Below, one piece after another: positions 1-64,000 of a stretch of 64,000 nucleotides of DNA. The notes under the pieces were generated by a model. It was given only the letters and a program-made list of their open reading frames with translations, searched no databases and was not told where the DNA came from. Source of the stretch: Candidatus Buchananbacteria bacterium RIFCSPHIGHO2_01_FULL_44_11 (GTDB lineage Bacteria > Patescibacteriota > Patescibacteriia > Buchananbacterales > UBA6539); contig MHIE01000019.1 in NCBI GenBank assembly GCA_001817345.1, forward strand, positions 10,380-74,379, in the 5' to 3' direction. The position numbers were made by a program, and so were the translations under genes. Numbering within the stretch: the stretch's first letter is position 1; each line of letters starts with the position of its first letter.

Positions 1-858
1 CAGCTGATTGCTACCGTCCAAGGAGAAAAAATTAAAACCAGAAACATCATCGCTTGTCTGCCGGAAACAAAGACATTCATTAAAGTCACAGACATTGTTT
101 CTGGCGACGCCGAACAGCTGCCCGAGTTGATTAAAGAAGAGGTAAAAAACCATATGCCGCTTGACCCGGAAGAAATCTATTTTGACTGGCAAATTATCGG
201 TAGTACCCCCAAGACGACAAAATTACTGATCGGTGCTGCGCCTAAAGAAATCGTTGACTCTTATTTCGCCACCCTGGAAAAAAGCGGCTTAACTCCCCTG
301 GCCCTTGAAGTAGAAGCTGCCTCCATCACCCGAAGCCTGCTGAAAGAAAATGACCAATCGGCGAAAATTATTATTGATTTTGGCGCCGTCAGAACCGGCT
401 TGATTGTCTATGACCAAGGTACGATTCAATTCACCGTCAGTTTGCCGATCTCAGGCAATAAAATAACCCAAACGATCGCTAAGACCTTGAACCTTGACTT
501 GACTAAAGCCGAGAAAGCCAAAGTTGTCTGCGGCCTAGATCCGGAAAAATGCGAAGGAGCATTGCTCAAAATTCTTTTAAGCGCTATTGAAGAGCTAATC
601 GGCCAGATAAAAAGCACGGCTATGTTTTATAAAACTAACTTTGCCGGCAGTAACGCCATAACCGAAATTGTTCTTTGCGGCGGCGGCGCTAATTTTGCCG
701 GTATTGACCGGGTTTTATCGGAAAAATTAGGTCTGCCGGTTAAGATCAGTAACCCCTTGAACAACATAAAAACCACAAACAAAATAGCCATCCCTAAGGA
801 AAAAATCCTTTCCTACACCACGGCGATTGGCCTAGCCCTCAGAGCTTTTGAAAAATAG
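1..858 (+). CDS. pilM: Type IV pilus assembly protein PilM (5'-truncated by window edge; frame open to nt 1)
   Basis: Translation of frame 1 from nt 1 (QLIATVQGEKIKTRNIIACLPETKTFIKV...LCGGGANFAGIDRVLSEKLGLPV) looks like the actin-like ATPase fold of PilM. It is followed by pilN/pilO-like genes. Confidence 0.75.
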   Translation, partial: QLIATVQGEKIKTRNIIACLPETKTFIKVTDIVSGDAEQLPELIKEEVKNHMPLDPEEIYFDWQIIGSTPKTTKLLIGAAPKEIVDSYFATLEKSGLTPLALEVEAASITRSLLKENDQSAKIIIDFGAVRTGLIVYDQGTIQFTVSLPISGNKITQTIAKTLNLDLTKAEKAKVVCGLDPEKCEGALLKILLSAIEELIGQIKSTAMFYKTNFAGSNAITEIVLCGGGANFAGIDRVLSEKLGLPVKISNPLNNIKTTNKIAIPKEKILSYTTAIGLALRAFEK

Positions 859-863
859 CAGCT

Positions 864-1421
864 ATGATTACCATCAACCTAATTCCAACAAATAAGAAAG
901 AGGAAATTCGCTTAAGCGAAGTTTATATTGTCATTAAGAATTTAATCATCTCGCTTTTGCTATTCATCATCACCGTGGCGATAATTTTATTAGTGTCAAA
1001 AATGATTCTCCAAAATACCTTCAACCGGATCGTGGCCGATACTACCCTAACGACAAGGTATGGCAATATTTTCAGCAATGATATAAAAATTTTCAATCAA
1101 CGGCTGCGAGCGGTGGAAAAAATCCAAAAAAAATACATCCCTTGGACGGATTTCATTTTTAACTTTGTCAACCTGGTGCCCGACGAGGTCAGTATTGGCA
1201 CCGTTAGTTTGGAAACTGAGGCTAAAAATGAAGAAGATAATAACACCGTAACAATCAGTGGTACGGCCAAAACCAGGGAAAAACTGCTCCAACTAAAAAC
1301 TAACTTAGAAAATTCCGCCCTCTTTTCGAATATTGATATCCCGCTGGAAAATCTCCTGAAAAAAGAAGGGGTTAATTTCAACATCAAAGCTAAATTCAAC
1401 CTAAAAGGCTTAGGCCAATAG
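864..1421 (+). CDS. pilN: PilN-like fimbrial assembly protein (single N-terminal TM)
   Basis: 185 aa with N-terminal TM helix and coiled-coil region. It sits 6 nt after pilM in the usual PilN position. Confidence 0.55.
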   Translation: MITINLIPTNKKEEIRLSEVYIVIKNLIISLLLFIITVAIILLVSKMILQNTFNRIVADTTLTTRYGNIFSNDIKIFNQRLRAVEKIQKKYIPWTDFIFNFVNLVPDEVSIGTVSLETEAKNEEDNNTVTISGTAKTREKLLQLKTNLENSALFSNIDIPLENLLKKEGVNFNIKAKFNLKGLGQ

Positions 1422-1432
1422 GCTATAAAAAA

Positions 1433-1996
1433 ATGAGTGCAAAAAGAAAAATCCTAATATTTATTGCCGCCATTACTGTTGTCACCGGCGTAATTGTTTA
1501 TTTGGTAATCGTACCAACCGTGATTGAAATAAGAAAAATCAGCCAGGCGATTTATAATGAACGCCTTGATTTGGAAAAAAAGTACCTCCGCGGCCAGCTG
1601 CTGAAAAAAACCATTGAAGATTTTGAACAGATCAAACCAAAAAAAGACCAGCTGACCAGCGCCTTCTTGATTTTAGGCCGGGAGTTGGAATTTATCACCA
1701 GTCTTGAAGACATTGCCTCTCAGAATCAGTTGATTCAGAACATCCAACTCAACATTAACGAAAAGAAAAAAAGAGAGGAATTTGACGAAGTACCTGTCAC
1801 TCTAACGTTGCAAGGTAATTTCCTCCAAACGATGAATTACTTAGCGAGCTTGGAAAAATTAAACTACTACATCAATCTGACGTCTTTAAAAATTTCAGCC
1901 GCCGACCAAGATCAAGATTCATCGACTAGCTTAGTCACAACCATTCTCAGCGGTAAAGTCAACGCCATTGGGCCAGATAAAGAAGAAAAAGATTAA
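1433..1996 (+). CDS. pilO: PilO-like pilus assembly protein
   Basis: 187 aa with N-terminal TM and coiled coil, in operon position after pilN. Confidence 0.45.
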   Translation: MSAKRKILIFIAAITVVTGVIVYLVIVPTVIEIRKISQAIYNERLDLEKKYLRGQLLKKTIEDFEQIKPKKDQLTSAFLILGRELEFITSLEDIASQNQLIQNIQLNINEKKKREEFDEVPVTLTLQGNFLQTMNYLASLEKLNYYINLTSLKISAADQDQDSSTSLVTTILSGKVNAIGPDKEEKD

Positions 1997-2001
1997 TAGC
2001 T

Positions 2002-2346
2002 ATGAAATTAAAACTGCAAATATCTAAATTCAAAATATTCGGTCTGATCATCAAACTGGTCAAGTACCTTTACCTGATAGTGATTTTAATCGCCCTGGGC
2101 GCTTTGGCAATCCTTGGGCTGTTTCTTTATAAAAATCTATACGTCACTATCACCCAATCAGAGGAGATTATCCTCCTCAAACAAGAGGTGGCTCCCGATA
2201 CCATTGATCGAACGAAAGTTAATACCGTCTTAAGTGCTTTAGAAAAAAAATCAACCAGTGCTGACAATATAGACTGGTCGCAAGTTAAAAATCCGTTTAA
2301 TTTTTCAGTTCAAACGCCGGCACCAAGCCAAATCGGCATTGATTAA
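2002..2346 (+). CDS. Small membrane protein, pil-operon associated (PilP-like position)
   Basis: 114 aa with one hydrophobic segment, tightly spaced after pilO. Confidence 0.35.
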   Translation: MKLKLQISKFKIFGLIIKLVKYLYLIVILIALGALAILGLFLYKNLYVTITQSEEIILLKQEVAPDTIDRTKVNTVLSALEKKSTSADNIDWSQVKNPFNFSVQTPAPSQIGID

Positions 2347-2378
2347 AGATAACTCAACCTTTTGGTTCTGACTTGATC

Positions 2379-2407
2379 AACCCAGAAAATGCTGGGTTAT
2401 TTTTTTA
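2379..2407. terminator. Bidirectional rho-independent terminator between convergent pil operon and cysteine desulfurase gene
   Basis: Hairpin aacccagaaaatgctgggtt followed by T9; A/T runs on both sides. Confidence 0.5.
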
Positions 2408-3601
2408 ATATTTATTTAATTTTTTAATTACACCCACTAGGGCGGTCAAAAAATAACGTACTTCTTCTTGAGTATTAAATTTGCCTAAAGTAATTCGCAA
2501 ATTTCCGGTCGGAGCCAACTGATTTTGGCCTAAGGCTGCCAAAACATGGGAAGACTGTAAAGATCCGGCCGCACAAGCCGACCCGGCTGAAGCGTCAATC
2601 CCGGCCTGATCTAAAAGTAAAAGCAGATTTTCTGAGTCAACACCGGCAAAGCTAAAATGAGCGTTAGCCACTACCCGTTTTTTTAGGTCCCCGTTAATTT
2701 TCGCCCGAGGGATACAATATCTAACTCCAGCTATTAATTCATCGCGTAATTTTTTAATTCTTTTGGCTTCAGCTGTAACCTTTTTTTTATTCAGCAAAAG
2801 CTCGATTGCCCGACCTAAACCGACGATACCAGGGACATTCAAGCTGCCCGGCCGCAAAGAAAACTCATGGCTACCACCAAACTGAATCGGCATGATTGGC
2901 GTATTGTTCCTGCAGTATAAAACACCAATACCTTTGGGGCCATAAATTTTATGAGCCGAAAGCGACAACAAATCAACACCCAAAGCGACAACTGAGATTG
3001 GACAATAAAGTGCCGCTTGCACCGCATCAGTATGAAAATAAATCAAGGGCAAATTTTCTTTTTTTCTTTGGCTGTTAACGGCTTTCACTAGCCGGCCAAT
3101 TTCTGCGATCGGTTGAATCGTGCCAATTTCGTTATTGACGTACATGATTGAAATTAGACGGGTATTCTTTTTTATTGCCTGCTTTAGACCGGCTATATTA
3201 ATCAAACCATTTCGGTCAACGTCAAGAGAAGTAATAGCGACTCCCCTTTTAGCCACAGCTCCACATGACTCCAGAATAGCCGGATGTTCAATCTTAGAAG
3301 TAATAATGTGCTCACCGGGTCTCGCTAAACCCTGAATCACGATATTGTCGCTTTCTGTGCCGCCGGCAGTAAAAATAATCTCGTGAGGCTGGCAGCGCAA
3401 AAACCTGGCCACCATGGCCCGGGCCTGATCCACTGCTTGCAGCGCCTGCCGGCCGGACCAATGGACAGAAGAAGCATTGCCAAAAATTTCAGAAAAATAA
3501 GGCGCCATAGTGGCTTGAACCGATGGGTCAACCGGAGTGGCGGCGGCGTGATCAAAATAAATTCGTCGCCGCTTATTTTTTAAATTTTTGGCACTAACCA
3601 T
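2405..3601 (-). CDS. Cysteine desulfurase (class V aminotransferase, NifS/IscS-like)
   Basis: Motifs HAAATPVDP, SAHKIYGPKGIGVLY (PLP-lysine) and C-terminal SACAAGS active-site Cys loop. Confidence 0.85.
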   Translation of the reverse strand: MVSAKNLKNKRRRIYFDHAAATPVDPSVQATMAPYFSEIFGNASSVHWSGRQALQAVDQARAMVARFLRCQPHEIIFTAGGTESDNIVIQGLARPGEHIITSKIEHPAILESCGAVAKRGVAITSLDVDRNGLINIAGLKQAIKKNTRLISIMYVNNEIGTIQPIAEIGRLVKAVNSQRKKENLPLIYFHTDAVQAALYCPISVVALGVDLLSLSAHKIYGPKGIGVLYCRNNTPIMPIQFGGSHEFSLRPGSLNVPGIVGLGRAIELLLNKKKVTAEAKRIKKLRDELIAGVRYCIPRAKINGDLKKRVVANAHFSFAGVDSENLLLLLDQAGIDASAGSACAAGSLQSSHVLAALGQNQLAPTGNLRITLGKFNTQEEVRYFLTALVGVIKKLNKY

Positions 3602-3613
3602 AACTTAAAATAA

Positions 3614-4444
3614 TTAAAGCCAAACGGCGATTATGACCGACTGAGTGGAATCAATTTCCTGATCCGTCATGCCGTCAGAGTCAAGGGTATGATCCCAATC
3701 AGCCACCGCCCCTAAAAGAGTTTGAAATTTATATTTGAAGCCTTCGCCCCTTTTGGTGCCCGGGTCATTAGTGATAAACTCGTCTTGATCATAACCAGTG
3801 ATTACCAGCATGTGATAAATCGGACCGGGGGTCTGAAAATAAGGATTGCCTAGTTGGCGGCCGGCGGCCGGCACAATTATCAGTTTACCCTGAGCCAATT
3901 CTTTTTTGATTCTCTCAGCCGTGACGTCATAAATTAATTCTGACTTCAAACCAAAATATTGACTTAAAATTTCACTGGTTTCTGCCGCCGTTAAATCAAC
4001 CTCGTAATCATTATCATTTTCCCACTCGACTAAATCAAGAATGGCTTGTTCCGCAATATGACTATCGAGTAGTTGTTGTTTAAAATATTTAGCGACCATA
4101 ATCATGGAGGCCTCTTCGCAGGCTTCTCCGTGCAGCTCATCCCAGACTCCATACGGCGCCTGGGAGGTGAATGACACCGGTTGATTGAAAGTTTCGGACA
4201 CGGTCAAATCAGGCGGCGCTAAAACCTCTTTTGCTTCTTCATCTGGTAGTTCTGGCGATTTTGGCTTTGGTTCGGCCACTATTGCCGGCTGATCAGACTT
4301 AGTTGGTTCGGCCTGATTAGAAGGAACGGCCGAATTATTAACCAATTCCGGCTGGTTTAGAGCCAAATTTTGGCGACAACCGGCCAAAAGTATTAGTCCG
4401 GCTATAATTAGAAGTATTTTGGCTAGCATAACGCATCTTGACAA
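3614..4444 (-). CDS. Lipoprotein with C39-like (papain-fold) peptidase domain
   Basis: Signal peptide plus lipobox LLAGC, Pro/Glu-rich linker, C-terminal domain with candidate Cys (GEACEEAS) and His (YHMLVITGYD). Confidence 0.45.
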   Translation of the reverse strand: MSRCVMLAKILLIIAGLILLAGCRQNLALNQPELVNNSAVPSNQAEPTKSDQPAIVAEPKPKSPELPDEEAKEVLAPPDLTVSETFNQPVSFTSQAPYGVWDELHGEACEEASMIMVAKYFKQQLLDSHIAEQAILDLVEWENDNDYEVDLTAAETSEILSQYFGLKSELIYDVTAERIKKELAQGKLIIVPAAGRQLGNPYFQTPGPIYHMLVITGYDQDEFITNDPGTKRGEGFKYKFQTLLGAVADWDHTLDSDGMTDQEIDSTQSVIIAVWL

Positions 4445-4466
4445 TATTTAATAAATGAATTATACT
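4438..4466 (+). promoter_or_regulatory. Sigma70-like promoter for rpmA
   Basis: TTGACA, 17 nt spacer, TATACT, about 35 nt upstream of the rpmA ATG. Confidence 0.5.
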
Positions 4467-4503
4467 ATTTTTATATTTATTTTAAAAGTTAAAATTCCAT
4501 TTT

Positions 4504-4785
4504 ATGTCTCATAAAAAAGCAGGTGGTTCTACTAGTTTAGGCCGCGATTCACAAGCTCAAAGGCTGGGTATCAAATTATTTGACGGAGAAGTGGCTCAAC
4601 CGGGCAATATTTTGGTCCGCCAAAGAGGCAGCCGAGTCCGGCCGGGCCGCAATGTCAAAAAAGGTGGCGGCGACACTTTATTCGCTTTGACCAGCGGCAT
4701 GGTTAAGTTTACCAAAAAGAAAATCAAAAAATTCCATGGCCGGCTGGAATGGGCGCGGTTTGTCAGTATTATCCCAAAAAAATAA
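4504..4785 (+). CDS. rpmA: 50S ribosomal protein L27
   Basis: [29 protein letters not shown]...[10 protein letters not shown] is the canonical L27 sequence. Confidence 0.9.
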
Positions 4786-4804
4786 TCCAAATCAATGTAA
4801 CGTA

Positions 4805-4832
4805 AAGACGCCCTATTAGGGCGTCTTTTTTA
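4805..4832. terminator. Rho-independent terminator shared by convergent rpmA and pyrG
   Basis: Hairpin aagacgccctattagggcgtctt plus T6. Confidence 0.6.
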
Positions 4833-4850
4833 TGAATATGTTTATTCGGA

Positions 4851-6476
4851 TTATTTTTTTAATCTTTTGGCCGCGGCAATAAATTCCTTAAATAACGGAT
4901 GAGGCGACAGCGGCCGGGATTTTAATTCAGGATGAAACTGGGTACCGACAAAAAACGGATGATTAGGCAGTTCGACAATCTCCACTAAATTGCCGTCGGG
5001 CGAAAGGCCGGCCAAAAGCAAACCTTTGGCCGTTAAGCGCTTCCTAAAGTCATTATTGAATTCATAGCGATGGCGATGGCGTTCAGAAATTTTTTTCTGG
5101 CCGTAGGCGGCAAAAGACTTGGAACCTTTGGTTAAAAAGCAAGGGTAGCCACCCAGCCGCATTGTATTACCATACTGTTTTTTTGCCAGTTTCTCACTTT
5201 GGTCAGCCATAATGTGAATCACTGGGAATTTAGTTTTGGGATTAATTTCGGTGGTGTTAGCACCAGCCATCTTGGCCACATTTCTGGCAAACTCAACTGT
5301 GGCTAATTGCATACCGTAGCAAAGGCCTAAAAATGGAATTTTATTTTCCCGAGCGTATTTAATGGCTAAAATTTTACCCTCAACTCCTCGCTTGCCAAAG
5401 CCACCCGGTACAATTATGCCGTCATATTTTTTTAATTCCTTGACCGCCGACGGCTGTTTCTCGTACAAGTCGGAATTCAGCCAGTCAATTTCCGCCTTGA
5501 CGTTATTAACCGCGGCGGCGTGTTTAATCGCTTCAATGACCGAAATATAAGCGTCAGGCAAAATGAAATCGCCGGAGGCAAAATACTTGCCAATCATGCC
5601 GATTTTTACCGTGCCACTACCATTCTTCAATTTTTTTACCATTCTCTGCCAAGCGGCCAGGTCTTTCTTTTTTGGTTTTAAATTTAATTCTTTGATAATT
5701 TTTTCCGCGAACCGCTCACGATCCAGAACTAAAGGCACTTCATAGATTGACTCAACGTCAGGATTGGAAATCACATGGTCTTTGGGAATACTGCAAAAAG
5801 TTGAGATTTTCTTGCGCCGCGGTTCATCCACCGGCTCTTCTGAACGACAAATGATAAAATCCGGTTGAATACCAGCGGCATTGAGCTGCCGGACGACGTA
5901 TTGAGTTGGCTTAGTTTTCATCTCCCCTAAGTTACCCGGGATTGGCAGATAAGTCACCAATAGGAATAGACAATCGTTGGGGTCTTTATAGTGCATTAAC
6001 CGGGCCGCTTCCAGAAATAAGATGTTTTGATATTCACCGACCGTCCCGCCGATTTCAACAATGGTGATTTCTGAACCGGTTTTTTTGGTGGCCAACCGGA
6101 TCCGTCTGATGACTTCTTCCGGAATATGGGGTACCACTTCCACGCACTTGCCGCCATAGTCTAAATTTCTTTCCCGCTCTATCACCGACTGATAAACCCG
6201 GCCGGTGGTCATATAATTGACGCGGTGAATGTCCGTATTTAAAAATCTTTCGTAATTACCGATATCCTGATCGGTTTCATCCCCGTCTTCGGTCACAAAC
6301 ACTTCGCCGTGCTCGGTCGGATTCATCGTTCCGGCGTCAACGTTGACGTATGGATCAATTTTAATCGCTGTCACTTTAAAACCGCGGGCCTGAAGCAAAG
6401 TGGCGATTGAGGCGACTGTAACGCCTTTACCCACACCGGAGATCACTCCACCCATGACGAAAATAAATTTTGGCAT
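4851..6476 (-). CDS. pyrG: CTP synthase
   Basis: MPKFIFVMGGVISGVGKGVTVASIATLL N-terminus and C-terminal glutamine amidotransferase domain (GLCYGMQ, HPE). Confidence 0.95.
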   Translation of the reverse strand: MPKFIFVMGGVISGVGKGVTVASIATLLQARGFKVTAIKIDPYVNVDAGTMNPTEHGEVFVTEDGDETDQDIGNYERFLNTDIHRVNYMTTGRVYQSVIERERNLDYGGKCVEVVPHIPEEVIRRIRLATKKTGSEITIVEIGGTVGEYQNILFLEAARLMHYKDPNDCLFLLVTYLPIPGNLGEMKTKPTQYVVRQLNAAGIQPDFIICRSEEPVDEPRRKKISTFCSIPKDHVISNPDVESIYEVPLVLDRERFAEKIIKELNLKPKKKDLAAWQRMVKKLKNGSGTVKIGMIGKYFASGDFILPDAYISVIEAIKHAAAVNNVKAEIDWLNSDLYEKQPSAVKELKKYDGIIVPGGFGKRGVEGKILAIKYARENKIPFLGLCYGMQLATVEFARNVAKMAGANTTEINPKTKFPVIHIMADQSEKLAKKQYGNTMRLGGYPCFLTKGSKSFAAYGQKKISERHRHRYEFNNDFRKRLTAKGLLLAGLSPDGNLVEIVELPNHPFFVGTQFHPELKSRPLSPHPLFKEFIAAAKRLKK

Positions 6477-6502
6477 ATTTTTCTGTTAAATTTTTCTTAA
6501 GT

Positions 6503-6536
6503 AAAAAGCGACAGGCCCACCGAGCTCGGTGGGCCT
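6503..6536 (-). terminator. Putative terminator downstream of rplI
   Basis: Palindrome aggcccaccgagctcggtgggcct followed (on - strand) by a T-run. Confidence 0.4.
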
Positions 6537-6579
6537 TAATTGATAAATATTGAAAAATTGAATAAAAGACAATTCACAA

Positions 6580-7020
6580 TCATTCGGCATTAATGATTAA
6601 GGTGATGCGGGAATCCAGACCATGATCAAGATTAATCACGACTTCATGCTCACCGATTTCTTTAATGTGTTGGGCTTGGATTTGCTCTTTTTGGACTGAA
6701 AAACCCTTGTCCTTCAAAGCGCCGGCGATTTTTAAGGCCGAAACCGAGGCGAATAAAGTACCGGATTCGCTGGCTTTAGCCGTAACTTCAACCACTTGAC
6801 CTTCCAACTGCTGGGCTAATTTCTCCGTTTTGGCTAAATCAGCCTCGGCCATATTAGATTCTTTCTCTTTTTCCAACTCAGCTTCTTTAATCGTTTCCGG
6901 CGTGGCTTCTTTAACTAAGCCCTTGGGCATTAAAAAATTACGAGCATAGCCGGTGGCCACCTCTTTAACATCATTTTTTTCTCCCAAATTGGGCACATTT
7001 TTCAGTAAAATTACTTTCAT
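6580..7020 (-). CDS. rplI: 50S ribosomal protein L9
   Basis: MKVILLKNVPNLGEKNDVKEVATGYARNFLMPKG is the canonical L9 N-domain. Confidence 0.85.
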   Translation of the reverse strand: MKVILLKNVPNLGEKNDVKEVATGYARNFLMPKGLVKEATPETIKEAELEKEKESNMAEADLAKTEKLAQQLEGQVVEVTAKASESGTLFASVSALKIAGALKDKGFSVQKEQIQAQHIKEIGEHEVVINLDHGLDSRITLIINAE

Positions 7021-7045
7021 AAATGGCTAAAATTCTTGTTCTCAA

Positions 7046-7318
7046 CTACTTTATCATAAAATCAGAAAATTCGCCAGTCGCCTCAGACCAGTTTTTTTCA
7101 ATCTTTTGGACCTGAGCTAGTCCTACCCCATTATAGCACCATAAAACAAAATCTTCCAAATCGCTTTGAGATCCCTCAGCGACCAATTCGACCGTGCCAT
7201 CCTCGGCATTAGCTACGTAGCCGCTAAAGCCGCTCTTGACCGCCTCCTTTTGCGCCAAGTAGCGATAACCAACTCCCTGAACCAAACCATAGATTTTAAG
7301 AGTCAGCCTTTTTTTCAT
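7046..7318 (-). CDS. acyP: Acylphosphatase
   Basis: 90 aa; VQGVGYR and GYVANAEDGTVE motifs. Confidence 0.8.
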   Translation of the reverse strand: MKKRLTLKIYGLVQGVGYRYLAQKEAVKSGFSGYVANAEDGTVELVAEGSQSDLEDFVLWCYNGVGLAQVQKIEKNWSEATGEFSDFMIK

Positions 7319-7325
7319 TATGAAT

Positions 7326-8270
7326 TTATAAAGTAGTAATTGGTCGCGATTGGGTAATATAAAATTTACCCTTAGCCCAAGCCCATTCTATATCTTCCGG
7401 CTTTTTATAATGCTTTTCAATTTGCAGACAGATATTAGCCAGCTCAATAATCTGCCGGCCGGTCAACTTCTGTGACTGCTGCTTATTTTTCGGCACGGCC
7501 TGCCAACTGTTGCCTGACTGTCCCTTGCGGGCTAGCATTTTTTTCTGCTCGGCGATATTAATGTCTAAAATGCTTAAATCTTTTTTACTGACGACGTAAC
7601 TGTCCGGCGTGATTTGCCCCGAGACAATCGCTTCGCCTAGGCCAAAGCCGGCCTCAATGATTAACTGGTTTTTATCTTTAGTCACCGGATGAACAGTAAA
7701 ACAAATGCCCGAAATTTCAGACGCAACCATTTGCTGGATCACCACGGCCACCGAAACTTTCGAATTACGCATCCCTTTTTCAAAACGATAAAAAATTGCC
7801 CGGGACGTAAAAAGGGATGACCAACAAGACTTGACTTTACCCAATAAATTCTTTTCCGTCGTGTTCAAATAAGTTTCCAGCTCTCCGGCCCAACTAGCTT
7901 GCGAGGAATCCTCAGCCGTGGCTGACGACCGGACCGCGACAAACTGAGTCTTTAATTTTTTAAATTCAATCAAAATATCCTGCTGCAAATCTTTGGGCAT
8001 TTTGGCGTCATGAATCAGGTCCCGGATCATATTCGAGGCGCCATCAACCGAGTTCAAATCCTTGTAATTGACCTTTTTTAGCTCGGCGGATAATTCCACG
8101 TTTAGATCCGTCTCGGCTAAAAACCGATCAAAGGCAGCCGCTAAAACCACAAAACCAGGCGGCACTGGAATGCCGGCTTGGGTCATCTCGCCCAGCGAGG
8201 CGCCCTTGCCACCGGCAATGCCCACGTCTTTTTTAGAAATTTTGCCAAAAGGCAGAATAAATTTTGACAT
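7326..8270 (-). CDS. Stand-alone PEP-utilizing enzyme N-terminal (PPDK_N / PEP synthase ATP-binding) domain protein
   Basis: MSKFILPFGKISKKDVGIAGGKGASLGEM...VAVRSSATAEDS matches the N-terminal nucleotide-binding domain of pyruvate,water / pyruvate,phosphate dikinases. No phosphohistidine or PEP-binding domains follow. Start taken at the internal ATG (8270) rather than the ORF-track upstream start. Confidence 0.7.
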   Translation of the reverse strand: MSKFILPFGKISKKDVGIAGGKGASLGEMTQAGIPVPPGFVVLAAAFDRFLAETDLNVELSAELKKVNYKDLNSVDGASNMIRDLIHDAKMPKDLQQDILIEFKKLKTQFVAVRSSATAEDSSQASWAGELETYLNTTEKNLLGKVKSCWSSLFTSRAIFYRFEKGMRNSKVSVAVVIQQMVASEISGICFTVHPVTKDKNQLIIEAGFGLGEAIVSGQITPDSYVVSKKDLSILDINIAEQKKMLARKGQSGNSWQAVPKNKQQSQKLTGRQIIELANICLQIEKHYKKPEDIEWAWAKGKFYITQSRPITTL

Positions 8271-8384
8271 AATTTTAGAATAAAAATGTTTGCTTAAATC
8301 AATTACAGTATAGTAAATTTTTAAATAAAAATACAGCCATAACATTATTTTTTCTCTAAAATAAGATAAAATTTGGCTTCAACT

Positions 8385-8413
8385 ATTGACTTTTTTGATA
8401 AATTATGATATTA
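8385..8413 (+). promoter_or_regulatory. Promoter-like element (TTGACT-17-TATTAT) in 250-bp AT-rich intergenic region
   Basis: Good -35/-10 spacing. No + strand gene lies downstream, so it may drive a small RNA or be fortuitous. Confidence 0.25.
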
Positions 8414-8601
8414 TATAATATTAACCATAAAATACCACTTTATCTTTGGTTGGCTCTAATTAGCGGTAAGTCGCTATTGTGGCTTATCGCTAGTTAAAAC
8501 CAATAAAAAACCTCAAAATGACTTGAGGCTAAAACCAAGGATGTTGACCAGACAGTCAAGATATCCTTTTTCATTAAAAGCCGTTAGGCTTGTTTTTTAT
8601 T

Positions 8602-9867
8602 TTATTCAGCGCGCAAAATTTCCAAGGCCCTATCCAGTTGCGGATCTTTGTCTTGGTCGTAATCTTCCCGGGTTCTTTCCACTTTAATATCCGGCTCAAT
8701 ACCCTTCTCGTTAATCTGCCGATCTTTGGGCGTCAGCCATTCAGCAATGGTCAATTTAACCGAAGAACCGTCTTTAAACTCTCGCAGGTCTTGAACCGAA
8801 CCTTTGCCAAAAGTAGTTTCACCCACAATGGTCGCGGCACCATAATCCTGCAAAGCGCCGGCCACAATTTCCGAACCAGACGCGCTGCCTTTATTCACCA
8901 AGACTACGGTGGGAATACCACTAAGACGCGCCTGGCGATTAGCCCGATGTTCCAGACTAGTACCATCTCTTAATCTTTCTTTAACCACCACTTGACCATT
9001 GATCCATTCACCGGAAATCTCAATGGCGGTGTTTAAAAACCCGCCCGGATTGTTGCGTAAATCCAAAATAATGCCTTTGGCGCCGGCGGCTAAAATTTTC
9101 TGAACGGTTTTATTCCAGTCGGCCAAAGTATTCTCGTTAAAATAAAGCAGCTCAATATAGGCAATTTGACCTTCAAGCAACAAGTCCGCTTGGCTTTCTT
9201 CAACTGGGGTACCATCCGGCCGGGCAATTCTAACGCTGTCAATCTCAATTTGATCACGGACGATTTTTATTTCTTTGGGCTCGCTGTCGCCATTAGACAG
9301 AACCGTTAAAATAACAGTCGTGCCTTTTTGGCCGCGAATCAGATTAACGGCGTGGTCTAAAGAAATAGTACTGGTATCCAGACCGTCAATAGCGTAAACT
9401 TTGTCGCCGGCCAAAAGGCCGGACTGTTCCGCCGGCGTGCCGGGCAGAGGCGCAATAATTGTCAGCTGGTTATCTTTCATGCCGATCTCAGCGCCAATGC
9501 CTTCAAAATTACCCGACAGCTCATCAGAAAATTTGGTGGCAATCTCCGGGTCTAAAAATATTGAATAAGGATCGCCTAAAGAAGCGACAATGCCGGCCAA
9601 AGCGCCGTAGAAAAGCTGGGTCTCCGGCACATCGTCTTTGACGTAATTTTCCTTAACGTAATTCCAAACTGTCCAGAACTGCTGGAAATCAACGTCTTGG
9701 CTTAAAAATTCGGGCATTGTTTGAGTGTTCGAGACAGAACCGGCCACCGGATTGAACTTATTCACCAGCCGGTTATTGCCAAAAACCGTACCGGACAAAA
9801 AAGCGAAGAATATTAAAATGGCAATAATATTGCCGACAATAAATAACTTGGTAAATTTGTTAAACAT
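8602..9867 (-). CDS. ctpA: Carboxyl-terminal processing peptidase (S41 family) with PDZ domain
   Basis: N-terminal TM; PDZ region; S41 motifs VLVNKGSASGSEIVAGALQD and TFGKGSVQ. Confidence 0.85.
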   Translation of the reverse strand: MFNKFTKLFIVGNIIAILIFFAFLSGTVFGNNRLVNKFNPVAGSVSNTQTMPEFLSQDVDFQQFWTVWNYVKENYVKDDVPETQLFYGALAGIVASLGDPYSIFLDPEIATKFSDELSGNFEGIGAEIGMKDNQLTIIAPLPGTPAEQSGLLAGDKVYAIDGLDTSTISLDHAVNLIRGQKGTTVILTVLSNGDSEPKEIKIVRDQIEIDSVRIARPDGTPVEESQADLLLEGQIAYIELLYFNENTLADWNKTVQKILAAGAKGIILDLRNNPGGFLNTAIEISGEWINGQVVVKERLRDGTSLEHRANRQARLSGIPTVVLVNKGSASGSEIVAGALQDYGAATIVGETTFGKGSVQDLREFKDGSSVKLTIAEWLTPKDRQINEKGIEPDIKVERTREDYDQDKDPQLDRALEILRAE

Positions 9868-9926
9868 AGTTGATATTAAATCCTAATTTCTAATTAGAAA
9901 TTAGATATTAGATATTAGAAATTATC

Positions 9927-11231
9927 TTATTCTATTCGCTTGATTTTGGCGCCAAGCTTAGTCAGTCGGTCGCACAGATCTTCGTAACCTCTTTCGATGG
10001 AATAAACGTTTCTTAAAATTGACTCACCTTCGGCCGCCAGCATTGCCACCAGAATAATCGTGGCCGGACGCAGAGCCGGCGGGCAGATTATCTCATTACC
10101 CCGCAAAGGCGTCGGACCGGTGATATAAACCCGATGAGGATCAACCAGGTTAATTTTTGCCCCCAGTTTATTGAGCTCGGTAAAATAAATCGCTCTTTCT
10201 TCATAAACCCAATCGAAAATAAACGTCGTGCCTTTGGCCTGGGTCGCAATCGGCGTAAAAAACGGCAAATTGTCGATATTAAGTCCAGGGAAAGACTGGG
10301 GATGAATTTTTTCTTCCAAAGCCACTAGCTCACTCCTGAAAGTCTGAAGATCAGCTAGATTACTCTGGCCATTTTTGGCTTTATAACTTTTCAAAATCTT
10401 ATACTTAAAACCCATTTTTTTTAATTTCAGCAATTCCAGCTCCAAAAAATCAATCGGACAACGTTTAATCGTGATGGAAGAATTGGTCGTTGCCGCTAAA
10501 GCGATAAAAAGCATTGACTCGATCGGGTCTTCGGTCAGCTGGTAAGTCACGTCTTTTTTAATTGACCGGCGGCCCTCAATTTCCAAAGTCGTGCTGCCGA
10601 TGCCGCTGATTTTAACGCCTAATTTTTTCAAAAAATAACAAAGGTCTTGGACCTGGTAGTTAGCCGAGGCAAATTTAATCGTGGTTTTGCCGGAAATCTT
10701 GGCGGCGGCCATAATTGCGTTTTCCGTCACGGTATCACCGGACTCATACAAAACTAAGTTTTTTACCGGATGTAAACCAGAGCTTTTGACCAAATAATGC
10801 TTGCGTAAGGTTTCAATTCTGACGCCAAATTCTTCTAGAGCATAAAGATGCGGCTTAACCGTTCTTTTGCCCAGCCGGCAGCCGCCCGGCTGAGGAATTT
10901 TAAAAGACTTCTTGAAACTCAATAAAACAGACAATAAAAACAAAATGCTCCGGGTTTTAATCGCCGACTGATAATTGATATTGTCTAAATTTAACTGCTT
11001 GGGCGGCTTGATTAGTAAATTGCTTTTACCAAACCAGCGGATTTCCACACCAATGCTTTCCAGAACTTCGATAATCCGGTTGACTTCTTCAATTTTAGGC
11101 ACCTGGATTAACTTAGTTGTGCCCTGGTTTAACAAAGCGGCATTCAATAAAACCACCGCCGCATTCTTGGAGGCGTTAGTTGTGATCGTGCCGTGCAATT
11201 TGGCCCCGCCGGAAATAATGAAACTGCTCAT
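9927..11231 (-). CDS. murA: UDP-N-acetylglucosamine 1-carboxyvinyltransferase
   Basis: MSSFIISGGAKLHGTITTNASKNAAVVLLNAALL N-terminus and EPSP-synthase fold repeats. Confidence 0.9.
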   Translation of the reverse strand: MSSFIISGGAKLHGTITTNASKNAAVVLLNAALLNQGTTKLIQVPKIEEVNRIIEVLESIGVEIRWFGKSNLLIKPPKQLNLDNINYQSAIKTRSILFLLSVLLSFKKSFKIPQPGGCRLGKRTVKPHLYALEEFGVRIETLRKHYLVKSSGLHPVKNLVLYESGDTVTENAIMAAAKISGKTTIKFASANYQVQDLCYFLKKLGVKISGIGSTTLEIEGRRSIKKDVTYQLTEDPIESMLFIALAATTNSSITIKRCPIDFLELELLKLKKMGFKYKILKSYKAKNGQSNLADLQTFRSELVALEEKIHPQSFPGLNIDNLPFFTPIATQAKGTTFIFDWVYEERAIYFTELNKLGAKINLVDPHRVYITGPTPLRGNEIICPPALRPATIILVAMLAAEGESILRNVYSIERGYEDLCDRLTKLGAKIKRIE

Positions 11232-11297
11232 AAATTTCTCTACTCAAAAAATGAAATTTCTGCTAAAGTATAATAAGTTCTGAGATATTAACGCTTA

Positions 11298-11458
11298 TTA
11301 TGTTTTTCCCGAATACTCCAAGGCTTGCCTGGGAAATGAGGGAAGTCTGAAAATAATACTGTCCCGCGGAGCGGGACACTACTCATAAAGAACCCGCCCA
11401 GATACCCAGCCGTTTCTGTATGTCATGGATACACAGAAACGGCTGGGTCGGGTTCATT
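11298..11458. repeat. Multi-hairpin structured repeat element, copy A, immediately 5' of murA on - strand
   Basis: Shares conserved unpaired blocks and compensatory stems with 61597-61749 and 62836-62960 (ctcataaagaacccgcccagatacc...hairpin...cgggttcat). Confidence 0.6.
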
Positions 11459-11577
11459 CATTCTACTATATTTTGACCTTAATTTACAAGTCCCGTTTTG
11501 TCGCTTTGCAAAAGATAATCTTATAATCATTGCTACCATAGCTCCTAACGGGACAAGTCCTACCTAAAAGATTAATT

Positions 11578-12948
11578 ATGAAAATAAAATACCGACGTCT
11601 TTTATACACAATATTCTTTTTGATTTTCTTTATCTTTGGCTCTTTTTTGTTCTTTGACACCGCCGGCTATCGTTATAATTTCAAAAGAAATAAGCTGGAA
11701 AAAACGGGCATTTTGATTGTTAATTCCAGCCCGACTGAAGCAGAAATATTTCTGAATGGCCAGTATCAGGACAAAACCCCAAGCCGTTTAACCAAATTAC
11801 TGCCCGACCAGTACGATGTTGAGGTCAGAAAAGATAATTTCTGGCCCTGGCAACAAAAATTAACCATCAGCAGCAATTTAACAACTTTTGCCGAAGGCAT
11901 TTTTCTTTTTAAAAAAAGTCTGCCGACCGTCAAAGTTAACGGCGAAATAAATATCCTAGCCCCCGAGCCAGGCCAGGGCAAAATTATTTATTCGCTCAAA
12001 AAAAACGGGCTGGAAGAAATCAGATTCTTGAATCTGGAAACTGACACCGATTTAGCGGTTGAGCAATTGCCTAACAAAACTTACGATTCAATGGAGTTTG
12101 TGGCTTGGTCGCCGAAAAAAAATAAAGCCTTGCTGAAAAAAATCATCGGCGATTTTAACCAATATTTGATCATTGACGCGGAAACTTTAAAAATCAAGGA
12201 GCTTTTCAATATTACCCGGTTGAATTTCGAACGCGTCAGCTGGGATCAAAAAAATAACGACTATCTTTACGGGCTCAGCGGCTCAGTTTTATACCGCATT
12301 GACCTGGGAAAAAATTCGGCCGAGTCATTGATTGCCGATCACATCACTGATTTCATGGGCCGGGACTCCGAAATTTATTATATCACTCAAGTCGCTAACG
12401 AATCCCTAATTAACCAAGTGATTTTGAATCAAACTCCCGGCCAAATTAAAAAAATAAAATTACCCGACTTTTCTGAATTCAGTCTTGCAGCGGCTCCAGA
12501 CGGTTACCTGGCTTTACTTAATAAAAAAAATAATGATTTGTTCATTATTAAAAGTCAAGTTTTCCTTGATAAAAATATGTCGGACAATATCGTTGTCCAG
12601 GCTCAGGCTAAAAATTTAAGCTGGAGCCCAGATTTCAAAAAATTCCTCTACTACAACGATTTTGAAATTTGGGTCTATGACCTGACAACCAACGAGGGTC
12701 AATTGTTGAATCGTTACAGCGAAGTGATTAGAGAGGCAATCTGGCACCCGAAAAAAAATTATGTCTTGTATCTATCCAATAACGCCATCAAAGCCATCAG
12801 AGTTGATCAGGCCGACATTAAAAACGACTTAACTTTGGCTGAATTAGACAATGTCAGTGAATTAACACTTGACCGCCAAGGGGAAAACCTCTACGGCCGG
12901 GGCAAAATCGGCAGCCAGCAAGGCATCTACCAGCTGGAACTGCAGTAA
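11578..12948 (+). CDS. Hypothetical membrane-anchored protein with PEGA domain and beta-propeller-like C-terminal region
   Basis: N-terminal TM; PEGA-like segment ILIVNSSPTEAEIFLNGQYQDKTPSRL; repeated WSPD/beta-strand motifs (TolB-like). Confidence 0.45.
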   Translation: MKIKYRRLLYTIFFLIFFIFGSFLFFDTAGYRYNFKRNKLEKTGILIVNSSPTEAEIFLNGQYQDKTPSRLTKLLPDQYDVEVRKDNFWPWQQKLTISSNLTTFAEGIFLFKKSLPTVKVNGEINILAPEPGQGKIIYSLKKNGLEEIRFLNLETDTDLAVEQLPNKTYDSMEFVAWSPKKNKALLKKIIGDFNQYLIIDAETLKIKELFNITRLNFERVSWDQKNNDYLYGLSGSVLYRIDLGKNSAESLIADHITDFMGRDSEIYYITQVANESLINQVILNQTPGQIKKIKLPDFSEFSLAAAPDGYLALLNKKNNDLFIIKSQVFLDKNMSDNIVVQAQAKNLSWSPDFKKFLYYNDFEIWVYDLTTNEGQLLNRYSEVIREAIWHPKKNYVLYLSNNAIKAIRVDQADIKNDLTLAELDNVSELTLDRQGENLYGRGKIGSQQGIYQLELQ

Positions 12949-12949
12949 T

Positions 12950-13672
12950 TCAGCCTTTGGCCATTTTAGAGACTAAATTGGCCGCTTCCAGCAGACTGTC
13001 AAAAGATTCGCCACCATCGCCCCACCAGCCTTCCAGTTTTTCAAAAGTCATTGTCCCCTGCTTAACGTAAAAATTGTTCACATCGGTAATTTCTAACTCA
13101 CCGCGACCGGAGGGTTTTAATTTTTTAATGACCTGCCAAACCTGGTTATCGTACATGTAGACACCGATGACAGCCAGGTTAGTTTTTGGCTGCTTGGGTT
13201 TTTCTTCAATACTGGTGATACTTTGGCCAGCCACTTGAGCAATGCCAAATGATTGAGGATTATTAACCGTTTTGAGAAATATCTTAGCGCCTTTAGCCTG
13301 TTTTTCAAAATCTTTAACCGCAGCCTTAATGCTGTCTTCCAGGATATTGTCGCCCAGCATCACGATAATTTTGTCATTATCAGCAAAGTCCTGGCACAAA
13401 CCCAAGGCCTCGGCAATACCGCCAGCCCCTTCTTGAACGCCGTAGGAAAATTGAGCGCCCCAATCACTGCCGGATCGCAGTAACGTCAAAAAATCGCCAG
13501 CATGGTCTTTGCCGGAAACAATCATAATTTCAGTAACCCCGGCTTCAACCAAAGTCTGAATCGGATAATAAATCATCGGTTTGTCGTAAACTGGCAGTAA
13601 GTGTTTGTTGGTCACTCGGGTCAGCGGATCAAGACGTGAGCCAGTGCCACCGGCTAAAATAATACCTTTCAT
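12950..13672 (-). CDS. rfbA: Glucose-1-phosphate thymidylyltransferase (short RmlA-type nucleotidyltransferase)
   Basis: MKGIILAGGTGSRLDPLTRVTNKHLLPVYDKPMIYYP. Confidence 0.8.
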   Translation of the reverse strand: MKGIILAGGTGSRLDPLTRVTNKHLLPVYDKPMIYYPIQTLVEAGVTEIMIVSGKDHAGDFLTLLRSGSDWGAQFSYGVQEGAGGIAEALGLCQDFADNDKIIVMLGDNILEDSIKAAVKDFEKQAKGAKIFLKTVNNPQSFGIAQVAGQSITSIEEKPKQPKTNLAVIGVYMYDNQVWQVIKKLKPSGRGELEITDVNNFYVKQGTMTFEKLEGWWGDGGESFDSLLEAANLVSKMAKG

Positions 13673-13803
13673 CCCATTAGAAGCAGATCGCGATCAAGGA
13701 TCGTCGAGTCTTGATTAATTGATTAGTAGTATAGATATTCATGGTAATTTATCCTCCCAATTAGCCGCGATCGCGGCTTCTAACGGGATTCATAACTTTA
13801 TGA

Positions 13804-14400
13804 TTAGTCGCAATACGAGAATTCGTTAAGTACATAATGACTATAGCTTGAATTCCCATCATCAGAAATTGTTATAATATAGCATGGAGAAAAATTACCA
13901 TTATTTTCTTTATTGTAAGGTGAGAATACCTCGCAATTCTTAAAGTCAGAGAAACATTGAGCCACAACTTTTCCTTGAGCGTCTAGTTTCTTGATATATG
14001 CCATGTGCTCTTTTCCCCCCTTATCTCTAAAGAAAACCTCCGCATTCTCCATCTCTTCACCAGTAGGAGAGACAACTGAAATGTAATTCATTGTACATTT
14101 GATACCTTCATCTTGATAACAATTGAAATTATCCTTTAGGGATTGTAAGAAATCCTTGTCATTTCTTGTTGTGTCTGATTCGGGTACATTTACAGTACCT
14201 TTGTAGAAATTATTTGTTATGTTAAATTCTTGTTGATTATTTGAATTACTCAAATTACTATTTGTAATCTGTTGATTGTTGTCACCTCTAACAACTGAGG
14301 AGTTAGCAATAGAACTCTCATTAAAATACCACCATCCAATAACCGCAATCAAAACCGACACCATTATTGTAATATAAAAACGCTTATCTCCCTTACTCAT
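13804..14400 (-). CDS. Hypothetical Cys-rich membrane-anchored protein, AT-rich gene inside rml cluster
   Basis: N-terminal TM, Asn/Ser-rich linker, C-terminal domain with 7 Cys. GC is markedly lower than neighbours. Confidence 0.4.
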   Translation of the reverse strand: MSKGDKRFYITIMVSVLIAVIGWWYFNESSIANSSVVRGDNNQQITNSNLSNSNNQQEFNITNNFYKGTVNVPESDTTRNDKDFLQSLKDNFNCYQDEGIKCTMNYISVVSPTGEEMENAEVFFRDKGGKEHMAYIKKLDAQGKVVAQCFSDFKNCEVFSPYNKENNGNFSPCYIITISDDGNSSYSHYVLNEFSYCD

Positions 14401-15235
14401 AATTGTATTTTAAGTAATCATTCAGCGCCTCTTGCCACTCCCGCATTGGCTTAATTTTAGTATTGATCAACATGGAATACTTTGGCCGCTGGGCTGGCCG
14501 AGGAAATTCTTCAGTGCTGCAAGGCTCAATTTCGGCTGATAAATTTTTGAGTTTAACAGCGGCTTGAGCAAATTCATACCACGTGATACCGCTGGCAGGA
14601 GCTTGATTAGTAATGTGGTAAATGCCAAACGGCTGATTTTGTTCGACTATGTTTCGCGTGGCTTGGGCTAAGTCTAAAGTATAAGTCGGTTTGCCAAACT
14701 GGTCATTAACTACTTTGAGCTTATCAGAGCTTTTTGCTTTCGTCAAAATAGTGTCAACAAAATTCTTACCGCCGGGGCCATAAAGCCAGGCAGTGCGAAT
14801 CAAATAATATTTCTCGCCTTTTTTGGTTAGCTCCTGCTCGCCTCGAAGTTTAGTTCGGCCATAAGCGTTAACTGGATTAGTCGGGTCGCTTTCTTTGTAG
14901 CCAGCCGAGTTTTGGCCGTCAAATACATAGTCCGTACTATAATGAACTAAAATGGCACCTAAATGTTTAGCCACACTGGCTAAATAGCCAACCGCTAAAC
15001 CGTTAACCCGAACAGCCAGGTCTTCATTGGTTTCACAGCCATCAACGTCAGTGTAAGCCGCGGCGTTAATGATAATCTGGGGCTGAAGACTAAGAATTTT
15101 TTGCTCCACTTGCTGCTGGTCAGTGATATCGAGTTGATTTAGATCCCAAAGGCTTAAATCGGCATCAGAAAAAACCCGAGCCAGAGCCTGGCCCAGCATG
15201 CCTTTAGCACCTAGAATGAGGACTTTTTTAGTCAT
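14393..15235 (-). CDS. rfbD: dTDP-4-dehydrorhamnose reductase
   Basis: MTKKVLILGAKGMLGQALARVF Rossmann N-terminus, YxxxK, RmlD length. Confidence 0.85.
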   Translation of the reverse strand: MTKKVLILGAKGMLGQALARVFSDADLSLWDLNQLDITDQQQVEQKILSLQPQIIINAAAYTDVDGCETNEDLAVRVNGLAVGYLASVAKHLGAILVHYSTDYVFDGQNSAGYKESDPTNPVNAYGRTKLRGEQELTKKGEKYYLIRTAWLYGPGGKNFVDTILTKAKSSDKLKVVNDQFGKPTYTLDLAQATRNIVEQNQPFGIYHITNQAPASGITWYEFAQAAVKLKNLSAEIEPCSTEEFPRPAQRPKYSMLINTKIKPMREWQEALNDYLKYNYE

Positions 15236-15246
15236 ACAAACAATTT

Positions 15247-15403
15247 GTCATTGCGAACCCCGCCGTTTCTGTTTATCTATAGTCAGACGGAAACGGCGAG
15301 GTGAAGCAATCTGACGCGAAGCGTCATCCCGAGGGAACCGAGGGATCTGTCTTGCCAAGGGGATTGCTTCGTCTCCGCCAGATGGCGGATCCTCGCAATG
15401 ACT
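15247..15403. repeat. MITE-like palindromic element (gtcattgcga...tcgcaatgac family), ORF-less copy
   Basis: Outer IR gtcattgcga / tcgcaatgac and inner IR gaagcaatc / gattgcttc. The 75-bp core is identical to 46790-46865. Same terminal and inner IRs as the GIY-YIG element at 27980-28371. Confidence 0.6.
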
Positions 15404-15404
15404 A

Positions 15405-16103
15405 TTATTTTTGGTTCCATTGCTTAGATAAAAGCCTTGCTAGCTGCCGGCGGAAAACCAGTTGCTGCCTAATGGGGTTAATTAATTCAAGGCAAATATA
15501 AGGAGAAAAATATTTTTGTGGAATATTAGTCACGTATTCCAGCTCGGAAAAATTTTCAACGCCGTGCCAATGCCGGCCGCTGGCTTTAACCGCGCTCAAA
15601 TGATTGCAACCGATTTTATAGTGATAGTCCTCTACTCCCTCTTGGGCAATAAAAAAATTGTCATTAACCTGGCGCCGGTTGATTTCCAGGTGAGACAAGT
15701 CAATGGCTAGACCCCCAAATTTTTTGATAACATCTAAATCGCGAATTTTACTTTGATAACCGTTATTTTCAACAAAAATCTTTTTTCGGTTTTTAAAATT
15801 ATTAAAGTGCTTCAGATACTGGAAATGCATGGTAAAAGCTTTGGTACCAAAACGCTTAATCAAATAGTCAAACTCATGCTCTTTAAGCATGTCGTGGCGG
15901 GCGTGGACATGGGGAATAAATCGGACTGAAGTTTTTTCCAGGGCCTGATAAATTTTTTTCCGCTCCTGAATGTCTGCCCCGGTCAAAAACAAAGAAATTT
16001 CGGTTAACCTAAAACGACGGACCGCCGCAACCATTTTTTGCCAATCAGCCGACCAGGTTACCACTGACGGATAAATTCTGCTTAAAATTTCAGCCTCTTT
16101 CAT
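15405..16103 (-). CDS. Hypothetical protein (possible TIM-barrel sugar isomerase/epimerase-like) within rml cluster
   Basis: 232 aa ORF between rfbD and rfbB; no confident motif. Confidence 0.4.
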   Translation of the reverse strand: MKEAEILSRIYPSVVTWSADWQKMVAAVRRFRLTEISLFLTGADIQERKKIYQALEKTSVRFIPHVHARHDMLKEHEFDYLIKRFGTKAFTMHFQYLKHFNNFKNRKKIFVENNGYQSKIRDLDVIKKFGGLAIDLSHLEINRRQVNDNFFIAQEGVEDYHYKIGCNHLSAVKASGRHWHGVENFSELEYVTNIPQKYFSPYICLELINPIRQQLVFRRQLARLLSKQWNQK

Positions 16104-16157
16104 CTTTAAATATAATATTGAATTAAGAATTATGAATTACGAATTATGGCTGATCCC

Positions 16158-17177
16158 TTAATTCCTGCTTCTTAATTCATAATTCTTTTGATAATACTGC
16201 TGGTACTCGCCTGATTTGATCCGTTGCCACCAGCTCTGATTTTGTTGATACCACAAAACGGTCTTTTCCAAATAGTCTTCAAAATCATGCTCGGGTTGAT
16301 AACCCAGTTCTTTTTTGGCTTTTGACCAATCCAAGGCATAGCGCCGATCATGACCGGGCCGGTCTTTAACATATTCAATCAGAGATTCATCTTGGCCCAA
16401 AATTTTAATAATTTTTCTGATCACTTCCAGATTACTAATATCTTTAGTCATGCCGCCGATGCAATAAGTCTGACCAATTTCGCCTTTCTCTAAAATCAAA
16501 TCAATCGCCCGGCAATGATCTTCAACGTAAACCCAATCGCGGACATAAAGCCCGTCGCCGTAAACCGGCACTGATTTACCAACCAGCAAATTCGTGATGG
16601 CCAAAGGGATTAACTTTTCCGGAAATTGATACGGGCCAAAATTATTTGAAGCATTGCTGATAGTCGCGGCTAAACCATGGGTGTGAATATAGGCTCTGAC
16701 CAGGTGATCCGAACCGGCCTTGGCCGCCGAATACGGACTGCGGGGGTTGTAGGGGCTAGACTCGTTGAATTTCTCTTTGGTGTTTAGCGGCAACTGACCA
16801 AAGACTTCATCGGTGGAAATATGGTGAAATCGCTTGTCATATTCTTTCGCCGCATTGAGTAAAACTTGGGTGCCTAAGACATTGGTTTTAATAAAATCAA
16901 TATCACCCATAATGGAGCGGTCAACATGGCTCTCAGCGGCGAAATGAACCACCACGTCGCAATCCCGAACCAAAGGCATAGTAACGTCAGCGCTGATAAT
17001 ATCACCCAAAATAAATTTATAATTCGGCCGGCCGGTAAACTCTTTAAGATTTTCCAGGTTACCAGCGTAAGTGAGTTTATCCAAATTCCAAATCTCATCA
17101 TTCGGATGATGTTTAAACCAGTAATGGATAAAATTGGAACCAATAAAACCGGCGCCGCCTGTGACTAATAGTTTCAT
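16158..17177 (-). CDS. rfbB: dTDP-glucose 4,6-dehydratase
   Basis: MKLLVTGGAGFIGSNFIHYW...YSAAKAGSDHLVRAY (YxxxK), RmlB-type. Confidence 0.9.
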   Translation of the reverse strand: MKLLVTGGAGFIGSNFIHYWFKHHPNDEIWNLDKLTYAGNLENLKEFTGRPNYKFILGDIISADVTMPLVRDCDVVVHFAAESHVDRSIMGDIDFIKTNVLGTQVLLNAAKEYDKRFHHISTDEVFGQLPLNTKEKFNESSPYNPRSPYSAAKAGSDHLVRAYIHTHGLAATISNASNNFGPYQFPEKLIPLAITNLLVGKSVPVYGDGLYVRDWVYVEDHCRAIDLILEKGEIGQTYCIGGMTKDISNLEVIRKIIKILGQDESLIEYVKDRPGHDRRYALDWSKAKKELGYQPEHDFEDYLEKTVLWYQQNQSWWQRIKSGEYQQYYQKNYELRSRN

Positions 17178-17309
17178 ATTGACAAAGACTTAATTCTATG
17201 TTATTTTACTATATTCAATCCTAAAATACAAGATTGAAAAAATAGGTTCTTTGACCCAGTCAACCACTTGAAATCTTGAAAAATCCAAATTCAAACAAGG
17301 AGAATGCGG

Positions 17310-18416
17310 ATGAAACTCATCGCGGTTGTAATGAAAGATGCCGGTTCTTTTAATGCGGTCATGCCGGCAGGAGAACTGCTTTCGGCCAATGGCGGACACG
17401 ACTATGGTTGCGTTTACTTCGCCTCCGGCGTCGCCGCCACTAAATTGAAAGAGCGAGACATCCCCTATCAGAATGCCGACGAATTCGTCGGCGATTCCTT
17501 TGACCTCGTCCTCTGCGGCACGTCTTCAACCGCCGACGGCGATTTCTTGGAACGCGATATCTGCCGGAAAGCCACGGCCAAAGGTATTCCGATCGTCGCA
17601 ATCAGCGACGTCTGGATGAGCGCCCTGCGGCTCAAAGATGACGCAGTTAAGCTGACGGTGGTCACCAGTATCGATCAGCAAAGCACGTCATTGCTCCGGC
17701 AAGTCATGCCCGGCGTCAAAATCGTGACGACCGGCAATCCGGCTTTTGATCAATGGTTCCATGGTCAAAACCAATACACGACCAACCGCTCGGCCATCCG
17801 AGAGAGACTCGGCCTGCACCCCAAAGAAAAGCTGGTCTGCTTTTTCGGCGGCTATGGCGACCAAAGCGCCGATATCCTCCAGTTACTCTGCGACACGCTG
17901 GGAGACATCGGCAGCCCATATTTAGCTTTCGCTGTGCGCAACCATCCGGCGATTCTCCAAAACCCCAAGTGGGCCAAAGATAAGGCCAAAATTGAAGCCA
18001 CCCTGGCCGATTTCTTTGGCCGAACGGTTGACACCGCTGAATATAAAACCGGAGAATCGCTCCTGCCGGCCGCCGACCTCTGTGTGGCCAATTGGTCAAC
18101 CTTACTGCTCCAAGCCACTCACCTGGTCTCACTTCACGGTTCGCCGATGTCTTTGCACATCATCCTGCCTGAGTATGATCAGGGCTGGATTGCCAACCAG
18201 TTCTGCGGCCTGAGTAACACCGTGCCGGCCGTCACATTAGGTGCGGCCAAAGCAGTCTACCAGTACAGTCCGGCCGATGTGGCCACCGCCATCTCCAACC
18301 TCTTATTCAATGAAAATACGAGGCACGAGATAACCCGCGCCGCCAAAAGGGACTTTCGACTCGACGGCCGGTCAACCGAACGCGTCGCCGCCGAAGTCAT
18401 CCAGCTCCTCAACTGA
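17310..18416 (+). CDS. Hypothetical protein, GC-rich (~58% GC) gene, possible GT-B/Rossmann two-domain fold
   Basis: Start taken at second ATG (AGGAG 7 nt upstream). Strongly elevated GC, producing many spurious antisense ORFs. No recognisable family motif. Confidence 0.5.
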   Translation: MKLIAVVMKDAGSFNAVMPAGELLSANGGHDYGCVYFASGVAATKLKERDIPYQNADEFVGDSFDLVLCGTSSTADGDFLERDICRKATAKGIPIVAISDVWMSALRLKDDAVKLTVVTSIDQQSTSLLRQVMPGVKIVTTGNPAFDQWFHGQNQYTTNRSAIRERLGLHPKEKLVCFFGGYGDQSADILQLLCDTLGDIGSPYLAFAVRNHPAILQNPKWAKDKAKIEATLADFFGRTVDTAEYKTGESLLPAADLCVANWSTLLLQATHLVSLHGSPMSLHIILPEYDQGWIANQFCGLSNTVPAVTLGAAKAVYQYSPADVATAISNLLFNENTRHEITRAAKRDFRLDGRSTERVAAEVIQLLN

Positions 18417-18458
18417 TCACCTGCTCATTCGCATTGGGAACAAAAAAATCGTTCCCAT

Positions 18459-18488
18459 CCGCTGACCCCTGTCGGCGGATTTTTTTTA
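18459..18488 (+). terminator. Putative rho-independent terminator
   Basis: ccgctgac-ccct-gtcggcgg stem (7/8) followed by T8. Confidence 0.4.
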
Positions 18489-18598
18489 CCCCGCACCTTT
18501 TATCCATTTGTCATTTTGTCATTCCGGACTTGATCCGGAATCTGTCAGATCCTGAATCAAGTTCAGGATGACTTTAGAAAGTAAGAAAAGGTGCGGGG
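18488..18598. repeat. 111-bp nested palindromic element (ccccgcacctttt ... aaaaggtgcgggg, containing tgtcattccggacttgatccggaatct hairpins)
   Basis: 13-bp perfect outer IR enclosing two internal hairpins. Related core hairpin at 33262-33290. Confidence 0.5.
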
Positions 18599-18599
18599 T

Positions 18600-19019
18600 T
18601 TAATCAGAATCTATAAAATTTTTTATGTTCTGGACAATACTTTCTACTTCACTAGACGCATAAGATTTTCCGGTCCAAAGTTTGTGGCCATCACCGGCAA
18701 ACCTCGGAATAATATGAAAATGCAAATGGAGCACTGCTTGTCCAGCCAGTTCCCCGCTGTTTATAGTCAAATTAGCATCAGCCGCGCCAACACCGTTAAG
18801 CACTGCTGGATAGATTTTTTTTATCACTTTAATTAAATCAACGAAAGTTGCCTCAGTCGTGTCAGCGATATTTTCCGAATGGACTTTAGACACAACCAGA
18901 GTGTGACCGGGATTAATCGGATTAATGTCTAAAAAGGCCAAAATATTTTGGTCTTCATAGACTTTATAAGCTGGCAACTCACCGGCAACAATTTTACAAA
19001 AAATACAATCTTTTTTCAT
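18600..19019 (-). CDS. HIT family (histidine triad) hydrolase
   Basis: CIFCKI N-terminus and HLHFHIIPR histidine triad. Confidence 0.85.
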   Translation of the reverse strand: MKKDCIFCKIVAGELPAYKVYEDQNILAFLDINPINPGHTLVVSKVHSENIADTTEATFVDLIKVIKKIYPAVLNGVGAADANLTINSGELAGQAVLHLHFHIIPRFAGDGHKLWTGKSYASSEVESIVQNIKNFIDSD

Positions 19020-19028
19020 ATCCTTGAG

Positions 19029-20645
19029 TTAAGGTTTTTGATTAACATAGAGGTAATCAATGTTAGACATCAGACCGTTAACTTTTTGTCGGTCAATCAC
19101 ATTATAGCCAGGGATCTCAGAAAAAGCAACGATATAATCCATCGGCTGACCGCGAAAAATAGTCTGAATATACCAGGGTGTCCACTCTGGACTCCGGCCG
19201 GAATAAAATTGATTTTTCTCTGACGCCCCTAGCGCCCAACCGTCCCATTCAACGCCGGCGTCAATCCGGTGGGCGGCAATGTTTTTTTCTTTAACTAACC
19301 GGTCAGCGGCAGTCCATCGGGCCTGATTCCAGGCTAAATAATTATAGGTACCAATTAAACTGTAAAACAAAAATGGTATTAAAAAGATGGTAAAGACTGT
19401 TTTTGACCACCGGCAATGCTGCAGAATAAATCCGGCGAAAATTAAAAGGCTTGGCAGCAATAGAAGCAAATAACGATCAAAAGAACTGAGGGGTAAAATA
19501 AATAAAAAATACAGTTCGCCAAAAACCAAAAAAATCCAGGCTGTCACTTGGTTTTTTTCAATTGTCTTGAAAGTCTTAGCGGCTAAAAAAATATTAAACG
19601 GTAAGGCCGCGCCTAAAATAAAGTTAATGATTAGGTAGACATTGCGGCCGCCCCAGGCGTTAATCTGACCCTGAAGAAAACCAAAGCTTGGGCCTAAACC
19701 CCACCAGTTAATGATACTGCCAAGATCTAAAAAAGTATGATGATTAAAATGTAAAATGGCGGTGATGGCTAAAGAAATCAAAAGCAGTAAAATCAAAACT
19801 TTATCTTTCAGCCACTGCCGGTTATTGACCATAACTGAAAAACTAACGGGCAGTAAAAATAATGAGATGAATAAACCGTGACCCCAAAAATTCAATAAAT
19901 AGTGCTGCCAAACTGACAAAGCTGAGGGTAAAATTACGGCGCCAATAGACAGGGGCAATAAATTGAAATAGCTTAATCCGCCATAGACACCAAACAAAAT
20001 AGCGATAGGCAAACCAAATAGCCAAATGGCCGGACGCCACCCATGCCGGTTTTGCCAAAGCCAATACCCAGCCGCGATAAATAACAGTAAGCCGACAAAC
20101 TGCCGGGTATAAAAACCAAAGACGGTAAGACTGGAAGCAAAGAAAATGAACCAGTTGTTATTTTCTTTGAAGCCGCGATGATAAAAAAACAAAGCCGTCA
20201 CTAAAAAAAATAGCGCCGGGACATCACTCATAAACGTATGAGACAAACTGAAAAAAATTGGGTTAAACCAAAGCAATAAGCTCAATAAAAAACTGGCCGG
20301 CGGCGGGTTTTTTAAATGACGCAAAAAACGGTAAAATATTATTACCGTAAAAAATCCCAGGATTAGATTACTTAGACGCAGCAAAAAAAACGAAAAGCCA
20401 AAAAGTTTACCCAAGCCAATGCCATATAAGATCGGCACGTGCAAAAAACTGGCTAATAACGGGGAATAAAAAAAATCACCATCCGCTAAATAGGAGTGAA
20501 TGGTCAAACTATGAACCCAGTCGTCAATGAGGGGAAATTCGCCAAAAGGCCTGACGAATAAAAAGGCGCCGATAAAAATAAGAAAAAAGGCGGCATAGGC
20601 CAGCCGGTCAACGGGCGAAAAAAATTTCAAACGTTCCTCCGGCAT
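19029..20645 (-). CDS. Polytopic membrane protein, GT-C-type (ArnT/PMT-like) glycosyltransferase candidate
   Basis: 538 aa with >10 predicted TM helices and an N-terminal DxD-like loop. Confidence 0.45.
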   Translation of the reverse strand: MPEERLKFFSPVDRLAYAAFFLIFIGAFLFVRPFGEFPLIDDWVHSLTIHSYLADGDFFYSPLLASFLHVPILYGIGLGKLFGFSFFLLRLSNLILGFFTVIIFYRFLRHLKNPPPASFLLSLLLWFNPIFFSLSHTFMSDVPALFFLVTALFFYHRGFKENNNWFIFFASSLTVFGFYTRQFVGLLLFIAAGYWLWQNRHGWRPAIWLFGLPIAILFGVYGGLSYFNLLPLSIGAVILPSALSVWQHYLLNFWGHGLFISLFLLPVSFSVMVNNRQWLKDKVLILLLLISLAITAILHFNHHTFLDLGSIINWWGLGPSFGFLQGQINAWGGRNVYLIINFILGAALPFNIFLAAKTFKTIEKNQVTAWIFLVFGELYFLFILPLSSFDRYLLLLLPSLLIFAGFILQHCRWSKTVFTIFLIPFLFYSLIGTYNYLAWNQARWTAADRLVKEKNIAAHRIDAGVEWDGWALGASEKNQFYSGRSPEWTPWYIQTIFRGQPMDYIVAFSEIPGYNVIDRQKVNGLMSNIDYLYVNQKP

Positions 20646-20648
20646 AAC

Positions 20649-21146
20649 TTAATCCGCTTGCCAGTCAAAACTAATTTTTGAATCGTCAAAAGCGATTCGC
20701 TCTTCGTCGGGATTTTTAGGGTTATAAGACTTGGTCGTGTGATAAAAAAGTAAAACCGGCTCTTGACCAATGACTTTGTAACCGTGAGCCACGCCGACCG
20801 GGATTAAAACCAATTTATATTTATCGCTGCCGGCATAAATGACCTGGGTTTGGCCCTGGGTCGCTGAATTTGGCCTTAAATCGTAAAGAACAATCTTAGC
20901 CTGGCCGGAGGCGACAAACCACAAATCAGCCTGATTTTTATGCCAATGAAAGGCCTTAATCGCCCCGGGGTAAGCGACGGTAAAAGTTGATTGACCGAAC
21001 TCTTGAAGTAAATTTTCATCCTGGCGCAAAACTTCCATGAGAAAGCCGGGCTGTTCCCCGGCCAACTGAACCGCATCAGCAATGTCTTGATGAACCGTCA
21101 AATTTTTTATTTTTACTCCTTCAATCATTGTGGTGTTAACTGTCAA
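20649..21146 (-). CDS. RmlC-like cupin (dTDP-4-dehydrorhamnose 3,5-epimerase / sugar ketoisomerase-like)
   Basis: 165 aa cupin with HWH and C-terminal YNPKNPDEERIAFDD, resembling the RmlC family. Confidence 0.55.
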   Translation of the reverse strand: MTVNTTMIEGVKIKNLTVHQDIADAVQLAGEQPGFLMEVLRQDENLLQEFGQSTFTVAYPGAIKAFHWHKNQADLWFVASGQAKIVLYDLRPNSATQGQTQVIYAGSDKYKLVLIPVGVAHGYKVIGQEPVLLFYHTTKSYNPKNPDEERIAFDDSKISFDWQAD

Positions 21147-21149
21147 ATG

Positions 21150-21347
21150 TTAATTGTCAATTATTGATATTATACCGGCAACTAGACTGATAAGCAAGAA
21201 CCAAACGGGATTAAACCAGGTTGTCACAAAACCGGGCTGCCAGAGCTCCAATAAAAACAAAATGACAAAAACAATAAAAAAGAAACGGAAAAATATTTCG
21301 CTCAAAGCGACAAAAAAATTTTCATTGTTTTCTTTGAATAATTTCAT
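21150..21347 (-). CDS. Small hydrophobic protein (operonic, 4-nt overlaps)
   Basis: 65 aa with two TM segments and translationally coupled neighbours. Confidence 0.3.
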   Translation of the reverse strand: MKLFKENNENFFVALSEIFFRFFFIVFVILFLLELWQPGFVTTWFNPVWFLLISLVAGIISIIDN

Positions 21348-21853
21348 CTCAGTAAAGTCACAGCTAAGGCTTTGATTTTCAACTGATCCTGGGGTTGACC
21401 GCTGGTGGAGATTAAAAACCGAGTCAGGTTTTTTGGTTTTAGCAAAATTTGCAAATCAAAATAAAAAGTGGCTTTTTGCCAGCCGTCGGCCAGCGAAATG
21501 ACGCTGACCGGCTTAACTAAATAGTACTGCCAGCCCGGCCCGACCTGACCACCCAGCTCAATTAATTTTCTCTCCCCTTCTTGATAAATAAGTTCGATCC
21601 GCGCTTGTTTAAACCAAGGCAGGGTGCGGACGTCAAAATAAACCGGACTGTCTAAAATCAACTGATCATCGTTTTCTAATTTTTGCCTGGGCGGCGGCCC
21701 AATCTGAGAAATGGCCGGCCGATCTTCGCCCAGGCTTGCGGCAATCACCAAGGCATTATCGGCTGGGAAATTCAGGTTGAATAAAATTAAGCCGGCTAAA
21801 ATTGCACCCAGGATCAAAACATAGCTGATAAATTTTAACAAAATTTTTTTCAT
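21344..21853 (-). CDS. Hypothetical secreted/anchored protein
   Basis: N-terminal signal/TM; 169 aa. Confidence 0.4.
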   Translation of the reverse strand: MKKILLKFISYVLILGAILAGLILFNLNFPADNALVIAASLGEDRPAISQIGPPPRQKLENDDQLILDSPVYFDVRTLPWFKQARIELIYQEGERKLIELGGQVGPGWQYYLVKPVSVISLADGWQKATFYFDLQILLKPKNLTRFLISTSGQPQDQLKIKALAVTLLR

Positions 21854-21858
21854 TTAAT

Positions 21859-23526
21859 TTAATCAAGAATCACTTGGTAAAGTATCTCATGATCAAGTTT
21901 AAGAAGGGTTTTTAGCTTAAAGCCCTCGGTAAATTCCGTTGTCGGCTCCGGGCCCAGGGCAAAATAATAAACCGGCGCCAATTTAGCCAGCTCGGGAGTC
22001 AAAGTCAACAATTGTTTATTTAAAGACAAAGCGTCAAAAGTATGAATCACTTTCCGTTCGGGAAAAAATAACTTGTCCTTGCGAACGGTAATAATCACCG
22101 CCTCAGGCTCAGTGACCGAAATCACCTGGGCCGCGTCCTGACGATATTCCAAAATCCGCTGCCGGACCGGCAAGATACTATCGGGCTTAGCCCGTAAAAC
22201 TAAATCCGCCGACCGATAAAAAATAAAGGTTAAAACAATCAACAGAACCAGCCCGCTTAAACGCTTGGGGAAAAACTGAATCAACCAAAGCAGCGCTGTC
22301 GCCACTAAAGGCAGAGAAAACAGATAAATCGGCAGCCAATAGCGAACATAAGAAATACCTAGGGTATTTAAATTAAGGGTCAATTTGTCGGAAAATTCCC
22401 AGCTGCCGTAGTAAACCGCCAGAATAGCTGAGACCGCTAACCCAGCCAGGATATAAGCAAAAATTTCAGTTTTAGCACCCCGCCGCTGGCTTAAATAGAC
22501 GACCAGGCCCAAAATTGCCGGCAGCGCCAGCCACCAAAGTCTGAGGATAAAATGGGTTAAAAAATTATAACCAATCAAAAAAGGATGAAAACCAAAAGGC
22601 AAAATTAAAGACTGGACAGCCTGACAGGCCGAACAAACCGGTGCGCTATCATTCTGCAGCTGGTCATAGCCGGTGGAAAAAAAGCTGCCGTACAAAATAT
22701 AATTCTGATTGAAAGAAGGAATCAAAATCAAGACGACAATGGTCAGAAAAAGCGCCAAGCGCAAAGGTTTGATGCCGCGGCGCCAATAAAAAAATAAGGC
22801 AAAGAAAATAACCAAAAGCCAGATAATTTCCGAAGGCCGGATAGCGATCGCTAAACCGGCGAAAAGGGCGGATAAAATAAGCTGGTAAAAACCAATACCG
22901 CCGCTCAGTTGACCCCGGCCGACCAGCCGGCCCCAGGTGCCGTCATCAGCCAATTGGATTCTGGCACTGTGACTAACAATCAAAAAGTAAAGGCTAAAAA
23001 TAGTGCAAGCGATAAAAGCGACATTAGGCAGCATTGAAGTCAGCGAATAATACCACCAGGCCGGATGGAAAAACATGATGACCGCCGACAGCACTCCGAC
23101 TGGTTCGCTGAAAATCCGTCTGATGATGCCGTAAAATGCCAGAACCGCCAGAACTGACAAAATGGGCGTGAAATAAATCAAAGCCGCTTGGCTGAAAACT
23201 TTGACCAAGCTGCCATAAATTAGTATCAATCCCAAAAAACTGCCGGGCAAAAGCGAGCCGGAATCAGAAACGTTAAAACTGCGCGGATGAATTTGATTTT
23301 GGGCAACTGCATTTAAAGGCTCGGGAATAGAAAGCTGGCCGCTTTGAGCATATTGGTTAACCCAAAAATAATTGGCCACTTCATCCGGCCAGTCAAATTT
23401 ATAGCCGACAGGTTGGTCAAAATTTACCGGCGTTACCAGCCAAAAGTTAACTGCCAAGAAGATCAAAGCCAGCGGCAATAAAACTAAATTTTGTTTTTTT
23501 ATCATAATTTGCCAATCAGCGGTCAA
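21859..23526 (-). CDS. Polytopic membrane protein, GT-C-type glycosyltransferase candidate
   Basis: 555 aa, many TM helices, periplasmic C-terminal domain. Confidence 0.45.
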   Translation of the reverse strand: MTADWQIMIKKQNLVLLPLALIFLAVNFWLVTPVNFDQPVGYKFDWPDEVANYFWVNQYAQSGQLSIPEPLNAVAQNQIHPRSFNVSDSGSLLPGSFLGLILIYGSLVKVFSQAALIYFTPILSVLAVLAFYGIIRRIFSEPVGVLSAVIMFFHPAWWYYSLTSMLPNVAFIACTIFSLYFLIVSHSARIQLADDGTWGRLVGRGQLSGGIGFYQLILSALFAGLAIAIRPSEIIWLLVIFFALFFYWRRGIKPLRLALFLTIVVLILIPSFNQNYILYGSFFSTGYDQLQNDSAPVCSACQAVQSLILPFGFHPFLIGYNFLTHFILRLWWLALPAILGLVVYLSQRRGAKTEIFAYILAGLAVSAILAVYYGSWEFSDKLTLNLNTLGISYVRYWLPIYLFSLPLVATALLWLIQFFPKRLSGLVLLIVLTFIFYRSADLVLRAKPDSILPVRQRILEYRQDAAQVISVTEPEAVIITVRKDKLFFPERKVIHTFDALSLNKQLLTLTPELAKLAPVYYFALGPEPTTEFTEGFKLKTLLKLDHEILYQVILD

Positions 23527-23601
23527 AATCTAAAACTAGACCCTAACCTCCCTGCCTAGGCCGGAGTCCCTTACCAATAATTATACCAAAATTTAGCGAT
23601 T

Positions 23602-25761
23602 TTGTGGTATACTGACTCCATGGGAAAGATCAGCCAGGCGAAATATCTTATTATTACTGTCATCCTTTGCTCGGTTATAATTTTTAATTTTGTCCAATGG
23701 CAAAATCCCGGCCTCGGCACTTTTTTTGGCCTGCTTTATCTGATATTTTACAGTTTTATTTTTGGTTCAATCTTTATTTCTCCGGCTGGCTGGCCAGCTC
23801 TTTCGGCGGACAAAAGCGCCGCCGGCTGGCAATTAATTTTGGGCTTACCCCTGTTACTAAGTTTAATTGCTATCCTGGGCACGGTGGCAATTTATTTTTA
23901 TCAACTTAATGACCTGATTTTTGGCCTCCTGGTGGTAGCCATACCGCTAATTTTAGTTACTCCATATTACTATTCTACTCCGCCGCAAAAATTCAGCCTC
24001 AAAGAAACGATCCTCAAACACTTTGACAAAGTTTTAGAGCGCAAGGAAACCAAAGTTAACGTTATCTTAGTTTTTGGCTATCTGACCCTGGCTATTATTG
24101 CTTTCACGTTCCTTTGGTCTGGCCAAACCAGTCAGTCAATCCAAAGCCCCTGGCAGACGGTATTCAGTAAATTTTTCCTGGTCTATTTTTTGGCCACCCT
24201 GTTTCTCTTCACCTATATCCTATTATCCAAGAGAACCAAGCTGCCCTTAATTTTACTCATCGTCCATACTTTCTTAAGCACCTCAGTTGCCTTGATCGTC
24301 TACCAAATCGGTTATGGCTTTGATCCTTTTATCCACCAGGCAACTGAAGAAGTGATTAATCAAACCGGCACGATTAAGCCCACACCGCTTTATTACCTGG
24401 GCCAGTACGCTATTGTCGTTTTTTTGCATAAATTAACCTTGCTAAAAATCGTTTTCATTGATCAGTCGCTTGTCCCCCTGCTGGCGAGTTTGCTTTTGCC
24501 GACAACGACTTATTTTGTTTTTCACTATTGGCTGAAAAGACCTCAGGCCCTGACTCTGGCGATGCTGATGCTGGTTGTGCCTTATGGCGGCTTTATCATG
24601 ACCGCCCCGCAAAACCTGGCTAACTTGTTTTTTGTCATCACTATTCTTTTATCTTTACTTTACTTCCGCGGCCAAATTACCATCTCCATCTTCTATCTTT
24701 TGGCCGCCGCCACAATCGTCATCCACCCCCTGGCAGGATTACCGCTCCTGATCACTATCTTTTTATTCAACTTGTTCAAAGCTTTATACGACAGCTACAA
24801 ACGATACCTCGGCTTATTCTTTCTCACCGCCGTGGTTTTTGTTTTTGTCATGCCCCTGGCTTTTATTATCAACGATTCCGGCATAAACCTCGCTCGACCT
24901 AATTTAAGTTGGCACGCGCTCAATCCTTTAGCATGGGTCAATCGGTTTGATTTACCGCTTGATTTGGTATATTTAATTAACTTTAACCAGCTGATTTTAG
25001 CCCTATTGATTATTGGTACGGGCATTATTTATTTAAAAAAACATCAGCTCCTGAAAAACAATGCCGTTTATTTAATTGCCGCTTTGGTAATCTTGGCCAA
25101 TTTTTTTCTCGTCAAATATTTCCTGACTTTTCCTAGCCTGAGTGACTACGATAAAACTTATTTTGTCAACCGGCTGAGCCTCTTAGCCTTTTATGTTTTG
25201 CTGCCGATATTTTTAATCGGCCTGCATCTTATTATCAAAAGATTTTTTGGTCATGATATATTCGGTAAATTCTTCATTGTTTTAACCCTGAGCGGCTTAA
25301 TCACCGCTTCGCTCTATCTATCTTATCCGCGAGTCAACCTGTATGAGCCGGCTAAATTTTTCAGCGTTTCAGATTCCGACCTGAAAGCGGTCCGGCTGAT
25401 TGAACAAACCGCCAGCCCGCAACACGTGGTCTTGGCTAATCAAATGGTCGGAGTCGCAGCGATCAAAGAATTCGGCTTTAAACAGTATTACAACGGCCAA
25501 TTCTACTACTCCATGCCTAACGGTCCGGATAAAACCTTTTACGACTTGTATTTAGAGATGATTTATCAAGGAGCAAAAAAAGAAACCATGCTTAAAGCCA
25601 TGGCCGAAGCAAAAACCGATCAAGCCTATTTTGTTTTGAATCAATACTGGCGCGATTCAGAAAAAATCGCCGAACAAGCAAAGCAGTCGGCGGACAAAGT
25701 TTACTCAATTGATGAAGGTGAAATCTATATTTTTGAATACAACCTCGAAAATCCCGGCTAA
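23602..25761 (+). CDS. Large polytopic membrane protein (719 aa), GT-C / polymerase-like
   Basis: About 16 predicted TM helices plus a C-terminal soluble domain. Extended -10 (TGTGGTATACT) lies immediately upstream. Confidence 0.45.
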   Translation: MWYTDSMGKISQAKYLIITVILCSVIIFNFVQWQNPGLGTFFGLLYLIFYSFIFGSIFISPAGWPALSADKSAAGWQLILGLPLLLSLIAILGTVAIYFYQLNDLIFGLLVVAIPLILVTPYYYSTPPQKFSLKETILKHFDKVLERKETKVNVILVFGYLTLAIIAFTFLWSGQTSQSIQSPWQTVFSKFFLVYFLATLFLFTYILLSKRTKLPLILLIVHTFLSTSVALIVYQIGYGFDPFIHQATEEVINQTGTIKPTPLYYLGQYAIVVFLHKLTLLKIVFIDQSLVPLLASLLLPTTTYFVFHYWLKRPQALTLAMLMLVVPYGGFIMTAPQNLANLFFVITILLSLLYFRGQITISIFYLLAAATIVIHPLAGLPLLITIFLFNLFKALYDSYKRYLGLFFLTAVVFVFVMPLAFIINDSGINLARPNLSWHALNPLAWVNRFDLPLDLVYLINFNQLILALLIIGTGIIYLKKHQLLKNNAVYLIAALVILANFFLVKYFLTFPSLSDYDKTYFVNRLSLLAFYVLLPIFLIGLHLIIKRFFGHDIFGKFFIVLTLSGLITASLYLSYPRVNLYEPAKFFSVSDSDLKAVRLIEQTASPQHVVLANQMVGVAAIKEFGFKQYYNGQFYYSMPNGPDKTFYDLYLEMIYQGAKKETMLKAMAEAKTDQAYFVLNQYWRDSEKIAEQAKQSADKVYSIDEGEIYIFEYNLENPG

Positions 25762-26930
25762 ACCCGCAGCTGCAGCAGCTGCTTGATATAATTGGCGGTG
25801 GAAAAATTGCGAACGGAAATAAAACAATTTTTGCTCAGTTCATCAATCAATTCCGGGTGAGCCAAAAAATGCTCTAAAACCTCAACGAGGTTTTTTTCGT
25901 TACCCGGGATAAAGGTAAAGCCGTTGTAGTTATCTTTAACCAGCTCCCCAATGCCGCCGATGTCGGACGCAATCACCGGCACGTTAGCGACTAAACTGTC
26001 GTAAATCACGACCGGCGAATTTTCATAGCACAAAGACGGCACCACGGTTAAATCGGCCTGGCGGTAATAAGCCAAAAGCTTTTCGGGTTCAATGTAACCG
26101 GCTAAGCTGAAATGTTTGTCTGAACCGATACTTTTAGACAGCCCGGCCTGCATTGAGCCGCTGCCGACTATCGTCAAATGCCAATTATTTAATTTTAACT
26201 TTTGACAGGCGGCAATTAGTAAATCAATACCTTTGGCGCTTTCGAGTTGGCCGACATAAAGCAGATTAATCAGCTTGTCGGTTTTAGCCGCTGGGGCTAA
26301 TTTTTCCACTTTTTCAAAAACGATTGGATTAGGCAAAACCGCCTTTTTTGATTCATAAAAAAATCCCCTGACTTTGTAATAATCCAAAAGCCAGGCCGAA
26401 GGCGAAACAATGATATCGGGGTTGTTAAATAGCCAGCGGCAAATTTTTTCATAAAGTTTGTCAATCACTAAAAACGGTTTTTCTTTGTTGAAAAGGAGTA
26501 AACCGGAGGGCCGGGACAGTTGAACATCATGGATAGTGTGAATATGCTGAAAGCCAAGCTTTTTGATGACCCGCGGCACCAAATAACCGATGCCCTTAAG
26601 ATTATGGGTAATGACTAAATCCGGTTTTTCCTGTTTTAATATTTTTTTAACCAGATGACGGCCAAAAAAATTAAAAACGTCCAGCGGATGCCAAATCAGC
26701 CTGAGCCAAATTGGCCGTTTATTAATGTCCAAAAAAGAAAAAATATTCCTGGGGTTGACCCGGTAAATGGTCAGATTACCAAACTGAACCTTGTCATTTT
26801 TACGGCCCAAGGTAATTAAAATCACCTCGTGGTTAAGTTGCTTTAGCCCGTCAATCACCCGGTGGACAACGACTTCAACCCCGCCGCGGTAATAAGGCTC
26901 ATAAAGACTGTTAATCAGACAAATTTTCAT
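25758..26930 (-). CDS. Glycosyltransferase family 4 (GT-B)
   Basis: N-terminal GT4 domain plus C-terminal EX7E-type motif region. Confidence 0.8.
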   Translation of the reverse strand: MKICLINSLYEPYYRGGVEVVVHRVIDGLKQLNHEVILITLGRKNDKVQFGNLTIYRVNPRNIFSFLDINKRPIWLRLIWHPLDVFNFFGRHLVKKILKQEKPDLVITHNLKGIGYLVPRVIKKLGFQHIHTIHDVQLSRPSGLLLFNKEKPFLVIDKLYEKICRWLFNNPDIIVSPSAWLLDYYKVRGFFYESKKAVLPNPIVFEKVEKLAPAAKTDKLINLLYVGQLESAKGIDLLIAACQKLKLNNWHLTIVGSGSMQAGLSKSIGSDKHFSLAGYIEPEKLLAYYRQADLTVVPSLCYENSPVVIYDSLVANVPVIASDIGGIGELVKDNYNGFTFIPGNEKNLVEVLEHFLAHPELIDELSKNCFISVRNFSTANYIKQLLQLRV

Positions 26931-27045
26931 AGCTTAATATTATTTGTCATTCCATCTTAATAAAATATAACAAAGTTGATATTGTAATTTTATGGCATTT
27001 TGGCTAAAATATCAATGGGATTCGCATAATACTAGTTAGACAAAA

Positions 27046-27516
27046 TTGCCATTAACCCTTCCGGAAAATTTAATGAATAATAGCACTAAAACTAAGAATA
27101 TGAAGATTGGAATAATTAGCTCAATGCAAAATACCGAAAAAATGGTCGAGATAAGAGACCAACTTAACAGGATCGGCCATGAGGCATTCATAACAGAATT
27201 CCATTATGCTTTCATTGGTAAAAGTAATGAAGAAAAAGATAATATCAAAAAAGAACAACGAGGAGGAGAAATTGATACAATCAGGGAATTCTGGAATCTG
27301 ATGCAAGGAGCAGACGCCGTTCTTGTCCTAAATTTAGATAAACGTGGAATAAAGAACTATATAGGAGCCAACACTCTTATGGAAATTGGTTTTGCTCATG
27401 TCCTCCTTCAGAAAATATTTTTCTATAATCCAATACCTGATATGCCTTATTGTAAAGAAGAATTGGAAGCTGTACATCCAATTATCATCAATGGAGATCT
27501 CTCTTTAATTAAATAG
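27046..27516 (+). CDS. Nucleoside 2-deoxyribosyltransferase-like (Rossmann) protein, AT-rich gene
   Basis: KIGIISSMQ ... DAVLVLNLDKRGIKNYIGANTLMEIGFAH resembles the NDT family DxGTxxExG motif. Probable start at MKIGII. Confidence 0.4.
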   Translation: MPLTLPENLMNNSTKTKNMKIGIISSMQNTEKMVEIRDQLNRIGHEAFITEFHYAFIGKSNEEKDNIKKEQRGGEIDTIREFWNLMQGADAVLVLNLDKRGIKNYIGANTLMEIGFAHVLLQKIFFYNPIPDMPYCKEELEAVHPIIINGDLSLIK

Positions 27517-27600
27517 ACGGGCTATCTAGTCTCACTAATAAATACCAAAAAAGCCGCTGGGATAACCAACGGCTCAGTCAAAAATATCCAATCCGATTAA

Positions 27601-27984
27601 CTAATCAAGCGTCTTTCTCAATTGTAGTGAATTTAGAATAATAAAAGTCAAAGTACCAATACTGTCAACGCCAACATCAAGTAAACTGGCCGACCGACCC
27701 TTGATAAAACTCTGATGCCACTCATCGGTGGCGGCGGACAAAACAGCTAAAAACAAAGCTAAGACTAATCGCTTTTTAGAGCTTAAGCGATACTGACCCA
27801 AGGCCCGAAACAACAAAAAAGTCAAAACAAAATACTCAGCCATATGAGCGATTTTGCGAAAAATCAAATCCCAGAATGGCTCAAGCTCTGATTTTAAATC
27901 CGGCTGGTGGGAAAAATAATAAATCACCCCAAGCCATAAAATTACCACCAGCCAATTAATGAATTGTTTTGTTCTTAGTGTCAT
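27601..27984 (-). CDS. VanZ-like membrane protein
   Basis: Four TM segments and DEWHQSF...R motif. The N-terminus overlaps the terminal IR of the adjacent GIY-YIG element (ATG supplied by cgcaATGACac). Confidence 0.55.
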   Translation of the reverse strand: MTLRTKQFINWLVVILWLGVIYYFSHQPDLKSELEPFWDLIFRKIAHMAEYFVLTFLLFRALGQYRLSSKKRLVLALFLAVLSAATDEWHQSFIKGRSASLLDVGVDSIGTLTFIILNSLQLRKTLD

Positions 27985-28371
27985 TGCGAGGAGTCCTAGT
28001 TGTGCCAAGTTGACGAAGCAATCTAGCTAATCCCAGTCGCCGCTCAAATCTTTCCAATCAGGATTACTAGAATTAATTAAATTAATCTTATCCTGCCGAG
28101 AACCACCTTTAATCTGCTTTTCCCTAGAAATAGCGGCGTTAATATCATTACATTCTTCAAAATAGACTAGCTTGTTGACATTGTATTTACTCGTAAAACC
28201 TTCGATCAATTTATTTTTATGTTCGTAGATTCGTCTTGCCAAATCATTAGTCACGCCAGCATAAGTCACCGTATTACCTTTGTTAGTTAACAAATAAACG
28301 TAATAGTTCCTTGCACCCATATAATAACTAGATTGCTTCGTCGCTCCTTGGGTCGCTCCTCGCAATGACAC
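27980..28371 (-). mobile_element. TIR-bounded element carrying a GIY-YIG nuclease gene, putative autonomous member of the gtcattgcgag MITE family
   Basis: Outer IR gtcattgcgagga / tcctcgcaatgac and perfect 15-bp inner IR gacgaagcaatctag / ctagattgcttcgtc exactly bracket the GIY-YIG ORF. It is inserted with 0 nt spacing between the VanZ-like gene and the GT4 gene. Confidence 0.55.
28027..28323 (-). CDS. GIY-YIG nuclease, YhbQ/UPF0213-like
   Basis: YVYLLTNKGNTVTYAGVTNDLARRIYEHK GIY-YIG motif and KLVYFEE...REKQIKGGSR. The ORF-track N-terminal extension (GTG at 28371) is read-through of the TIR; probable start at MGARNYYVY. Confidence 0.7.
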   Translation of the reverse strand, partial: YMGARNYYVYLLTNKGNTVTYAGVTNDLARRIYEHKNKLIEGFTSKYNVNKLVYFEECNDINAAISREKQIKGGSRQDKINLINSSNPDWKDLSGDWD

Positions 28372-29526
28372 TTAAGTTAGGCTTCTATAAAGTGCGTCAA
28401 GCTGCTGGCCAATTTTATCCCAGTCGTAATTTTGTTCAACTTTATTTCTGCCTTCCAGGCCAAACTGCTTAGCGACGCCCTGATTGACCAATAAGTAATT
28501 GATCTTGGTGGCTAAGTCATCCGGATCCTTGGGTTTGACTAAATAACCGTTGATTTTATCACTAACCACGCTGCGGACACCGGCTAAATTGGTGGCGACC
28601 ACCGGTTTAGCGCAACTCATGCCTTCGACTAAGGTCAAACCAAACGCTTCAGACTTATCAATGGAGGGCAAAACTACCACGTCAGCTAAATTGTAATACT
28701 GGGGTAAGTCAGAGTTAGCGACGTACCCGGTAAAAATTGTTTTGTAATCAATCAAAAGCTGACCGGCTAAGTCCGCATAATGTTTCTTTAGTTCCCCCGC
28801 TCCGACAACGACTAACTTCCATTTATAGGCCGCTTGTTTGAGCCGGCTCATCGCTTCAATCAAATACTCCACACCCTTAAAATAGTGGGCTTTATCCAAG
28901 CCACCGACAAATAAGACCACCGATTCGTCCAGTTCAATCTGATGCCGACTTAACAGCTCGGGATTTTTGGGGCTGGGTAAAAATTTTTGGCTATCAACGC
29001 CATTAGGCACTTCGATAAACTTTTGCGGACTTTTAGTCAAAAGACCGGCGATATTAGAATGCTGAGCATAGTCTAAAGACGTGACAATGACTTTATCAGC
29101 CCGGCGAATTATCCGCGGCAAAATGATTCTATTATGAACCCCAAAAAAAAATTTAAGCAGTCCCTGACCGACAACGTCCATGTGATAATGCAAAACAATT
29201 TTTGCCCCTGACTTTTTCAATTTTTTAGCGTGCAGCCAAATCAATTCCGCCCCGCCAAAATAAGGGTAATGCAGATGAATAATTTCAAAACCTTTAAGCA
29301 AACCGGCCAACCCGGGTGTAAAAGCGGCATTGCCGTATTTAATCAAGGGCTTCAGCCGCCTGATATTTAAATCCGGCAGCTCTTCTTGTTTAATCGGAGC
29401 ATATTCCGGAGTAAAAATAGTGACCTGATGGCCAAGCTTAATCAAAGCCTTGGCGTTATAAGCCGCCACATTACCAATACCGCCGGCATAGGGCGGAAAA
29501 GTTGAAGTAACAATAGCGATTTTCAT
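28372..29526 (-). CDS. Glycosyltransferase family 4
   Basis: MKIAIVTSTFPPYAGGIGNV N-terminus; C-terminal GT-B motifs. Confidence 0.8.
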   Translation of the reverse strand: MKIAIVTSTFPPYAGGIGNVAAYNAKALIKLGHQVTIFTPEYAPIKQEELPDLNIRRLKPLIKYGNAAFTPGLAGLLKGFEIIHLHYPYFGGAELIWLHAKKLKKSGAKIVLHYHMDVVGQGLLKFFFGVHNRIILPRIIRRADKVIVTSLDYAQHSNIAGLLTKSPQKFIEVPNGVDSQKFLPSPKNPELLSRHQIELDESVVLFVGGLDKAHYFKGVEYLIEAMSRLKQAAYKWKLVVVGAGELKKHYADLAGQLLIDYKTIFTGYVANSDLPQYYNLADVVVLPSIDKSEAFGLTLVEGMSCAKPVVATNLAGVRSVVSDKINGYLVKPKDPDDLATKINYLLVNQGVAKQFGLEGRNKVEQNYDWDKIGQQLDALYRSLT

Positions 29527-29689
29527 ACCCAGTAGTGAAACTTTGATTTAATAATTATATCGCCGGCAATAATAGCTAAATAAGGTTTACTCTACTATAA
29601 TAATTTTGCCTAGTAGTCTTTAACCGCCCGCTGTGGCGGGCGGTATTATCAAATTTTCACTACTGGGCATACCAATATATTAACATTTT

Positions 29690-30703
29690 TTAAAACAGTT
29701 GACCACCAATATTCCTGATCCGATTCACTAACTTTTTAGCGTTACCATGGCTTAGTAGCCCAAGATACGACTGAACCGTGTCAATATTCCCCTCTTTCAT
29801 TTGAACATTTCGGAGCATGCGCCTTTTTGTCGCCGTTCGAAGTATGCGATGGTCAAAAAAGTGTACCCACCCCAAAAAATCCACACCAGAGGTAATAGTT
29901 TTAATAAATAGCTTATCAGGATGTAATTCGAGCCGCAATTTGTCCATTAAAAAATTTCTCACCACCAGTAGAGTATTCTGAAGCCATATTTTATCATCAG
30001 ACAAAAAAACAAAATCATCTGCATAACGGATATAATATTTGACTTTAAGCTGGTGTTTTACGAACTGATCGAATTCATTCATGTAAACATTAACCAGTAG
30101 TTGTGAAGTTAGGTTGCCGAGTGGCAAGCCCCTGCCTTTTTCAGTTGAATTAAAACTTGAAACAATTTTGAAGATAAGCCAACGGATATCAACATCCGAA
30201 ATGTAACAACTAATGATTTCAAACAACACTGCTTGATTAATTGAAGCAAAAAATTTTTTAATGTCACACTTTAACACCCACACTGTTCGGGTATGGTTAA
30301 ATGATGCCTTATAGGCAAAATTTCGAAACTGACTAATTGCTTTATGGGTGCCTTTATCAAGACGGCACGAGTACGAATCGGCAATAAAAGTTTTATCGAA
30401 GAACGGATATAAAATTCTATAAATAGCATGATGTAGCAGTCTATCTCGTACGCTGGCTTTATGAATATTCCTTGGTTTGGGATCAGAAATATTAAACGCC
30501 TGGTATGGCGAGTGTTGATAGGTTTTATTTGCTAAATCTTGATAAAGTGTTAAGATATTAGCCATCAAATTCAATTCAAATTGTTGCACGTCTTTGTGTG
30601 ACCGCTTGCCGCACAAAAATTCCTTCCAGGCCTTGAGTAAATTCTCAGCCGAAATAATATCTTCGTACTCATTAGTAAATTGAAGCCTTCCCATATATGC
30701 CAT
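29690..30703 (-). CDS. Diversity-generating retroelement reverse transcriptase
   Basis: RT motifs PKPRNIHKASVRDRLLHHA, LPLGNLTSQLLVNVYM (the [IL]GxxxSQ variant typical of DGR RTs) and IRYADDFVFL (YxDD). 337 aa with no maturase/X domain. TR/VR pair lies adjacent. Confidence 0.85.
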   Translation of the reverse strand: MAYMGRLQFTNEYEDIISAENLLKAWKEFLCGKRSHKDVQQFELNLMANILTLYQDLANKTYQHSPYQAFNISDPKPRNIHKASVRDRLLHHAIYRILYPFFDKTFIADSYSCRLDKGTHKAISQFRNFAYKASFNHTRTVWVLKCDIKKFFASINQAVLFEIISCYISDVDIRWLIFKIVSSFNSTEKGRGLPLGNLTSQLLVNVYMNEFDQFVKHQLKVKYYIRYADDFVFLSDDKIWLQNTLLVVRNFLMDKLRLELHPDKLFIKTITSGVDFLGWVHFFDHRILRTATKRRMLRNVQMKEGNIDTVQSYLGLLSHGNAKKLVNRIRNIGGQLF

Positions 30704-30727
30704 ATTCTACCCCCCCACCCAGCGATT

Positions 30728-31090
30728 TTGCCAGTGTTACAAAAAATAAAAAGTGCTTATCTACTATGGTACGGCTACTACCAAACACTACCAAAAACCC
30801 AGCGCTATTCACTGGGTCAAAGAATTGATACGTTATTTATAGAGATTATCGAAGCGGTTGCCACCGCCAGTTTTTTGGTACGGCAGGAAAAAATACCCTA
30901 TGTTCGACGAGCCATCCAAAAACTCGACACGCTCAAAATACTGTTGATGGTATTGTGGGAAACAAAGACGTTAGACAATAAAAAATACATAGCTCTGTCG
31001 GCGCCACTAGATGAAATCGGTAAAATGCTAGGCGGCTGGAACGGCCAATTAGTAAAACAAAACTCCCTCGAAAGGCCGAGGGAGAAATAA
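30728..31090 (+). CDS. Avd-like accessory variability determinant (four-helix bundle)
   Basis: Basic ~120 aa protein. C-terminal ...LDEIGKMLGGWNGQLVKQN parallels Bordetella bAvd ...IAEVGRILGSWIARVNRK. It lies between RT and TR. No in-frame ATG; TTG (30728) or GTG (30734) start assumed. ORF-track start 30680 overlaps the RT start. Confidence 0.55.
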   Translation: MPVLQKIKSAYLLWYGYYQTLPKTQRYSLGQRIDTLFIEIIEAVATASFLVRQEKIPYVRRAIQKLDTLKILLMVLWETKTLDNKKYIALSAPLDEIGKMLGGWNGQLVKQNSLERPREK

Positions 31091-31098
31091 AGTCAGTG

Positions 31099-31232
31099 GC
31101 TGGGACGAGGAACAGGAATCCGTTCTCACGATTCCACCTGTCGTCGGGGTTGCCGTTGAATGTGTTCAACCAGCGACCATCGTCGTTACGGTTCAGACCG
31201 AGCAGGTTCAGGTTGCCGTTCGAGTCGGTAAT
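31099..31232 (-). repeat. DGR template repeat (TR)
   Basis: 134-bp homolog of 31591-31724. Carries A (on - strand) at all 22 mismatch positions. Encodes Asn(AAC)-rich ...SNGNLNLLGLNRNDDGRWLNTFNGNPDDRWNRENGFLFLVPA. Confidence 0.85.
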
Positions 31233-31471
31233 ATGTACAGTATGTCATCTATGCCACCGCCCCTTGAGTACTCTTAGGGTTGTATCGTATTTGGCATCGT
31301 AATGCCCTAACACACTGTACCAAGTAACTTCGTTTTTTAGCACCACATCCTACGCTATCTCAATCCGCCAACCGGCGGACGGAGATACTCTGAGATATAT
31401 GGATACTGGATTCGGTAGCGGAAAGCCTTAACTATCCGCATATTCACCTACTACCATTTTTAGTATAACAG

Positions 31472-31514
31472 AAAATAAATCACCCCGCATCTTCATACAA
31501 GACAGATGCGGGGC
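31472..31514 (-). terminator. GC-rich hairpin plus T-run 70-110 nt downstream of VR (terminator and/or DGR homing-associated stem-loop)
   Basis: ccccgcatc...gatgcgggg 9-bp stem followed on - strand by atttatttt. Confidence 0.4.
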
Positions 31515-31580
31515 GTTGTTCGGAAAGTCCAAGGACTAAATCCAAGGGTCAAAAAGACCCAAGAACCCAAGTCCAAAGGA

Positions 31581-32205
31581 CTAGTTACTTGCTGGGACGA
31601 GGAACAGGAATCCGCGCCCACGACTCCACCCGCCGTCGGGGCGGCCGTCGAAAGTGTTCAACCAGCGACCACCGACGCAACGGCGCAGACCGAGCAGGCT
31701 CAGGAAGCCGCACGAGACGGAAACCGGCTGGTGCATGACGATCAGAGCCCACAGCCCCATCTGTTCGAGGTCTTCGTCTGAGAACATCTCGCGCACATAC
31801 GGTGCCAACTCGACCGAGGGGTCAAGATAGCCGCGCTTGGCCGCCTCAACCCTGATATTCTCGTTGGTGCGTTTGTCGTCCTCGAACTCGTCGCCCATGA
31901 TAAGCGCAAGCTTGTAGGCCTTGCCGTCGGTGGCGACGAACTCTTTACCGCGAAGCAGTTCCTGGGCGTAGTCGTCGACACGATCACCCTGGACTTCGAG
32001 ATCGGTGATGTGCTGGTCGCCTGAACGACCGTTGGTCGTGACCTCAAAGGTCTTGGGTACGCCGAACGGATTTTCTCCGCGCAGGAATCGCTTCAAGCGA
32101 CGGAGCCACATCGTGCCTTTCGGGCCAGCGAGTTTGTCCTCGATATCTTTTCTCGGTCCCTGAGTGTCAGAGAGCGAGAGGTTGCCGAGCATACCTTGCG
32201 ACATG
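31581..32205 (-). CDS. DGR target (variable) protein, GC-rich, 208 aa
   Basis: VR is the last ~45 codons (...SCGFLSLLGLRRCVGGRWLNTFDGRPDGGWSRGRGFLFLVPASN*). AGGAGG RBS 6 nt upstream of ATG at 32205 and extended -10 TGgCATAAT. The ORF-track N-terminal extension into 32288 is not supported. Confidence 0.7.
31591..31724 (-). repeat. DGR variable repeat (VR) at 3' end of target gene
   Basis: 22 of 22 differences from TR fall at TR adenines. It ends 7 nt before the stop codon. Confidence 0.85.
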
Positions 32206-32283
32206 GTCAGTCCTCCTCTTCTTTCATTGAGATTATGCCAGCGGACTACTAGGTAGTCATAGCCAGAAAACACTGATCCACAT

Positions 32284-32365
32284 GTCATTGCGAGCGAAGC
32301 GAAGCAATCTCTTTGGTTGTAGATTGCTTCGTCCCCCGACGTAAAGTCGGGGTCCTCGCAATGAC
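32284..32365. repeat. Minimal (82 bp) member of the gtcattgcgag MITE family
   Basis: gtcattgcgag-cgaagcgaagcaatct...agattgcttcgtcc...cctcgcaatgac; the inner IRs are nearly juxtaposed. Located just upstream of the DGR target promoter. Confidence 0.5.
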
Positions 32366-32412
32366 ACGAAAAATGGGTGGCTTTTGGCTATGACTACTGT
32401 TTTTACAAGCTT

Positions 32413-32441
32413 GCCCCGTTAGAAATTTATTTCTAAACGGG
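32413..32441. repeat. Perfect 13-bp-stem palindrome ccccgttagaaat-tt-atttctaacgggg
   Basis: Seen directly; the same arms flank a 92-bp insert at 33685-33802. Confidence 0.4.
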
Positions 32442-32542
32442 GTAAATATATAATTAAAAAGAACTAATGACATAGTATACCATAACTAGACAATTATGTC
32501 AAATAAGCGGCCAAAATTAAAATATGGTAAAATGTAATTAAA

Positions 32543-33232
32543 GTGATTATGGCAAAAGAAATAACCCAGGACATCGAAAAATTCATAGAAAAACAAAGCG
32601 AACCGATGGCCGGCAGTCTGCACTTGATTGGCGCCATTCTAGCCATTGCCGCCCTGGTGATTTTGGTTAAGGCGGCCGCCGAAACCGGCGAACCGAAAAA
32701 AATTATCAGCTTCACCATTTTTGGCGTTGGTTTAATCTTGGTTTACGTTTCCAGCACGCTTTATCATCTCCTGTCTTTGGAACCGAAAACCAAAAGCGTT
32801 TTAAGGCGCCTGGATCATTCCATGATTTACCTTTTAATCGCCGGCAGTTATACCCCGATTTGTTTAGTCGCTTTACCCGGCAGCTGGGGCTGGAGTTTAC
32901 TTGGTGTAGTCTGGGGACTGGCATTGATCGGCATTTTAATTAAATCAAAAAATATCCAAATTAAAGCCTGGCTGTCCACAATCGTTTATCTAGCCATGGG
33001 CTGGCTAATTTTGATCGCTTTTGTCCCCCTCTTTAAAGTTTTGTCAACCGCCGGGATATTCTGGTTATTTGCCGGCGGCATCGCTTACACCTCCGGCACG
33101 ATATTTTTTGGCTTGGGAAAAATTCTGCCCCGAAAGAGTAAATTTTGGATGCATGAAATTTGGCATTTGTTTGTCATGGCCGGCAGTTTCAGCCATTTTT
33201 GGCTGATGCTCCAATACGTCGTTTATCTCTAA
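32543..33232 (+). CDS. Hemolysin III / PAQR family membrane protein
   Basis: Seven TM segments with DHSMIYLLIAGSYTP and HEIWHLFV motifs. Confidence 0.8.
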   Translation: MIMAKEITQDIEKFIEKQSEPMAGSLHLIGAILAIAALVILVKAAAETGEPKKIISFTIFGVGLILVYVSSTLYHLLSLEPKTKSVLRRLDHSMIYLLIAGSYTPICLVALPGSWGWSLLGVVWGLALIGILIKSKNIQIKAWLSTIVYLAMGWLILIAFVPLFKVLSTAGIFWLFAGGIAYTSGTIFFGLGKILPRKSKFWMHEIWHLFVMAGSFSHFWLMLQYVVYL

Positions 33233-33261
33233 AATCTAAACCCCTAGCAAGGGGCTTCTTC

Positions 33262-33338
33262 CTGTCATTCCGCACTTGATGCGGAATCTAGGGTTAATCC
33301 GTACAAACCCTGGATTCCCGCTTACGCGGGAATGACAC
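33262..33338. repeat. Cluster of three hairpins bounded by tgtcattcc / ggaatgaca
   Basis: ttccgcacttgatgcggaa, tagggtt...aaccctgg and ttcccgcttacgcgggaa stems. The first hairpin is a variant of the 18519-18545 hairpin (ttccggacttgatccggaa). Confidence 0.4.
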
Positions 33339-33420
33339 GGGGTGGGAATGACAAGAATAGCGTAAAAATATTAAAGCGATAGGCTAAAGTCTAGAATTTA
33401 TAACCCATCAAAAAGGGTCT

Positions 33421-33591
33421 ATGACTAATCAAAAAGAACAAAACGGCTGCTTTAATTGCGGCAATCAAAGACAAAATTTTATCCCCGGCTCAGTTGATGA
33501 CCATTGTCCCTATTGCGGCTTTAAAGAAGGCTGCTGCAATTATTACGAACCGATCGTTGAAAAAATCGAAATCGAATATGAATCACGTTAG
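33421..33591 (+). CDS. Small zinc-ribbon protein (56 aa; CxxC...CxxC...CC), not in ORF track (<60 aa)
   Basis: MTNQKEQNGCFNCGNQRQNFIPGSVDDHCPYCGFKEGCCNYYEPIVEKIEIEYESR. Confidence 0.3.
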   Translation: MTNQKEQNGCFNCGNQRQNFIPGSVDDHCPYCGFKEGCCNYYEPIVEKIEIEYESR

Positions 33592-33684
33592 AGGCCGCCG
33601 TCACCACCAGCCGGAAAGTAATAATAACTTGTAATTTTAATATAAGAATATTAATGCAGTAATGCGGTTAACGACTGCAACCTG

Positions 33685-33802
33685 CCCCGTTAGAAATTGT
33701 GGGTGCATAAAAAAATATTTATGAAAGTTGAGACTATTATAAAATTTATTACGGCCCTACCGCGACGAAAATCAGTCAGTCTACGTCTTATTTCTAACGG
33801 GG
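33685..33802. repeat. ccccgttagaaat / atttctaacgggg inverted repeats separated by 92 bp
   Basis: Same 13-bp arms as the compact palindrome at 32413-32441. Confidence 0.3.
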
Positions 33803-33817
33803 CCTGCCTCTAACGGG

Positions 33818-34765
33818 ATGAATAAAGACTTTTGGCAAAATCTCAAAAAACCGATTATCGCTTTGGCGCCGATGGACGGCTACACTGACAGCGCTTTCCG
33901 TCAAATTTGCAAAGAGGTTAATCCGGCAATTATTGTTTTTACCGAATTCACTTCCGCCGACGGCTTAAGCCATGGCGCCAAAACCCTGAAAGAAAAAATT
34001 GCCTTCGTACCCAGTGAGCAACCCATCATTGTTCAACTGTTTGGTAAAGAACCGCAAAAATTTGTTGAAGCGGTTAAATATTGTGAAGCGGCCGGTTTTG
34101 CCGGCATTGACATTAACATGGGTTGCCCGGCCAGAAAAGTCATCCGATCCGAACACGGCCTGGCTTTGCGCAAAGATCCAGAAACCGCTTTCCGGATTGT
34201 TGAAGCCGTGGCGAAAAACACTAAATTGCCCGTCTCGGTTAAAACCCGGCTCGGTTGGGACGGCAATTTGGACTTAGACAGTTTTGCCAAAGGCATTGAA
34301 AATGCCGGCGCTAATTTAATTACCATTCACGCCCGGTTTTTTAAAGAAGTCCGGTTTGGGCCGATTGACTACAACCCCCTTTACGAATTGAAAAGTAAAA
34401 TCAAAATTCCAATTATTGTTAACGGCGGCATTACCTCGCTGACCGATGGCCTAGAAAAAATCGGCAATTTGGACGGCCTGATGATTGGCCGGGCGGCTTT
34501 GGGCAATCCTTGGGTTTTTAACCTTAAACCAGTGACAAATTTCAGTGAAAAAATACCGGTCATTAAAAGGCACGCCGCTTACATGGTTAAAACTAAAGGG
34601 GCGAAGGCGGGAATTCTCCAGATGCGCAAACACCTTCTGGACTATGTGAGCGCCATGCCCCAAGCTAAAAATTTCCGGTCTCAACTGGCGAGAGTCAATA
34701 ATTTAAAAGAAATTGACGGCGTTTTAGCCGAGATCAAAACCAGTCTAGCCGCTGAATCGGCTTAA
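33818..34765 (+). CDS. dus: tRNA-dihydrouridine synthase
   Basis: IIALAPMDGYTDSAFRQICKE, GIDINMGCPARKV and IPIIVNGGI TIM-barrel Dus motifs. Confidence 0.85.
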   Translation: MNKDFWQNLKKPIIALAPMDGYTDSAFRQICKEVNPAIIVFTEFTSADGLSHGAKTLKEKIAFVPSEQPIIVQLFGKEPQKFVEAVKYCEAAGFAGIDINMGCPARKVIRSEHGLALRKDPETAFRIVEAVAKNTKLPVSVKTRLGWDGNLDLDSFAKGIENAGANLITIHARFFKEVRFGPIDYNPLYELKSKIKIPIIVNGGITSLTDGLEKIGNLDGLMIGRAALGNPWVFNLKPVTNFSEKIPVIKRHAAYMVKTKGAKAGILQMRKHLLDYVSAMPQAKNFRSQLARVNNLKEIDGVLAEIKTSLAAESA

Positions 34766-34839
34766 GCCACCTAAGCCAATGGACGGTTTTTGGTGAAAAT
34801 GTTAAAATTAATCTGGTTTTAGCCAATTAAATTACTTTT

Positions 34840-35709
34840 ATGGTTAACTTAGATAATGATTTAAAACAAAAGATCCTGCGGTTTCAAAAAGTTGAGATTA
34901 CTGAATACCAGGTCTATAAAAAGCTGGCCGCTTACAGCCCGGAGCCGAATAAAACCGTTTTGAATAAAATTGCTGAGGATGAGAAACGCCATGGCCAAAT
35001 TTGGCAAAATTATACCCAGACCCAGCTAGCCCCAGACGGACTAAAAATTTTTTTCTATACTGCTTTGGCTAAAATTCTTGGCCTAACCTTTGCTTTGAAA
35101 ATCATGGAAAACGGCGAGGAAAAAGCTCAGGCCGGTTATCAAAAAGTCATTAATGCCTTTCCGGAAACTCAAAAAATTTTTGAGGAAGAAAAACATCACG
35201 AGCAGGAATTACTCAATATCATTCAAGAAGAAAAGTTGGACTACATCGGTTCCATTGTTTTAGGTTTAAACGATGCCCTGGTGGAGTTAACCGGCGCGCT
35301 GGCCGGCTTAAGCCTGGCCCTCCAAAATACCCGACTAGTGGCGGTCGCTGGTACCATCACTGGAGTCGCGGCCGCCATGTCAATGGCCGCCTCCGAATAC
35401 TTGTCAAAAAAAGCCGAGGAACAAAAAACGCCGTTTAAATCCGCTGCCTATACCGGCGCTTTCTATATCATCACTGTTATACTGCTAGTGATACCGTTTT
35501 TTGTCTTTAATAGTTACAAAATCGCGCTGCCATTGACGCTAGTGATTGCCATTTTGATTATTGCCGCGTTTAACTTTTTTTCCGCCGTGGTTAAAAATAC
35601 TTCTTTCAAAAGTAAATTTCTGGAAATGGCGGCAATTAGTTTGGGCGTAGCGACCATCTCGTTTGGCATCAGCTACCTTTTAAAAACTTTTATCGGCATT
35701 GAAGCTTAA
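34840..35709 (+). CDS. Ferritin-like (rubrerythrin-type) domain fused to VIT1/CCC1 family membrane transporter
   Basis: N-terminal four-helix ferritin-like domain with EKRH/EKHHE diiron motifs. C-terminal TM region matches VIT1. Confidence 0.7.
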   Translation: MVNLDNDLKQKILRFQKVEITEYQVYKKLAAYSPEPNKTVLNKIAEDEKRHGQIWQNYTQTQLAPDGLKIFFYTALAKILGLTFALKIMENGEEKAQAGYQKVINAFPETQKIFEEEKHHEQELLNIIQEEKLDYIGSIVLGLNDALVELTGALAGLSLALQNTRLVAVAGTITGVAAAMSMAASEYLSKKAEEQKTPFKSAAYTGAFYIITVILLVIPFFVFNSYKIALPLTLVIAILIIAAFNFFSAVVKNTSFKSKFLEMAAISLGVATISFGISYLLKTFIGIEA

Positions 35710-35761
35710 ATTAGATTATTTATTTAAAATTTAGAATTTAAAATTTTAAATTAATTCAAAT

Positions 35762-36712
35762 ATGGCCCAAAAAAAGAGTAAAACTGAATCCACTCGCGTG
35801 GTGATTATCGGCACCGGTTCAGTCGGCGCCACGACCGCTTTTGCCTTAATGACTCAGGGTATTGCCTCAGAAATCGTTTTAATTGACCGCAATAAAAACA
35901 AAGCCCAGGGCGAAGCTAAAGACCTGGAACAAGGATTGTCTTTTGTGCCCCAGGCTAAAGTTTGGGCCGGCGGTTACGCCGACTGCCGGCAGGCTGACGT
36001 AATTATCATTACCGCCGGCCTGGCCCAAAAACCCGGCCAGACTCGGCTGGAGCTGACTAAAACTAACGGCGAAATCATCAAAGGCATAATTAAAGAAATC
36101 AAGCGTTACACTAAAGACGCGATTATTCTGGTGGTGACTAATCCGCTAGACGTAATGACTTACCTCGCCAGTAAAGAATCGGGTTTTGCCGCCGGCCGGG
36201 TTTTAGGCAGCGGCACGACTTTGGATTCTTCGCGCTTCCGTTATTATTTGGCTAAAAAAACCGGACTAGCGGCAACTAGTGTTGGCGCTTATCTCCTCGG
36301 TGAACACGGCGACAGTTCAGTACCGGTTTATTCTCATGTTAACGTCATGGGTGAACCTATAGGTTCACTGCCCGGCGCCACCAAAAAAGCGGCGGTGGCT
36401 GCTTACAAAACCGCCCGGAATGCCGCTTATGAAGTGATCGCTAAAAAAGGCGCCACTTACTACGCCATTGCCTTAGCCGCGTCCAGACTGGTCCGGGCCA
36501 TTCTTTACGATGAAAACCACGTCTTTCCGGTTTCGGTGCTGCTGAAAGGCGAATATGGCCTTAAGGACGTCTGTTTGTCCGTCCCGGCGGTCATTGGCCG
36601 GACTGGCGTCAAAAAAATCATCAAAGTCAAATTAAACGCAGCTGAAACAAAACAATTGCACCGCTCGGCTAAAATCATTCAAAAGGCAATTGCCGACGTC
36701 AAAAAAAAGTGA
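35762..36712 (+). CDS. ldh: L-lactate/malate dehydrogenase family (LDH-like)
   Basis: VVIIGTGSVGATTAFAL Rossmann, DRNKNKAQGEAKDL, GEHGDS catalytic region. Confidence 0.75.
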   Translation: MAQKKSKTESTRVVIIGTGSVGATTAFALMTQGIASEIVLIDRNKNKAQGEAKDLEQGLSFVPQAKVWAGGYADCRQADVIIITAGLAQKPGQTRLELTKTNGEIIKGIIKEIKRYTKDAIILVVTNPLDVMTYLASKESGFAAGRVLGSGTTLDSSRFRYYLAKKTGLAATSVGAYLLGEHGDSSVPVYSHVNVMGEPIGSLPGATKKAAVAAYKTARNAAYEVIAKKGATYYAIALAASRLVRAILYDENHVFPVSVLLKGEYGLKDVCLSVPAVIGRTGVKKIIKVKLNAAETKQLHRSAKIIQKAIADVKKK

Positions 36713-37443
36713 ATCGCTTTTGGGAAATAGATTTTTTTCGCGGCTTGGGCATTATCCTGATGGTGATTTTTCATACCGCTTACGACTTGACCGCTTTTGG
36801 CCAGGTCGGTTTTAATTTCCAAGTCCTGGGCTGGAAAATATTTGCTTACGCCACGGGCAGTATTTTTCTGCTGCTGGTCGGAGTATCGTTAACGATCAGC
36901 TTGGCCCGGGCAAAAAATAACCAACCGACAAAATTTTTACATTTTAAATCCCTGATTCGCGGGCTTAAAATATTGCTCTGGGCTATGGCTATTACTATCG
37001 TCACCCGCATTTTTTTAGGCGACGGCTTTGTCGTTTTTGGCGTCCTGCATTTAATCGGCTTAGCCACTGTCCTGGCTTATCCTCTGAGAAATTTCAAAAT
37101 CCTTAACGTTAGCCTGGGTTTATTGATAATCGCTTTGGGAGTTTATTTACAAACCCTTAGATCCGCCTCAGCGGCTTTAGTCTGGCTGGGCATTGCTCCA
37201 ATCAATTTTTACTCCGTTGATTATTACCCCTTACTGCCCTGGTTGGGCGTAGTTTTACTGGGTGTCGCTTTGGGCAACTGGCTTTATCCTCAAGGCCAAA
37301 AAAAAATCAAAACTTCTGATTCAGCGCCAAATTTTTTAACAAAAAAAATCGCCTGCCTCGGGCAACATTCACTCTTAATATATCTGATTCACCAACCGAT
37401 ATTGATTGTTCTGCTTTGGTCCGCCGGCTTGATTAAAATTTAA
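36709..37443 (+). CDS. DUF1624-like polytopic membrane protein (acyltransferase-3 related)
   Basis: Six to seven TM helices; EIDFFRGLGIILMVIFH N-terminus. Confidence 0.45.
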   Translation: MNRFWEIDFFRGLGIILMVIFHTAYDLTAFGQVGFNFQVLGWKIFAYATGSIFLLLVGVSLTISLARAKNNQPTKFLHFKSLIRGLKILLWAMAITIVTRIFLGDGFVVFGVLHLIGLATVLAYPLRNFKILNVSLGLLIIALGVYLQTLRSASAALVWLGIAPINFYSVDYYPLLPWLGVVLLGVALGNWLYPQGQKKIKTSDSAPNFLTKKIACLGQHSLLIYLIHQPILIVLLWSAGLIKI

Positions 37444-37446
37444 CCG

Positions 37447-38520
37447 CTACCACCAAATAATCTTTTTGATAATCAACCAGTAAAAATTAAAGATCGGATT
37501 GGCCAAATACTGCAAAAGCGGATTTTTCAGATCTTGAAACTCAATTTTACCGACAAAACGTTTAATCACTTCACAATCGCTTAACCGACGATTTTTTTGG
37601 ATACGCCGGCGAGTGGTGATAATTTTAGCCCAATTCTTCAAACTAAAAAAATAAAAACAAACTGACAGTTCTTGGCGCCAAAAACCGGCAAAAAAAGAAT
37701 AAAACAATAAAGCCAAATCCATGACTAGCCAGGCCGGAAAAATTAAAATCAAGGTCGCTAGCTTGTAATTTTGGAGCATGACCAAGTAACGATTGCGCTC
37801 CATATAATAATATTTCTTGATACTGCGCGAAAATTCGTACTTGTGATAAACAATTGAATCGGGTGCTAAAACTACTTTATAACCGCTGAGCCAAAGCCGC
37901 CAGCCCAAATCAACGTCTTCGTGATACATAAAAAAATCAGGATTAAAAAAACCAACCTCTTTAAGGATTGGCACTTTGAGCAGCATCGCCGCGCCCGAAG
38001 CATAGGTAATTTCTCTGGCCGCCAGCGGATAATCAGTCAGTTTGTAGCCGCCGGCAAAAGCAAAGCCTAAATAATGAATTTCGTTGCCCAGGCTGTTAAT
38101 TTTAGTTTTATCCTGATAAAGCAAAAGTTTTGACTGGACCGCGGCAATCTGAGAATCGGTTTGGGCTAAAGCCACGGCTTGGGCCAAAAAACTCGGGTCA
38201 ACTACGGTATCTTGATTCAAAAGATAAGCGTAGTCAAAGCCGTTAGAGCCGGCATATTCTAAACCAATGTTATTCCCCGCGGCAAAACCGATGTTACTTT
38301 GATTCTCAATTAGTTTAATCTTGGACCAATCTTTTTTAAGATAGTCAACCGAACCATCAGTGGAAGCATTGTCAACCACTAAAACGGCAGACTGCCCGGC
38401 TAGATAATTAATCACCGCCAAGCTCTCCAGACAATCCCGAAGGTAAGTCAGGCCATTGTAGTTGACAATAACAATTAAAACTTTAGTCATTGTGGTGATC
38501 GGGTTTTTCTTCAACCCCAA
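37447..38520 (-). CDS. Glycosyltransferase family 2 with C-terminal membrane segments
   Basis: IVNYNGLTYLRDCLESL, VVDNASTDGS, DxD. Confidence 0.8.
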   Translation of the reverse strand: MGLKKNPITTMTKVLIVIVNYNGLTYLRDCLESLAVINYLAGQSAVLVVDNASTDGSVDYLKKDWSKIKLIENQSNIGFAAGNNIGLEYAGSNGFDYAYLLNQDTVVDPSFLAQAVALAQTDSQIAAVQSKLLLYQDKTKINSLGNEIHYLGFAFAGGYKLTDYPLAAREITYASGAAMLLKVPILKEVGFFNPDFFMYHEDVDLGWRLWLSGYKVVLAPDSIVYHKYEFSRSIKKYYYMERNRYLVMLQNYKLATLILIFPAWLVMDLALLFYSFFAGFWRQELSVCFYFFSLKNWAKIITTRRRIQKNRRLSDCEVIKRFVGKIEFQDLKNPLLQYLANPIFNFYWLIIKKIIWW

Positions 38521-38839
38521 ATTTTTGACGTAAAGCCAGCTCTCTGATCACTTTTGTTGTTTGTTTGTCAATTTTTTCGAGTCGGACCGCCACTTTAAAA
38601 ACTACAAAGAATAAAACAATCACTGAAATATAAACCAATAGATCCACTCCCCTCTCTACCCCGACCAACCGAGCCACCACGTCGGTTTTTTGCGGCCATA
38701 AAGCGGCTAAAATCACCAGCAACCAAAAAACAATCCAAGCTAATAACTCCCGGCCGGTGATGTCTCTGACCTTAAAACGCAAAATCACTTTGGCCAAAAC
38801 AAAAATGGCAAAAATGACAATAAAAAATTGGATAATCAT
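38483..38839 (-). CDS. DUF2304 family small membrane protein (GT2-associated)
   Basis: 118 aa, three TM segments, typical partner of the following GT2. Confidence 0.55.
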   Translation of the reverse strand: MIIQFFIVIFAIFVLAKVILRFKVRDITGRELLAWIVFWLLVILAALWPQKTDVVARLVGVERGVDLLVYISVIVLFFVVFKVAVRLEKIDKQTTKVIRELALRQKFGVEEKPDHHND

Positions 38840-39513
38840 TTGACAATGCGGCTAAAAAATAAATCCCAAATTATCTGCCAGGCACCAGACAGCTTTTGGC
38901 CTTTTTGTAAAGAATAATCAGTGTAGCGAACAATCACCGGCACTTCTTTGAATTTAAGTTTTAATTTTTTAATTTGTTCAATAATTTCTGAGGCATGAGC
39001 CATACCATCCTGGCCAATCACGATCATTTCCGCCGCCGACCGGCTAAAGGCGCGTAAACCATTGTGAGTATCGGTTACTGCTAAGCCGGTATAAAGCCGG
39101 GTGATTGCCACTGCCAGTTTTAAAATTAACCGCTTCAGGGCAGGAATTTGGCTGGCGGCTTTACGGTTTAAAAAGCGAGAACCTAAAACCACCTGAACCT
39201 CCCCGAGTATTAACGGTTGAATCGCAACCTCAATGTCGGATGCCAACAGCTGGCCATCGGCGTCAAAAGTCACAACAATGTCCGCCCCGGCTTTCAGGGC
39301 AAAAAGAATGCCAGTTTGCAACGCTGCTCCCTGGCCACGATTGACTAAATGGGTAACGACGAGAGCCCCGGCCTGCTGAGCCAAAAAACCGGTGTTATCC
39401 GTTGAGCCGTCGTCAACCACGACTACCGAAGAAACCCGGTCTTTAACATCACTGACAACCTGGGTAATCACCCGGGCCTCATTGTAGGCGGGTAAAATGG
39501 CAAAGATTTTCAT
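38836..39513 (-). CDS. Glycosyltransferase family 2 (polyprenyl-phosphate sugar synthase-like)
   Basis: MKIFAILPAYNEA...VVVVDDGSTDNT. Confidence 0.8.
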   Translation of the reverse strand: MKIFAILPAYNEARVITQVVSDVKDRVSSVVVVDDGSTDNTGFLAQQAGALVVTHLVNRGQGAALQTGILFALKAGADIVVTFDADGQLLASDIEVAIQPLILGEVQVVLGSRFLNRKAASQIPALKRLILKLAVAITRLYTGLAVTDTHNGLRAFSRSAAEMIVIGQDGMAHASEIIEQIKKLKLKFKEVPVIVRYTDYSLQKGQKLSGAWQIIWDLFFSRIVK

Positions 39514-40544
39514 CTTGCTTGCTTTAATTTAGTCTCCGGCCGCAGAATTGATTTGTGAGCTTTAACGTAGTTGATGAATTCCTTAATGCCATTCTCCAAA
39601 AGCACAATCGGAAACCAACCCAATCTTTCTTTAGCTAAAGTAATATCGGGCAAACCTAGTGGGGTCATGAATAACAGCGGTTTTTCAAAAACTATTTTTG
39701 AGGTTGAGCCGGTTAATTCAATCACTTTATTAGCCACGTCAACAATATGCTCTTCCAGGTCACTACCTAAATTAATCGGCCCAGCTTCTCCACTTTTCAT
39801 TACTTTGATCAATCCTTGGATCACGTCCGAAATGTAACAAAATGACGAAGAAAAATTTTTGTCACCATAAATCACCAAATCTTTATTCGCCAAAGCGTTA
39901 TAAACAAAATCAGGCAGCATCTGGCCGTCATTTAGTTTCAACCGCGGCCCATAAGTCCTGAAGACTCTGACAATTTTTGTATCCAGTTTGTGCGACTGGC
40001 GATAAGTGTTAATCATGGTTTCGGCAAACCTTTTACCCTCGTCATAGCAGGCCCGCGGACTCAAACAATCGACTGTGCCCAGATTAGATTCGGCAAAGTA
40101 AGGATTAGCCGCCTGTCTTGGCCCGTAGATAACAGCTGAAGAAGTAAATAAAAATTTAGCTTTATACGTCACAGCTAGATCCAAAACATTTTTGATACCG
40201 ACTGAATTAGCCAAGACGGTTTGAATTATATTTTTTTCAAAATTTTTCGGAGAAGTCGGACAGGCCAGATGATAAATTTCCTGAATACCCTGGAATTGAA
40301 TTTTAAACTTTTCCAACTCCGGCAATAATTTCAGGTCAATTGGTTCGTTGATGTCGTGACGAATAAACTGAAAATTGGGATTTTGGAGTAAATGATCAAT
40401 GTTTTGTTCGTCGCCGGAAATAAAATTATCAAGGCAAATTACCTTGTTATTTTTTACCAATTCATCACAAAGATGAGAGCCGATAAAGCCGGCGCCGCCG
40501 GTGACTAAAATATTTTTTTTCTCGAAAATTGGCTTGATTGTCAT
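39510..40544 (-). CDS. NAD-dependent epimerase/dehydratase, UDP-glucuronate decarboxylase (UXS)-like
   Basis: ILVTGGAGFIGSHLCDEL, YxxxK (YDEGKRFAE). Confidence 0.7.
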   Translation of the reverse strand: MTIKPIFEKKNILVTGGAGFIGSHLCDELVKNNKVICLDNFISGDEQNIDHLLQNPNFQFIRHDINEPIDLKLLPELEKFKIQFQGIQEIYHLACPTSPKNFEKNIIQTVLANSVGIKNVLDLAVTYKAKFLFTSSAVIYGPRQAANPYFAESNLGTVDCLSPRACYDEGKRFAETMINTYRQSHKLDTKIVRVFRTYGPRLKLNDGQMLPDFVYNALANKDLVIYGDKNFSSSFCYISDVIQGLIKVMKSGEAGPINLGSDLEEHIVDVANKVIELTGSTSKIVFEKPLLFMTPLGLPDITLAKERLGWFPIVLLENGIKEFINYVKAHKSILRPETKLKQAR

Positions 40545-40597
40545 AAGCTAAAACTTAGAACTTATTAGCAAAAAGAAACCTACTTTATTATATATTT

Positions 40598-41053
40598 TTA
40601 GCGACTTTTAATCAAGGCTGAGCTATTTTTGACTTTAAACGTCCAAAACCGATTAATCAAATAATTCCAGAAAGTAACCGCACCGGTAGCAATCACCCAG
40701 GACCACCGGTAGTCAAGATATAACCATTCGGTCAAAGCATAAATGATACCGGTGGTGATCAATAAACCCGAGACCAAAACAACAATAAATTTTAATAACT
40801 GGCTAAAGGCGGCTGTCCCCCACTCTTTACTCCGAAAAGTCCAGAATTTATTGCTGAAAAAATTAAAGGTGACCGAAACCATGAAACCCAAGGCGTTGGA
40901 ATATAAATACCAAAAATTGAGCCATTCGGTTAAAGAATACAAAATGAAAAAATGAATGACCGCGGCCGCCGAACCGACAAAGCAAAACTTAATGAATTGC
41001 TTAAATGTCGGTCGTTGGTTCAGATACCCCCTGATGGCTGAAAAAAAAGACAT
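40598..41053 (-). CDS. GtrA family membrane protein
   Basis: Four TM segments; FxKFxxVG and FxxNKxWTF motifs. Confidence 0.7.
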   Translation of the reverse strand: MSFFSAIRGYLNQRPTFKQFIKFCFVGSAAAVIHFFILYSLTEWLNFWYLYSNALGFMVSVTFNFFSNKFWTFRSKEWGTAAFSQLLKFIVVLVSGLLITTGIIYALTEWLYLDYRWSWVIATGAVTFWNYLINRFWTFKVKNSSALIKSR

Positions 41054-41055
41054 AA

Positions 41056-43311
41056 TTACAAAATAATCACGGCTGGCCTGACCCCGCCTTTATATTTCAC
41101 ATCATGGCCGGTCAAAACTGATTTAAGCTCGCCCGCATAGTTAAAGACTTTCAGCTCCGAATTACCGCTCACCGAACGGCCGGCGATAATTTCGTCAATG
41201 CCGTCATTATCAATATCGCCTGCCGCCAATTCCACGCCGGCAAAATAATTAGGCTCAAAAGCAAAAAAATTGGCTAACTGCGTTCCCTGACGATTAAACA
41301 CTCGGACTGTCGGTGTGGCGTTCTTTTGCGGGCTGACAATAATTTTAAACTGACCGTCGCCAAAAATATCGCCCACGGCCACATTGACCCCGCCGGTGAA
41401 AGTTTGATTATAGGCAAAAAATTGACTTAAGACAGTGCCAGCAGAATCAAAAATTCGAACATGGGGCCCGCCACCCGTGCCGGCACCAGTAACAATTTCC
41501 GCCAGCCCGTCGCCGTTAATGTCTCCAACCGCGACTTTTACCCCGCCGGTAAAATTCTGGTCATAGGCTAAGAAACTTTGAAGTAATTTACCTCTAAAGT
41601 CAAAAACTTTAACCTCAGGTCTTGCGCCTTTGCCGCTGCCCGTGACAATTTCTGCCACGCCGTCCTCATTAACATCCCCGACCGCCACGTTTACCCCACC
41701 CCGGAAAACTTGGTCATAGGCAAAAAATTGGCCTAAGACATGGCCCTCCTGATCAAAGACGCGAACATGGGGTCCGCCACCGTTGCCAGCGCCGGTGACA
41801 ATATCTTGAATCTTATCACCGGTCACATCCCCGGTGGCCACATTAATCACCCCGGAAAAATTAGGGCTATAGGCGTAAAAAGATTTAAACTCCGAACCAT
41901 CTGTCTTTAATATCTTTAACTGAGGAAAAGAACCAAGACCCAGGCCGGCAACTAAGTAAGCTTGTTTGCCAAAACCGGCATTAGCGCCGCGGCTTTCGCC
42001 TAAGGCCGCTTCCAGCGCCCCATCAATGTCCAACTGGCCGGAACCAAGTTTGCCCTGGAAGCCGGGATTATAGATATCAATATTCTGAGTTGAATTCAAA
42101 ATAGAATCACGAATCATCTTGGCGCTGAACTGTGGCCGCAAAGCTTTGATTATGGCGGCGGTGCCGCTGACCAAAGGCGTGGATAAAGAAGTACCGGACC
42201 AATAACCGTTGTAATAACTCTTTAAACTGGCTTGAGTGGCATCGTAAACTTGAGTAGAATAAAATTTTTCGCCCGGCGCGACAATATCAACGCATTTACC
42301 GTAATTGGAAAATTTTGATTTTTTAAAAGTCTGGTCAATTGCAGCTACGCCAATCACCATATTTTCGCCGCCTGAGCCGTCACTGCAGACCGGATAATAT
42401 TCAGTTAAATCCAAATTAACGCCGTCAATATTCGGGTCGGTATTGCCGGCCGCGGCCACAATAATTACCCCGCGGTCATAGGCGCGCTTGATCGCGGCAT
42501 CCAGGCTCTGGCTTTGATTCTGACCGATAAAACTCATGTTGATCACGTCCGCACCCGCGTTTATGGCATAATCAATCGCTTTAACCGCCGAGAAAATATC
42601 ACCGGAGCCGGTGCTGTCTAGAATCCGTAAAGGCATGACTTCACTAAACCAGCTAATGCCAGCGATGCCTTCACTGTTATTAATGCTGGCGGCGGCGATG
42701 CCGGCGACAATTGTCCCATGGTTAATCGCACCCAGTTCATAGCCATTAGTCAAGGCCGGATTAGGATCGGCATCGCTACTGACAAAATCCCAGCCGTTGA
42801 TGTCGTCAACATAACCATTTTGATCGTTATCAACTCCGTCGCCTTTTCTTTCGTTGATATTAGTCCAAATTTTATCTTTCAAATCAGGGTGATCCAAATC
42901 CACGCCGGTATCCAAAATGGCAATCACTGACCGCTTGGTAATGCGTTCGGATTCGCGAATCAATAATTCCTTTGACCAAGCCGACCGGATATTAACCATC
43001 TGCAGATACTGCTGTTTTGGATATTCCGGATCATCGGGAAAAGCGGCCACGGCGAGCAAATAGTTTGGTTCAATATATTCAACTTCTGGAAAATTTTGAT
43101 AGCGCTCAATCAATGGCGCTAAATCCAACTGCTGATCAACTTTCAGCCTTAAAATTTCATCACTGTTTTTAAATTTAACTAAAAGTTCTCCGGTCAAAAA
43201 ATTTCCGGGCTGACTGGCTTCAGCCAACCCAGTTAAAGCCGAATAACTAAAAATACCAAAAACCACCAGAATTAAGCCGAAAAAAATTTTTGACTTGATC
43301 AGTTTAGTCAT
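41056..43311 (-). CDS. Secreted subtilisin-like (S8) serine protease with C-terminal FG-GAP/VCBS repeat domain
   Basis: D-H-S triad motifs (DTGVDLDHPDL, HGTIVAGIAAA, GTSLSTPLVSGTAAI) and five or more repeats of GGVNVAVGDVNxDGxAEIVTG. Confidence 0.8.
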   Translation of the reverse strand: MTKLIKSKIFFGLILVVFGIFSYSALTGLAEASQPGNFLTGELLVKFKNSDEILRLKVDQQLDLAPLIERYQNFPEVEYIEPNYLLAVAAFPDDPEYPKQQYLQMVNIRSAWSKELLIRESERITKRSVIAILDTGVDLDHPDLKDKIWTNINERKGDGVDNDQNGYVDDINGWDFVSSDADPNPALTNGYELGAINHGTIVAGIAAASINNSEGIAGISWFSEVMPLRILDSTGSGDIFSAVKAIDYAINAGADVINMSFIGQNQSQSLDAAIKRAYDRGVIIVAAAGNTDPNIDGVNLDLTEYYPVCSDGSGGENMVIGVAAIDQTFKKSKFSNYGKCVDIVAPGEKFYSTQVYDATQASLKSYYNGYWSGTSLSTPLVSGTAAIIKALRPQFSAKMIRDSILNSTQNIDIYNPGFQGKLGSGQLDIDGALEAALGESRGANAGFGKQAYLVAGLGLGSFPQLKILKTDGSEFKSFYAYSPNFSGVINVATGDVTGDKIQDIVTGAGNGGGPHVRVFDQEGHVLGQFFAYDQVFRGGVNVAVGDVNEDGVAEIVTGSGKGARPEVKVFDFRGKLLQSFLAYDQNFTGGVKVAVGDINGDGLAEIVTGAGTGGGPHVRIFDSAGTVLSQFFAYNQTFTGGVNVAVGDIFGDGQFKIIVSPQKNATPTVRVFNRQGTQLANFFAFEPNYFAGVELAAGDIDNDGIDEIIAGRSVSGNSELKVFNYAGELKSVLTGHDVKYKGGVRPAVIIL

Positions 43312-43320
43312 GGAATCAGG

Positions 43321-45783
43321 CTAAGTGCCGGTTTGATTTTCTTTTAGAAGCTTAATAAATTCAGAGGCGCTGGGCGCTTGGGGATTAAGAGCTGAGCCCT
43401 GGCTGGCGGCGTCAGTGGCCTTATTTTCGTCGCCGCTGGCAAAATAAATGCTGGCCAGCATAAAATAGGCGTCAGAATTTTGGGGTTCTAAATTGATAAT
43501 TTGAGATTGCATGGCAATGGCCCCAGGATAGTTATTAACTCGCAGATATAAATCGCGCAAGACACCGTAATCATTTATGGTTAAAATCTTATTCATCTGA
43601 AACAAAGTGGCAAACTCTTGGTCAACTAAAGCCGCCTGATCGGTCAAAATCCCGACTGAAATCAAGCTCAGATGGGATTCTACGACCCAAGGTGCTTTAT
43701 CTACTGCCAGCTGAAAATACTCAATCGCCTTCTTAGTATCACCTTTAAACAGATAAGACTGACCCAGTTCCAAGTAAAGTTGCGGCCGGTCTGGGCTCAA
43801 CGGTATCCCCTGATTGATGAGGGTAATGGCTTTATCAACCCGGCTGGAATCGAGCCTGGCGGTATCATTATAAAACCCGGCTAGCCATAAATGATGCCGG
43901 ACATTCCACGGCTCATCTTTGACGCTTTTTTCCAGTTCAGTTAAAGCTCGATCAACGATCTGAGTTCTCTGGCTCCCAGGAATTTGATTATTTCTAGCGA
44001 CATTAATGGCAAAGTTAGAAAATTGTTGCCGGAGCTCAAACCGACCAACGACTGTGGTGGCGATCGATTTTTCAAAATATTCAGAGGCCAATGTAACGTC
44101 GTTAGTAGTTAAGGCTTTGTAGATATAGTTATTCGCTTTTAAGGTTCTAAAATTGACAAGAAGACCGATTACTAAAATAACAGCGACAATTGGCAGCAAA
44201 TAAAATTTAGCGTTCGTGTCGGCTTGGGCTACCGGCGGATAAACCGTTTCCGAATTTTCCTGGTCTGGATGTAATGTTAAAAAGACAACAAAAGCTAAAA
44301 ATAAATAAAACAATATTTCCGTGTTCAAAGTGTCAAAGACAAAAAAATTCTGGACAAAATAGGCAACGATCAAACCAATAAAAAGCCAGCTGGAACTAAG
44401 CGACCGATTTTTTTTATAGATCCGCAATAACGACCGGGCCGCCAAAAGAAGCATCGCTAAGTAGGCCGCCAAACCGATAATGCCGGTCGTGACGCCAACG
44501 TCAAAAATAATGTTATGAGCCCGGTCAAACCAAATTTGGGAACCGGAATCTTTAAAAATCTTGACTGGGAAATATTTATTAAAGGCATAGGCATAGTCTT
44601 CCGGGCCGTAGCCAATTAAAAACGACTTAACTGACTCGGTCCAGCCTCGCCAGCTGGCCTGCCAGGTCAGTAACCGGGATTCACTGGTAATGTCAGTTAG
44701 CGAAATATTAGCCAAACGATTCAGGGTTGGAACGTTTTTGACCACCGGCAAATCTTTCAAAGCCAAAAGGCTAAACGGTAAAATCAGTAAAACGACCAAA
44801 AAACCAAGGCCAAAAGTTTTTAACTTTTTGCCCCGGGGTAAAAAGAGCAAAACTAAACTCAAAAAAATCGCGCTGGCAAAAATACCCAGCATGGCGCCGC
44901 GAGTTTGGGTGTTGAAAAAAATCAAAAACTCAAATAAAAAAACCAGGGTTAAAAGAATTCGGACAGAATATTTTTTTGCCCGCAAAAACCAGGCGGCGAC
45001 AATCAGTAGTTGTAAAGTTAAAAACGGATAAAACAGGGCGGGATATTTGATCGCCTCGCTTAAAACCGGCACTTTGAAAAAATTAAAAAACTGCCAATCG
45101 GCCAGGGGGAAAATTTTATATAGAATAGCAGCTAAAACCAAGTAAGCGTCAAAGGTAAAATTACTGAAACTAAACAACTTAAGGTTAAAGCGGTTCTCTT
45201 GAGCCCAAAAATAAACAATGAAAAACAGGTTGAAAAGTAGATAGGCGGCAAAAAAAGTGGCATTGCCCAGCGTACCGGTCAGCCGGCTGCCGCCTGAAGA
45301 CTGCATTAAAAACGGTACTTGGAGCCATTGGGCAAAAGCAAAAAAACTCATCAATAGGCTGGCAAACACCGAAAAGCTGAAAAAATTGTGCCAGTCTTTT
45401 TTTTGTTTAAAAACATTGAACAAAACAAAAAAATATAAAACTAGATGGAGGTGATGGAATAAACCGCTCATCCGTTCATAATTGCCCCAAAAACTGCCGT
45501 AGGGGCCGAGACTAAAAACTGTCGCCACGGTCGAAATGCCAAAAAAAGCTAAAACCGCCCAAACCAATTGGTTAAACTTAGGCCGGTAGACCGGCACCAA
45601 GGAGGCTAAAATTATATAAGCGGCCAGGATAATTTCAACCGCTATTCTGAATAAAACATTCTTCAAGACAATGAACGGGAAAAAAAAGTGACTGTTCATC
45701 ACCAAGGGTAAAAAAATAGTCAGTAAAACGCCGACTTTTATCACTGTCAGAAGAATCCGGATGAATCTTTGTTGGTTAAGCAT
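43321..45783 (-). CDS. O-antigen ligase-like (Wzy_C) polytopic membrane protein with C-terminal TPR repeats
   Basis: About 12 TM segments, then TPR-like helical repeats in the last ~300 aa. Confidence 0.55.
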   Translation of the reverse strand: MLNQQRFIRILLTVIKVGVLLTIFLPLVMNSHFFFPFIVLKNVLFRIAVEIILAAYIILASLVPVYRPKFNQLVWAVLAFFGISTVATVFSLGPYGSFWGNYERMSGLFHHLHLVLYFFVLFNVFKQKKDWHNFFSFSVFASLLMSFFAFAQWLQVPFLMQSSGGSRLTGTLGNATFFAAYLLFNLFFIVYFWAQENRFNLKLFSFSNFTFDAYLVLAAILYKIFPLADWQFFNFFKVPVLSEAIKYPALFYPFLTLQLLIVAAWFLRAKKYSVRILLTLVFLFEFLIFFNTQTRGAMLGIFASAIFLSLVLLFLPRGKKLKTFGLGFLVVLLILPFSLLALKDLPVVKNVPTLNRLANISLTDITSESRLLTWQASWRGWTESVKSFLIGYGPEDYAYAFNKYFPVKIFKDSGSQIWFDRAHNIIFDVGVTTGIIGLAAYLAMLLLAARSLLRIYKKNRSLSSSWLFIGLIVAYFVQNFFVFDTLNTEILFYLFLAFVVFLTLHPDQENSETVYPPVAQADTNAKFYLLPIVAVILVIGLLVNFRTLKANNYIYKALTTNDVTLASEYFEKSIATTVVGRFELRQQFSNFAINVARNNQIPGSQRTQIVDRALTELEKSVKDEPWNVRHHLWLAGFYNDTARLDSSRVDKAITLINQGIPLSPDRPQLYLELGQSYLFKGDTKKAIEYFQLAVDKAPWVVESHLSLISVGILTDQAALVDQEFATLFQMNKILTINDYGVLRDLYLRVNNYPGAIAMQSQIINLEPQNSDAYFMLASIYFASGDENKATDAASQGSALNPQAPSASEFIKLLKENQTGT

Positions 45784-46006
45784 TATTTTAATTTTAAAAT
45801 TTAACAGCTGGAACTCTAATCCTAGCCTAATATAATAAAATAATCATACCAAAAAATCGGTTTTCCGGCAAGGTAAAAAATGATTAACCTTGACTTATTC
45901 AACCACTTATAATATAGTCTAAAAGCAGCAAACGCAGTACAAAGCGATTGCTGGCTGAAGCAATAATACATTGCTACAGATTGTTCTCTAAACAAAGGAG
46001 AGTTAC

Positions 46007-46592
46007 GATGAGGCCGAATGGTGAAAAAACAGACGTCGGTACTATCGTTTCAGAAGAAACAGTGTTCGGTGACGGATTCCTTCCGGTGATCAAACGCGTG
46101 GTCCGGACGCCGGATGGCCAGACGCGAGAACCACAGCTGCTGTGGGACCGCACCGGCAAAGAATTCGTTGTCGCCGTTGCCATCGGGCCGGACGACAAAT
46201 TTGTCCTCGTCAAAGAGCCAAAGTATGGTCAGATGGAATACTCCGTCGGACCGGCGATCGGCGCCATTAAGCAAGGAGAGGACATAATCAACGCGGCCGG
46301 TCGGGTGTTACTGGCAGAAACCGGCTACAAGGTAGAAAGGTGGTATCACTTGATTACCGGAACCGTGATTGAAATTCCGGACAAGAGCGACGGCGGCGGC
46401 CACCACCTTATGATCGGCATAAACGCGGTCAAAAAAAGAGAGCCGGAGAGTGGCTGCCAAGTTATATTGGCTTCCCGCCAGGCAGTCGAGGATATGCTCT
46501 GGGGAAGAAGTTCACTACGGATTGACCGGGCAATGGGAATCGCCGCTATGTTTTTGGCGATACAATTCCTGGCAGACCGCAATTTGTGTTAA
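46007..46592 (+). CDS. NUDIX hydrolase-like protein, GC-rich (~54%) gene
   Basis: GAIKQGEDIINAAGRVLLAETGY is a degenerate Nudix box. AAGGAG RBS before the ATG at 46007 (the ORF-track start at 45948 is probably too far upstream). Confidence 0.55.
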
Positions 46593-46619
46593 CCAGTCCA
46601 ATCCTGCTAGCTGAAGGTT

Positions 46620-46668
46620 AATCTTGCGATGACTCACAAAAATGAGCATTGTCGCAAGATTTTTTTTA
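46620..46668 (+). terminator. Rho-independent terminator
   Basis: aatcttgcga...tcgcaagatt stem plus T8. Confidence 0.5.
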
Positions 46669-46751
46669 GATTGAATAAACGATGATTTCTAGTTTCCGTG
46701 AATAGCGAAATTCGTTCTTACTCTTAAAACCAATGTATTTTAGTATATTTT

Positions 46752-46880
46752 GTCATTGCGAGGAGCGAACGGCAGTGAGTGACGAAGCAATCTGACGCGA
46801 AGCGTCATCCCGAGGGAACCGAGGGATCTGTCTTGCCAAGGGGATTGCTTCGTCCCGATTCCGTCGGGACTCGCAATGAC
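46752..46880. repeat. MITE-like gtcattgcgag family element, ORF-less copy
   Basis: Same termini and identical 75-bp core as 15247-15403. Internal hairpin gtcccgattccgtcgggac. Confidence 0.6.
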
Positions 46881-47101
46881 ACTAAAGAATAAGTAAATAT
46901 AGATAAATTTGAATTTCACCCTTCACGCTGATTTAGATTGACAATTTCGCTAAAATCGCTTATATTTTAGCTATACCCCGTTAAAAGTCCAGAGTTTATT
47001 TTTTTCAACACTATAATTGATATCTTGAATCCTCTGATTAAACATATCTTTTAAACTTCTAATGGGGCATATCTTAAAATCAGCTGCTTGGTCTAGAATC
47101 T

Positions 47102-48505
47102 ATGGAAAGCAAGTCTTTAACTAAATCCGCCAAAAAAAATCTCCTAATTGTCGGAGACTTAATCATTCTTTTTTCCAGCCTTTGGCTGACTCTTTTTTTG
47201 CGCTATGGTTTGACGGTTGATTATGATTTGTGGCAGGCTCATCTTTTCCCTTTTAGCGTTATCATCATCATCTTTTTGATTATTTTTTATATTGAAGATT
47301 TTTATGAACTGGGCATCGGCAAAGGCAAGGTGGATTTGCTCAACCGCTTGATCCAGGTCATTGTCATTGGCAGCGCCTTTTCTTTTACCTTCTTTTACAT
47401 CGGCGCCAATCGTTTATTCACTATTAGACCACAGAGAGTATTTTTTATTTACATCGCCATCGCCGCGATTTTAATTTATCTCTGGCGATTATGGTTTTAT
47501 CAAGTCGCCCGCTCGCCCAAAATTGCCGACGGCGTCCTTTTTATTGGCTACAATAAAAAAGTCGGAGAAATTATCAAACAAATCCAAAAGCGGCCGGAAC
47601 TGGGTTTTCAAGTCAGAGCGATAATGCCGGTAACAAACGGCCAAACCGAACCAATCCCCGATGAATATCAGAACCTCGTGGTAGCAGCCGACTTGAATCA
47701 ACTTAAAGAAATCTGCCAGAAAATCGAGGTTCAGACAATTATTACCACCGTCCATCCGCGGGAAGACAAAAATTTACTCAAAAATTTGTTTAATTGCTTA
47801 TCGCTGAAAATTAGTTTTTTTGAATTGGCGAAATTCTACGAAAATATTACCGGTAAAATTCCGGTTACGACCATTGAACAAATCTGGTTTTTGGAAAATT
47901 TAACCGAAAGCAAGAAAAGAACTTACAATCTAATTAAAAACATTGCTGACGTTATAATTTCAATAATTTTATTGATAATTTCCCTGCCTTTACTGCCTTT
48001 TATTATTTTAGCCGTTAAAACTACCAGCTCGGGGCCAATATTTTTTACCCAGGTCAGAATGGGCAAAGACGGCAAAACTTTCACCGCCATAAAATTCAGA
48101 ACCATGGTCACGGGTGCCGAGTCTAACGGACCGCAATGGGCGGCCAAAAATGACCCGCGCATCACCCGGGTCGGTAAATTTTTAAGAAAAACCAGAATTG
48201 ATGAAATCCCCCAGCTGATTAATGTCTTAAAAGGAGAAATGAGTTTAATCGGCCCGCGGCCGGAACGACCGGAGTTTGTCGAACAGTTGAAGAACCAGAT
48301 TCCGTTCTACCAGGAAAGGCTGATGATTAAACCCGGCCTGACCGGCTGGGCTCAAGTGATGGGGCCAAACTACGGCGGTTCGCTGGAAGAAACCATGGAA
48401 AAAATCCAATATGATCTTTATTACATAAAAAACCGGTCACTCGCCTTGGATTTGAGCATCTTACTTAAAACGATTAGAACCGTGCTAACTAAAAAAGGCC
48501 AATAA
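47102..48505 (+). CDS. Polyprenyl-phosphate sugar phosphotransferase (WbaP/bacterial sugar transferase family), initiating enzyme
   Basis: Five TM N-terminal region, then C-terminal LIGPRPERPEFV...GLTGWAQV. Confidence 0.85.
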   Translation: MESKSLTKSAKKNLLIVGDLIILFSSLWLTLFLRYGLTVDYDLWQAHLFPFSVIIIIFLIIFYIEDFYELGIGKGKVDLLNRLIQVIVIGSAFSFTFFYIGANRLFTIRPQRVFFIYIAIAAILIYLWRLWFYQVARSPKIADGVLFIGYNKKVGEIIKQIQKRPELGFQVRAIMPVTNGQTEPIPDEYQNLVVAADLNQLKEICQKIEVQTIITTVHPREDKNLLKNLFNCLSLKISFFELAKFYENITGKIPVTTIEQIWFLENLTESKKRTYNLIKNIADVIISIILLIISLPLLPFIILAVKTTSSGPIFFTQVRMGKDGKTFTAIKFRTMVTGAESNGPQWAAKNDPRITRVGKFLRKTRIDEIPQLINVLKGEMSLIGPRPERPEFVEQLKNQIPFYQERLMIKPGLTGWAQVMGPNYGGSLEETMEKIQYDLYYIKNRSLALDLSILLKTIRTVLTKKGQ

Positions 48506-48546
48506 TCTTTAGAGGCGTCAAGTTAAAAAAATAAATAATTAACGCT

Positions 48547-49215
48547 ATGGCTCACTACCTAGAAGTAATGTATGCAAAAAATTTAAAGCCGGTGACCGAC
48601 TACCCGAATAAATTATGTGCTTACCTATTCAATAGATTTGCCATGACAAAAGGAACGACTGTAGTTGATGTGGGTTGCGGTCGAGGAGATTTTATAGAAG
48701 CATTTAGAAAATTAGATCTCAATGCTATAGGACTAGACCGAGAAATAGTTACTTTAAACGACCCAAGCATAGATTTTCACGGCAATATTAATTTTGAAAA
48801 AGATAATTTTCCACTGCCAGATGCAACTGTTGATGTTGTCTTCTCTAAGTCAGTAATAGAACATATACACAATCCAGAGCAATTCATGCATGAAATTAAA
48901 CGAATACTCAAGCCGGGTGGCAGGGTGATTATTATGACGCCCGACTGGCAAAGCCAAGTGTATACTTTTTATAATGACTACACTCACGTTCAACCTTATA
49001 TCACGTCCGGCCTGGCTAATTTGTTAAAGTTATCTGATTTTCACGATGTCCAGTCTGAACTTTTTTATCAATTACCTTCCGTTTGGCGCTGGCCTTTTCT
49101 AAGAATAATACTCAAGCCTCTTAGACTATTATGGCCCGTCAAAAAGATGAAAAAAAGCAGTTACTGGCGCTGGTCACGTGAGCTAATGATCCTGGGCACT
49201 GGTACTAAAAAATAG
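48547..49215 (+). CDS. Class I SAM-dependent methyltransferase
   Basis: VVDVGCGRGDF motif I. Confidence 0.7.
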   Translation: MAHYLEVMYAKNLKPVTDYPNKLCAYLFNRFAMTKGTTVVDVGCGRGDFIEAFRKLDLNAIGLDREIVTLNDPSIDFHGNINFEKDNFPLPDATVDVVFSKSVIEHIHNPEQFMHEIKRILKPGGRVIIMTPDWQSQVYTFYNDYTHVQPYITSGLANLLKLSDFHDVQSELFYQLPSVWRWPFLRIILKPLRLLWPVKKMKKSSYWRWSRELMILGTGTKK

Positions 49216-49272
49216 AATGATAAAAAAATTACCTGCCGGTTACCGGCAGGTAATTTTACAACATTTGGAAAA

Positions 49273-50451
49273 CTAATTTGTTAATTTAAAAATTATTGCC
49301 TCAAGTTCTTGTGCCAGCTTAGAATAATGAAACACTCCAGACATGCGCCGAAAACAATGCTGGCCTAGCCTCAGCCGCAGAGCATTATCAGTGCCCAGAG
49401 CGCTGATTTTTTGGGCCAAATCGGCCTGGTCATTGGTTTTAAAAGTTAAGTTTGGATTTCCCACGATCCATTCCAGCGCCCCGCCGGAAAAAACCAGGGT
49501 AGGCAAACCCAGCGCCATCGCTTCCAAACCAATCACGGCACTGCATTCGCGCCGCCAGCGAGGCACAATAAAAATATCCGACTCAACCAAAAAATGAACC
49601 ATCGCCTGATAATCAACCCAGCCGGGAAATTCAACGTAATTTTCCAGACCCAAATCCTTGGCCATTTTAATTAAGCTGTCCCGCTCCGGTCCGTCGCCGC
49701 CTAAGACTAATCGAAATTTATCTTTATTGGTTAAAAGAGAAAACGCTTTTAAGACCAAATCAAAACCTTTTTCTTTAATCATCCGTCCGGTGCAGTAAAG
49801 CTGGACGATTTTTTTAGTCGCTTGTCTTTTTTCCAAAATCTCGGCCATGGCCATGCCGGCGGCCGAAAGCAGCCGCCGATCGTCAACAAAATCCAGCATA
49901 ATTCTAGAAGGCACTTTTGGGCTTAAGCCAAAATTATAATAAGCCTGCTGGATAAAGGGCGTAGTAAAAATAAAAAAATCCAGCCGGTTAGCTAAATTAC
50001 CGCCAAGATATTTTTCCGCCAAATAGCGCAGACGATTTTTCAAGCGCTTTAAAACGCTAAATTGTTTTTCTTTTTGGCCGTCTTCACTTGGCCAGGAGAT
50101 AAATTCCCGGTTATAAAAAGCCACCACCGGAATTTTTCCGCCAAAAAGTCGATAAAGACCAGCGCCATACATATACTGGCCTTCAACATGAAAAATATCA
50201 GCCTGAGAGGAATATTTTTTTAACCGCTGCCAAATCTGATACTGCACCGGCAGCTGATGAAAAGTTTTGAACTGCTCGGCAACTACTGAGTAAGGCAGGG
50301 CTTTATCAATTTTATTCTTGTGCGAATAAACCGTCACCACTTTAACCTCATGACCCAGCTTTTGGAGATTTTCGGCCTTGAGATCTAAATCGGTGATTGA
50401 GCCGCCGGCAGTGACAAAATTAAGTTTGGAAGTGACAAAAATTATCCTCAT
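49273..50451 (-). CDS. Glycosyltransferase family 4
   Basis: GT-B fold; C-terminal E..7E region. Confidence 0.75.
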   Translation of the reverse strand: MRIIFVTSKLNFVTAGGSITDLDLKAENLQKLGHEVKVVTVYSHKNKIDKALPYSVVAEQFKTFHQLPVQYQIWQRLKKYSSQADIFHVEGQYMYGAGLYRLFGGKIPVVAFYNREFISWPSEDGQKEKQFSVLKRLKNRLRYLAEKYLGGNLANRLDFFIFTTPFIQQAYYNFGLSPKVPSRIMLDFVDDRRLLSAAGMAMAEILEKRQATKKIVQLYCTGRMIKEKGFDLVLKAFSLLTNKDKFRLVLGGDGPERDSLIKMAKDLGLENYVEFPGWVDYQAMVHFLVESDIFIVPRWRRECSAVIGLEAMALGLPTLVFSGGALEWIVGNPNLTFKTNDQADLAQKISALGTDNALRLRLGQHCFRRMSGVFHYSKLAQELEAIIFKLTN

Positions 50452-50454
50452 AAA

Positions 50455-51474
50455 CTACATATTGCCGAATTCGATTTGGGTTTTAATCCAAGGAATCAGC
50501 TCATCAAGCATTTGGCTCAAATCGGTTTTCGCCTCAAAACCCAGTAATTTTTTGGCTTTCTTTGTGCTCGGCTGGCGTTTCCTGACGTCATGGATCATCG
50601 GTTCATCCGAAACGTAATTAAACGGCTGATCCGGATTAATTTTATTCCAAATCAACTCGGCCAGTTCTAAAACCGTGGTTGATTGAGCAGTCGAAATATT
50701 GAAATCTTGGTTAATCGCTTCCTTACTCTCAATCGCTAGGCGGATACCGGCAGCTAAATCCCCGCCATAAGTATAATGACGAATCTGCTTGCCATCGCCT
50801 AAAATACGCAAAGGATCCTGGCCTTTCAGGACTTTTTGGACTAAATCCGGCACCACATGGCTCATGGCCAGCTTAATGTTACCGGAAATTATCTCTTTGG
50901 TGTTTTTGGCTTTTTGTTCACCAGTGCCGACGACATTAAACGGCCGGATAATGGTGTAAGGCAGTTGATACTGCTCCCAGCCGCCTTTGGCAAAATATTC
51001 GCACATCAATTTTTGAAAACCATAAGTGGACTGCGGCGGCGGACAAAGAGCCTGGTCCCCTTCCACGCTTGGGTACTTAGCGGTTGACTCAAAAGCACTG
51101 GAGGAAGAAATAACATTAACTTTTTTAAGTTTTTTATTTTTAAAAGCCCAAAGCGCCGCATCAAAGGAAGAGGCCACAATCCGTTCATTTTCAGCGATCA
51201 GGTCATAAGCAAATTCATGGAAATAATTTATCCCGCCCACCATCGCCGCGTTAAAAAGCGCTTGATCGCAATCCTGAATCAAATGTTTCATCAGTTCCAC
51301 GTCTTTAGCGTCCCCTTCGGTAAAAAAATAATTGGGATTATGGTCGTAACTTTTTTCCACTTTGCCGTATTTACTGTAATTATCAACACCCACGACCTGG
51401 TGGCCGTGCTTTAATAACTCGTCAACCAAATAGCCAGCGATAAAGCCCGCTGAGCCACTAACTAAAATTTTCAT
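50455..51474 (-). CDS. NAD-dependent nucleotide-sugar epimerase/dehydratase
   Basis: MKILVSGSAGFIAGYLVDEL Rossmann; YxxxK. Confidence 0.7.
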   Translation of the reverse strand: MKILVSGSAGFIAGYLVDELLKHGHQVVGVDNYSKYGKVEKSYDHNPNYFFTEGDAKDVELMKHLIQDCDQALFNAAMVGGINYFHEFAYDLIAENERIVASSFDAALWAFKNKKLKKVNVISSSSAFESTAKYPSVEGDQALCPPPQSTYGFQKLMCEYFAKGGWEQYQLPYTIIRPFNVVGTGEQKAKNTKEIISGNIKLAMSHVVPDLVQKVLKGQDPLRILGDGKQIRHYTYGGDLAAGIRLAIESKEAINQDFNISTAQSTTVLELAELIWNKINPDQPFNYVSDEPMIHDVRKRQPSTKKAKKLLGFEAKTDLSQMLDELIPWIKTQIEFGNM

Positions 51475-51512
51475 AAAATTAGACGCTTAAAAATTAATCT
51501 CCGTATATAAGT

Positions 51513-52745
51513 TTACCGCCAAAAGCCCCAGACGTCAATAAAAATTTTTTTCGGATATTTTTTAGGGTCAATTTTTTTGTAATCTTTATGAGGCGTAGCT
51601 AAAATCACGACGTCTGATTTGTCTAAAACTTCATCCAAAGATAACAATGCTTCGTCCTTAATATAGACATCGTGACAGCGAACCGTGCCGAATTCAAATT
51701 CGGCGATCTTTTTTAATTTGTAGGACAAACTATCTCGCTTGTTATCCGATTCCCTCTTAAAAGCCATGCCTAAAATGCCGACATTAATATAACCAAGCTT
51801 AGTTATTGAATTGGATGCTTGAAGTTTCTTTTTAACAACTTCTATCACAAACTTAGGCAGGCCCTCATTAACCAGCATGGCCGCCTGGCCCAAAGAAAAA
51901 TTATTGTTGGAAAAAGCGGAAATCTGCATCGTGTCTTTAAGCAGGCAGGGACCGGCGGCAAAGCCGGCGCCGGGCAAATTTTTGGCCCGATCGTAATCTT
52001 GAGTCATGGCTTGATAAATCGCCCCATAGTCAGCGCCAAAACTTTCGGCAATCATGTAAAATTGGTTGCTTGCGGCAAAACTGATATAGCGCCAGGCGTT
52101 AGTAAAAAGCTTGGCTAACTCCGCTTCCATTGGCTTAACCGTCACCAATTTATCGGTAATTTTATTAAATAGGTCGTAAGCCACCTTTTCCGTATTTTGG
52201 TCAAAAGCAGAAATGATCTGGGGCAGGCTCATCAGCTCGTCAATGGCTTTGCCCTCGGCGATTCGTTCCGGGCAAAAAGCGACCTTAATTTTTTTACCCT
52301 GGCCTTCAAAATATTTCTGGACTTTTTTACTCGTCCCCGGATAAACCGTACTGCGCAAAATCAAAACTTGATCATCGCTAAAGTAATCAAAATAATTTTT
52401 GATCACGCCCATAATGGCCTTGAAGTCCGGATTTAAATACTCGTCAATTGGCGTGCCGACAACCAATAAAACTAGCTTACTGTCTTTAATCGCTTCAGCT
52501 GAATCGGAAGTAAATAAAGTTTTGTTCTCCAGCGCTTGCTTTAAGCTCTCGGGGCCCTGATTTTCTTTAAAGGGAAAAACCCCGGCTGAAATCTGACTCA
52601 AAGCCTCTTTGTTTAAATCGTAAATTACGGTTTTAACTCCCTTGAGGGCAAAAACAACGGCCAAAGGCAGGCCCACCCGGCCGGCGCCGCCGACAATGCA
52701 TAAATCGTATTTCTGGCTTTTGCTCGAATGTTTAAAATCTAACAT
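51513..52745 (-). CDS. Nucleotide-sugar dehydrogenase (UDP-glucose/GDP-mannose 6-dehydrogenase family)
   Basis: CIVGGAGRVGLPLAVVFA N-terminal Rossmann; central and C-terminal UDPG_MGDP_dh domains. Confidence 0.75.
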   Translation of the reverse strand: MLDFKHSSKSQKYDLCIVGGAGRVGLPLAVVFALKGVKTVIYDLNKEALSQISAGVFPFKENQGPESLKQALENKTLFTSDSAEAIKDSKLVLLVVGTPIDEYLNPDFKAIMGVIKNYFDYFSDDQVLILRSTVYPGTSKKVQKYFEGQGKKIKVAFCPERIAEGKAIDELMSLPQIISAFDQNTEKVAYDLFNKITDKLVTVKPMEAELAKLFTNAWRYISFAASNQFYMIAESFGADYGAIYQAMTQDYDRAKNLPGAGFAAGPCLLKDTMQISAFSNNNFSLGQAAMLVNEGLPKFVIEVVKKKLQASNSITKLGYINVGILGMAFKRESDNKRDSLSYKLKKIAEFEFGTVRCHDVYIKDEALLSLDEVLDKSDVVILATPHKDYKKIDPKKYPKKIFIDVWGFWR

Positions 52746-52750
52746 ATAAT

Positions 52751-53731
52751 TTATTTAGTAATCATTGTATTAAAGAATTCTTGTACTTTTTTAGCGATAA
52801 AAACATCGGTTGCCTGGCGTGATTCAAATGTACTACCGCCAATATGCGGGGTAATAATCACATTGCTGTTTTTTTGGGCATACTCAACCAACGGCTGAGA
52901 AGAAAAATTTTGTTTGAAATTCAACTCATCGGCTAAAACGTCAGCGGCAAAACCGGCAATCTTTTTTTCAGTCAAGGCCTGGAGTAAATCTTTTTCATTA
53001 ACAATGTCGCCGCGGGCGGTATTGATTAAGTAAGCTGTATTTTTTACCCGGGCAAAGGCTTCAGCGTTAAACATGTCTTTTGTTTCTTCGTTTAGATGAA
53101 CGTGAATGGAAATGATATCACTATTTGAAAGTAAATCGCTGAATTCAACTTTTTGACAATGGTTTTCAATGAATTCCTTGTCTTTAAGATAAGGATCGCA
53201 AGCAATAACCTTCATGCCAAAAGCGTTGCCGTAACGCGCCATTATTTTACCCAGCCGGCCCAGGCCGACTAAACCCAAGGTTTTACCGGAAAGACTATGG
53301 CCAGTAAACTTAGTACTTTCCCACTGATAGTTTTTAACCGCGGCAACGCCGTCGACAAGGTGCCGAGCTAAGGCAATCGCTAAACCAAAGGCTAATTCGG
53401 CCGTGCTGGTAATAGTGTTTAAGAATTCCGTCTCCCCGCGCAGACTGATGACCTTGATCTTTTTGATTTTGGCGTAACCAACGTTAACATGATCCAAGCC
53501 GGTGGTAGCGGTGGCAATCACTTTAAGATTCGGCGCCAAGTTAATAATTTCCTTGGTCACCACCACGCCAAGTTGAAGGACTAAAACGTCGGCTTTGACG
53601 ATTTCGACGGCCAAAATTTTTTGATCCGGCCCGATCATTTTTACTTCGCCCAATGACGACAGAATCTCCTTGGCGGCTTGAGGGTAATTGCCGCCGACGG
53701 CGTTAATGATTTTGAGTTTATTTTTACTCAT
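52751..53731 (-). CDS. D-isomer-specific 2-hydroxyacid dehydrogenase family
   Basis: GLVGLGRLGKIMA NAD-binding motif and catalytic His/Glu region. Confidence 0.8.
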   Translation of the reverse strand: MSKNKLKIINAVGGNYPQAAKEILSSLGEVKMIGPDQKILAVEIVKADVLVLQLGVVVTKEIINLAPNLKVIATATTGLDHVNVGYAKIKKIKVISLRGETEFLNTITSTAELAFGLAIALARHLVDGVAAVKNYQWESTKFTGHSLSGKTLGLVGLGRLGKIMARYGNAFGMKVIACDPYLKDKEFIENHCQKVEFSDLLSNSDIISIHVHLNEETKDMFNAEAFARVKNTAYLINTARGDIVNEKDLLQALTEKKIAGFAADVLADELNFKQNFSSQPLVEYAQKNSNVIITPHIGGSTFESRQATDVFIAKKVQEFFNTMITK

Positions 53732-54630
53732 AATAATTTTTGATTAATTGGCTTTCTGGCAACAACCAAAACATGCTGACCCCATTTTTCCGAGCACATC
53801 CAGGGATGCCGCTTTGGCCAAATCATTTTTCTGATCGCCAAAACCAGATACCAGAGCCAGACTAAAAACTTCTCAATTTTAGGCGACATCACGGTAAAAG
53901 GAAAGGCCGGCGAGTAAGACAAAGAAGGCACCGGAAAAATGCCACCTTGGTATTCAATGGCCGCTCCCAAACTGCGCAAAACCTCAATATAAATTTCAGA
54001 ACCGTGATCACTGCGATAAAGGGGTTTTTTAGGAGCTTTCTCCGCTTTATTGACTAACTTAAGCTTGGTTAATAACCCATGAACGAATTTCAAAAATAAG
54101 TTGATAAAACCAAAGGCCTTTTGGACCGACCATTTGCCCGGCACGATATTAGAGATAATAATGCCGCCTGGTTTAAGCACCCGATATTGTTCGATTAGCG
54201 CTTGTCGGTAATCCTCAAAATGCTCCAATAAACCACAATGCACAATCACGTCAAAATAGTTATCGCTAAACGACATATGCAAAGCGTCTTCGCAAACGTA
54301 ATGGGCCGGCAGGTTGTTTTCTTTAAATATATCCTTAGCCACTGCCAAAATTTCTGCTGAAGTATCCAAAAGATAGCAGTCAAAACCATGGGCGGCAAAA
54401 TAACAGGAAATTGAACCCCGACCCGAACCAGGCTCTAAGACTTTCATTCCCGGCTGAGGATTCTTGATGAATGAACTGTAAACTTTCCATTGATTCTTAA
54501 AAGACATCATGATTTGGTTTGTCGGCCTGCCGCTGGTGTAATAATTCTGACGGGCCTCGTGACTGCGAATTTTCCAATTATCATCAAATTCAACTACTGA
54601 ACCTTTTTTGTATTGGCTTTGGTCGGTCAT
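53728..54630 (-). CDS. Class I SAM-dependent methyltransferase
   Basis: VLEPGSGRGSIS motif I. The 5' end overlaps the neuA-like 3' end by 41 nt. Confidence 0.6.
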   Translation of the reverse strand: MTDQSQYKKGSVVEFDDNWKIRSHEARQNYYTSGRPTNQIMMSFKNQWKVYSSFIKNPQPGMKVLEPGSGRGSISCYFAAHGFDCYLLDTSAEILAVAKDIFKENNLPAHYVCEDALHMSFSDNYFDVIVHCGLLEHFEDYRQALIEQYRVLKPGGIIISNIVPGKWSVQKAFGFINLFLKFVHGLLTKLKLVNKAEKAPKKPLYRSDHGSEIYIEVLRSLGAAIEYQGGIFPVPSLSYSPAFPFTVMSPKIEKFLVWLWYLVLAIRKMIWPKRHPWMCSEKWGQHVLVVARKPINQKLL

Positions 54631-55324
54631 AGTTTATTTTATTCTTCATTATTAACTCGGCCAGCTTCCAGTCTCTGGGGCCGTCAATATTAACCCAAAG
54701 TTCTGTCGGCATGACGTAAGGCAGACAATGGCCGCCCTTAAAAGTCTTTTTATGAACTAAAGTATTTCTCCGGGTGGCATAAATCGCGCCGTTTCTGATA
54801 TAAATCTGGTCTTTCTGCCTTGAAGCATTCTCGATTTTTCTATTGTCAATATCGACCAATTGATCATTAACGATATATTTCATCCATTCCGGATTAATGC
54901 CTGGACTGCGGACGACGCTGATCACTGAATCGGCCCGGCTGGCAATTAATTTTTGGAGTGACTGGTCAATGTCTTTGGCGGTTTTTAACGGCGTTGTCGG
55001 CTGAAGCATAACCACCAGATCATAGCGATAACCAAAAAGCTTTTCGGTCTGAAAAACGGCGTGGATGACGGCGTCGATTGACGAAGCCTTGTCCGTCGCT
55101 AAAAATTTTGGCCGCTTAATCACTACTAACCCGAATTGACGGGCTAAACCCAAAATTTTTTCACTGTCTGAAGAGACCACAATGTCAGTGATTAATTTGC
55201 TTTTTTTGGCCGCCAAAATAGTATAAGCAATCAAAGGCCGGCCTAAAAGTTTTTTTAAATTTTTATTTTTTATTCCCTTTGACCCACCGCGAGCCGGAAT
55301 AACCGCCAAAATTTTAGGCTTCAT
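54590..55324 (-). CDS. CMP-nonulosonic acid synthetase (acylneuraminate cytidylyltransferase family, NeuA/PseF/LegF-like)
   Basis: ILAVIPARGGSKGIKNKNL is the CTP_transf_3 motif. Confidence 0.8.
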   Translation of the reverse strand: MKPKILAVIPARGGSKGIKNKNLKKLLGRPLIAYTILAAKKSKLITDIVVSSDSEKILGLARQFGLVVIKRPKFLATDKASSIDAVIHAVFQTEKLFGYRYDLVVMLQPTTPLKTAKDIDQSLQKLIASRADSVISVVRSPGINPEWMKYIVNDQLVDIDNRKIENASRQKDQIYIRNGAIYATRRNTLVHKKTFKGGHCLPYVMPTELWVNIDGPRDWKLAELIMKNKINYDRPKPIQKRFSS

Positions 55325-55340
55325 AAAAAGTAATTAATGG

Positions 55341-56309
55341 TTAAAAAACTTTTTTATCGTCCCAATTATCAATCCATTGTCCGTCAACCAGGCTAGCAAA
55401 TCGACCGCGATAATAGTCTCGGTTTAAAATTTCAGCCTGAGTCATTTCTCGATTTTTCTGCCCAAGCATAATCCGCCATTCTGGTATCTGTTCATTGATT
55501 ATTTGCTCCTGCTCAACTTTGGTCAAACGGCTGAATCCAATCAGTTCTTTTAGCTGATCAGAATTAATGGACACCGGACCATCTTTGGTTTGATCGTTGG
55601 CTAAAACTGTGAAATGCCTCTCAATTACGTCCGCACCCAGCTTCAGTGCCGTTTTTGCCGCCTGAAGACCATCTCGGGCGACGGCCGTGTGGTCGGACCA
55701 GCCAACCGAATCGGTAAACTGCCTTAACCATTCCAAACGGGCAAGATTACACATCTCTAAAGTATTGGGATAGCTGGTGACGCAATGCAAAAAGGTTAAT
55801 TTTTTGCCTCGGCTTTTAACCAGCTCAGCCGCTTTTTTAATTTCTTCATCAAAAGTGGCGCCAACCGAGATAATCAAATGGTCAAAAACATCGCAGAGTT
55901 CATTAAGCATCGGATAGCTGGCGCAGTCATAACTGGCGACTTTGACTATTTTTTCCGGCCAGTCCAGGCGGGCAGCCAGTTCAATTCTTTTTCTGGCAAA
56001 AATAGCAATCAGCGGCGTGATTTTATTTTTTTGAGCCAATTCAATAAACCATTTATAGTCATCTTCGGTCAAATCCAGCTGGCTTAACCTGGAGAATTCA
56101 GCCTGATATGGCCTTTTGATGGTTTTGACCACGCCATTGCTTTCGACATAGCCTTGATCAAAGCGCGGCCGGTGAGTCAAGTCTTCAGAAAAAATCATCT
56201 GGGTTTTGACATAATCAGCCCCGCCGGCCGCCGCCGCGGCCACTATTTGGCTCAAAATTTCCCGTTTGCCCAAATGATTTTGGCAGGCCTCAACGATTAT
56301 TTTTGTCAT
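55341..56309 (-). CDS. NeuB-family nonulosonic acid synthase paralog (no C-terminal SAF domain)
   Basis: TIM-barrel NeuB-like core (GADYVKTQ, HCVTSYP, SDHT); 322 aa. Confidence 0.65.
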   Translation of the reverse strand: MTKIIVEACQNHLGKREILSQIVAAAAAGGADYVKTQMIFSEDLTHRPRFDQGYVESNGVVKTIKRPYQAEFSRLSQLDLTEDDYKWFIELAQKNKITPLIAIFARKRIELAARLDWPEKIVKVASYDCASYPMLNELCDVFDHLIISVGATFDEEIKKAAELVKSRGKKLTFLHCVTSYPNTLEMCNLARLEWLRQFTDSVGWSDHTAVARDGLQAAKTALKLGADVIERHFTVLANDQTKDGPVSINSDQLKELIGFSRLTKVEQEQIINEQIPEWRIMLGQKNREMTQAEILNRDYYRGRFASLVDGQWIDNWDDKKVF

Positions 56310-57508
56310 ATATTCAAATAGTCTTTAACGATATTGGCGGCAATGTAATCAATACCGTTCAAAGTGCCGTAGATGTTAAAAATATTTTTATTAATAATCT
56401 CGACATTCTTTTTATATTGATCAACAAATTCAAGGAGTTCTGATAATTTCTGGCCCTGATAAATTTTACCTAAACCAAGCCTTTCTATGGAAATATTATT
56501 GAAATAAATCTCCGGATCATCGTTCTGATCGTAAGGCGGCGTAATAAAAGGCGTTTGAGTAAACTGCGACAGCCAAACCGAGCCCCAGCCGCTGCGGGCA
56601 AAATGAAGAATAATATTTTTGTGGCCAAGAGCCGCCGGTGAGGCTTTAACACTACCGGCAATAATTTCCGGTCTATTGGTATATATCTGCAAGCCTAAAT
56701 TGGAAACTTCTTTAAAAAGATGGGCCAATTTTTCAATGCCGGTCACGGTGACGTAAACCCCGCGGCTGGCCACCGCTTCATCTTTATTTGGTATGCCAAT
56801 TGACGGTGGGGTCATTACTTCGGTTTGATATTTACTCACTGGCCGGTTGCGTAAATAAGGGAGGGTTTTGGGATTAAAAATCGCCTGGGGATTATGAAGA
56901 TAAGAAAAAGTGGCCGGATCGGAGATAAAATGTATTTTTTGTTTTTTTTCAATCGCCAAAAAAAGAGGAACGGCTTTTTTAACAATTGCCTGATCCAGCT
57001 TGATTGCCGGTTCAGCCAAAGAACGCTCAAGGATGTCGGAAGCATGGCCAAAGCTAGTGTAGTAAGAAGGATTAATCCCCAAATTGACTTTGGGATTGCG
57101 ATTGATTTCAAAAGCAATTTCATTGATGTTGACTTTTACCGTTTGACCAGAAAAAGTTTTAGCCAAAAGTCCGGCGGACAAATAATTCTGAATTGACTGT
57201 TCGACTTTTTTACCGTAAGCAATCAAATTTTCCAGGTAGCTCTGGTAACTATCATGGCTATAGAATAGTGGCTTAAAAAAATCGCCCAATTCTTCAGCTA
57301 AAACTAGCTCGGCCGGCCAGCGGTTGATAATATCGCCAAACATTTCCAACATAATATTTTTCTGCCGTTCACCGTAGACCAAAGGAACGATAATACCCAA
57401 ACGCTGACCCAGCTTTTCCGCCAATAAATTATTAACCGCCACGGCCAGCTCAGTGGTGCGCAGAAATGGCCCAAAACCGGAACTAAAATTAAGAATAATA
57501 TACTTCAT
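56306..57508 (-). CDS. Hypothetical protein, possible GT-B-fold enzyme of the nonulosonic acid pathway
   Basis: 400 aa ORF coupled to the neuB paralog; no confident motif. Confidence 0.35.
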   Translation of the reverse strand: MKYIILNFSSGFGPFLRTTELAVAVNNLLAEKLGQRLGIIVPLVYGERQKNIMLEMFGDIINRWPAELVLAEELGDFFKPLFYSHDSYQSYLENLIAYGKKVEQSIQNYLSAGLLAKTFSGQTVKVNINEIAFEINRNPKVNLGINPSYYTSFGHASDILERSLAEPAIKLDQAIVKKAVPLFLAIEKKQKIHFISDPATFSYLHNPQAIFNPKTLPYLRNRPVSKYQTEVMTPPSIGIPNKDEAVASRGVYVTVTGIEKLAHLFKEVSNLGLQIYTNRPEIIAGSVKASPAALGHKNIILHFARSGWGSVWLSQFTQTPFITPPYDQNDDPEIYFNNISIERLGLGKIYQGQKLSELLEFVDQYKKNVEIINKNIFNIYGTLNGIDYIAANIVKDYLNI

Positions 57509-57510
57509 TT

Positions 57511-58272
57511 TTACTTACTGGTTAAGATGTAAAGCCCCATCGCCCCGCTAAATTTGTTGGTATGGTCATATTGGCTGACTTTTTTCAGCCAATCGATAAA
57601 GGCGTCAACATTACCGGGCAGCTTGGCGTCTCTTAAAGCGTTACGGAGCCGTTTATCTAGATCAACAATCATCTTTTGATTGTTGCCCAAATCAAAATTA
57701 AAGGTTTCCCACTTTAATTCCATGTCCAACTCTTGAACCCAGGCCTCAACGTCAAAAGGACAAATAAAATGCAGATCGGTCAATGACATTGGCACATTGA
57801 ACAATTTTACCAACGTCATCCAGATATATCCTCTGACATTAAGAAAAGAAGGACAAGTGAAACAAATCTGGCCGCCTGGCTTTAATTTATTTTTAAAATT
57901 CTTTAAATCCGTTAAAGGGTTATCTTGATGCTCAATTGTACCCAAAGAAATAATCACGTCAAAAGTGTCGTCTATTTGAGAATATTCGGCTAGCCTAAAT
58001 TCTAAATTTGGATGTTTAACTGCTTGAGTAATATTGATGGCTTCAGCTGAGTAATCAATGGCCAAAACCTGGCCACCCTCCTGAGCCATTAATAAATCGG
58101 TTTCACCGGTGCCACAACCAATGTCTAAAACTTTTTTACCCTTAAAATCTATAATTTTGATCAAGTGCTCACCAACATAATCAGAATTAAAAGTAAAAAA
58201 TTTCTCCTTACCTTCTTTATAAACCTTATCGTAAAGATTTTTTAAATCTTTGTTGGTTTTTGAGGTTGCCAT
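57511..58272 (-). CDS. Class I SAM-dependent methyltransferase
   Basis: VLDIGCGTGE motif I. Confidence 0.7.
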   Translation of the reverse strand: MATSKTNKDLKNLYDKVYKEGKEKFFTFNSDYVGEHLIKIIDFKGKKVLDIGCGTGETDLLMAQEGGQVLAIDYSAEAINITQAVKHPNLEFRLAEYSQIDDTFDVIISLGTIEHQDNPLTDLKNFKNKLKPGGQICFTCPSFLNVRGYIWMTLVKLFNVPMSLTDLHFICPFDVEAWVQELDMELKWETFNFDLGNNQKMIVDLDKRLRNALRDAKLPGNVDAFIDWLKKVSQYDHTNKFSGAMGLYILTSK

Positions 58273-58283
58273 ATATTTGACCG

Positions 58284-59603
58284 TTATTTATTATTTTTTA
58301 TGGTGTTGATGATTGCTTGTTCCGTTCTCAGGCTGGCTCGGCCGTCAGGCAGATAGATTAAATCCGTGAGAAATTTGTTTTTACTCTCTTGATTATAATC
58401 CAAATACCGATCTGTTTGCAAAATCCATTCCGACAACTCTTTTTCCGTCTTGGCATATTTGACCAGTTCCGGATATTTAGTAAAGTAATCCAAAGCATCA
58501 TTAGGAATGATATCGCCAAAATAAGGTGAAATAATGAAACGATTGGCGATAATACCCTCCAGTAAAGTGGTAGACTTAAAGCCTAAAACTACCCGCGAGT
58601 CTTTTATTAGTTTTGAGGCATCACCAAGATTAGTAATAACCAAATTATTAATCTTTTTCCGGAAATTCTTATTGAAAATATCGGTGACGTAATCAAGGTA
58701 TTGTTGAGCGTATTTAGTTTTAATCACGACTTTAATTTTTGGATTGTTAGCGGCAAATCTCATTAGCCAGAGATGGAAATTATATGCAATATCTTTAATT
58801 GTCGCCAACTTTTTACCTCCAGCTTCTCCCGAAAAGTTAAAAAATTTGTCCGAGGGATAAAAAGAAAATAAAACTACTTGGTTAGAAGGTTGATCGGTAC
58901 CGGCACTATTAAAATAATTATCCATCCTCGGAATACCGACAACAACGGCTTGATCTTGATTTAAGCCTGGGATACCCAGATTAACAAGCGCTTGGAAAAT
59001 TTGTTGATTGTAAAAAAGCATTTTTGAACCAATGAATTTAAACGTCTTGTAAATTTTGACATATTCATTGGCCGTTGCCTGATCGACGCCGGCAAAAGTT
59101 AAGCCTTCTTTATGCAAGACAAAAAAGGGAATGTTTTTCTCTAAAAAAATTCGGGCCAGCTCTTGCTGTTCAATATAACCAAAATTGCCGGCTAAACCCG
59201 CCTCAAAATTAATAAACTTCTTAAGGGTTGGAAACATTTTATTCAAATAAGCATAATATCTTTGCTTGCCCGCCTGACCAATATTGGAAGTGTAATAGTT
59301 AGTTTCAGAAATAGTCTCGCGTTCAACCCTGGTTAGGAAATGATACAAAACAAGCCGAAGATGCTCTCTCTCGATAATGACATACTTAATTTGACCGCTC
59401 CAACGGGCCATGGCTTGAACATCGTCTATAAAAATACTTCGGCGCAAACATAAAACCGTCAACCGACCCAAAGAATTGATTTTTCTGGCGCTGACGGCTA
59501 AGACAAAAGCGGTCAGTGTTGGCGAATTGATCGCTAAGCTGAATTGAATCAAAAAAACTAAAGCCAATGACCGTAATTTATTTTTTAACTTTCTTAAAAA
59601 CAT
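58284..59603 (-). CDS. Capsule polysaccharide biosynthesis (KpsC/KpsS-like) family protein, divergent
   Basis: Weak similarity to the following Capsule_synth protein; position in locus. Confidence 0.4.
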   Translation of the reverse strand: MFLRKLKNKLRSLALVFLIQFSLAINSPTLTAFVLAVSARKINSLGRLTVLCLRRSIFIDDVQAMARWSGQIKYVIIEREHLRLVLYHFLTRVERETISETNYYTSNIGQAGKQRYYAYLNKMFPTLKKFINFEAGLAGNFGYIEQQELARIFLEKNIPFFVLHKEGLTFAGVDQATANEYVKIYKTFKFIGSKMLFYNQQIFQALVNLGIPGLNQDQAVVVGIPRMDNYFNSAGTDQPSNQVVLFSFYPSDKFFNFSGEAGGKKLATIKDIAYNFHLWLMRFAANNPKIKVVIKTKYAQQYLDYVTDIFNKNFRKKINNLVITNLGDASKLIKDSRVVLGFKSTTLLEGIIANRFIISPYFGDIIPNDALDYFTKYPELVKYAKTEKELSEWILQTDRYLDYNQESKNKFLTDLIYLPDGRASLRTEQAIINTIKNNK

Positions 59604-59605
59604 AA

Positions 59606-61132
59606 TTAACTTAAAACTTTATTAAATTCGTTTTGATAAGCCTGCCATAAAACTTCCATGTCTTCTTTTTCATTTCGCTCCCAGACTCCCCAATAATTGA
59701 AGATAAAGCCGGCGTCATAGGCCGCCGCCACATAATTTTCCAGCCTGCTTTCGTACTCGGCGGTATGTAAATCAACGGCCAAAACTTCCTTAATTTTAGC
59801 CGACAAAGTGGTAAAATCAGTATGCTTAAAGGTATTGGGTAAATTTAAAGTAATCCCCAAATTACCGAACTGAATTGCCGGTTTGTTATAAAATGCCGCT
59901 TCCGCAACAACGGTACTATTGGGGCTAATAATTAAATCGGCCCGCCTTAAAACCTGGTCCGAAGGTATTCGGTAATCAATCAATTTGACATTGGGTGTTC
60001 GGGCAATCTTTTCAAAGTAAGAAGGCGGCCGATAGCCTACCATCATCGGATGTTCTTTGACTACTAAAGTATAATCATCCGGCAAAGATAAAGCACTGAG
60101 CCTGGCGACATCAATTTGATTATTGAAATAAGGAGCCTGAACATCAGTTGTCTCTTCCGGTTGAAATTGTAAAGGCAGATAAGCGAATTTTTTAACCTGG
60201 TCAAATGGATAATAATTAAAATTGTTAGTGATCTTGCGGTAGCGCCGATGGGCGTAATGATCACGTAAAATAATGCGCGGCGGCCGATAATCAGTAGAAA
60301 TGCTAACATTACCCAAAAGCGTATCCGGCCGCTTCAGGTACCAACGCAAAATCTGGCGATAAGGAGAAAACTCCTGTCTGATTTTTTTAAGCAACGGCGT
60401 TTTTTTGTAAATTCTATCCATGTAATCCGGTCGCTTAAAAGATTCACGGAATTCACGAATGTATTGCCGAGCGACCTGCATATTCTTGCTTTCGGCTAGG
60501 CCGCGATTTAAAGCATTGAGTTGATCGTCAAAAGAACCGGAACTTTCTAGGTAGTCTTGGGTGAATATTTTAATATTTCTAATTTTACAATCGTAAGGCA
60601 CCAGCATTTTGACCCCCCGCTTTTTGGCCAAAATACTGCACATAATATGCGGACTTTCCACAAAGTTTGGCGCTAAAATCACGTCCGGTTTAAATTCATC
60701 AAAAAATATTTTGACGTATTTATAAACCGCTTTGATATAATCAATGATTTCTTCGTCAGAAACATTCTGGCGAAAACTGTAATAATATTTATCGCCATAA
60801 CAACGAAAGTGATTCCGAACCGAGCTGGCCATTGGCCAAACCGAAGGCACTCCGAGATCCTGACAAATTTGAGCTAAAGTGTAATGGGAATCACCAAGAT
60901 ATTTTTTAGGATCGGCCATTACTTCATCATAGTTGATCACTAGGTCATAATGGACATCCTTTTGGTTTAAGACAAATTTGTGAACGCTTCGCTTCATGGT
61001 AAAAGCGGCTAAGTGGCACCCCTGATCTTGCAATTTCTTAGCCAAAAAATGGCCAATACGAAAACCCCAGCCGCGCTGCTGAAAAATCAAAACTCTTTTG
61101 CCTTGAATTTTATTAACGTTATTCTCCGACAT
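59606..61132 (-). CDS. Capsule polysaccharide biosynthesis protein (Capsule_synth, KpsC/KpsS/LpsZ-like beta-Kdo/ulosonic acid transferase family)
   Basis: C-terminal ...YLPLQFQPE...VVKEHP...NSTVVAEAAFYNKPAIQFG matches the KpsS/KpsC family signature. Confidence 0.6.
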   Translation of the reverse strand: MSENNVNKIQGKRVLIFQQRGWGFRIGHFLAKKLQDQGCHLAAFTMKRSVHKFVLNQKDVHYDLVINYDEVMADPKKYLGDSHYTLAQICQDLGVPSVWPMASSVRNHFRCYGDKYYYSFRQNVSDEEIIDYIKAVYKYVKIFFDEFKPDVILAPNFVESPHIMCSILAKKRGVKMLVPYDCKIRNIKIFTQDYLESSGSFDDQLNALNRGLAESKNMQVARQYIREFRESFKRPDYMDRIYKKTPLLKKIRQEFSPYRQILRWYLKRPDTLLGNVSISTDYRPPRIILRDHYAHRRYRKITNNFNYYPFDQVKKFAYLPLQFQPEETTDVQAPYFNNQIDVARLSALSLPDDYTLVVKEHPMMVGYRPPSYFEKIARTPNVKLIDYRIPSDQVLRRADLIISPNSTVVAEAAFYNKPAIQFGNLGITLNLPNTFKHTDFTTLSAKIKEVLAVDLHTAEYESRLENYVAAAYDAGFIFNYWGVWERNEKEDMEVLWQAYQNEFNKVLS

Positions 61133-61589
61133 ACTTTAGATAAAAATTAAATTCATCTGACTGGTAAGTCTTAAAATTATTTTTTTCAAACAATTTGAGT
61201 GAGGCCGGGTTGGTTTTTTTAATCTCGGCTAAAACTATTGACTGGCTGGGAATATTTTTCAAAGACTGGCTTAAAAGCCAATGACCCAATCCCCGACCCT
61301 GGTATTGAGGGTCCAAGGCGATAGAGACGCGGTAATTTTTATTCGGCTGGTTAAAGTCAAAGCGGCAATAACCAATGACTATTCCCTCGGCATTTGCCAA
61401 AACAAAACAAAGGTTACCGGTGTTTCCGAAGTACTGCTGCTGAAACCAATTTTGATGATCGGAAAATTTAATCTCGTCTTGATTTTTTGAATGCTGTCGA
61501 ACCATGGGGCTGTTACGAATCTCCCAAATCCTTTGACTGTCAGAAATCTCAGCCGGTCGGACCAAAAAGTTAGCGAAATCTTCAGTCAT
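61119..61589 (-). CDS. GNAT family N-acetyltransferase (PseH-like position)
   Basis: QGRGLGHWLL acetyl-CoA binding motif A. Confidence 0.75.
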   Translation of the reverse strand: MTEDFANFLVRPAEISDSQRIWEIRNSPMVRQHSKNQDEIKFSDHQNWFQQQYFGNTGNLCFVLANAEGIVIGYCRFDFNQPNKNYRVSIALDPQYQGRGLGHWLLSQSLKNIPSQSIVLAEIKKTNPASLKLFEKNNFKTYQSDEFNFYLKYVGE

Positions 61590-61596
61590 AATCTAT

Positions 61597-61749
61597 TATG
61601 TTTTCCCCGAATATCCGCCCAGGGCGGAATGAGGGGAGTCTGAAAAATAATACTGTCGGCGGAGCCGACACTGCTCATAAAGAACCCGCCCAGATACCCA
61701 GCCGTTTCTGTGTATCCATAACATACAGAAACGGCTGGGTCGGGTTCAT
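61597..61749. repeat. Multi-hairpin structured repeat element, copy B, immediately 5' of GNAT gene and 3' of neuB
   Basis: See copy A; conserved blocks and covarying stems. Confidence 0.6.
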
Positions 61750-62810
61750 TTAGCGATTAAAGACCAGCTTAAAGGCGTGGCCCGGGAAATGTCAGCCGCC
61801 GCGGTTTGACCAATAACTTGATCGTAATATTTCGGCTCTAGACCATGCCCCGGCCTAATTGATCTAACGTTTTTAGGCGTGAATTTTTCACCTTTTTTAA
61901 CATCCTCAACCACAAAAAGAGATTTGCGAAAAATAATATTTTCCGCTTCCTTAAGCCCAGCGCCATATTGGACTTGACCCAAAGCCACCTCAGCGTCACG
62001 GATTGACAAAACCAGATCTTTAAACTCCGCCGGTTCTAAAGAATAAGCGGCATCAGGTCCACCCTCTGCTCGGGATAAAATAAAATGCTTTTCAACGATA
62101 GAAGCGCCTAAAGCGACAGCCGCGACCGCGGCGGTCTTGCCTAAACTGTGATCGGATAGACCAACCACTGTTTTAAATCTTTTGGCAATATCGGGAATCA
62201 TTAATAAATTCATGTCCGCCGGCTTGGCCGGATAGGCGCTGATGCAGTGTAAAATTGCGACTTGAGGACAACCGTTATCTTTAAGCGTTTTAATCGCCAG
62301 CTCAAGTTCCTCTAGAGAAGCCATGCCCCGAGAGATAATGACCGGCTTTTTAGTCTGACCAATGCGTTTTAGTAAAGGAATATCGACCACTTCAAACGAA
62401 CCAACTTTGTAAAGGTCGACTTTAAGCGTTTCCAAAAAATCCACGGCCGTAACGTCTAAGGGAAAAGAAAATAAAACCAGGCCTTTTGATTCGGCGTAGT
62501 CTTTCAATTTGCCGTGCCAGTCCCAGGGCGTATAAGCCTGTTGGTAGAGTTGATGCAAAGTTTGACCTTGCCACGCCTCATTAACCTTGATCTGAAAATA
62601 TTCTTTATCGCTGTCAATTGTGATAGTGTTTGGTGTATAGGTTTGTAATTTGACCGCGTCAACTCCGGCCTGGGCGGCGGCGTCAATAATTTTTACCGCC
62701 GTCTCGTAAGACTGATGGTGGTTGCACGACATCTCGGCAATAATAAAGACGGGTTGGCCCGGACCAATTTCTCTTTTTCCCTTTGGAGTATTGATTGAAA
62801 ATTCGGTCAT
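61746..62810 (-). CDS. neuB: N-acetylneuraminate/pseudaminate/legionaminate synthase (NeuB family with C-terminal SAF domain)
   Basis: FIIAEMSCNHHQSYETAVKIIDAAAQAGVDAVKLQTY canonical NeuB motif; C-terminal antifreeze-like (SAF) domain. Confidence 0.85.
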   Translation of the reverse strand: MTEFSINTPKGKREIGPGQPVFIIAEMSCNHHQSYETAVKIIDAAAQAGVDAVKLQTYTPNTITIDSDKEYFQIKVNEAWQGQTLHQLYQQAYTPWDWHGKLKDYAESKGLVLFSFPLDVTAVDFLETLKVDLYKVGSFEVVDIPLLKRIGQTKKPVIISRGMASLEELELAIKTLKDNGCPQVAILHCISAYPAKPADMNLLMIPDIAKRFKTVVGLSDHSLGKTAAVAAVALGASIVEKHFILSRAEGGPDAAYSLEPAEFKDLVLSIRDAEVALGQVQYGAGLKEAENIIFRKSLFVVEDVKKGEKFTPKNVRSIRPGHGLEPKYYDQVIGQTAAADISRATPLSWSLIAK

Positions 62811-62835
62811 AAATTTAGATTATTTTATTACAGAG

Positions 62836-62960
62836 GCCGAATACCCCGTGCTTCAGCGCGGGAATGAAGGCCGTTTTAAAAAATTACCGTCGGCGGAGCC
62901 GACTCCGCTGGTAAAGAACCCGCCCAGATACCGCGGGCTTCAGCCCGCGGTCGGGTTCAT
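62836..62960. repeat. Multi-hairpin structured repeat element, copy C (shorter third hairpin), immediately 5' of neuB
   Basis: Same conserved blocks as copies A and B. Overlaps the 3' end of the DUF218 ORF. Confidence 0.6.
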
Positions 62961-63558
62961 ATTTTCCTTGTTTAATCGCTTTAACCCCCGCCTGCTCTTG
63001 CTTAATCCGTTGCTTCATCACTGGACTGCGATAAGCCTTGTTAATCATTGTTTGCCACTGAGCTGGATCATTATTCATCAAAATTTCTTCGGCCGACTGC
63101 AGACTGAGCCTGTTTTCTGCCAGCCATTGCCTCAGCTGGTTATCTTGATCGATAAACGCTTGGACTCGGGGCAAATGATAATCATTAGAAATCACAACGA
63201 TCTTGTCTAAACTATTATCAATGATAATCTTTTTTAGTTCTTGCAGTTCTTCAAAGGTATTGGCTGACTTATCCTCTTCAATAATTTTGTCAGCTGTCAC
63301 GCCCAAGTCAATCAGTTCTTGTTTTAAGACTGAAGCAACAGTTGGCGCCTCGGCAATATCTTTTAGCTGCCCCTTGCCACCCGAAGCAATCACCAAATAA
63401 TTCGGGAAGTCCTGAAATAAACAACTGGCCGCCACCACCCGCAACCGATCGCCCAAAGCGCCAAAGTCGTCTCCCGGTTCGTCAAAGTTAGTTGTCCGCC
63501 AGCGGCCGGAATCGTTTTTCAGTCCGCCGCCCAAAATGAAGATTGCTTCTTTAGCCAT
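62884..63558 (-). CDS. DUF218/YdcF-like protein
   Basis: FILGGG...VIASGGKG and ISNDYHLPR motifs. The last ~25 codons are read-through of repeat copy C. Confidence 0.55.
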   Translation of the reverse strand: MAKEAIFILGGGLKNDSGRWRTTNFDEPGDDFGALGDRLRVVAASCLFQDFPNYLVIASGGKGQLKDIAEAPTVASVLKQELIDLGVTADKIIEEDKSANTFEELQELKKIIIDNSLDKIVVISNDYHLPRVQAFIDQDNQLRQWLAENRLSLQSAEEILMNNDPAQWQTMINKAYRSPVMKQRIKQEQAGVKAIKQGKYEPDRGLKPAVSGRVLYQRSRLRRR

Positions 63559-63560
63559 AA

Positions 63561-64000
63561 CTATTTTTTAATTAGTCTAACCGGAATGCCGGCCTGAGCC
63601 ATTCTCTCTTTAATACTATTGGCGGTATGGCCGGAATAATGAAACATACTAGCTAACGAAACGGCATTAGCCTGACCTTTAATCACTGCATCGATAATAT
63701 CCTGAACTTTGCCGGCACCGCCGCAAGCGATAATCGGAATTGAGGAAACCTGAACTGCCTGATTAATCAGATCAATGTCGTAACCTGACATCATACCATC
63801 TCGATCTATTGAATTTAAAAATATTTCTCCGGCCCCCAGCGTCTCAACTTCTTTAATCCAATCGACTACTTTTTTACCAGTATTCTGGCGGCCGCGATCA
63901 CGGAAAACGAAATATTGGCCATCAATCAGTTTGGCATCAATAGCAATAACTAAAACCTGGCTACCGTATTTTTTGACGATCTGGCCGATGATGCTCGGAT
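63561..64000 (-). CDS. HisF-like imidazole glycerol phosphate synthase cyclase-subunit homolog (WbuZ-type, amidotransfer in sugar modification), 5' part beyond window
   Basis: C-terminal ...SIPIIACGGAGKVQDI...ASMFHY matches the HisF (beta/alpha)8 C-terminal half. The frame remains open to nt 64000. Confidence 0.65.
   Translation of the reverse strand, partial: PSIIGQIVKKYGSQVLVIAIDAKLIDGQYFVFRDRGRQNTGKKVVDWIKEVETLGAGEIFLNSIDRDGMMSGYDIDLINQAVQVSSIPIIACGGAGKVQDIIDAVIKGQANAVSLASMFHYSGHTANSIKERMAQAGIPVRLIKK

Follow-up and report, generated by a model that had tools for sequence, protein, structure and literature searches.

What kind of genetic unit is formed by a small GIY-YIG nuclease gene that is enclosed by inverted repeats and fills the entire junction between a VanZ-like gene and a GT4 gene? 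We examined one such locus in a 64,000-nt stretch of DNA from Candidatus Buchananbacteria (CPR), referred to here as the window. The locus is a further example of the known Ssn/SRM system; that its nuclease moves the repeats is a hypothesis. The fuller reading, in which an Ssn/SRM module (an ssn gene between its own hairpins) entered the GT4/VanZ junction and behaves in a REPIN-RAYT-like manner, we regard as probable.

The nuclease gene and its family

The coding part of the gene, without its stop codon, lies at 28030-28320 on the minus strand (Table 1). The original prediction gave the ORF 99 aa; we find 97 aa from the ATG at 28320, or 114 aa if the frame, which remains open upstream of that ATG, is followed as far as a GTG at 28371 within the repeat. 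The stop codon had been placed inside the inner repeat, whereas it occupies 28027-28029 and abuts the repeat, which ends at 28026. The enclosure of a GIY-YIG ORF by outer and inner inverted repeats is borne out by exact repeat matches and by a match of PF01541 to the ORF between them (E = 7e-17). On the 114-aa extended ORF this match runs over residues 22-97, nearly the whole protein, and there is no extra domain in the 97-aa Ssn. The 114-aa call of the window ORF runs through the repeat, and read-through of this kind explains recurrent spurious N-terminal extensions in the annotation of such genes.

Zero intergenic spacing between the VanZ-like and GT4 genes had been proposed, and the gene ends agree with it. 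No free intergenic DNA surrounds the element: 2 nt separate the GT4 stop codon (28372-28374) from the unit beside it, and the VanZ ATG (27982-27984, minus strand), from which the source annotation calls that gene, falls in the GTCAT of the downstream unit. Two window units provide the start codons of neighbouring genes.

SsnA of Neisseria meningitidis is represented by CDD cd10448 (GIY-YIG_unchar_3) (Chenal et al., Nat Commun 2025, PMC11893778). Our Neisseria comparison was made with the N. gonorrhoeae orthologue, not N. meningitidis SsnA itself; it has 94 aa, and its own gene is flanked by canonical NTS repeats. The window protein is 48% identical to this orthologue (BLASTP, 90 bits, E = 3e-30), and tblastn against the single N. 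gonorrhoeae locus gave E = 6e-20, within the tblastn threshold of E < 1e-10 that serves as the homology criterion for SsnA in PMC11893778. The sequence that supplied the N. gonorrhoeae locus is labelled a plasmid but is a chromosome. The alignment of the window protein with its homologues spans the full length, and the catalytic residues are conserved: 16 aligned sequences, the Neisseria protein among them, all have Y9, Y20, G22, H34, E67, and N86, and nearly all have R30. Its sequence places the window protein in the Ssn family, whose members are single-domain GIY-YIG nucleases. It had been assigned to the YhbQ/UPF0213 type, which it resembles in size and in the GIY-YIG fold, but it represents another subfamily: a PDB sequence search, in a database with no deposited Ssn structure, returned only a marginal UPF0213 match (BH0048, PDB 1ZG2; 17.5 bits, E = 0.04), far weaker than the match to the SsnA orthologue. 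PADLOC gave no match for the nuclease.

Characterised Ssn proteins bind a specific DNA hairpin only as single-stranded DNA and nick a few nucleotides to its 5' side (PMC11893778). Four homologues show the same strand-specific, ssDNA-only cleavage 5' of the hairpin, and the characterised relatives leave dsDNA uncut and RNA unbound (PMC11893778).

Hairpin units at the gene, in the window, and among homologues

The sequence GTCATTGCGAGG occurs exactly at 27980-27991 (+) and 28358-28369 (-), and GACGAAGCAATCTAG at 28012-28026 (+) and 28328-28342 (-); in full, the outer repeat is 16 nt long (AGTGTCATTGCGAGGA). Neither is expected from composition: the outer pattern has 12 matches in the window against a mean of 4.0 in dinucleotide shuffles, and the inner pattern six against 1.2, counts that none of 100 shuffles reached in either case. 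The outer and inner repeats had been described as separate pairs. The repeats themselves are real, but the outer repeat forms the 5' half, and the inner repeat the 3' half, of a single hairpin unit of ~40 nt, two inverted copies of which bracket the gene: TGTC-ATTGC-GAG-[variable]-CGAA-GCAAT-C. At the base of each unit is a lower stem of 5 bp (ATTGC/GCAAT); above it come an internal loop with conserved GAG / CGA(A) and an upper hairpin that varies freely. The conserved T at position -1 of the upstream unit is window position 28370.

Table 1. Positions of the nuclease gene, the units beside it, and the gene-free clusters in the window
Feature	Position	Strand	Remarks
ssn-type gene, 97 aa, single-domain GIY-YIG nuclease	28027..28320	-	ATG at 28320, stop TAG 28029-28027
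SRM-like unit, upstream, sense with gene	28331..28369	-	(T)GTC-ATTGC-GAGGA-gcgacccaaggagc-GACGAA-GCAAT-C
SRM-like unit, downstream, antisense to gene	27980..28023	+	(T)GTC-ATTGC-GAGGA-gtcctagttgtgccaagtt-GACGAA-GCAAT-C
Gene-free SRM cluster, three units	15247..15402		Occupies entire gap between two genes
Gene-free SRM doublet	18518..18572		Contiguous stems ATTCCGGA and ATCCTGAA
Gene-free SRM doublet	32284..32365		Start codon of DGR target gene adjoins
Gene-free SRM doublet, Neisseria NTS type	33264..33352		Unit TGTCATTCCCGCGTAAGCGGGAATCCAG at 33310-33337 (-)
Gene-free SRM cluster, three units	46752..46880		Arranged like cluster 15247-15402

SRMs have been described as hairpins of 20-50 nt (PMC11893778). 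The published SRM search pattern, HGTCWYN(0-2)YYVSBRHN(0-5)WNVSBRGN(0-2)RNCYNB (PMC11893778), serves for searching and does not define the repeat; neither gene-flanking unit fits it, and its only fit in the window is at 33310-33337. Among homologue loci it fits only two of 82, whereas 3.2 kb of the Neisseria locus contain nine matches. Nearest-neighbour DNA folding of the two gene-flanking units is no better than that of shuffles (z = 0.69 and 0.10), under parameters that ignore sheared G-A pairs. No Rfam family matches the units at gathering or permissive thresholds. The architecture and the shared ends suggest that the flanking units are a variant of the NTS/SRM hairpin, which the adjoining nuclease probably recognises.

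Beyond the gene locus there are five clusters, with 13 units within the 64 kb, all intergenic. The three ORF-free sites at which the same inverted repeats had been noticed are found again (15247-15402, 32284-32365, and 46752-46880), together with two more doublets with different stems (18518-18572 and 33264-33352). In the first cluster, two ATTGC units (+, 15247-15311; -, 15362-15402) enclose an ATCCC unit (+, 15323-15347). This cluster and the one at 46752-46880 are mosaics: they share an identical core of ~72 nt and have different upper hairpins. In the doublet at 32284-32365, a short ATTGC unit that contains GCGAAGC (+, 32284-32309) is joined by a second ATTGC unit on the minus strand (32322-32365), whose upper hairpin is rich in G+C and which folds at -10.2 kcal/mol (z = -3.1). 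A terminator-like palindrome (accccgcacctttt / aaaaggtgcggggt) carries the doublet at 18518-18572 in its loop, and the DNA fold of this doublet has -7.6 kcal/mol (z = -4.2); another gene-free doublet comes after a terminator-like hairpin. The unit at 33310-33337 is nearly identical to the Neisseria NTS (-9.0 kcal/mol, z = -6.0). The gene-free copies had been taken for deletion derivatives of the gene-carrying element, a view that does not hold: the inner sequence, spacers, upper hairpins, and in two cases the stems differ.

The nuclease gene and the repeat are associated far beyond this genome. Among 84 homologue copies, the gene is preceded by a sense unit in 66 and followed by an antisense unit in 67; in 55 it has both, the chance expectation being ~0.05 units per kb. 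The link holds in >15 phyla, across which protein identity is 60-70%. When units were picked by their anchors only, with no pairing required, all five lower-stem pairs were complete in 53 of 61, as against only 17 of 61 with shuffled stem partners. Nine stem types occur among the homologue units, and they covary with a residue of the protein: where G follows REKQIKx the stems are ATTGC in 47 of 48 loci, and where W follows they are other than ATTGC in 24 of 26 (Fisher's P = 4e-16, with loci counted without phylogeny correction). We also considered that the G/W position might track the presence of the GA internal loop; this was rejected, as the residue tracks the stem sequence.

These patterns bear on an alternative in which the units serve the host in regulation, as terminators, transcript stabilisers, or binding sites for proteins, and lie near a nuclease gene only incidentally. 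Their intergenic position, the terminator-like surroundings of two doublets, and the supply of start codons to neighbour genes by two units would all be at home in such a scheme. It is nevertheless extremely improbable given the fixed orientation of the units around the gene in most of the 84 homologue copies, across phyla, and the covariation of stem type with a protein residue. The genes on either side of the doublets, moreover, are co-directional in some cases and convergent or divergent in others, no Rfam family matches, and characterised Ssn proteins do not bind RNA (PMC11893778).

The 48% identity to the SsnA orthologue, together with units that look like an NTS/SRM variant, therefore identifies the locus as an Ssn/SRM module, and the bracketing units and gene-free doublets would be this lineage's version of the cognate hairpin. 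This CPR genome, and with it a large homologue clade in >15 phyla, is now placed in the Ssn/SRM system described in 2025. The hairpin variant of this clade (ATTGC stem, GA-rich internal loop, and variable upper hairpin) escapes the published search pattern, and surveys based on that pattern would therefore under-count the association. Our literature search found no work that prints an ATTGC-type motif.

Extent of the block and tests for mobility

In a copy with 81% identity in another genomic context (L003), similarity begins at AGTGTCAT (TGTCAT) and stops at ATGACA. Two paralogues with 88% identity (L082) share only ~384 nt, bounded by the same TGTCAT…ATGACA ends, and the median block length among homologue elements is 390 bp. 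These data support the view that the gene and its two units are one discrete block of ~390 bp, present in unrelated contexts; the repeat-bounded unit of this length in the original prediction is upheld by the confinement of homology to the block in L003 and L082.

Empty GT4/VanZ junctions, in which the two genes are adjacent or overlap, occur at L086, L090, L096, L098, L100, L102, L105, L106, L108, and L115. A comparison of empty and filled sites in relatives had been proposed, and it yields these roughly ten empty junctions, none of them strain-level for the gene. The GT4 proteins of the empty-site genomes are only 45-74% identical, so the insertion is dated loosely. No SRM-like target is present at the empty junctions.

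The coexistence of empty and filled sites is also what a free-standing GIY-YIG homing endonuclease would leave, if it cut dsDNA at gene-free sites and was copied there by double-strand-break repair, the repeats being remnants of its target. The protein has a GIY-YIG domain, and its sole NCBIfam match is to a group I intron endonuclease family (TIGR01453). However, this match, at 18 bits, is far under the 56-bit cut-off. Homing enzymes of the GIY-YIG type that have been characterised are modular (PMC11893778), whereas the 97-aa protein has no DNA-binding extension; its characterised relatives leave dsDNA uncut (PMC11893778), and the empty junctions lack an SRM-like target. We consider homing very unlikely.

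The prediction of a mobile family, with an autonomous member mobilised by the GIY-YIG nuclease, fared unevenly: the discrete block and the empty sites speak for it, and signs of recent transposition are absent. The window has one copy of the gene, and the same locus is filled in all 15 contigs that carry an identical GT4. There is no strain-level insertion polymorphism at the window locus and no indel in the nine strain-level loci from these 15 contigs. Identical Ssn proteins were not found in several contexts: in four other species, P0065, P0004, P0102, and P0120 are each confined to a single locus. The family is almost absent from phages (two weak matches in 50,697 records), and 34 of 35 matches in a plasmid collection are non-mobilizable. 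The check for target-site duplications, also proposed at the outset, revealed none among 40 elements with both ends defined, at three offsets, direct repeats being no more frequent than with shuffled partners; this is not decisive, because IS200/IS605 elements also lack them. The sole ORF of the element is the GIY-YIG nuclease, and neither a transposase (DDE, HUH/Y1, or serine or tyrosine recombinase) nor any strand-transfer enzyme is encoded in it. The one strain-level difference was seen among Smithella strains with an identical Ssn protein, which differ by an indel containing a doublet.

Could SRM-ssn-SRM be a new type of transposon, active and autonomous, excised and inserted by its GIY-YIG nuclease, with the doublets as MITE-like derivatives mobilised in trans? 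Inverted termini with a conserved TGTCAT end, homology confined to the block both between contexts and between paralogues, relatives with empty junctions, the presence or absence of the Smithella doublet at strain level, and 60-70% protein identity over >15 phyla are all in keeping with it, and the outward-facing units would let the predicted nicks bracket the whole element. Nonetheless we judge it unlikely. The element has no second gene and no target-site duplications; it is present in one copy in the window, without insertion polymorphism in 15 contigs; identical proteins stay at one locus in each of four other species; and the family is almost absent from phages, with nearly all its plasmid-collection matches non-mobilizable. 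The doublets have inner sequences and stem types other than those of the element, and the Smithella indel exceeds the doublet by 33 nt on one side. GIY-YIG nucleases hydrolyse DNA, and no strand-transfer or covalent-intermediate chemistry is known among them.

Relation to known repeat systems

The window locus resembles the Neisseria system in its single-domain GIY-YIG protein of ~95 aa, in an oriented hairpin repeat on both sides of the gene that starts with (Y)GTCAT and ends with AATCYRG, ends that its units share with NTS, and in the intergenic position of the repeats, which lie here in a cell-envelope glycosylation region and in Neisseria form clusters near surface-protein genes. In Neisseria, DNA flanked by such repeats recombines with lower efficiency in natural transformation. 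There are also clear differences. In the flanking units of the window, a lower stem of 5 bp and a GAG/CGA(A) internal loop carry a variable upper hairpin of 5-50 nt, whereas NTS has a contiguous stem of 8-9 bp. The window units face outward, with the GTCAT ends distal to the gene, and those of N. gonorrhoeae face inward; the geometry that has been studied experimentally therefore differs from that of the window. The host belongs to the CPR/Patescibacteria, a group unnamed in the main text of PMC11893778.

REP and REPIN-RAYT systems are the closest working analogy, one of behaviour and not of homology. In these systems Y1 HUH transposase-like genes lie between REP hairpins, and REP doublets are dispersed in the genome. 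The likeness lies in a single stable gene copy between inverted copies of its own hairpin repeat, in dispersed intergenic inverted doublets without target-site duplications, and in a hairpin recognised in single-stranded DNA, which for the window protein is predicted from its relatives. RAYT is HUH/Y1 transposase-like, whereas the window protein belongs to the hydrolytic GIY-YIG nucleases and thus cannot draw on the chemistry by which RAYT/TnpA cut and rejoin DNA. IS200/IS605 elements and their MITE-like derivatives are similarly small, have hairpin-forming ends, follow a single-strand-DNA logic, and make no target-site duplication. In contrast to them the window element has no TnpA, its ends are inverted copies on opposite strands instead of two different hairpins on one strand, and multiple identical copies in different contexts are not found.

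Under the Ssn/SRM reading, the ~390-bp SRM-ssn-SRM block would have entered a tight or overlapping GT4/VanZ junction in an ancestor of the population, where it is now fixed; one stable gene copy amid its own repeats and dispersed inverted doublets would place it nearer to REPIN-RAYT than to an insertion sequence. The hairpins may extrude when DNA becomes single-stranded, at a replication fork or during DNA uptake, and be nicked just outside by the nuclease, and with outward-facing units the predicted nicks would fall directly outside the element, one per strand. Units, along with the DNA that separates them, could then be spread, exchanged, or lost as SRM copies recombine during repair.

The Discussion of PMC11893778 already likens NTS-ssnA-NTS to an insertion sequence, purely as a hypothesis. 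The mobility idea is therefore not new, and it is still a hypothesis; our literature search found no follow-up on Ssn mobility. A stronger form, in which SRM-ssn-SRM would be an autonomous mobile element of a hitherto undemonstrated class whose ssDNA nickase starts its own copying with a nick in each strand directly beyond the outward-facing terminal hairpins, host replication or recombination finishes it, and the doublets serve as landing pads or passengers, is in our view a tentative prospect, and rather doubtful. If true, it would explain the commonness of small GIY-YIG genes and of GTCATTGCGAG…GAAGCAATC repeats in CPR and many other phyla. The outward units, the block-limited homology, and the residue-stem covariation offer testable handles on how these nucleases read hairpins and likewise bear on whether they spread them. 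Among the Smithella strains, the upper hairpin has been swapped in an orthologous unit.

The Ssn-family gene and its hairpin units

The arrangement described in the original prediction is present: exact repeats lie at both ends of the block and enclose an ORF on the minus strand that encodes a full-length GIY-YIG domain (PF01541, E 7e-17), and both repeat motifs (GTCATTGCGAGG and GACGAAGCAATCTAG) occur in the window far more often than in dinucleotide shuffles. The "outer" and "inner" repeats are real sequences but not separate repeats: each is one half of a single unit, T-GTC-ATTGC-GAG(GA)-[variable]-(GA)CGAA-GCAAT-C, which stands once on each strand with its GTCAT end pointing outward from the gene. 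Translation from the ATG at 28320 gives 97 aa instead of the proposed 99, and the stop codon (28027-28029) is immediately adjacent to the inner repeat rather than within it. The frame is open upstream, across the repeat, as far as a GTG at 28371, which accounts for the 114 aa of the gene callers. The predicted zero intergenic spacing holds, with the GT4 stop codon 2 nt from one unit and the VanZ-like ATG within the GTCAT of the other. An annotated ATG comes from a terminal GTCAT twice in the window, in VanZ (27982-27984) and in the target ORF of a diversity-generating retroelement (DGR; 32286-32288), and two TAA stops, those of GT4 (28372-28374) and of an ORF ending at 15405, are each exactly 2 nt away from a unit.

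SsnA of Neisseria meningitidis is a 94-aa single-domain GIY-YIG protein (CDD cd10448) whose gene has copies of the hairpin repeat NTS (CGTCATTCCCGCGMAVGCGGGAATCYRG) on its flanks; it binds NTS as ssDNA only, on one strand only, and cleaves just upstream of it, a few nucleotides 5′ of the hairpin (Chenal et al. 2025; PMC11893778). Thousands of SsnA homologues have related flanking hairpins, the Ssn-related motifs or SRMs (PMC11893778). The window units have the same GTCAT start and AATCYRG end as NTS, and one (TGTCATTCCCGCGTAAGCGGGAATCCAG, 33310-33337) almost equals the Neisseria consensus. The window protein keeps the catalytic residues and is 48% identical (E 3e-30) to the one homologue in a Neisseria gonorrhoeae chromosome, a 94-aa ORF flanked on either side by canonical NTS copies. 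Since this match is strong and that to a UPF0213 protein marginal (E 0.04), the gene is, as judged from its sequence, a member of the Ssn family with predicted nuclease activity, not the YhbQ-like type proposed. The feature is real, and a further example of the Ssn/SRM system. The flanking NTS copies in N. gonorrhoeae face inward, whereas the window units face outward. The plasmid collection lists this 2.17-Mb N. gonorrhoeae chromosome (NZ_CP119140.1) as a plasmid.

A scan of the window for units (GTCAY, then a 5-nt stem, then the stem complement) gave 21 matches against a shuffle mean of 3.4. Fifteen of them, one nested in another, are grouped in six intergenic clusters, all with a plus-strand unit first and a minus-strand unit last; the others are intragenic and look like chance matches. 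Stems vary among the units: ATTGC, ATCCC, ATTCCGGA, ATCCTGAA, ATTCCGC, and ATTCCCGCG. With standard DNA parameters, the two gene-flanking units fold no better than shuffles; GCGAAGC, within the short unit form, is an unusually stable DNA mini-hairpin. Between convergent genes (window 18480-18620), a 14-bp terminator-like palindrome (accccgcacctttt … aaaaggtgcggggt) carries the doublet at 18518-18572 in its loop.

Features of the window and fillings of the GT4/VanZ junction in relatives
Feature	Position or locus	Strand	Remark
GTCATTGCGAGG, exact copies	27980-27991; 28358-28369	+; -	sequence match
GACGAAGCAATCTAG, exact copies	28012-28026; 28328-28342	+; -	sequence match
SRM cluster	15247-15402		gene-free; unit scan
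SRM cluster	18518-18572		gene-free doublet; unit scan
SRM cluster	27980-28369		holds the ssn-type gene; unit scan
SRM cluster	32284-32365		gene-free; unit scan
SRM cluster	33264-33352		gene-free doublet; unit scan
SRM cluster	46752-46880		gene-free; unit scan
Reverse transcriptase	29690-30703	-	DGR
bAvd accessory gene	about 30734-31090	+	PF22296 in source annotation
DGR template repeat	31091-31231
DGR variable repeat	31583-31723		3′ end of ORF 31581-32288
Junction filling	L089		inward-facing SRM doublet
Junction filling	L085		single SRM
Junction filling	L084, L088, L103		hairpin-rich inserts
Junction filling	L095, 5147-5604		458-nt insert; DUF559 gene; own G+C-rich inverted repeats

Association of gene and hairpins among homologues

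More than 3000 relatives of the window protein, at 60-80% identity, are found in Patescibacteria, Chloroflexota, Nitrospirota, Cyanobacteria, Bacillota, Pseudomonadota, and other phyla. In 66 of 84 homologue copies, a sense-oriented unit lies at most 200 nt upstream; in 67, an antisense unit lies downstream; and 55 have both (chance expectation, ∼0.05 units per kb). Where both ends are defined (n = 40), the block measures 346-505 bp (median, 390); a T precedes it in 36-37 cases, and no flank conservation was seen in these 40 beyond that T. Among 61 units picked by their anchors only, without regard to pairing, 53 formed all five lower-stem pairs, compared with 17 of 61 with shuffled partners. 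Nine stem types occur among these units, and the stem covariation argues in favor of a hairpin.

One position of the protein also covaries with the stem. Where the residue after REKQIKx is G, 47 of 48 loci have ATTGC-type stems; where it is W, 24 of 26 loci have other stems (Fisher P = 4e-16, a statistic that ignores shared ancestry). Whatever its cause, this covariation shows that the gene and its flanks travel as one. Only two of 82 homologue loci have flanks that fit the published degenerate SRM pattern, compared with nine matches in 3.2 kb of the Neisseria locus, so this large clade uses a hairpin variant that the pattern misses. The doublets at 18518-18572 and 33264-33352 have contiguous NTS-type stems, and the window protein is of the G type. 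By the protein-stem covariation, the expected partner of these doublets would be an Ssn protein of the W type, and a second ssn gene is predicted elsewhere in the genome.

Insertion of the block and turnover of the repeats

The order GT4-VanZ-GT4b is kept in ∼25 metagenomic relatives, none of which has a GIY-YIG gene at the GT4/VanZ junction. Empty sites, proposed as a check on the prediction, do occur: in ten relatives, all distant, the GT4 stop and the start of VanZ overlap or are separated by 0-16 nt. The L095 insert, which encodes a 113-aa DUF559/MTES_1575 endonuclease-like protein (PF04480, E 1.5e-37), brings a small nuclease gene of a second kind to this site. In L103 the filling is a palindrome (aatcccgcacctttc … gaaaggtgcgggatt) similar to that at window 18480-18620. 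Another genome (L003) has an 81%-identical copy downstream of enolase; its DNA similarity to the window begins at AGTGTCAT and stops at ATGACA. An Acetobacteraceae genome has two paralogues, separated by 1.8 kb, that share 384 nt at 88% identity, with similar bounds. These comparisons argue that the block is a discrete element, inserted on an evolutionary timescale.

This much of the mobile-element reading stands. Its stronger form, in which SRM-ssn-SRM is an active transposon and the gene-free doublets are its MITE derivatives, has the evidence against it. Target-site duplications, a check proposed in the original prediction, were looked for and are absent, and the window has one gene copy only. 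The gene-free doublets are no deletion derivatives: they differ from the element in their spacers, upper hairpins, and sometimes stems. The block is now fixed: it is present in all 15 contigs carrying the identical GT4 protein, and the nine loci read from those contigs match the window without indels at 99.8% identity or more. In each of four other species, the identical Ssn protein keeps to one locus across many samples, and two species share the enolase-linked copy as an ortholog. Phage genomes have almost no members of the family, and of 35 plasmid-collection matches, 34 are non-mobilizable. GIY-YIG enzymes hydrolyze DNA and are not known to have any joining chemistry.

The repeats themselves turn over. 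Clusters 15247-15402 and 46752-46880 match exactly in a ∼72-nt core and at their termini but have unrelated upper hairpins. A ∼126-nt indel with a doublet inside distinguishes Smithella strains that have one and the same Ssn protein, and the upper hairpin of an orthologous unit is replaced by one resembling the new doublet (L137 vs. L138, 1884-1929). From sequence comparison, the repeats appear dynamic, in a pattern more suggestive of conversion among copies than of cut-and-paste. The upper hairpins swapped between otherwise identical SRM copies are of recurrent G+C-rich types, also seen in other phyla (TCCGCC-N4-GGCGGA and CCCGAC-N4-GTCGGG).

Possible mechanism and the neighboring retroelement

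Published work already covers the architecture, the enzyme family, and the likeness to insertion sequences (PMC11893778, Discussion), and our literature search found no later work on Ssn mobility. New here are a CPR example of the system, from a Candidatus Buchananbacteria genome (OGY45485.1 and neighbors); a widespread hairpin variant that the published pattern misses; and the outward unit orientation, block-limited homology, empty sites, and protein-stem covariation. The nuclease may nick DNA that becomes single-stranded at the replication fork or in the course of uptake, probably just outside the outward-facing units, and recombinational repair between SRM copies could then spread or exchange the units and intervening DNA. 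With a stable gene and dispersed doublets, such behavior would be closer to that of REPIN-RAYT systems than to that of an insertion sequence. By analogy with Neisseria, limiting the recombination of incoming DNA is a plausible role in this organism. The six window clusters are located in a cell-envelope glycosylation region.

A complete DGR adjoins the element (window 29690-32288). Between its template and variable repeats, 23 of 26 mismatches fall at template adenines.

Follow-up and report, generated by a model that had tools for sequence, protein, structure and literature searches.

A CPR 'B3' diversity-generating retroelement in the chromosome of Candidatus Buchananbacteria, with a structured leader RNA before its template repeat

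The 64,000-nucleotide stretch of Candidatus Buchananbacteria DNA analysed here (the window) carries a genuine, intact-looking diversity-generating retroelement (DGR), a member of a kind already common in CPR bacteria. We read it with high confidence as a chromosomal CPR 'B3' DGR that makes its leader and template repeat (TR) as an RNA unit of their own, and that was once active but is probably quiescent or only rarely active now. Along the minus strand, the target gene with its C-terminal variable repeat (VR) is followed by the structured leader and the TR; then come avd, on the plus strand, and the reverse transcriptase (RT) gene, on the minus strand. A preliminary description of this DNA had proposed a complete and functional mutagenic-homing system. 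Each element of the DGR reading that we checked (RT, Avd, adenine-specific TR/VR pair and C-type-lectin-fold target) supported it, so that the components stand, while current activity found no support, the VR being identical in all near-identical strains found.

Template repeat, variable repeat and target gene

The TR (31099–31232, minus strand) and the VR (31591–31724, minus strand) lie where the preliminary description had located them, offset by exactly 492 nt. Its count of 22 differences between the two copies has to be revised to 24, or to 23 without the first, boundary position (31232/31724), while its claim of adenine specificity holds for every one: at all 24 positions the 31099–31232 copy has an A on the minus strand (P = 1.9e-19 for all mismatches falling on A, hypergeometric). 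On that strand the altered adenines, 24 of the 33 present in the TR, are replaced in the VR by G in 13 cases, by T in eight and by C in three, and 23 of the 24 mismatches fall on the first or second position of a target codon. The last 23 nt of the repeats are identical, as had been noted, with no other copy within the window, and divergence resumes right past this shared 3' end. Both peptides also read as first described, that of the TR being rich in asparagine (10 AAC codons). Five homologous loci, selected by protein, share the layout, with mismatches at A numbering 12/13, 9/11, 19/20, 17/18 and 16/16. The element has clearly been active in the past.

The target gene (31581–32204, minus strand) encodes 207 amino acids plus the stop codon. 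The VR does form its last ~45 codons; the start, previously given as 32205, is the ATG at 32204, with GAGGAGG upstream. The predicted model of the protein has a short helical N-terminus followed by a compact domain with the C-type-lectin fold, one of the folds suggested beforehand, with TvpA among the matches; going by this model, the fold is common to the target and to the DGR variable proteins Mtd, TvpA and archaeal AvpA. Searches of Pfam and NCBIfam returned no family match for the target, and a search of the genome contigs located two loci only. Its family counts 33 members without a Pfam domain and may be one of the unclassified 'UVR' groups of Wu et al. 2018. As modelled, the target would be a minimal C-type-lectin-fold scaffold of ~155 aa, which may interest engineers of DGR-based diversification. 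A reading of the high GC content of the target as adenine avoidance was dropped, since the AT skew of the scaffold gives no such signal.

Directly 3' of the VR, a non-coding stretch (31524–31590, minus strand) is conserved in six family loci and kept in orphan targets. Inside it lies a small hairpin, GGGTC-T5-GACCC (5 bp, 31560–31546), whose DNA fold is weakly better than that of shuffled sequences (z −1.98). By analogy with the element that follows the IMH in other DGRs, this stretch is a candidate target-site element. Further along the minus strand, a hairpin with a T-rich tail (CCCCGCATC...GATGCGGGG, 31472–31513), read from the sequence, has an equivalent at the same place in the family loci and is probably the terminator of the target gene.

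Activity of the element within the lineage

Six variants of the target protein, 98–100% identical and drawn from at least seven assemblies that may share one site or be re-assemblies of overlapping samples, differ at five scaffold residues and at no residue of the VR. The DNA of five loci likewise has no VR change at a TR-adenine site, and TR and leader are identical among the strains. One strain is ~1% diverged over 4.7 kb, with its VR unchanged. At the level of assembly consensus, then, VR variation at TR-adenine sites is absent within the lineage, low-frequency variants being possible because assemblies report consensus alleles.

The machinery itself is not present everywhere. One strain variant has no leader, TR, avd or RT, and this co-occurring variant retains the same VR. 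Module loss is seen at locus L005, at L001, where a remnant is left, and at L014 by comparison with the syntenic L012; orphan targets elsewhere retain remnants of the leader. Since the VR is fixed at TR-adenine sites while the gene has otherwise changed, and since some co-occurring strains have no module, the system in this lineage is probably quiescent or rarely active now.

A fully active DGR, its invariant VR reflecting selection for one dominant allele or minority variants hidden by consensus calling, is a less likely but serious alternative. Its parts look intact: the RT and avd reading frames are open, YADD is present, the leader forms 61 of 64 consensus pairs, and the perfect conservation of TR and leader among strains points the same way. 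Sister clusters bearing the same cassette do have VR-only changes, with 0/155 scaffold differences and 3/48 VR differences, all three at A-containing TR codons. Against this, an identical VR across the assemblies accompanies scaffolds that differ at up to five residues and a strain diverged over kilobases, a pattern equal to that of an RT-less orphan cluster (no VR differences, one or two in the scaffold), and the co-occurring variant without the module has an unchanged VR as well.

With quiescence as the preferred reading, the family forms a natural series on how reduced symbiont genomes keep or discard hypermutation: active cassettes with VR-only changes, the intact and apparently frozen cassette of the window, strain-level deletion, and orphans with remnants.

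The leader RNA and the DGR transcript

Directly 5' of the TR lies a structured, covarying leader RNA of 222 nt (31234–31455, minus strand) with ~9 helices, the last of which, helix 9, pairs 31320–31309 with 31246–31235 and ends 2 nt 5' of the TR. Over 108 sequences and 64 pairs, counted on the same alignment that gave the structure prediction, 94.3% of cells are canonical, compared with 36–50% when the partners are slid. In this set 49 pairs change on both sides and 1019 cells are compensatory, against 283 in shuffles; none of 500 shuffles reached the observed values. The window sequence gives a single nhmmer match to the leader (E 8e-55).

At least 113 distinct sequences from metagenomes contain the leader. 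Most were gathered with an exact pattern taken out of it, so that the count speaks for that anchor only; ~80 of the 113 have a detectable A-mismatched TR/VR pair. Wherever the contig reaches far enough, avd and RT come next. The target genes beside this leader-TR-(avd)-RT unit are mostly unrelated or distantly related, and at locus L043 the VR lies ~2.7 kb downstream of the leader, with the TR still directly after it. The leader has no match in Rfam and its pattern none in viral contigs, and no description of it was found in the searchable literature, Paul et al. 2017 lying outside its coverage.

Signals at both ends are consistent with a separate transcript. An extended -10-like box, TGTTATACT (31462–31470, minus strand), stands 6–7 nt upstream of the first conserved base of the leader; an alignment of the spacer retains TGnTAnAAT in five of six family loci, and the box is probably the promoter of the DGR RNA. 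Beyond the TR, the strand ACUUUAUUU (31085–31093, minus strand) forms a long-range duplex with leader positions 31335–31327 (AAACGAAGU). The consensus strands of this duplex, UCUUCAUUU and AAAUGAAGA, are 81–99% canonical in 70 loci, with three to four pair types at six of nine positions; the window carries one C-A mismatch. A terminator scan places next a 9-bp hairpin with a 4-nt loop (31084–31063) and then a U tract (31054–31084 for the whole, minus strand). This hairpin, which overlaps the final codons of avd, is conserved in the 70 loci with a variable stem sequence, and hairpin and U tract together resemble a terminator, which would make them the 3' end of the DGR RNA. The hairpin also fits the putative Avd-binding stem-loops described just 3' of the TR in the preprint of Handa et al. 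Two further sets of pairings were set aside: GAGAGU/ACUCUC, between leader and post-TR sequence, whose register is not kept in the window and its relatives and which fails the filter of 80% canonical pairs, and pairings between parts of the leader and the U tract, discounted as trivial G/A-U matches.

It is improbable that the leader stands outside the retroelement RNA, whether as a regulatory element or 3' UTR belonging to the target gene or as a separate small RNA that travels along. Such a role would suit its position directly downstream of the target gene, and the Bordetella system requires only ~20 nt upstream of the TR. However, the terminator-like hairpin and the conserved extended -10 box stand between target gene and leader, helix 9 ends 1–3 nt before the TR, and part of the leader pairs with nucleotides immediately past the TR. 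Orphan targets without an RT have lost the leader too or keep fragments only, whereas with TR-(avd)-RT it travels beside mostly unrelated or distantly related targets and, at L043, stays contiguous with the TR despite the distant VR.

We favour, then, a leader that belongs to the retroelement. Tentatively, and at somewhat less than even odds, we propose that it represents an undescribed RNA family, with its at least 113 distinct members, that serves CPR B3 DGRs as the domain organising RT and Avd, within a topologically permuted DGR RNA that is its own transcription unit. If true, the template is preceded by the structured domain and followed only by the closing strand, one stem-loop and the terminator.

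Mechanistically, the DGR RNA would be ~400 nt long, starting at the extended -10 promoter (31470–31462) and ending at the hairpin and U tract (31084–31054). Its 222-nt leader would fold into the ~9 helices, and the leader/post-TR duplex of 7–9 bp would close the template as a loop. An RT-Avd complex would bind this RNA and copy the TR, misincorporating opposite adenines, and the cDNA, anchored at the 23 nt that the repeats share at their 3' end, would replace the VR. As many as ~20 surface codons would thereby be recoded in a small binding protein with the C-type-lectin fold. The leader would stand in for the 'spacer' RNA that lies 3' in the Bordetella phage element; here the inverted avd abuts the TR and leaves no room for it.

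The covarying leader marks a class of DGRs, whose templates could be located by its sequence with no need of an RT search. Its presence further suggests how compact elements might organise reverse transcription without a spacer of the Bordetella type.

Reverse transcriptase, Avd and comparison with known systems

The RT gene (29690–30703, minus strand) encodes 337 amino acids with LGNLTSQ and YADD and without a maturase region, in agreement with the earlier reading of this reading frame. The motif [LIV]GxxxSQ is a hallmark of DGR RTs. Pfam RVT_1 matches the protein (E 5e-21), and alignment with the Bordetella phage RT, bRT, gives 33% identity over the full length (E 2e-56). In the PDB it comes closest to a 328-aa RT (E 3e-46), with group II intron RTs at ~1e-21; going by this length, the entries concerned, 8ub7–8ube, are probably the bRT-Avd complex. 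A search of phages with the RT returned 93 matching records, Bordetella phages included, and those among the listed relatives with recognisable names come from DGR-bearing groups.

The avd gene (30734–31090) encodes 118 amino acids from a GTG at 30734, the length that gene callers also give it in sister contigs; a longer reading frame opens at a TTG at 30680. The preliminary description had correctly set an Avd-like protein between TR and RT and had missed its strand, which is plus, antiparallel to RT, TR and VR. Its identity is upheld by Pfam bAvd (42.5 bits, cut-off 40); NCBIfam DivGenRetAVD scores 68.1 bits (E 7e-19), under the curated cut-off of 80, and the Avd sequence has no sequence match in the PDB. 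The 30-nt gap between the divergent start codons of RT and avd contains a G3-T-G7 tract (30710–30720, minus strand) that differs among near-identical strains, with GGT deleted in L003, T changed to G in L004 and T deleted in L006; these differences could reflect either true variation or assembly errors in the homopolymer.

An ordinary partial gene duplication lying beside the RT of a retron, group II intron or defence system is hardly credible, given that the sub-threshold NCBIfam matches to group II, Drt and retron models that would favour it score far under their cut-offs (for group II, TIGR04416, 141.7 bits against 300, over model positions 23–282 only) and come without a maturase part, that the 24/24 mismatches at A (P 2e-19) stem from an ungapped alignment at the fixed offset of 492 and so are no alignment artefact, that Avd is present and Rfam finds neither a group II intron nor a retron RNA, and that the nearest protein of solved structure is probably a DGR RT, as are most of the phage relatives listed.

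The DGR in itself adds little, CPR genomes being rich in catalogued DGRs and the B3 order being standard there. The published B3 architecture, TR-(avd)-RT with a reversed avd, was reported to account for 90% of one set of CPR DGRs (Wu et al. 2018, PMC5758913), and its succession is exactly the one found here: TR (31232–31099, minus), avd (30734–31090, plus), RT (30703–29690, minus). Shared with the CPR B3 DGRs are the gene order, the inverted avd and the host group (Patescibacteria, groundwater), as well as a short target with a C-terminal VR, no recognisable domain and adenines at codon positions 1 and 2; the gene architecture presents no difference. That paper uses the terms 'RNA structure' and 'secondary structure' 0 times and mentions no structured leader.

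The closest described counterpart of the leader is RF03022 (Phage_DGR), the RT-10 motif of Weinberg et al. 2017 (PMC5737381). Both are structured non-coding RNAs that flank a DGR template and presumably organise its reverse transcription, but RF03022 lies on the other side of the TR, measures 127 nt against ~222 nt for the leader, and has no similarity to it detectable by covariance model: a 601-nt search of the window gave no match at E up to 10, while the BPP-1 spacer, as positive control, scored 104.7 bits.

With the DGR of Bordetella phage BPP-1 (mtd-avd-TR-brt), the element shares an Avd partner, a TR and a VR of 134 nt, the identical 3' repeat end, a C-terminal VR in a C-type-lectin-fold protein, and an RT 33% identical over its full length. 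In contrast to BPP-1, avd is here inverted between TR and RT, and the element is chromosomal, whereas that of BPP-1 resides in a phage tail-fibre gene. In the RNA, the large structured domain lies 5' of the TR here and 3' in BPP-1, and the upstream strand of the closing duplex, adjacent to the TR in BPP-1, is here found ~95 nt before it.

A CPR-type retroelement in the window

On the minus strand, the template repeat (TR, 31232-31099) of the diversity-generating retroelement (DGR) aligns without gaps to the variable repeat (VR, 31724-31591) at an offset of 492 nt. All 24 mismatches carry A in the 31099-31232 copy (hypergeometric P = 1.9e-19), with G at 13, T at 8 and C at 3 of them in the VR; 24 of the 33 TR adenines are changed, and 23/24 mismatches affect the first or second codon position in the VR-containing ORF. 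The TR frame reads ITDSNGNLNLLGLNRNDDGRWLNTFNGNPDDRWNRENGFLFLVPA, while the VR encodes VSVSCGFLSLLGLRRCVGGRWLNTFDGRPDGGWSRGRGFLFLVPASN followed by a stop codon. The preliminary description had reported this pair, its offset, its strictly adenine-specific differences and a 23-nt identical 3' end, all of which the ungapped alignment confirms (the 23 nt having no further copy in the window), although it counted 22 mismatches instead of 24. The target ORF (31581-32204, minus strand) is also present, but its ATG lies at 32204, with GAGGAGG upstream, one base off the proposed 32205. With these small corrections, both the observation and its interpretation as a DGR stand.

The reverse transcriptase (RT, 30703-29690, minus strand; Pfam RVT_1, E 5e-21) aligns over its full length to Brt of the Bordetella phage BPP-1 (33% identity, E 2e-56). 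Among solved structures it comes closest to a 328-aa 'Reverse transcriptase' (entries 8ub7-8ube, E 3e-46), with group II intron RTs reaching only about 1e-21. The motifs LGNLTSQ and YADD are present, and a group II intron match stays below cut-off (141.7 bits against 300) and leaves the maturase part uncovered, in line with the earlier reading of an RT lacking a maturase domain. Among the 93 phage records matching the RT are those of five Bordetella phages, alongside Vibrio, crAss-like, Bacteroides and Faecalibacterium phages, groups in which DGRs are known.

The Avd-like ORF (30734-31090; Pfam bAvd 42.5 bits, cut-off 40; NCBIfam DivGenRetAVD E 7e-19, under that model's own cut-off) was called as 118 aa on sister contigs. 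It lies on the plus strand and is therefore inverted with respect to RT, TR and VR. A G3-T-G7 tract (30710-30720) occupies part of the 30 nt that separate the divergent start codons of RT (ATG) and avd (GTG). Near-identical strains vary in this tract (loss of GGT, T>G, loss of T), which may reflect phase-variable expression or homopolymer assembly error.

Homologous target loci were retrieved together with their flanks (loci numbered L). Five independent ones (L002, L012/13, L017, L018, L019/20) repeat the same layout: target, a spacer of ~350 nt, TR about 500 nt downstream of the VR, inverted avd, and RT. Both RT and avd were detected in 4/5, L002 showing avd alone, and mismatches fell at TR adenines in 12/13, 9/11, 19/20, 17/18 and 16/16 cases, respectively. 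This layout matches architecture B3, which Wu et al. 2018 (PMC5758913) define as TR-(avd)-RT with a reverse-strand avd and report for 90% of their CPR set and almost never elsewhere. The window thus carries a standard CPR-type DGR, one of an ordinary kind that is already well catalogued. In L017 (1-5800) and L018 (1-2900), complete cassettes adjoin ParB-methyltransferase, terminase-like and serine-recombinase genes, pointing to a phage or mobile-element setting for part of the family.

Palindromic repeats (..GATTGCTTCGCTTCGCTCGCAATGAC..) stand upstream of the target (32253-32397) between the arms of a 21-nt inverted repeat, and a relative of their sequence forms the N-terminal extension of a GIY-YIG nuclease ORF (28330-28371). 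Downstream of the RT (29525-29670), a GC hairpin sits inside a 23-nt inverted repeat. Across the whole window (1-64000), ARAGORN detected no tRNA gene, and no Rfam family reached its gathering score.

Target variation and loss of the diversifying module

The 207-aa target matched neither Pfam nor NCBIfam. Only 33 homologues were detectable, all source-named ones from Patescibacteria, and OGY45488.1 (a Candidatus Buchananbacteria MAG) is 100% the same protein. Aligned across the family, the protein shows a conserved scaffold, and fixed and hypervariable positions alternate over the last ~45 residues (consensus DSxGxLxLLGxxRxxxGRWLxAFxGxPDxxWxRxxGFLFLVPAS). The fold check proposed in the preliminary description favours a C-type-lectin fold as the predicted one, at modest scores.

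The target gene has 58% GC (GC3 73%), compared with 37% in the RT, 42% in avd and 42.5% in the window overall; scaffold GC exceeds that of its own flanks by 5-13 points in 8/8 family loci (L001, L002, L010, L012, L014, L017-L019). AT skew gives no sign of adenine avoidance as the cause. A 77-nt scaffold stretch (31899-31975) holds 4-6 of the only 4-9 differences from 99.8-99.9% identical strains, including non-synonymous D105G, Q109K, A124T and L129I (235-aa ORF numbering). These changes have no template and are not adenine-specific, the alternative allele being nearer the family consensus; the cluster could be a recombination patch or a product of local selection.

The 90%-identity cluster of the window's target comprises six variants in at least seven assemblies, with five scaffold residues differing and no VR residue. 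At the DNA level, these loci are 99.1-99.9% identical over 4.7-6 kb, with TR and leader unchanged and the VR unchanged too, save for a single C>A in L006 that is synonymous and does not fall on an adenine site. In a sister cluster, the target variants P0026 and P0039 differ at 0/155 scaffold and 3/48 VR positions, 3/3 at codons with adenines in the TR of their own lineage (AGG, AAT, ATC); in another, P0018 and P0044 differ at 0/165 and 2/48. A target cluster whose locus has lost its RT has no VR differences and 1-2 in the scaffold. Because an invariant VR beside a varying scaffold is also the pattern of this last cluster, the window lineage appears, at the level of assembly consensus, to behave like the frozen class.

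Locus L005 shares its target and VR with the window, breaks away at 31524 and rejoins at 29690; it thus lacks leader, TR, avd and RT. In their place (window 31524-29691, 1.83 kb) stand 59 nt (L005 4765-4823) holding a different terminator hairpin, not present in the window. L005 is probably a co-occurring strain variant without the module and less likely an assembly artefact, for which the contig end 117 nt past the junction leaves some room. L014-16 are syntenic with L012, yet lack avd and RT; in L001, half of a leader remains immediately behind the target (nhmmer E 1.7e-6); and the L010 target has no cassette within 6 kb. Loss of the diversifier with retention of the target therefore recurs in this family.

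A covarying leader upstream of the template repeat

In the family loci, conservation of the VR-TR spacer is far above that of the flanking proteins. Scanning with an exact pattern drawn from this spacer (TAGGYGAATA, 23-27 nt, CCGAATCCAGT) gave at least 120 matches in the metagenome collection and 0 in the viral collection. Among the matches listed, 113 instances were distinct, about 80 of them with a detectable TR 215-260 nt past the motif and the remainder mostly on short contigs. Nearly all TR-bearing instances have their partner VR ~250 nt upstream of the motif, TR/VR mismatches are almost all at A (e.g. 26/26, 25/25, 24/24), and opposite-strand avd and same-strand RT come next wherever the contig is long enough. 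Their targets mostly have no match to the window's target family, or just 25-45% identity. In L043 (motif 6590, TR 6805-6932), the VR (9557-9685) lies ~2.7 kb downstream of the TR, not upstream; the leader-TR unit is therefore kept together despite a changed target position. L019 has two leader copies on one contig (6790-7008 and 10223-10441), the second divergent and beside a second avd and RT fragment, so these are tandem or decaying cassettes.

Alignment of 108 leaders with RNAalifold gave a consensus of 64 pairs in about 9 helices. Of the cells in these pairs, 94.3% are canonical; column shuffles reach 81.7%, and sliding the partners leaves 36-50%. In all, 49/64 pairs change on both sides, and compensatory cells number 1019 versus 283 +/- 26 in shuffles, with 0/500 shuffles equalling the observed values on any measure. 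The window leader (31455-31234, minus strand), the single nhmmer match in the window (E 8e-55), forms 61/64 pairs, and helix 9 stops 2 nt 5' of the TR. A leader segment (consensus AAAUGAAGA; 31335-31327) is pairable with a conserved post-TR sequence (UCUUCAUUU; 31093-31085); across 70 loci the pairs are 81-99% canonical, and six positions show 3-4 pair types. Past this, on the same strand, come a 9-bp hairpin (4-nt loop), whose stem sequence differs across loci, and a U tract (31084-31054). A TGnTAnAAT box (31470-31462, minus strand; present in 5/6 family loci) precedes the leader, and a terminator-like hairpin, read from the sequence (31513-31483, minus strand), separates both from the target gene.

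Comparison with the Bordetella system

No published description of such a leader was found in the literature searched, with Paul et al. 2017 outside that search; coverage being incomplete, the novelty of the leader RNA and of the active, frozen and lost series is provisional. The covarying leader and this series are what merits attention here.

Rfam scans over 6 kb, over 601 nt (E up to 10) and over the whole window at gathering score gave no match to the leader, while the positive control RF03022 (Phage_DGR) found the BPP-1 TR-brt spacer at 104.7 bits. In BPP-1, the spacer 3' of the TR envelops the RT, primes cDNA synthesis and base-pairs with a stretch of about 11 nt 5' of the TR to give a stop element, and an Avd-binding stem-loop lies downstream of the TR; the published survey of other DGRs went no further than 40 nt on the upstream and 100 nt on the downstream side of the TR (bioRxiv 10.1101/2023.10.23.563531). 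The B3 layout leaves no room for a 3' spacer because inverted avd abuts the TR, within 10 nt. In the window, the last avd codons (stop codon 31088-31090) contain the post-TR hairpin, and the pairing strand too, in antisense overlap (31054-31090). On the plus strand, no T tract follows the hairpin, so avd transcripts might run into the TR in antisense. Whereas BPP-1 places its spacer 3' of the TR, the window has a structured leader 5' of it, with no match to RF03022; mechanistically, this 5' element may take over the function of the BPP-1 3' spacer.
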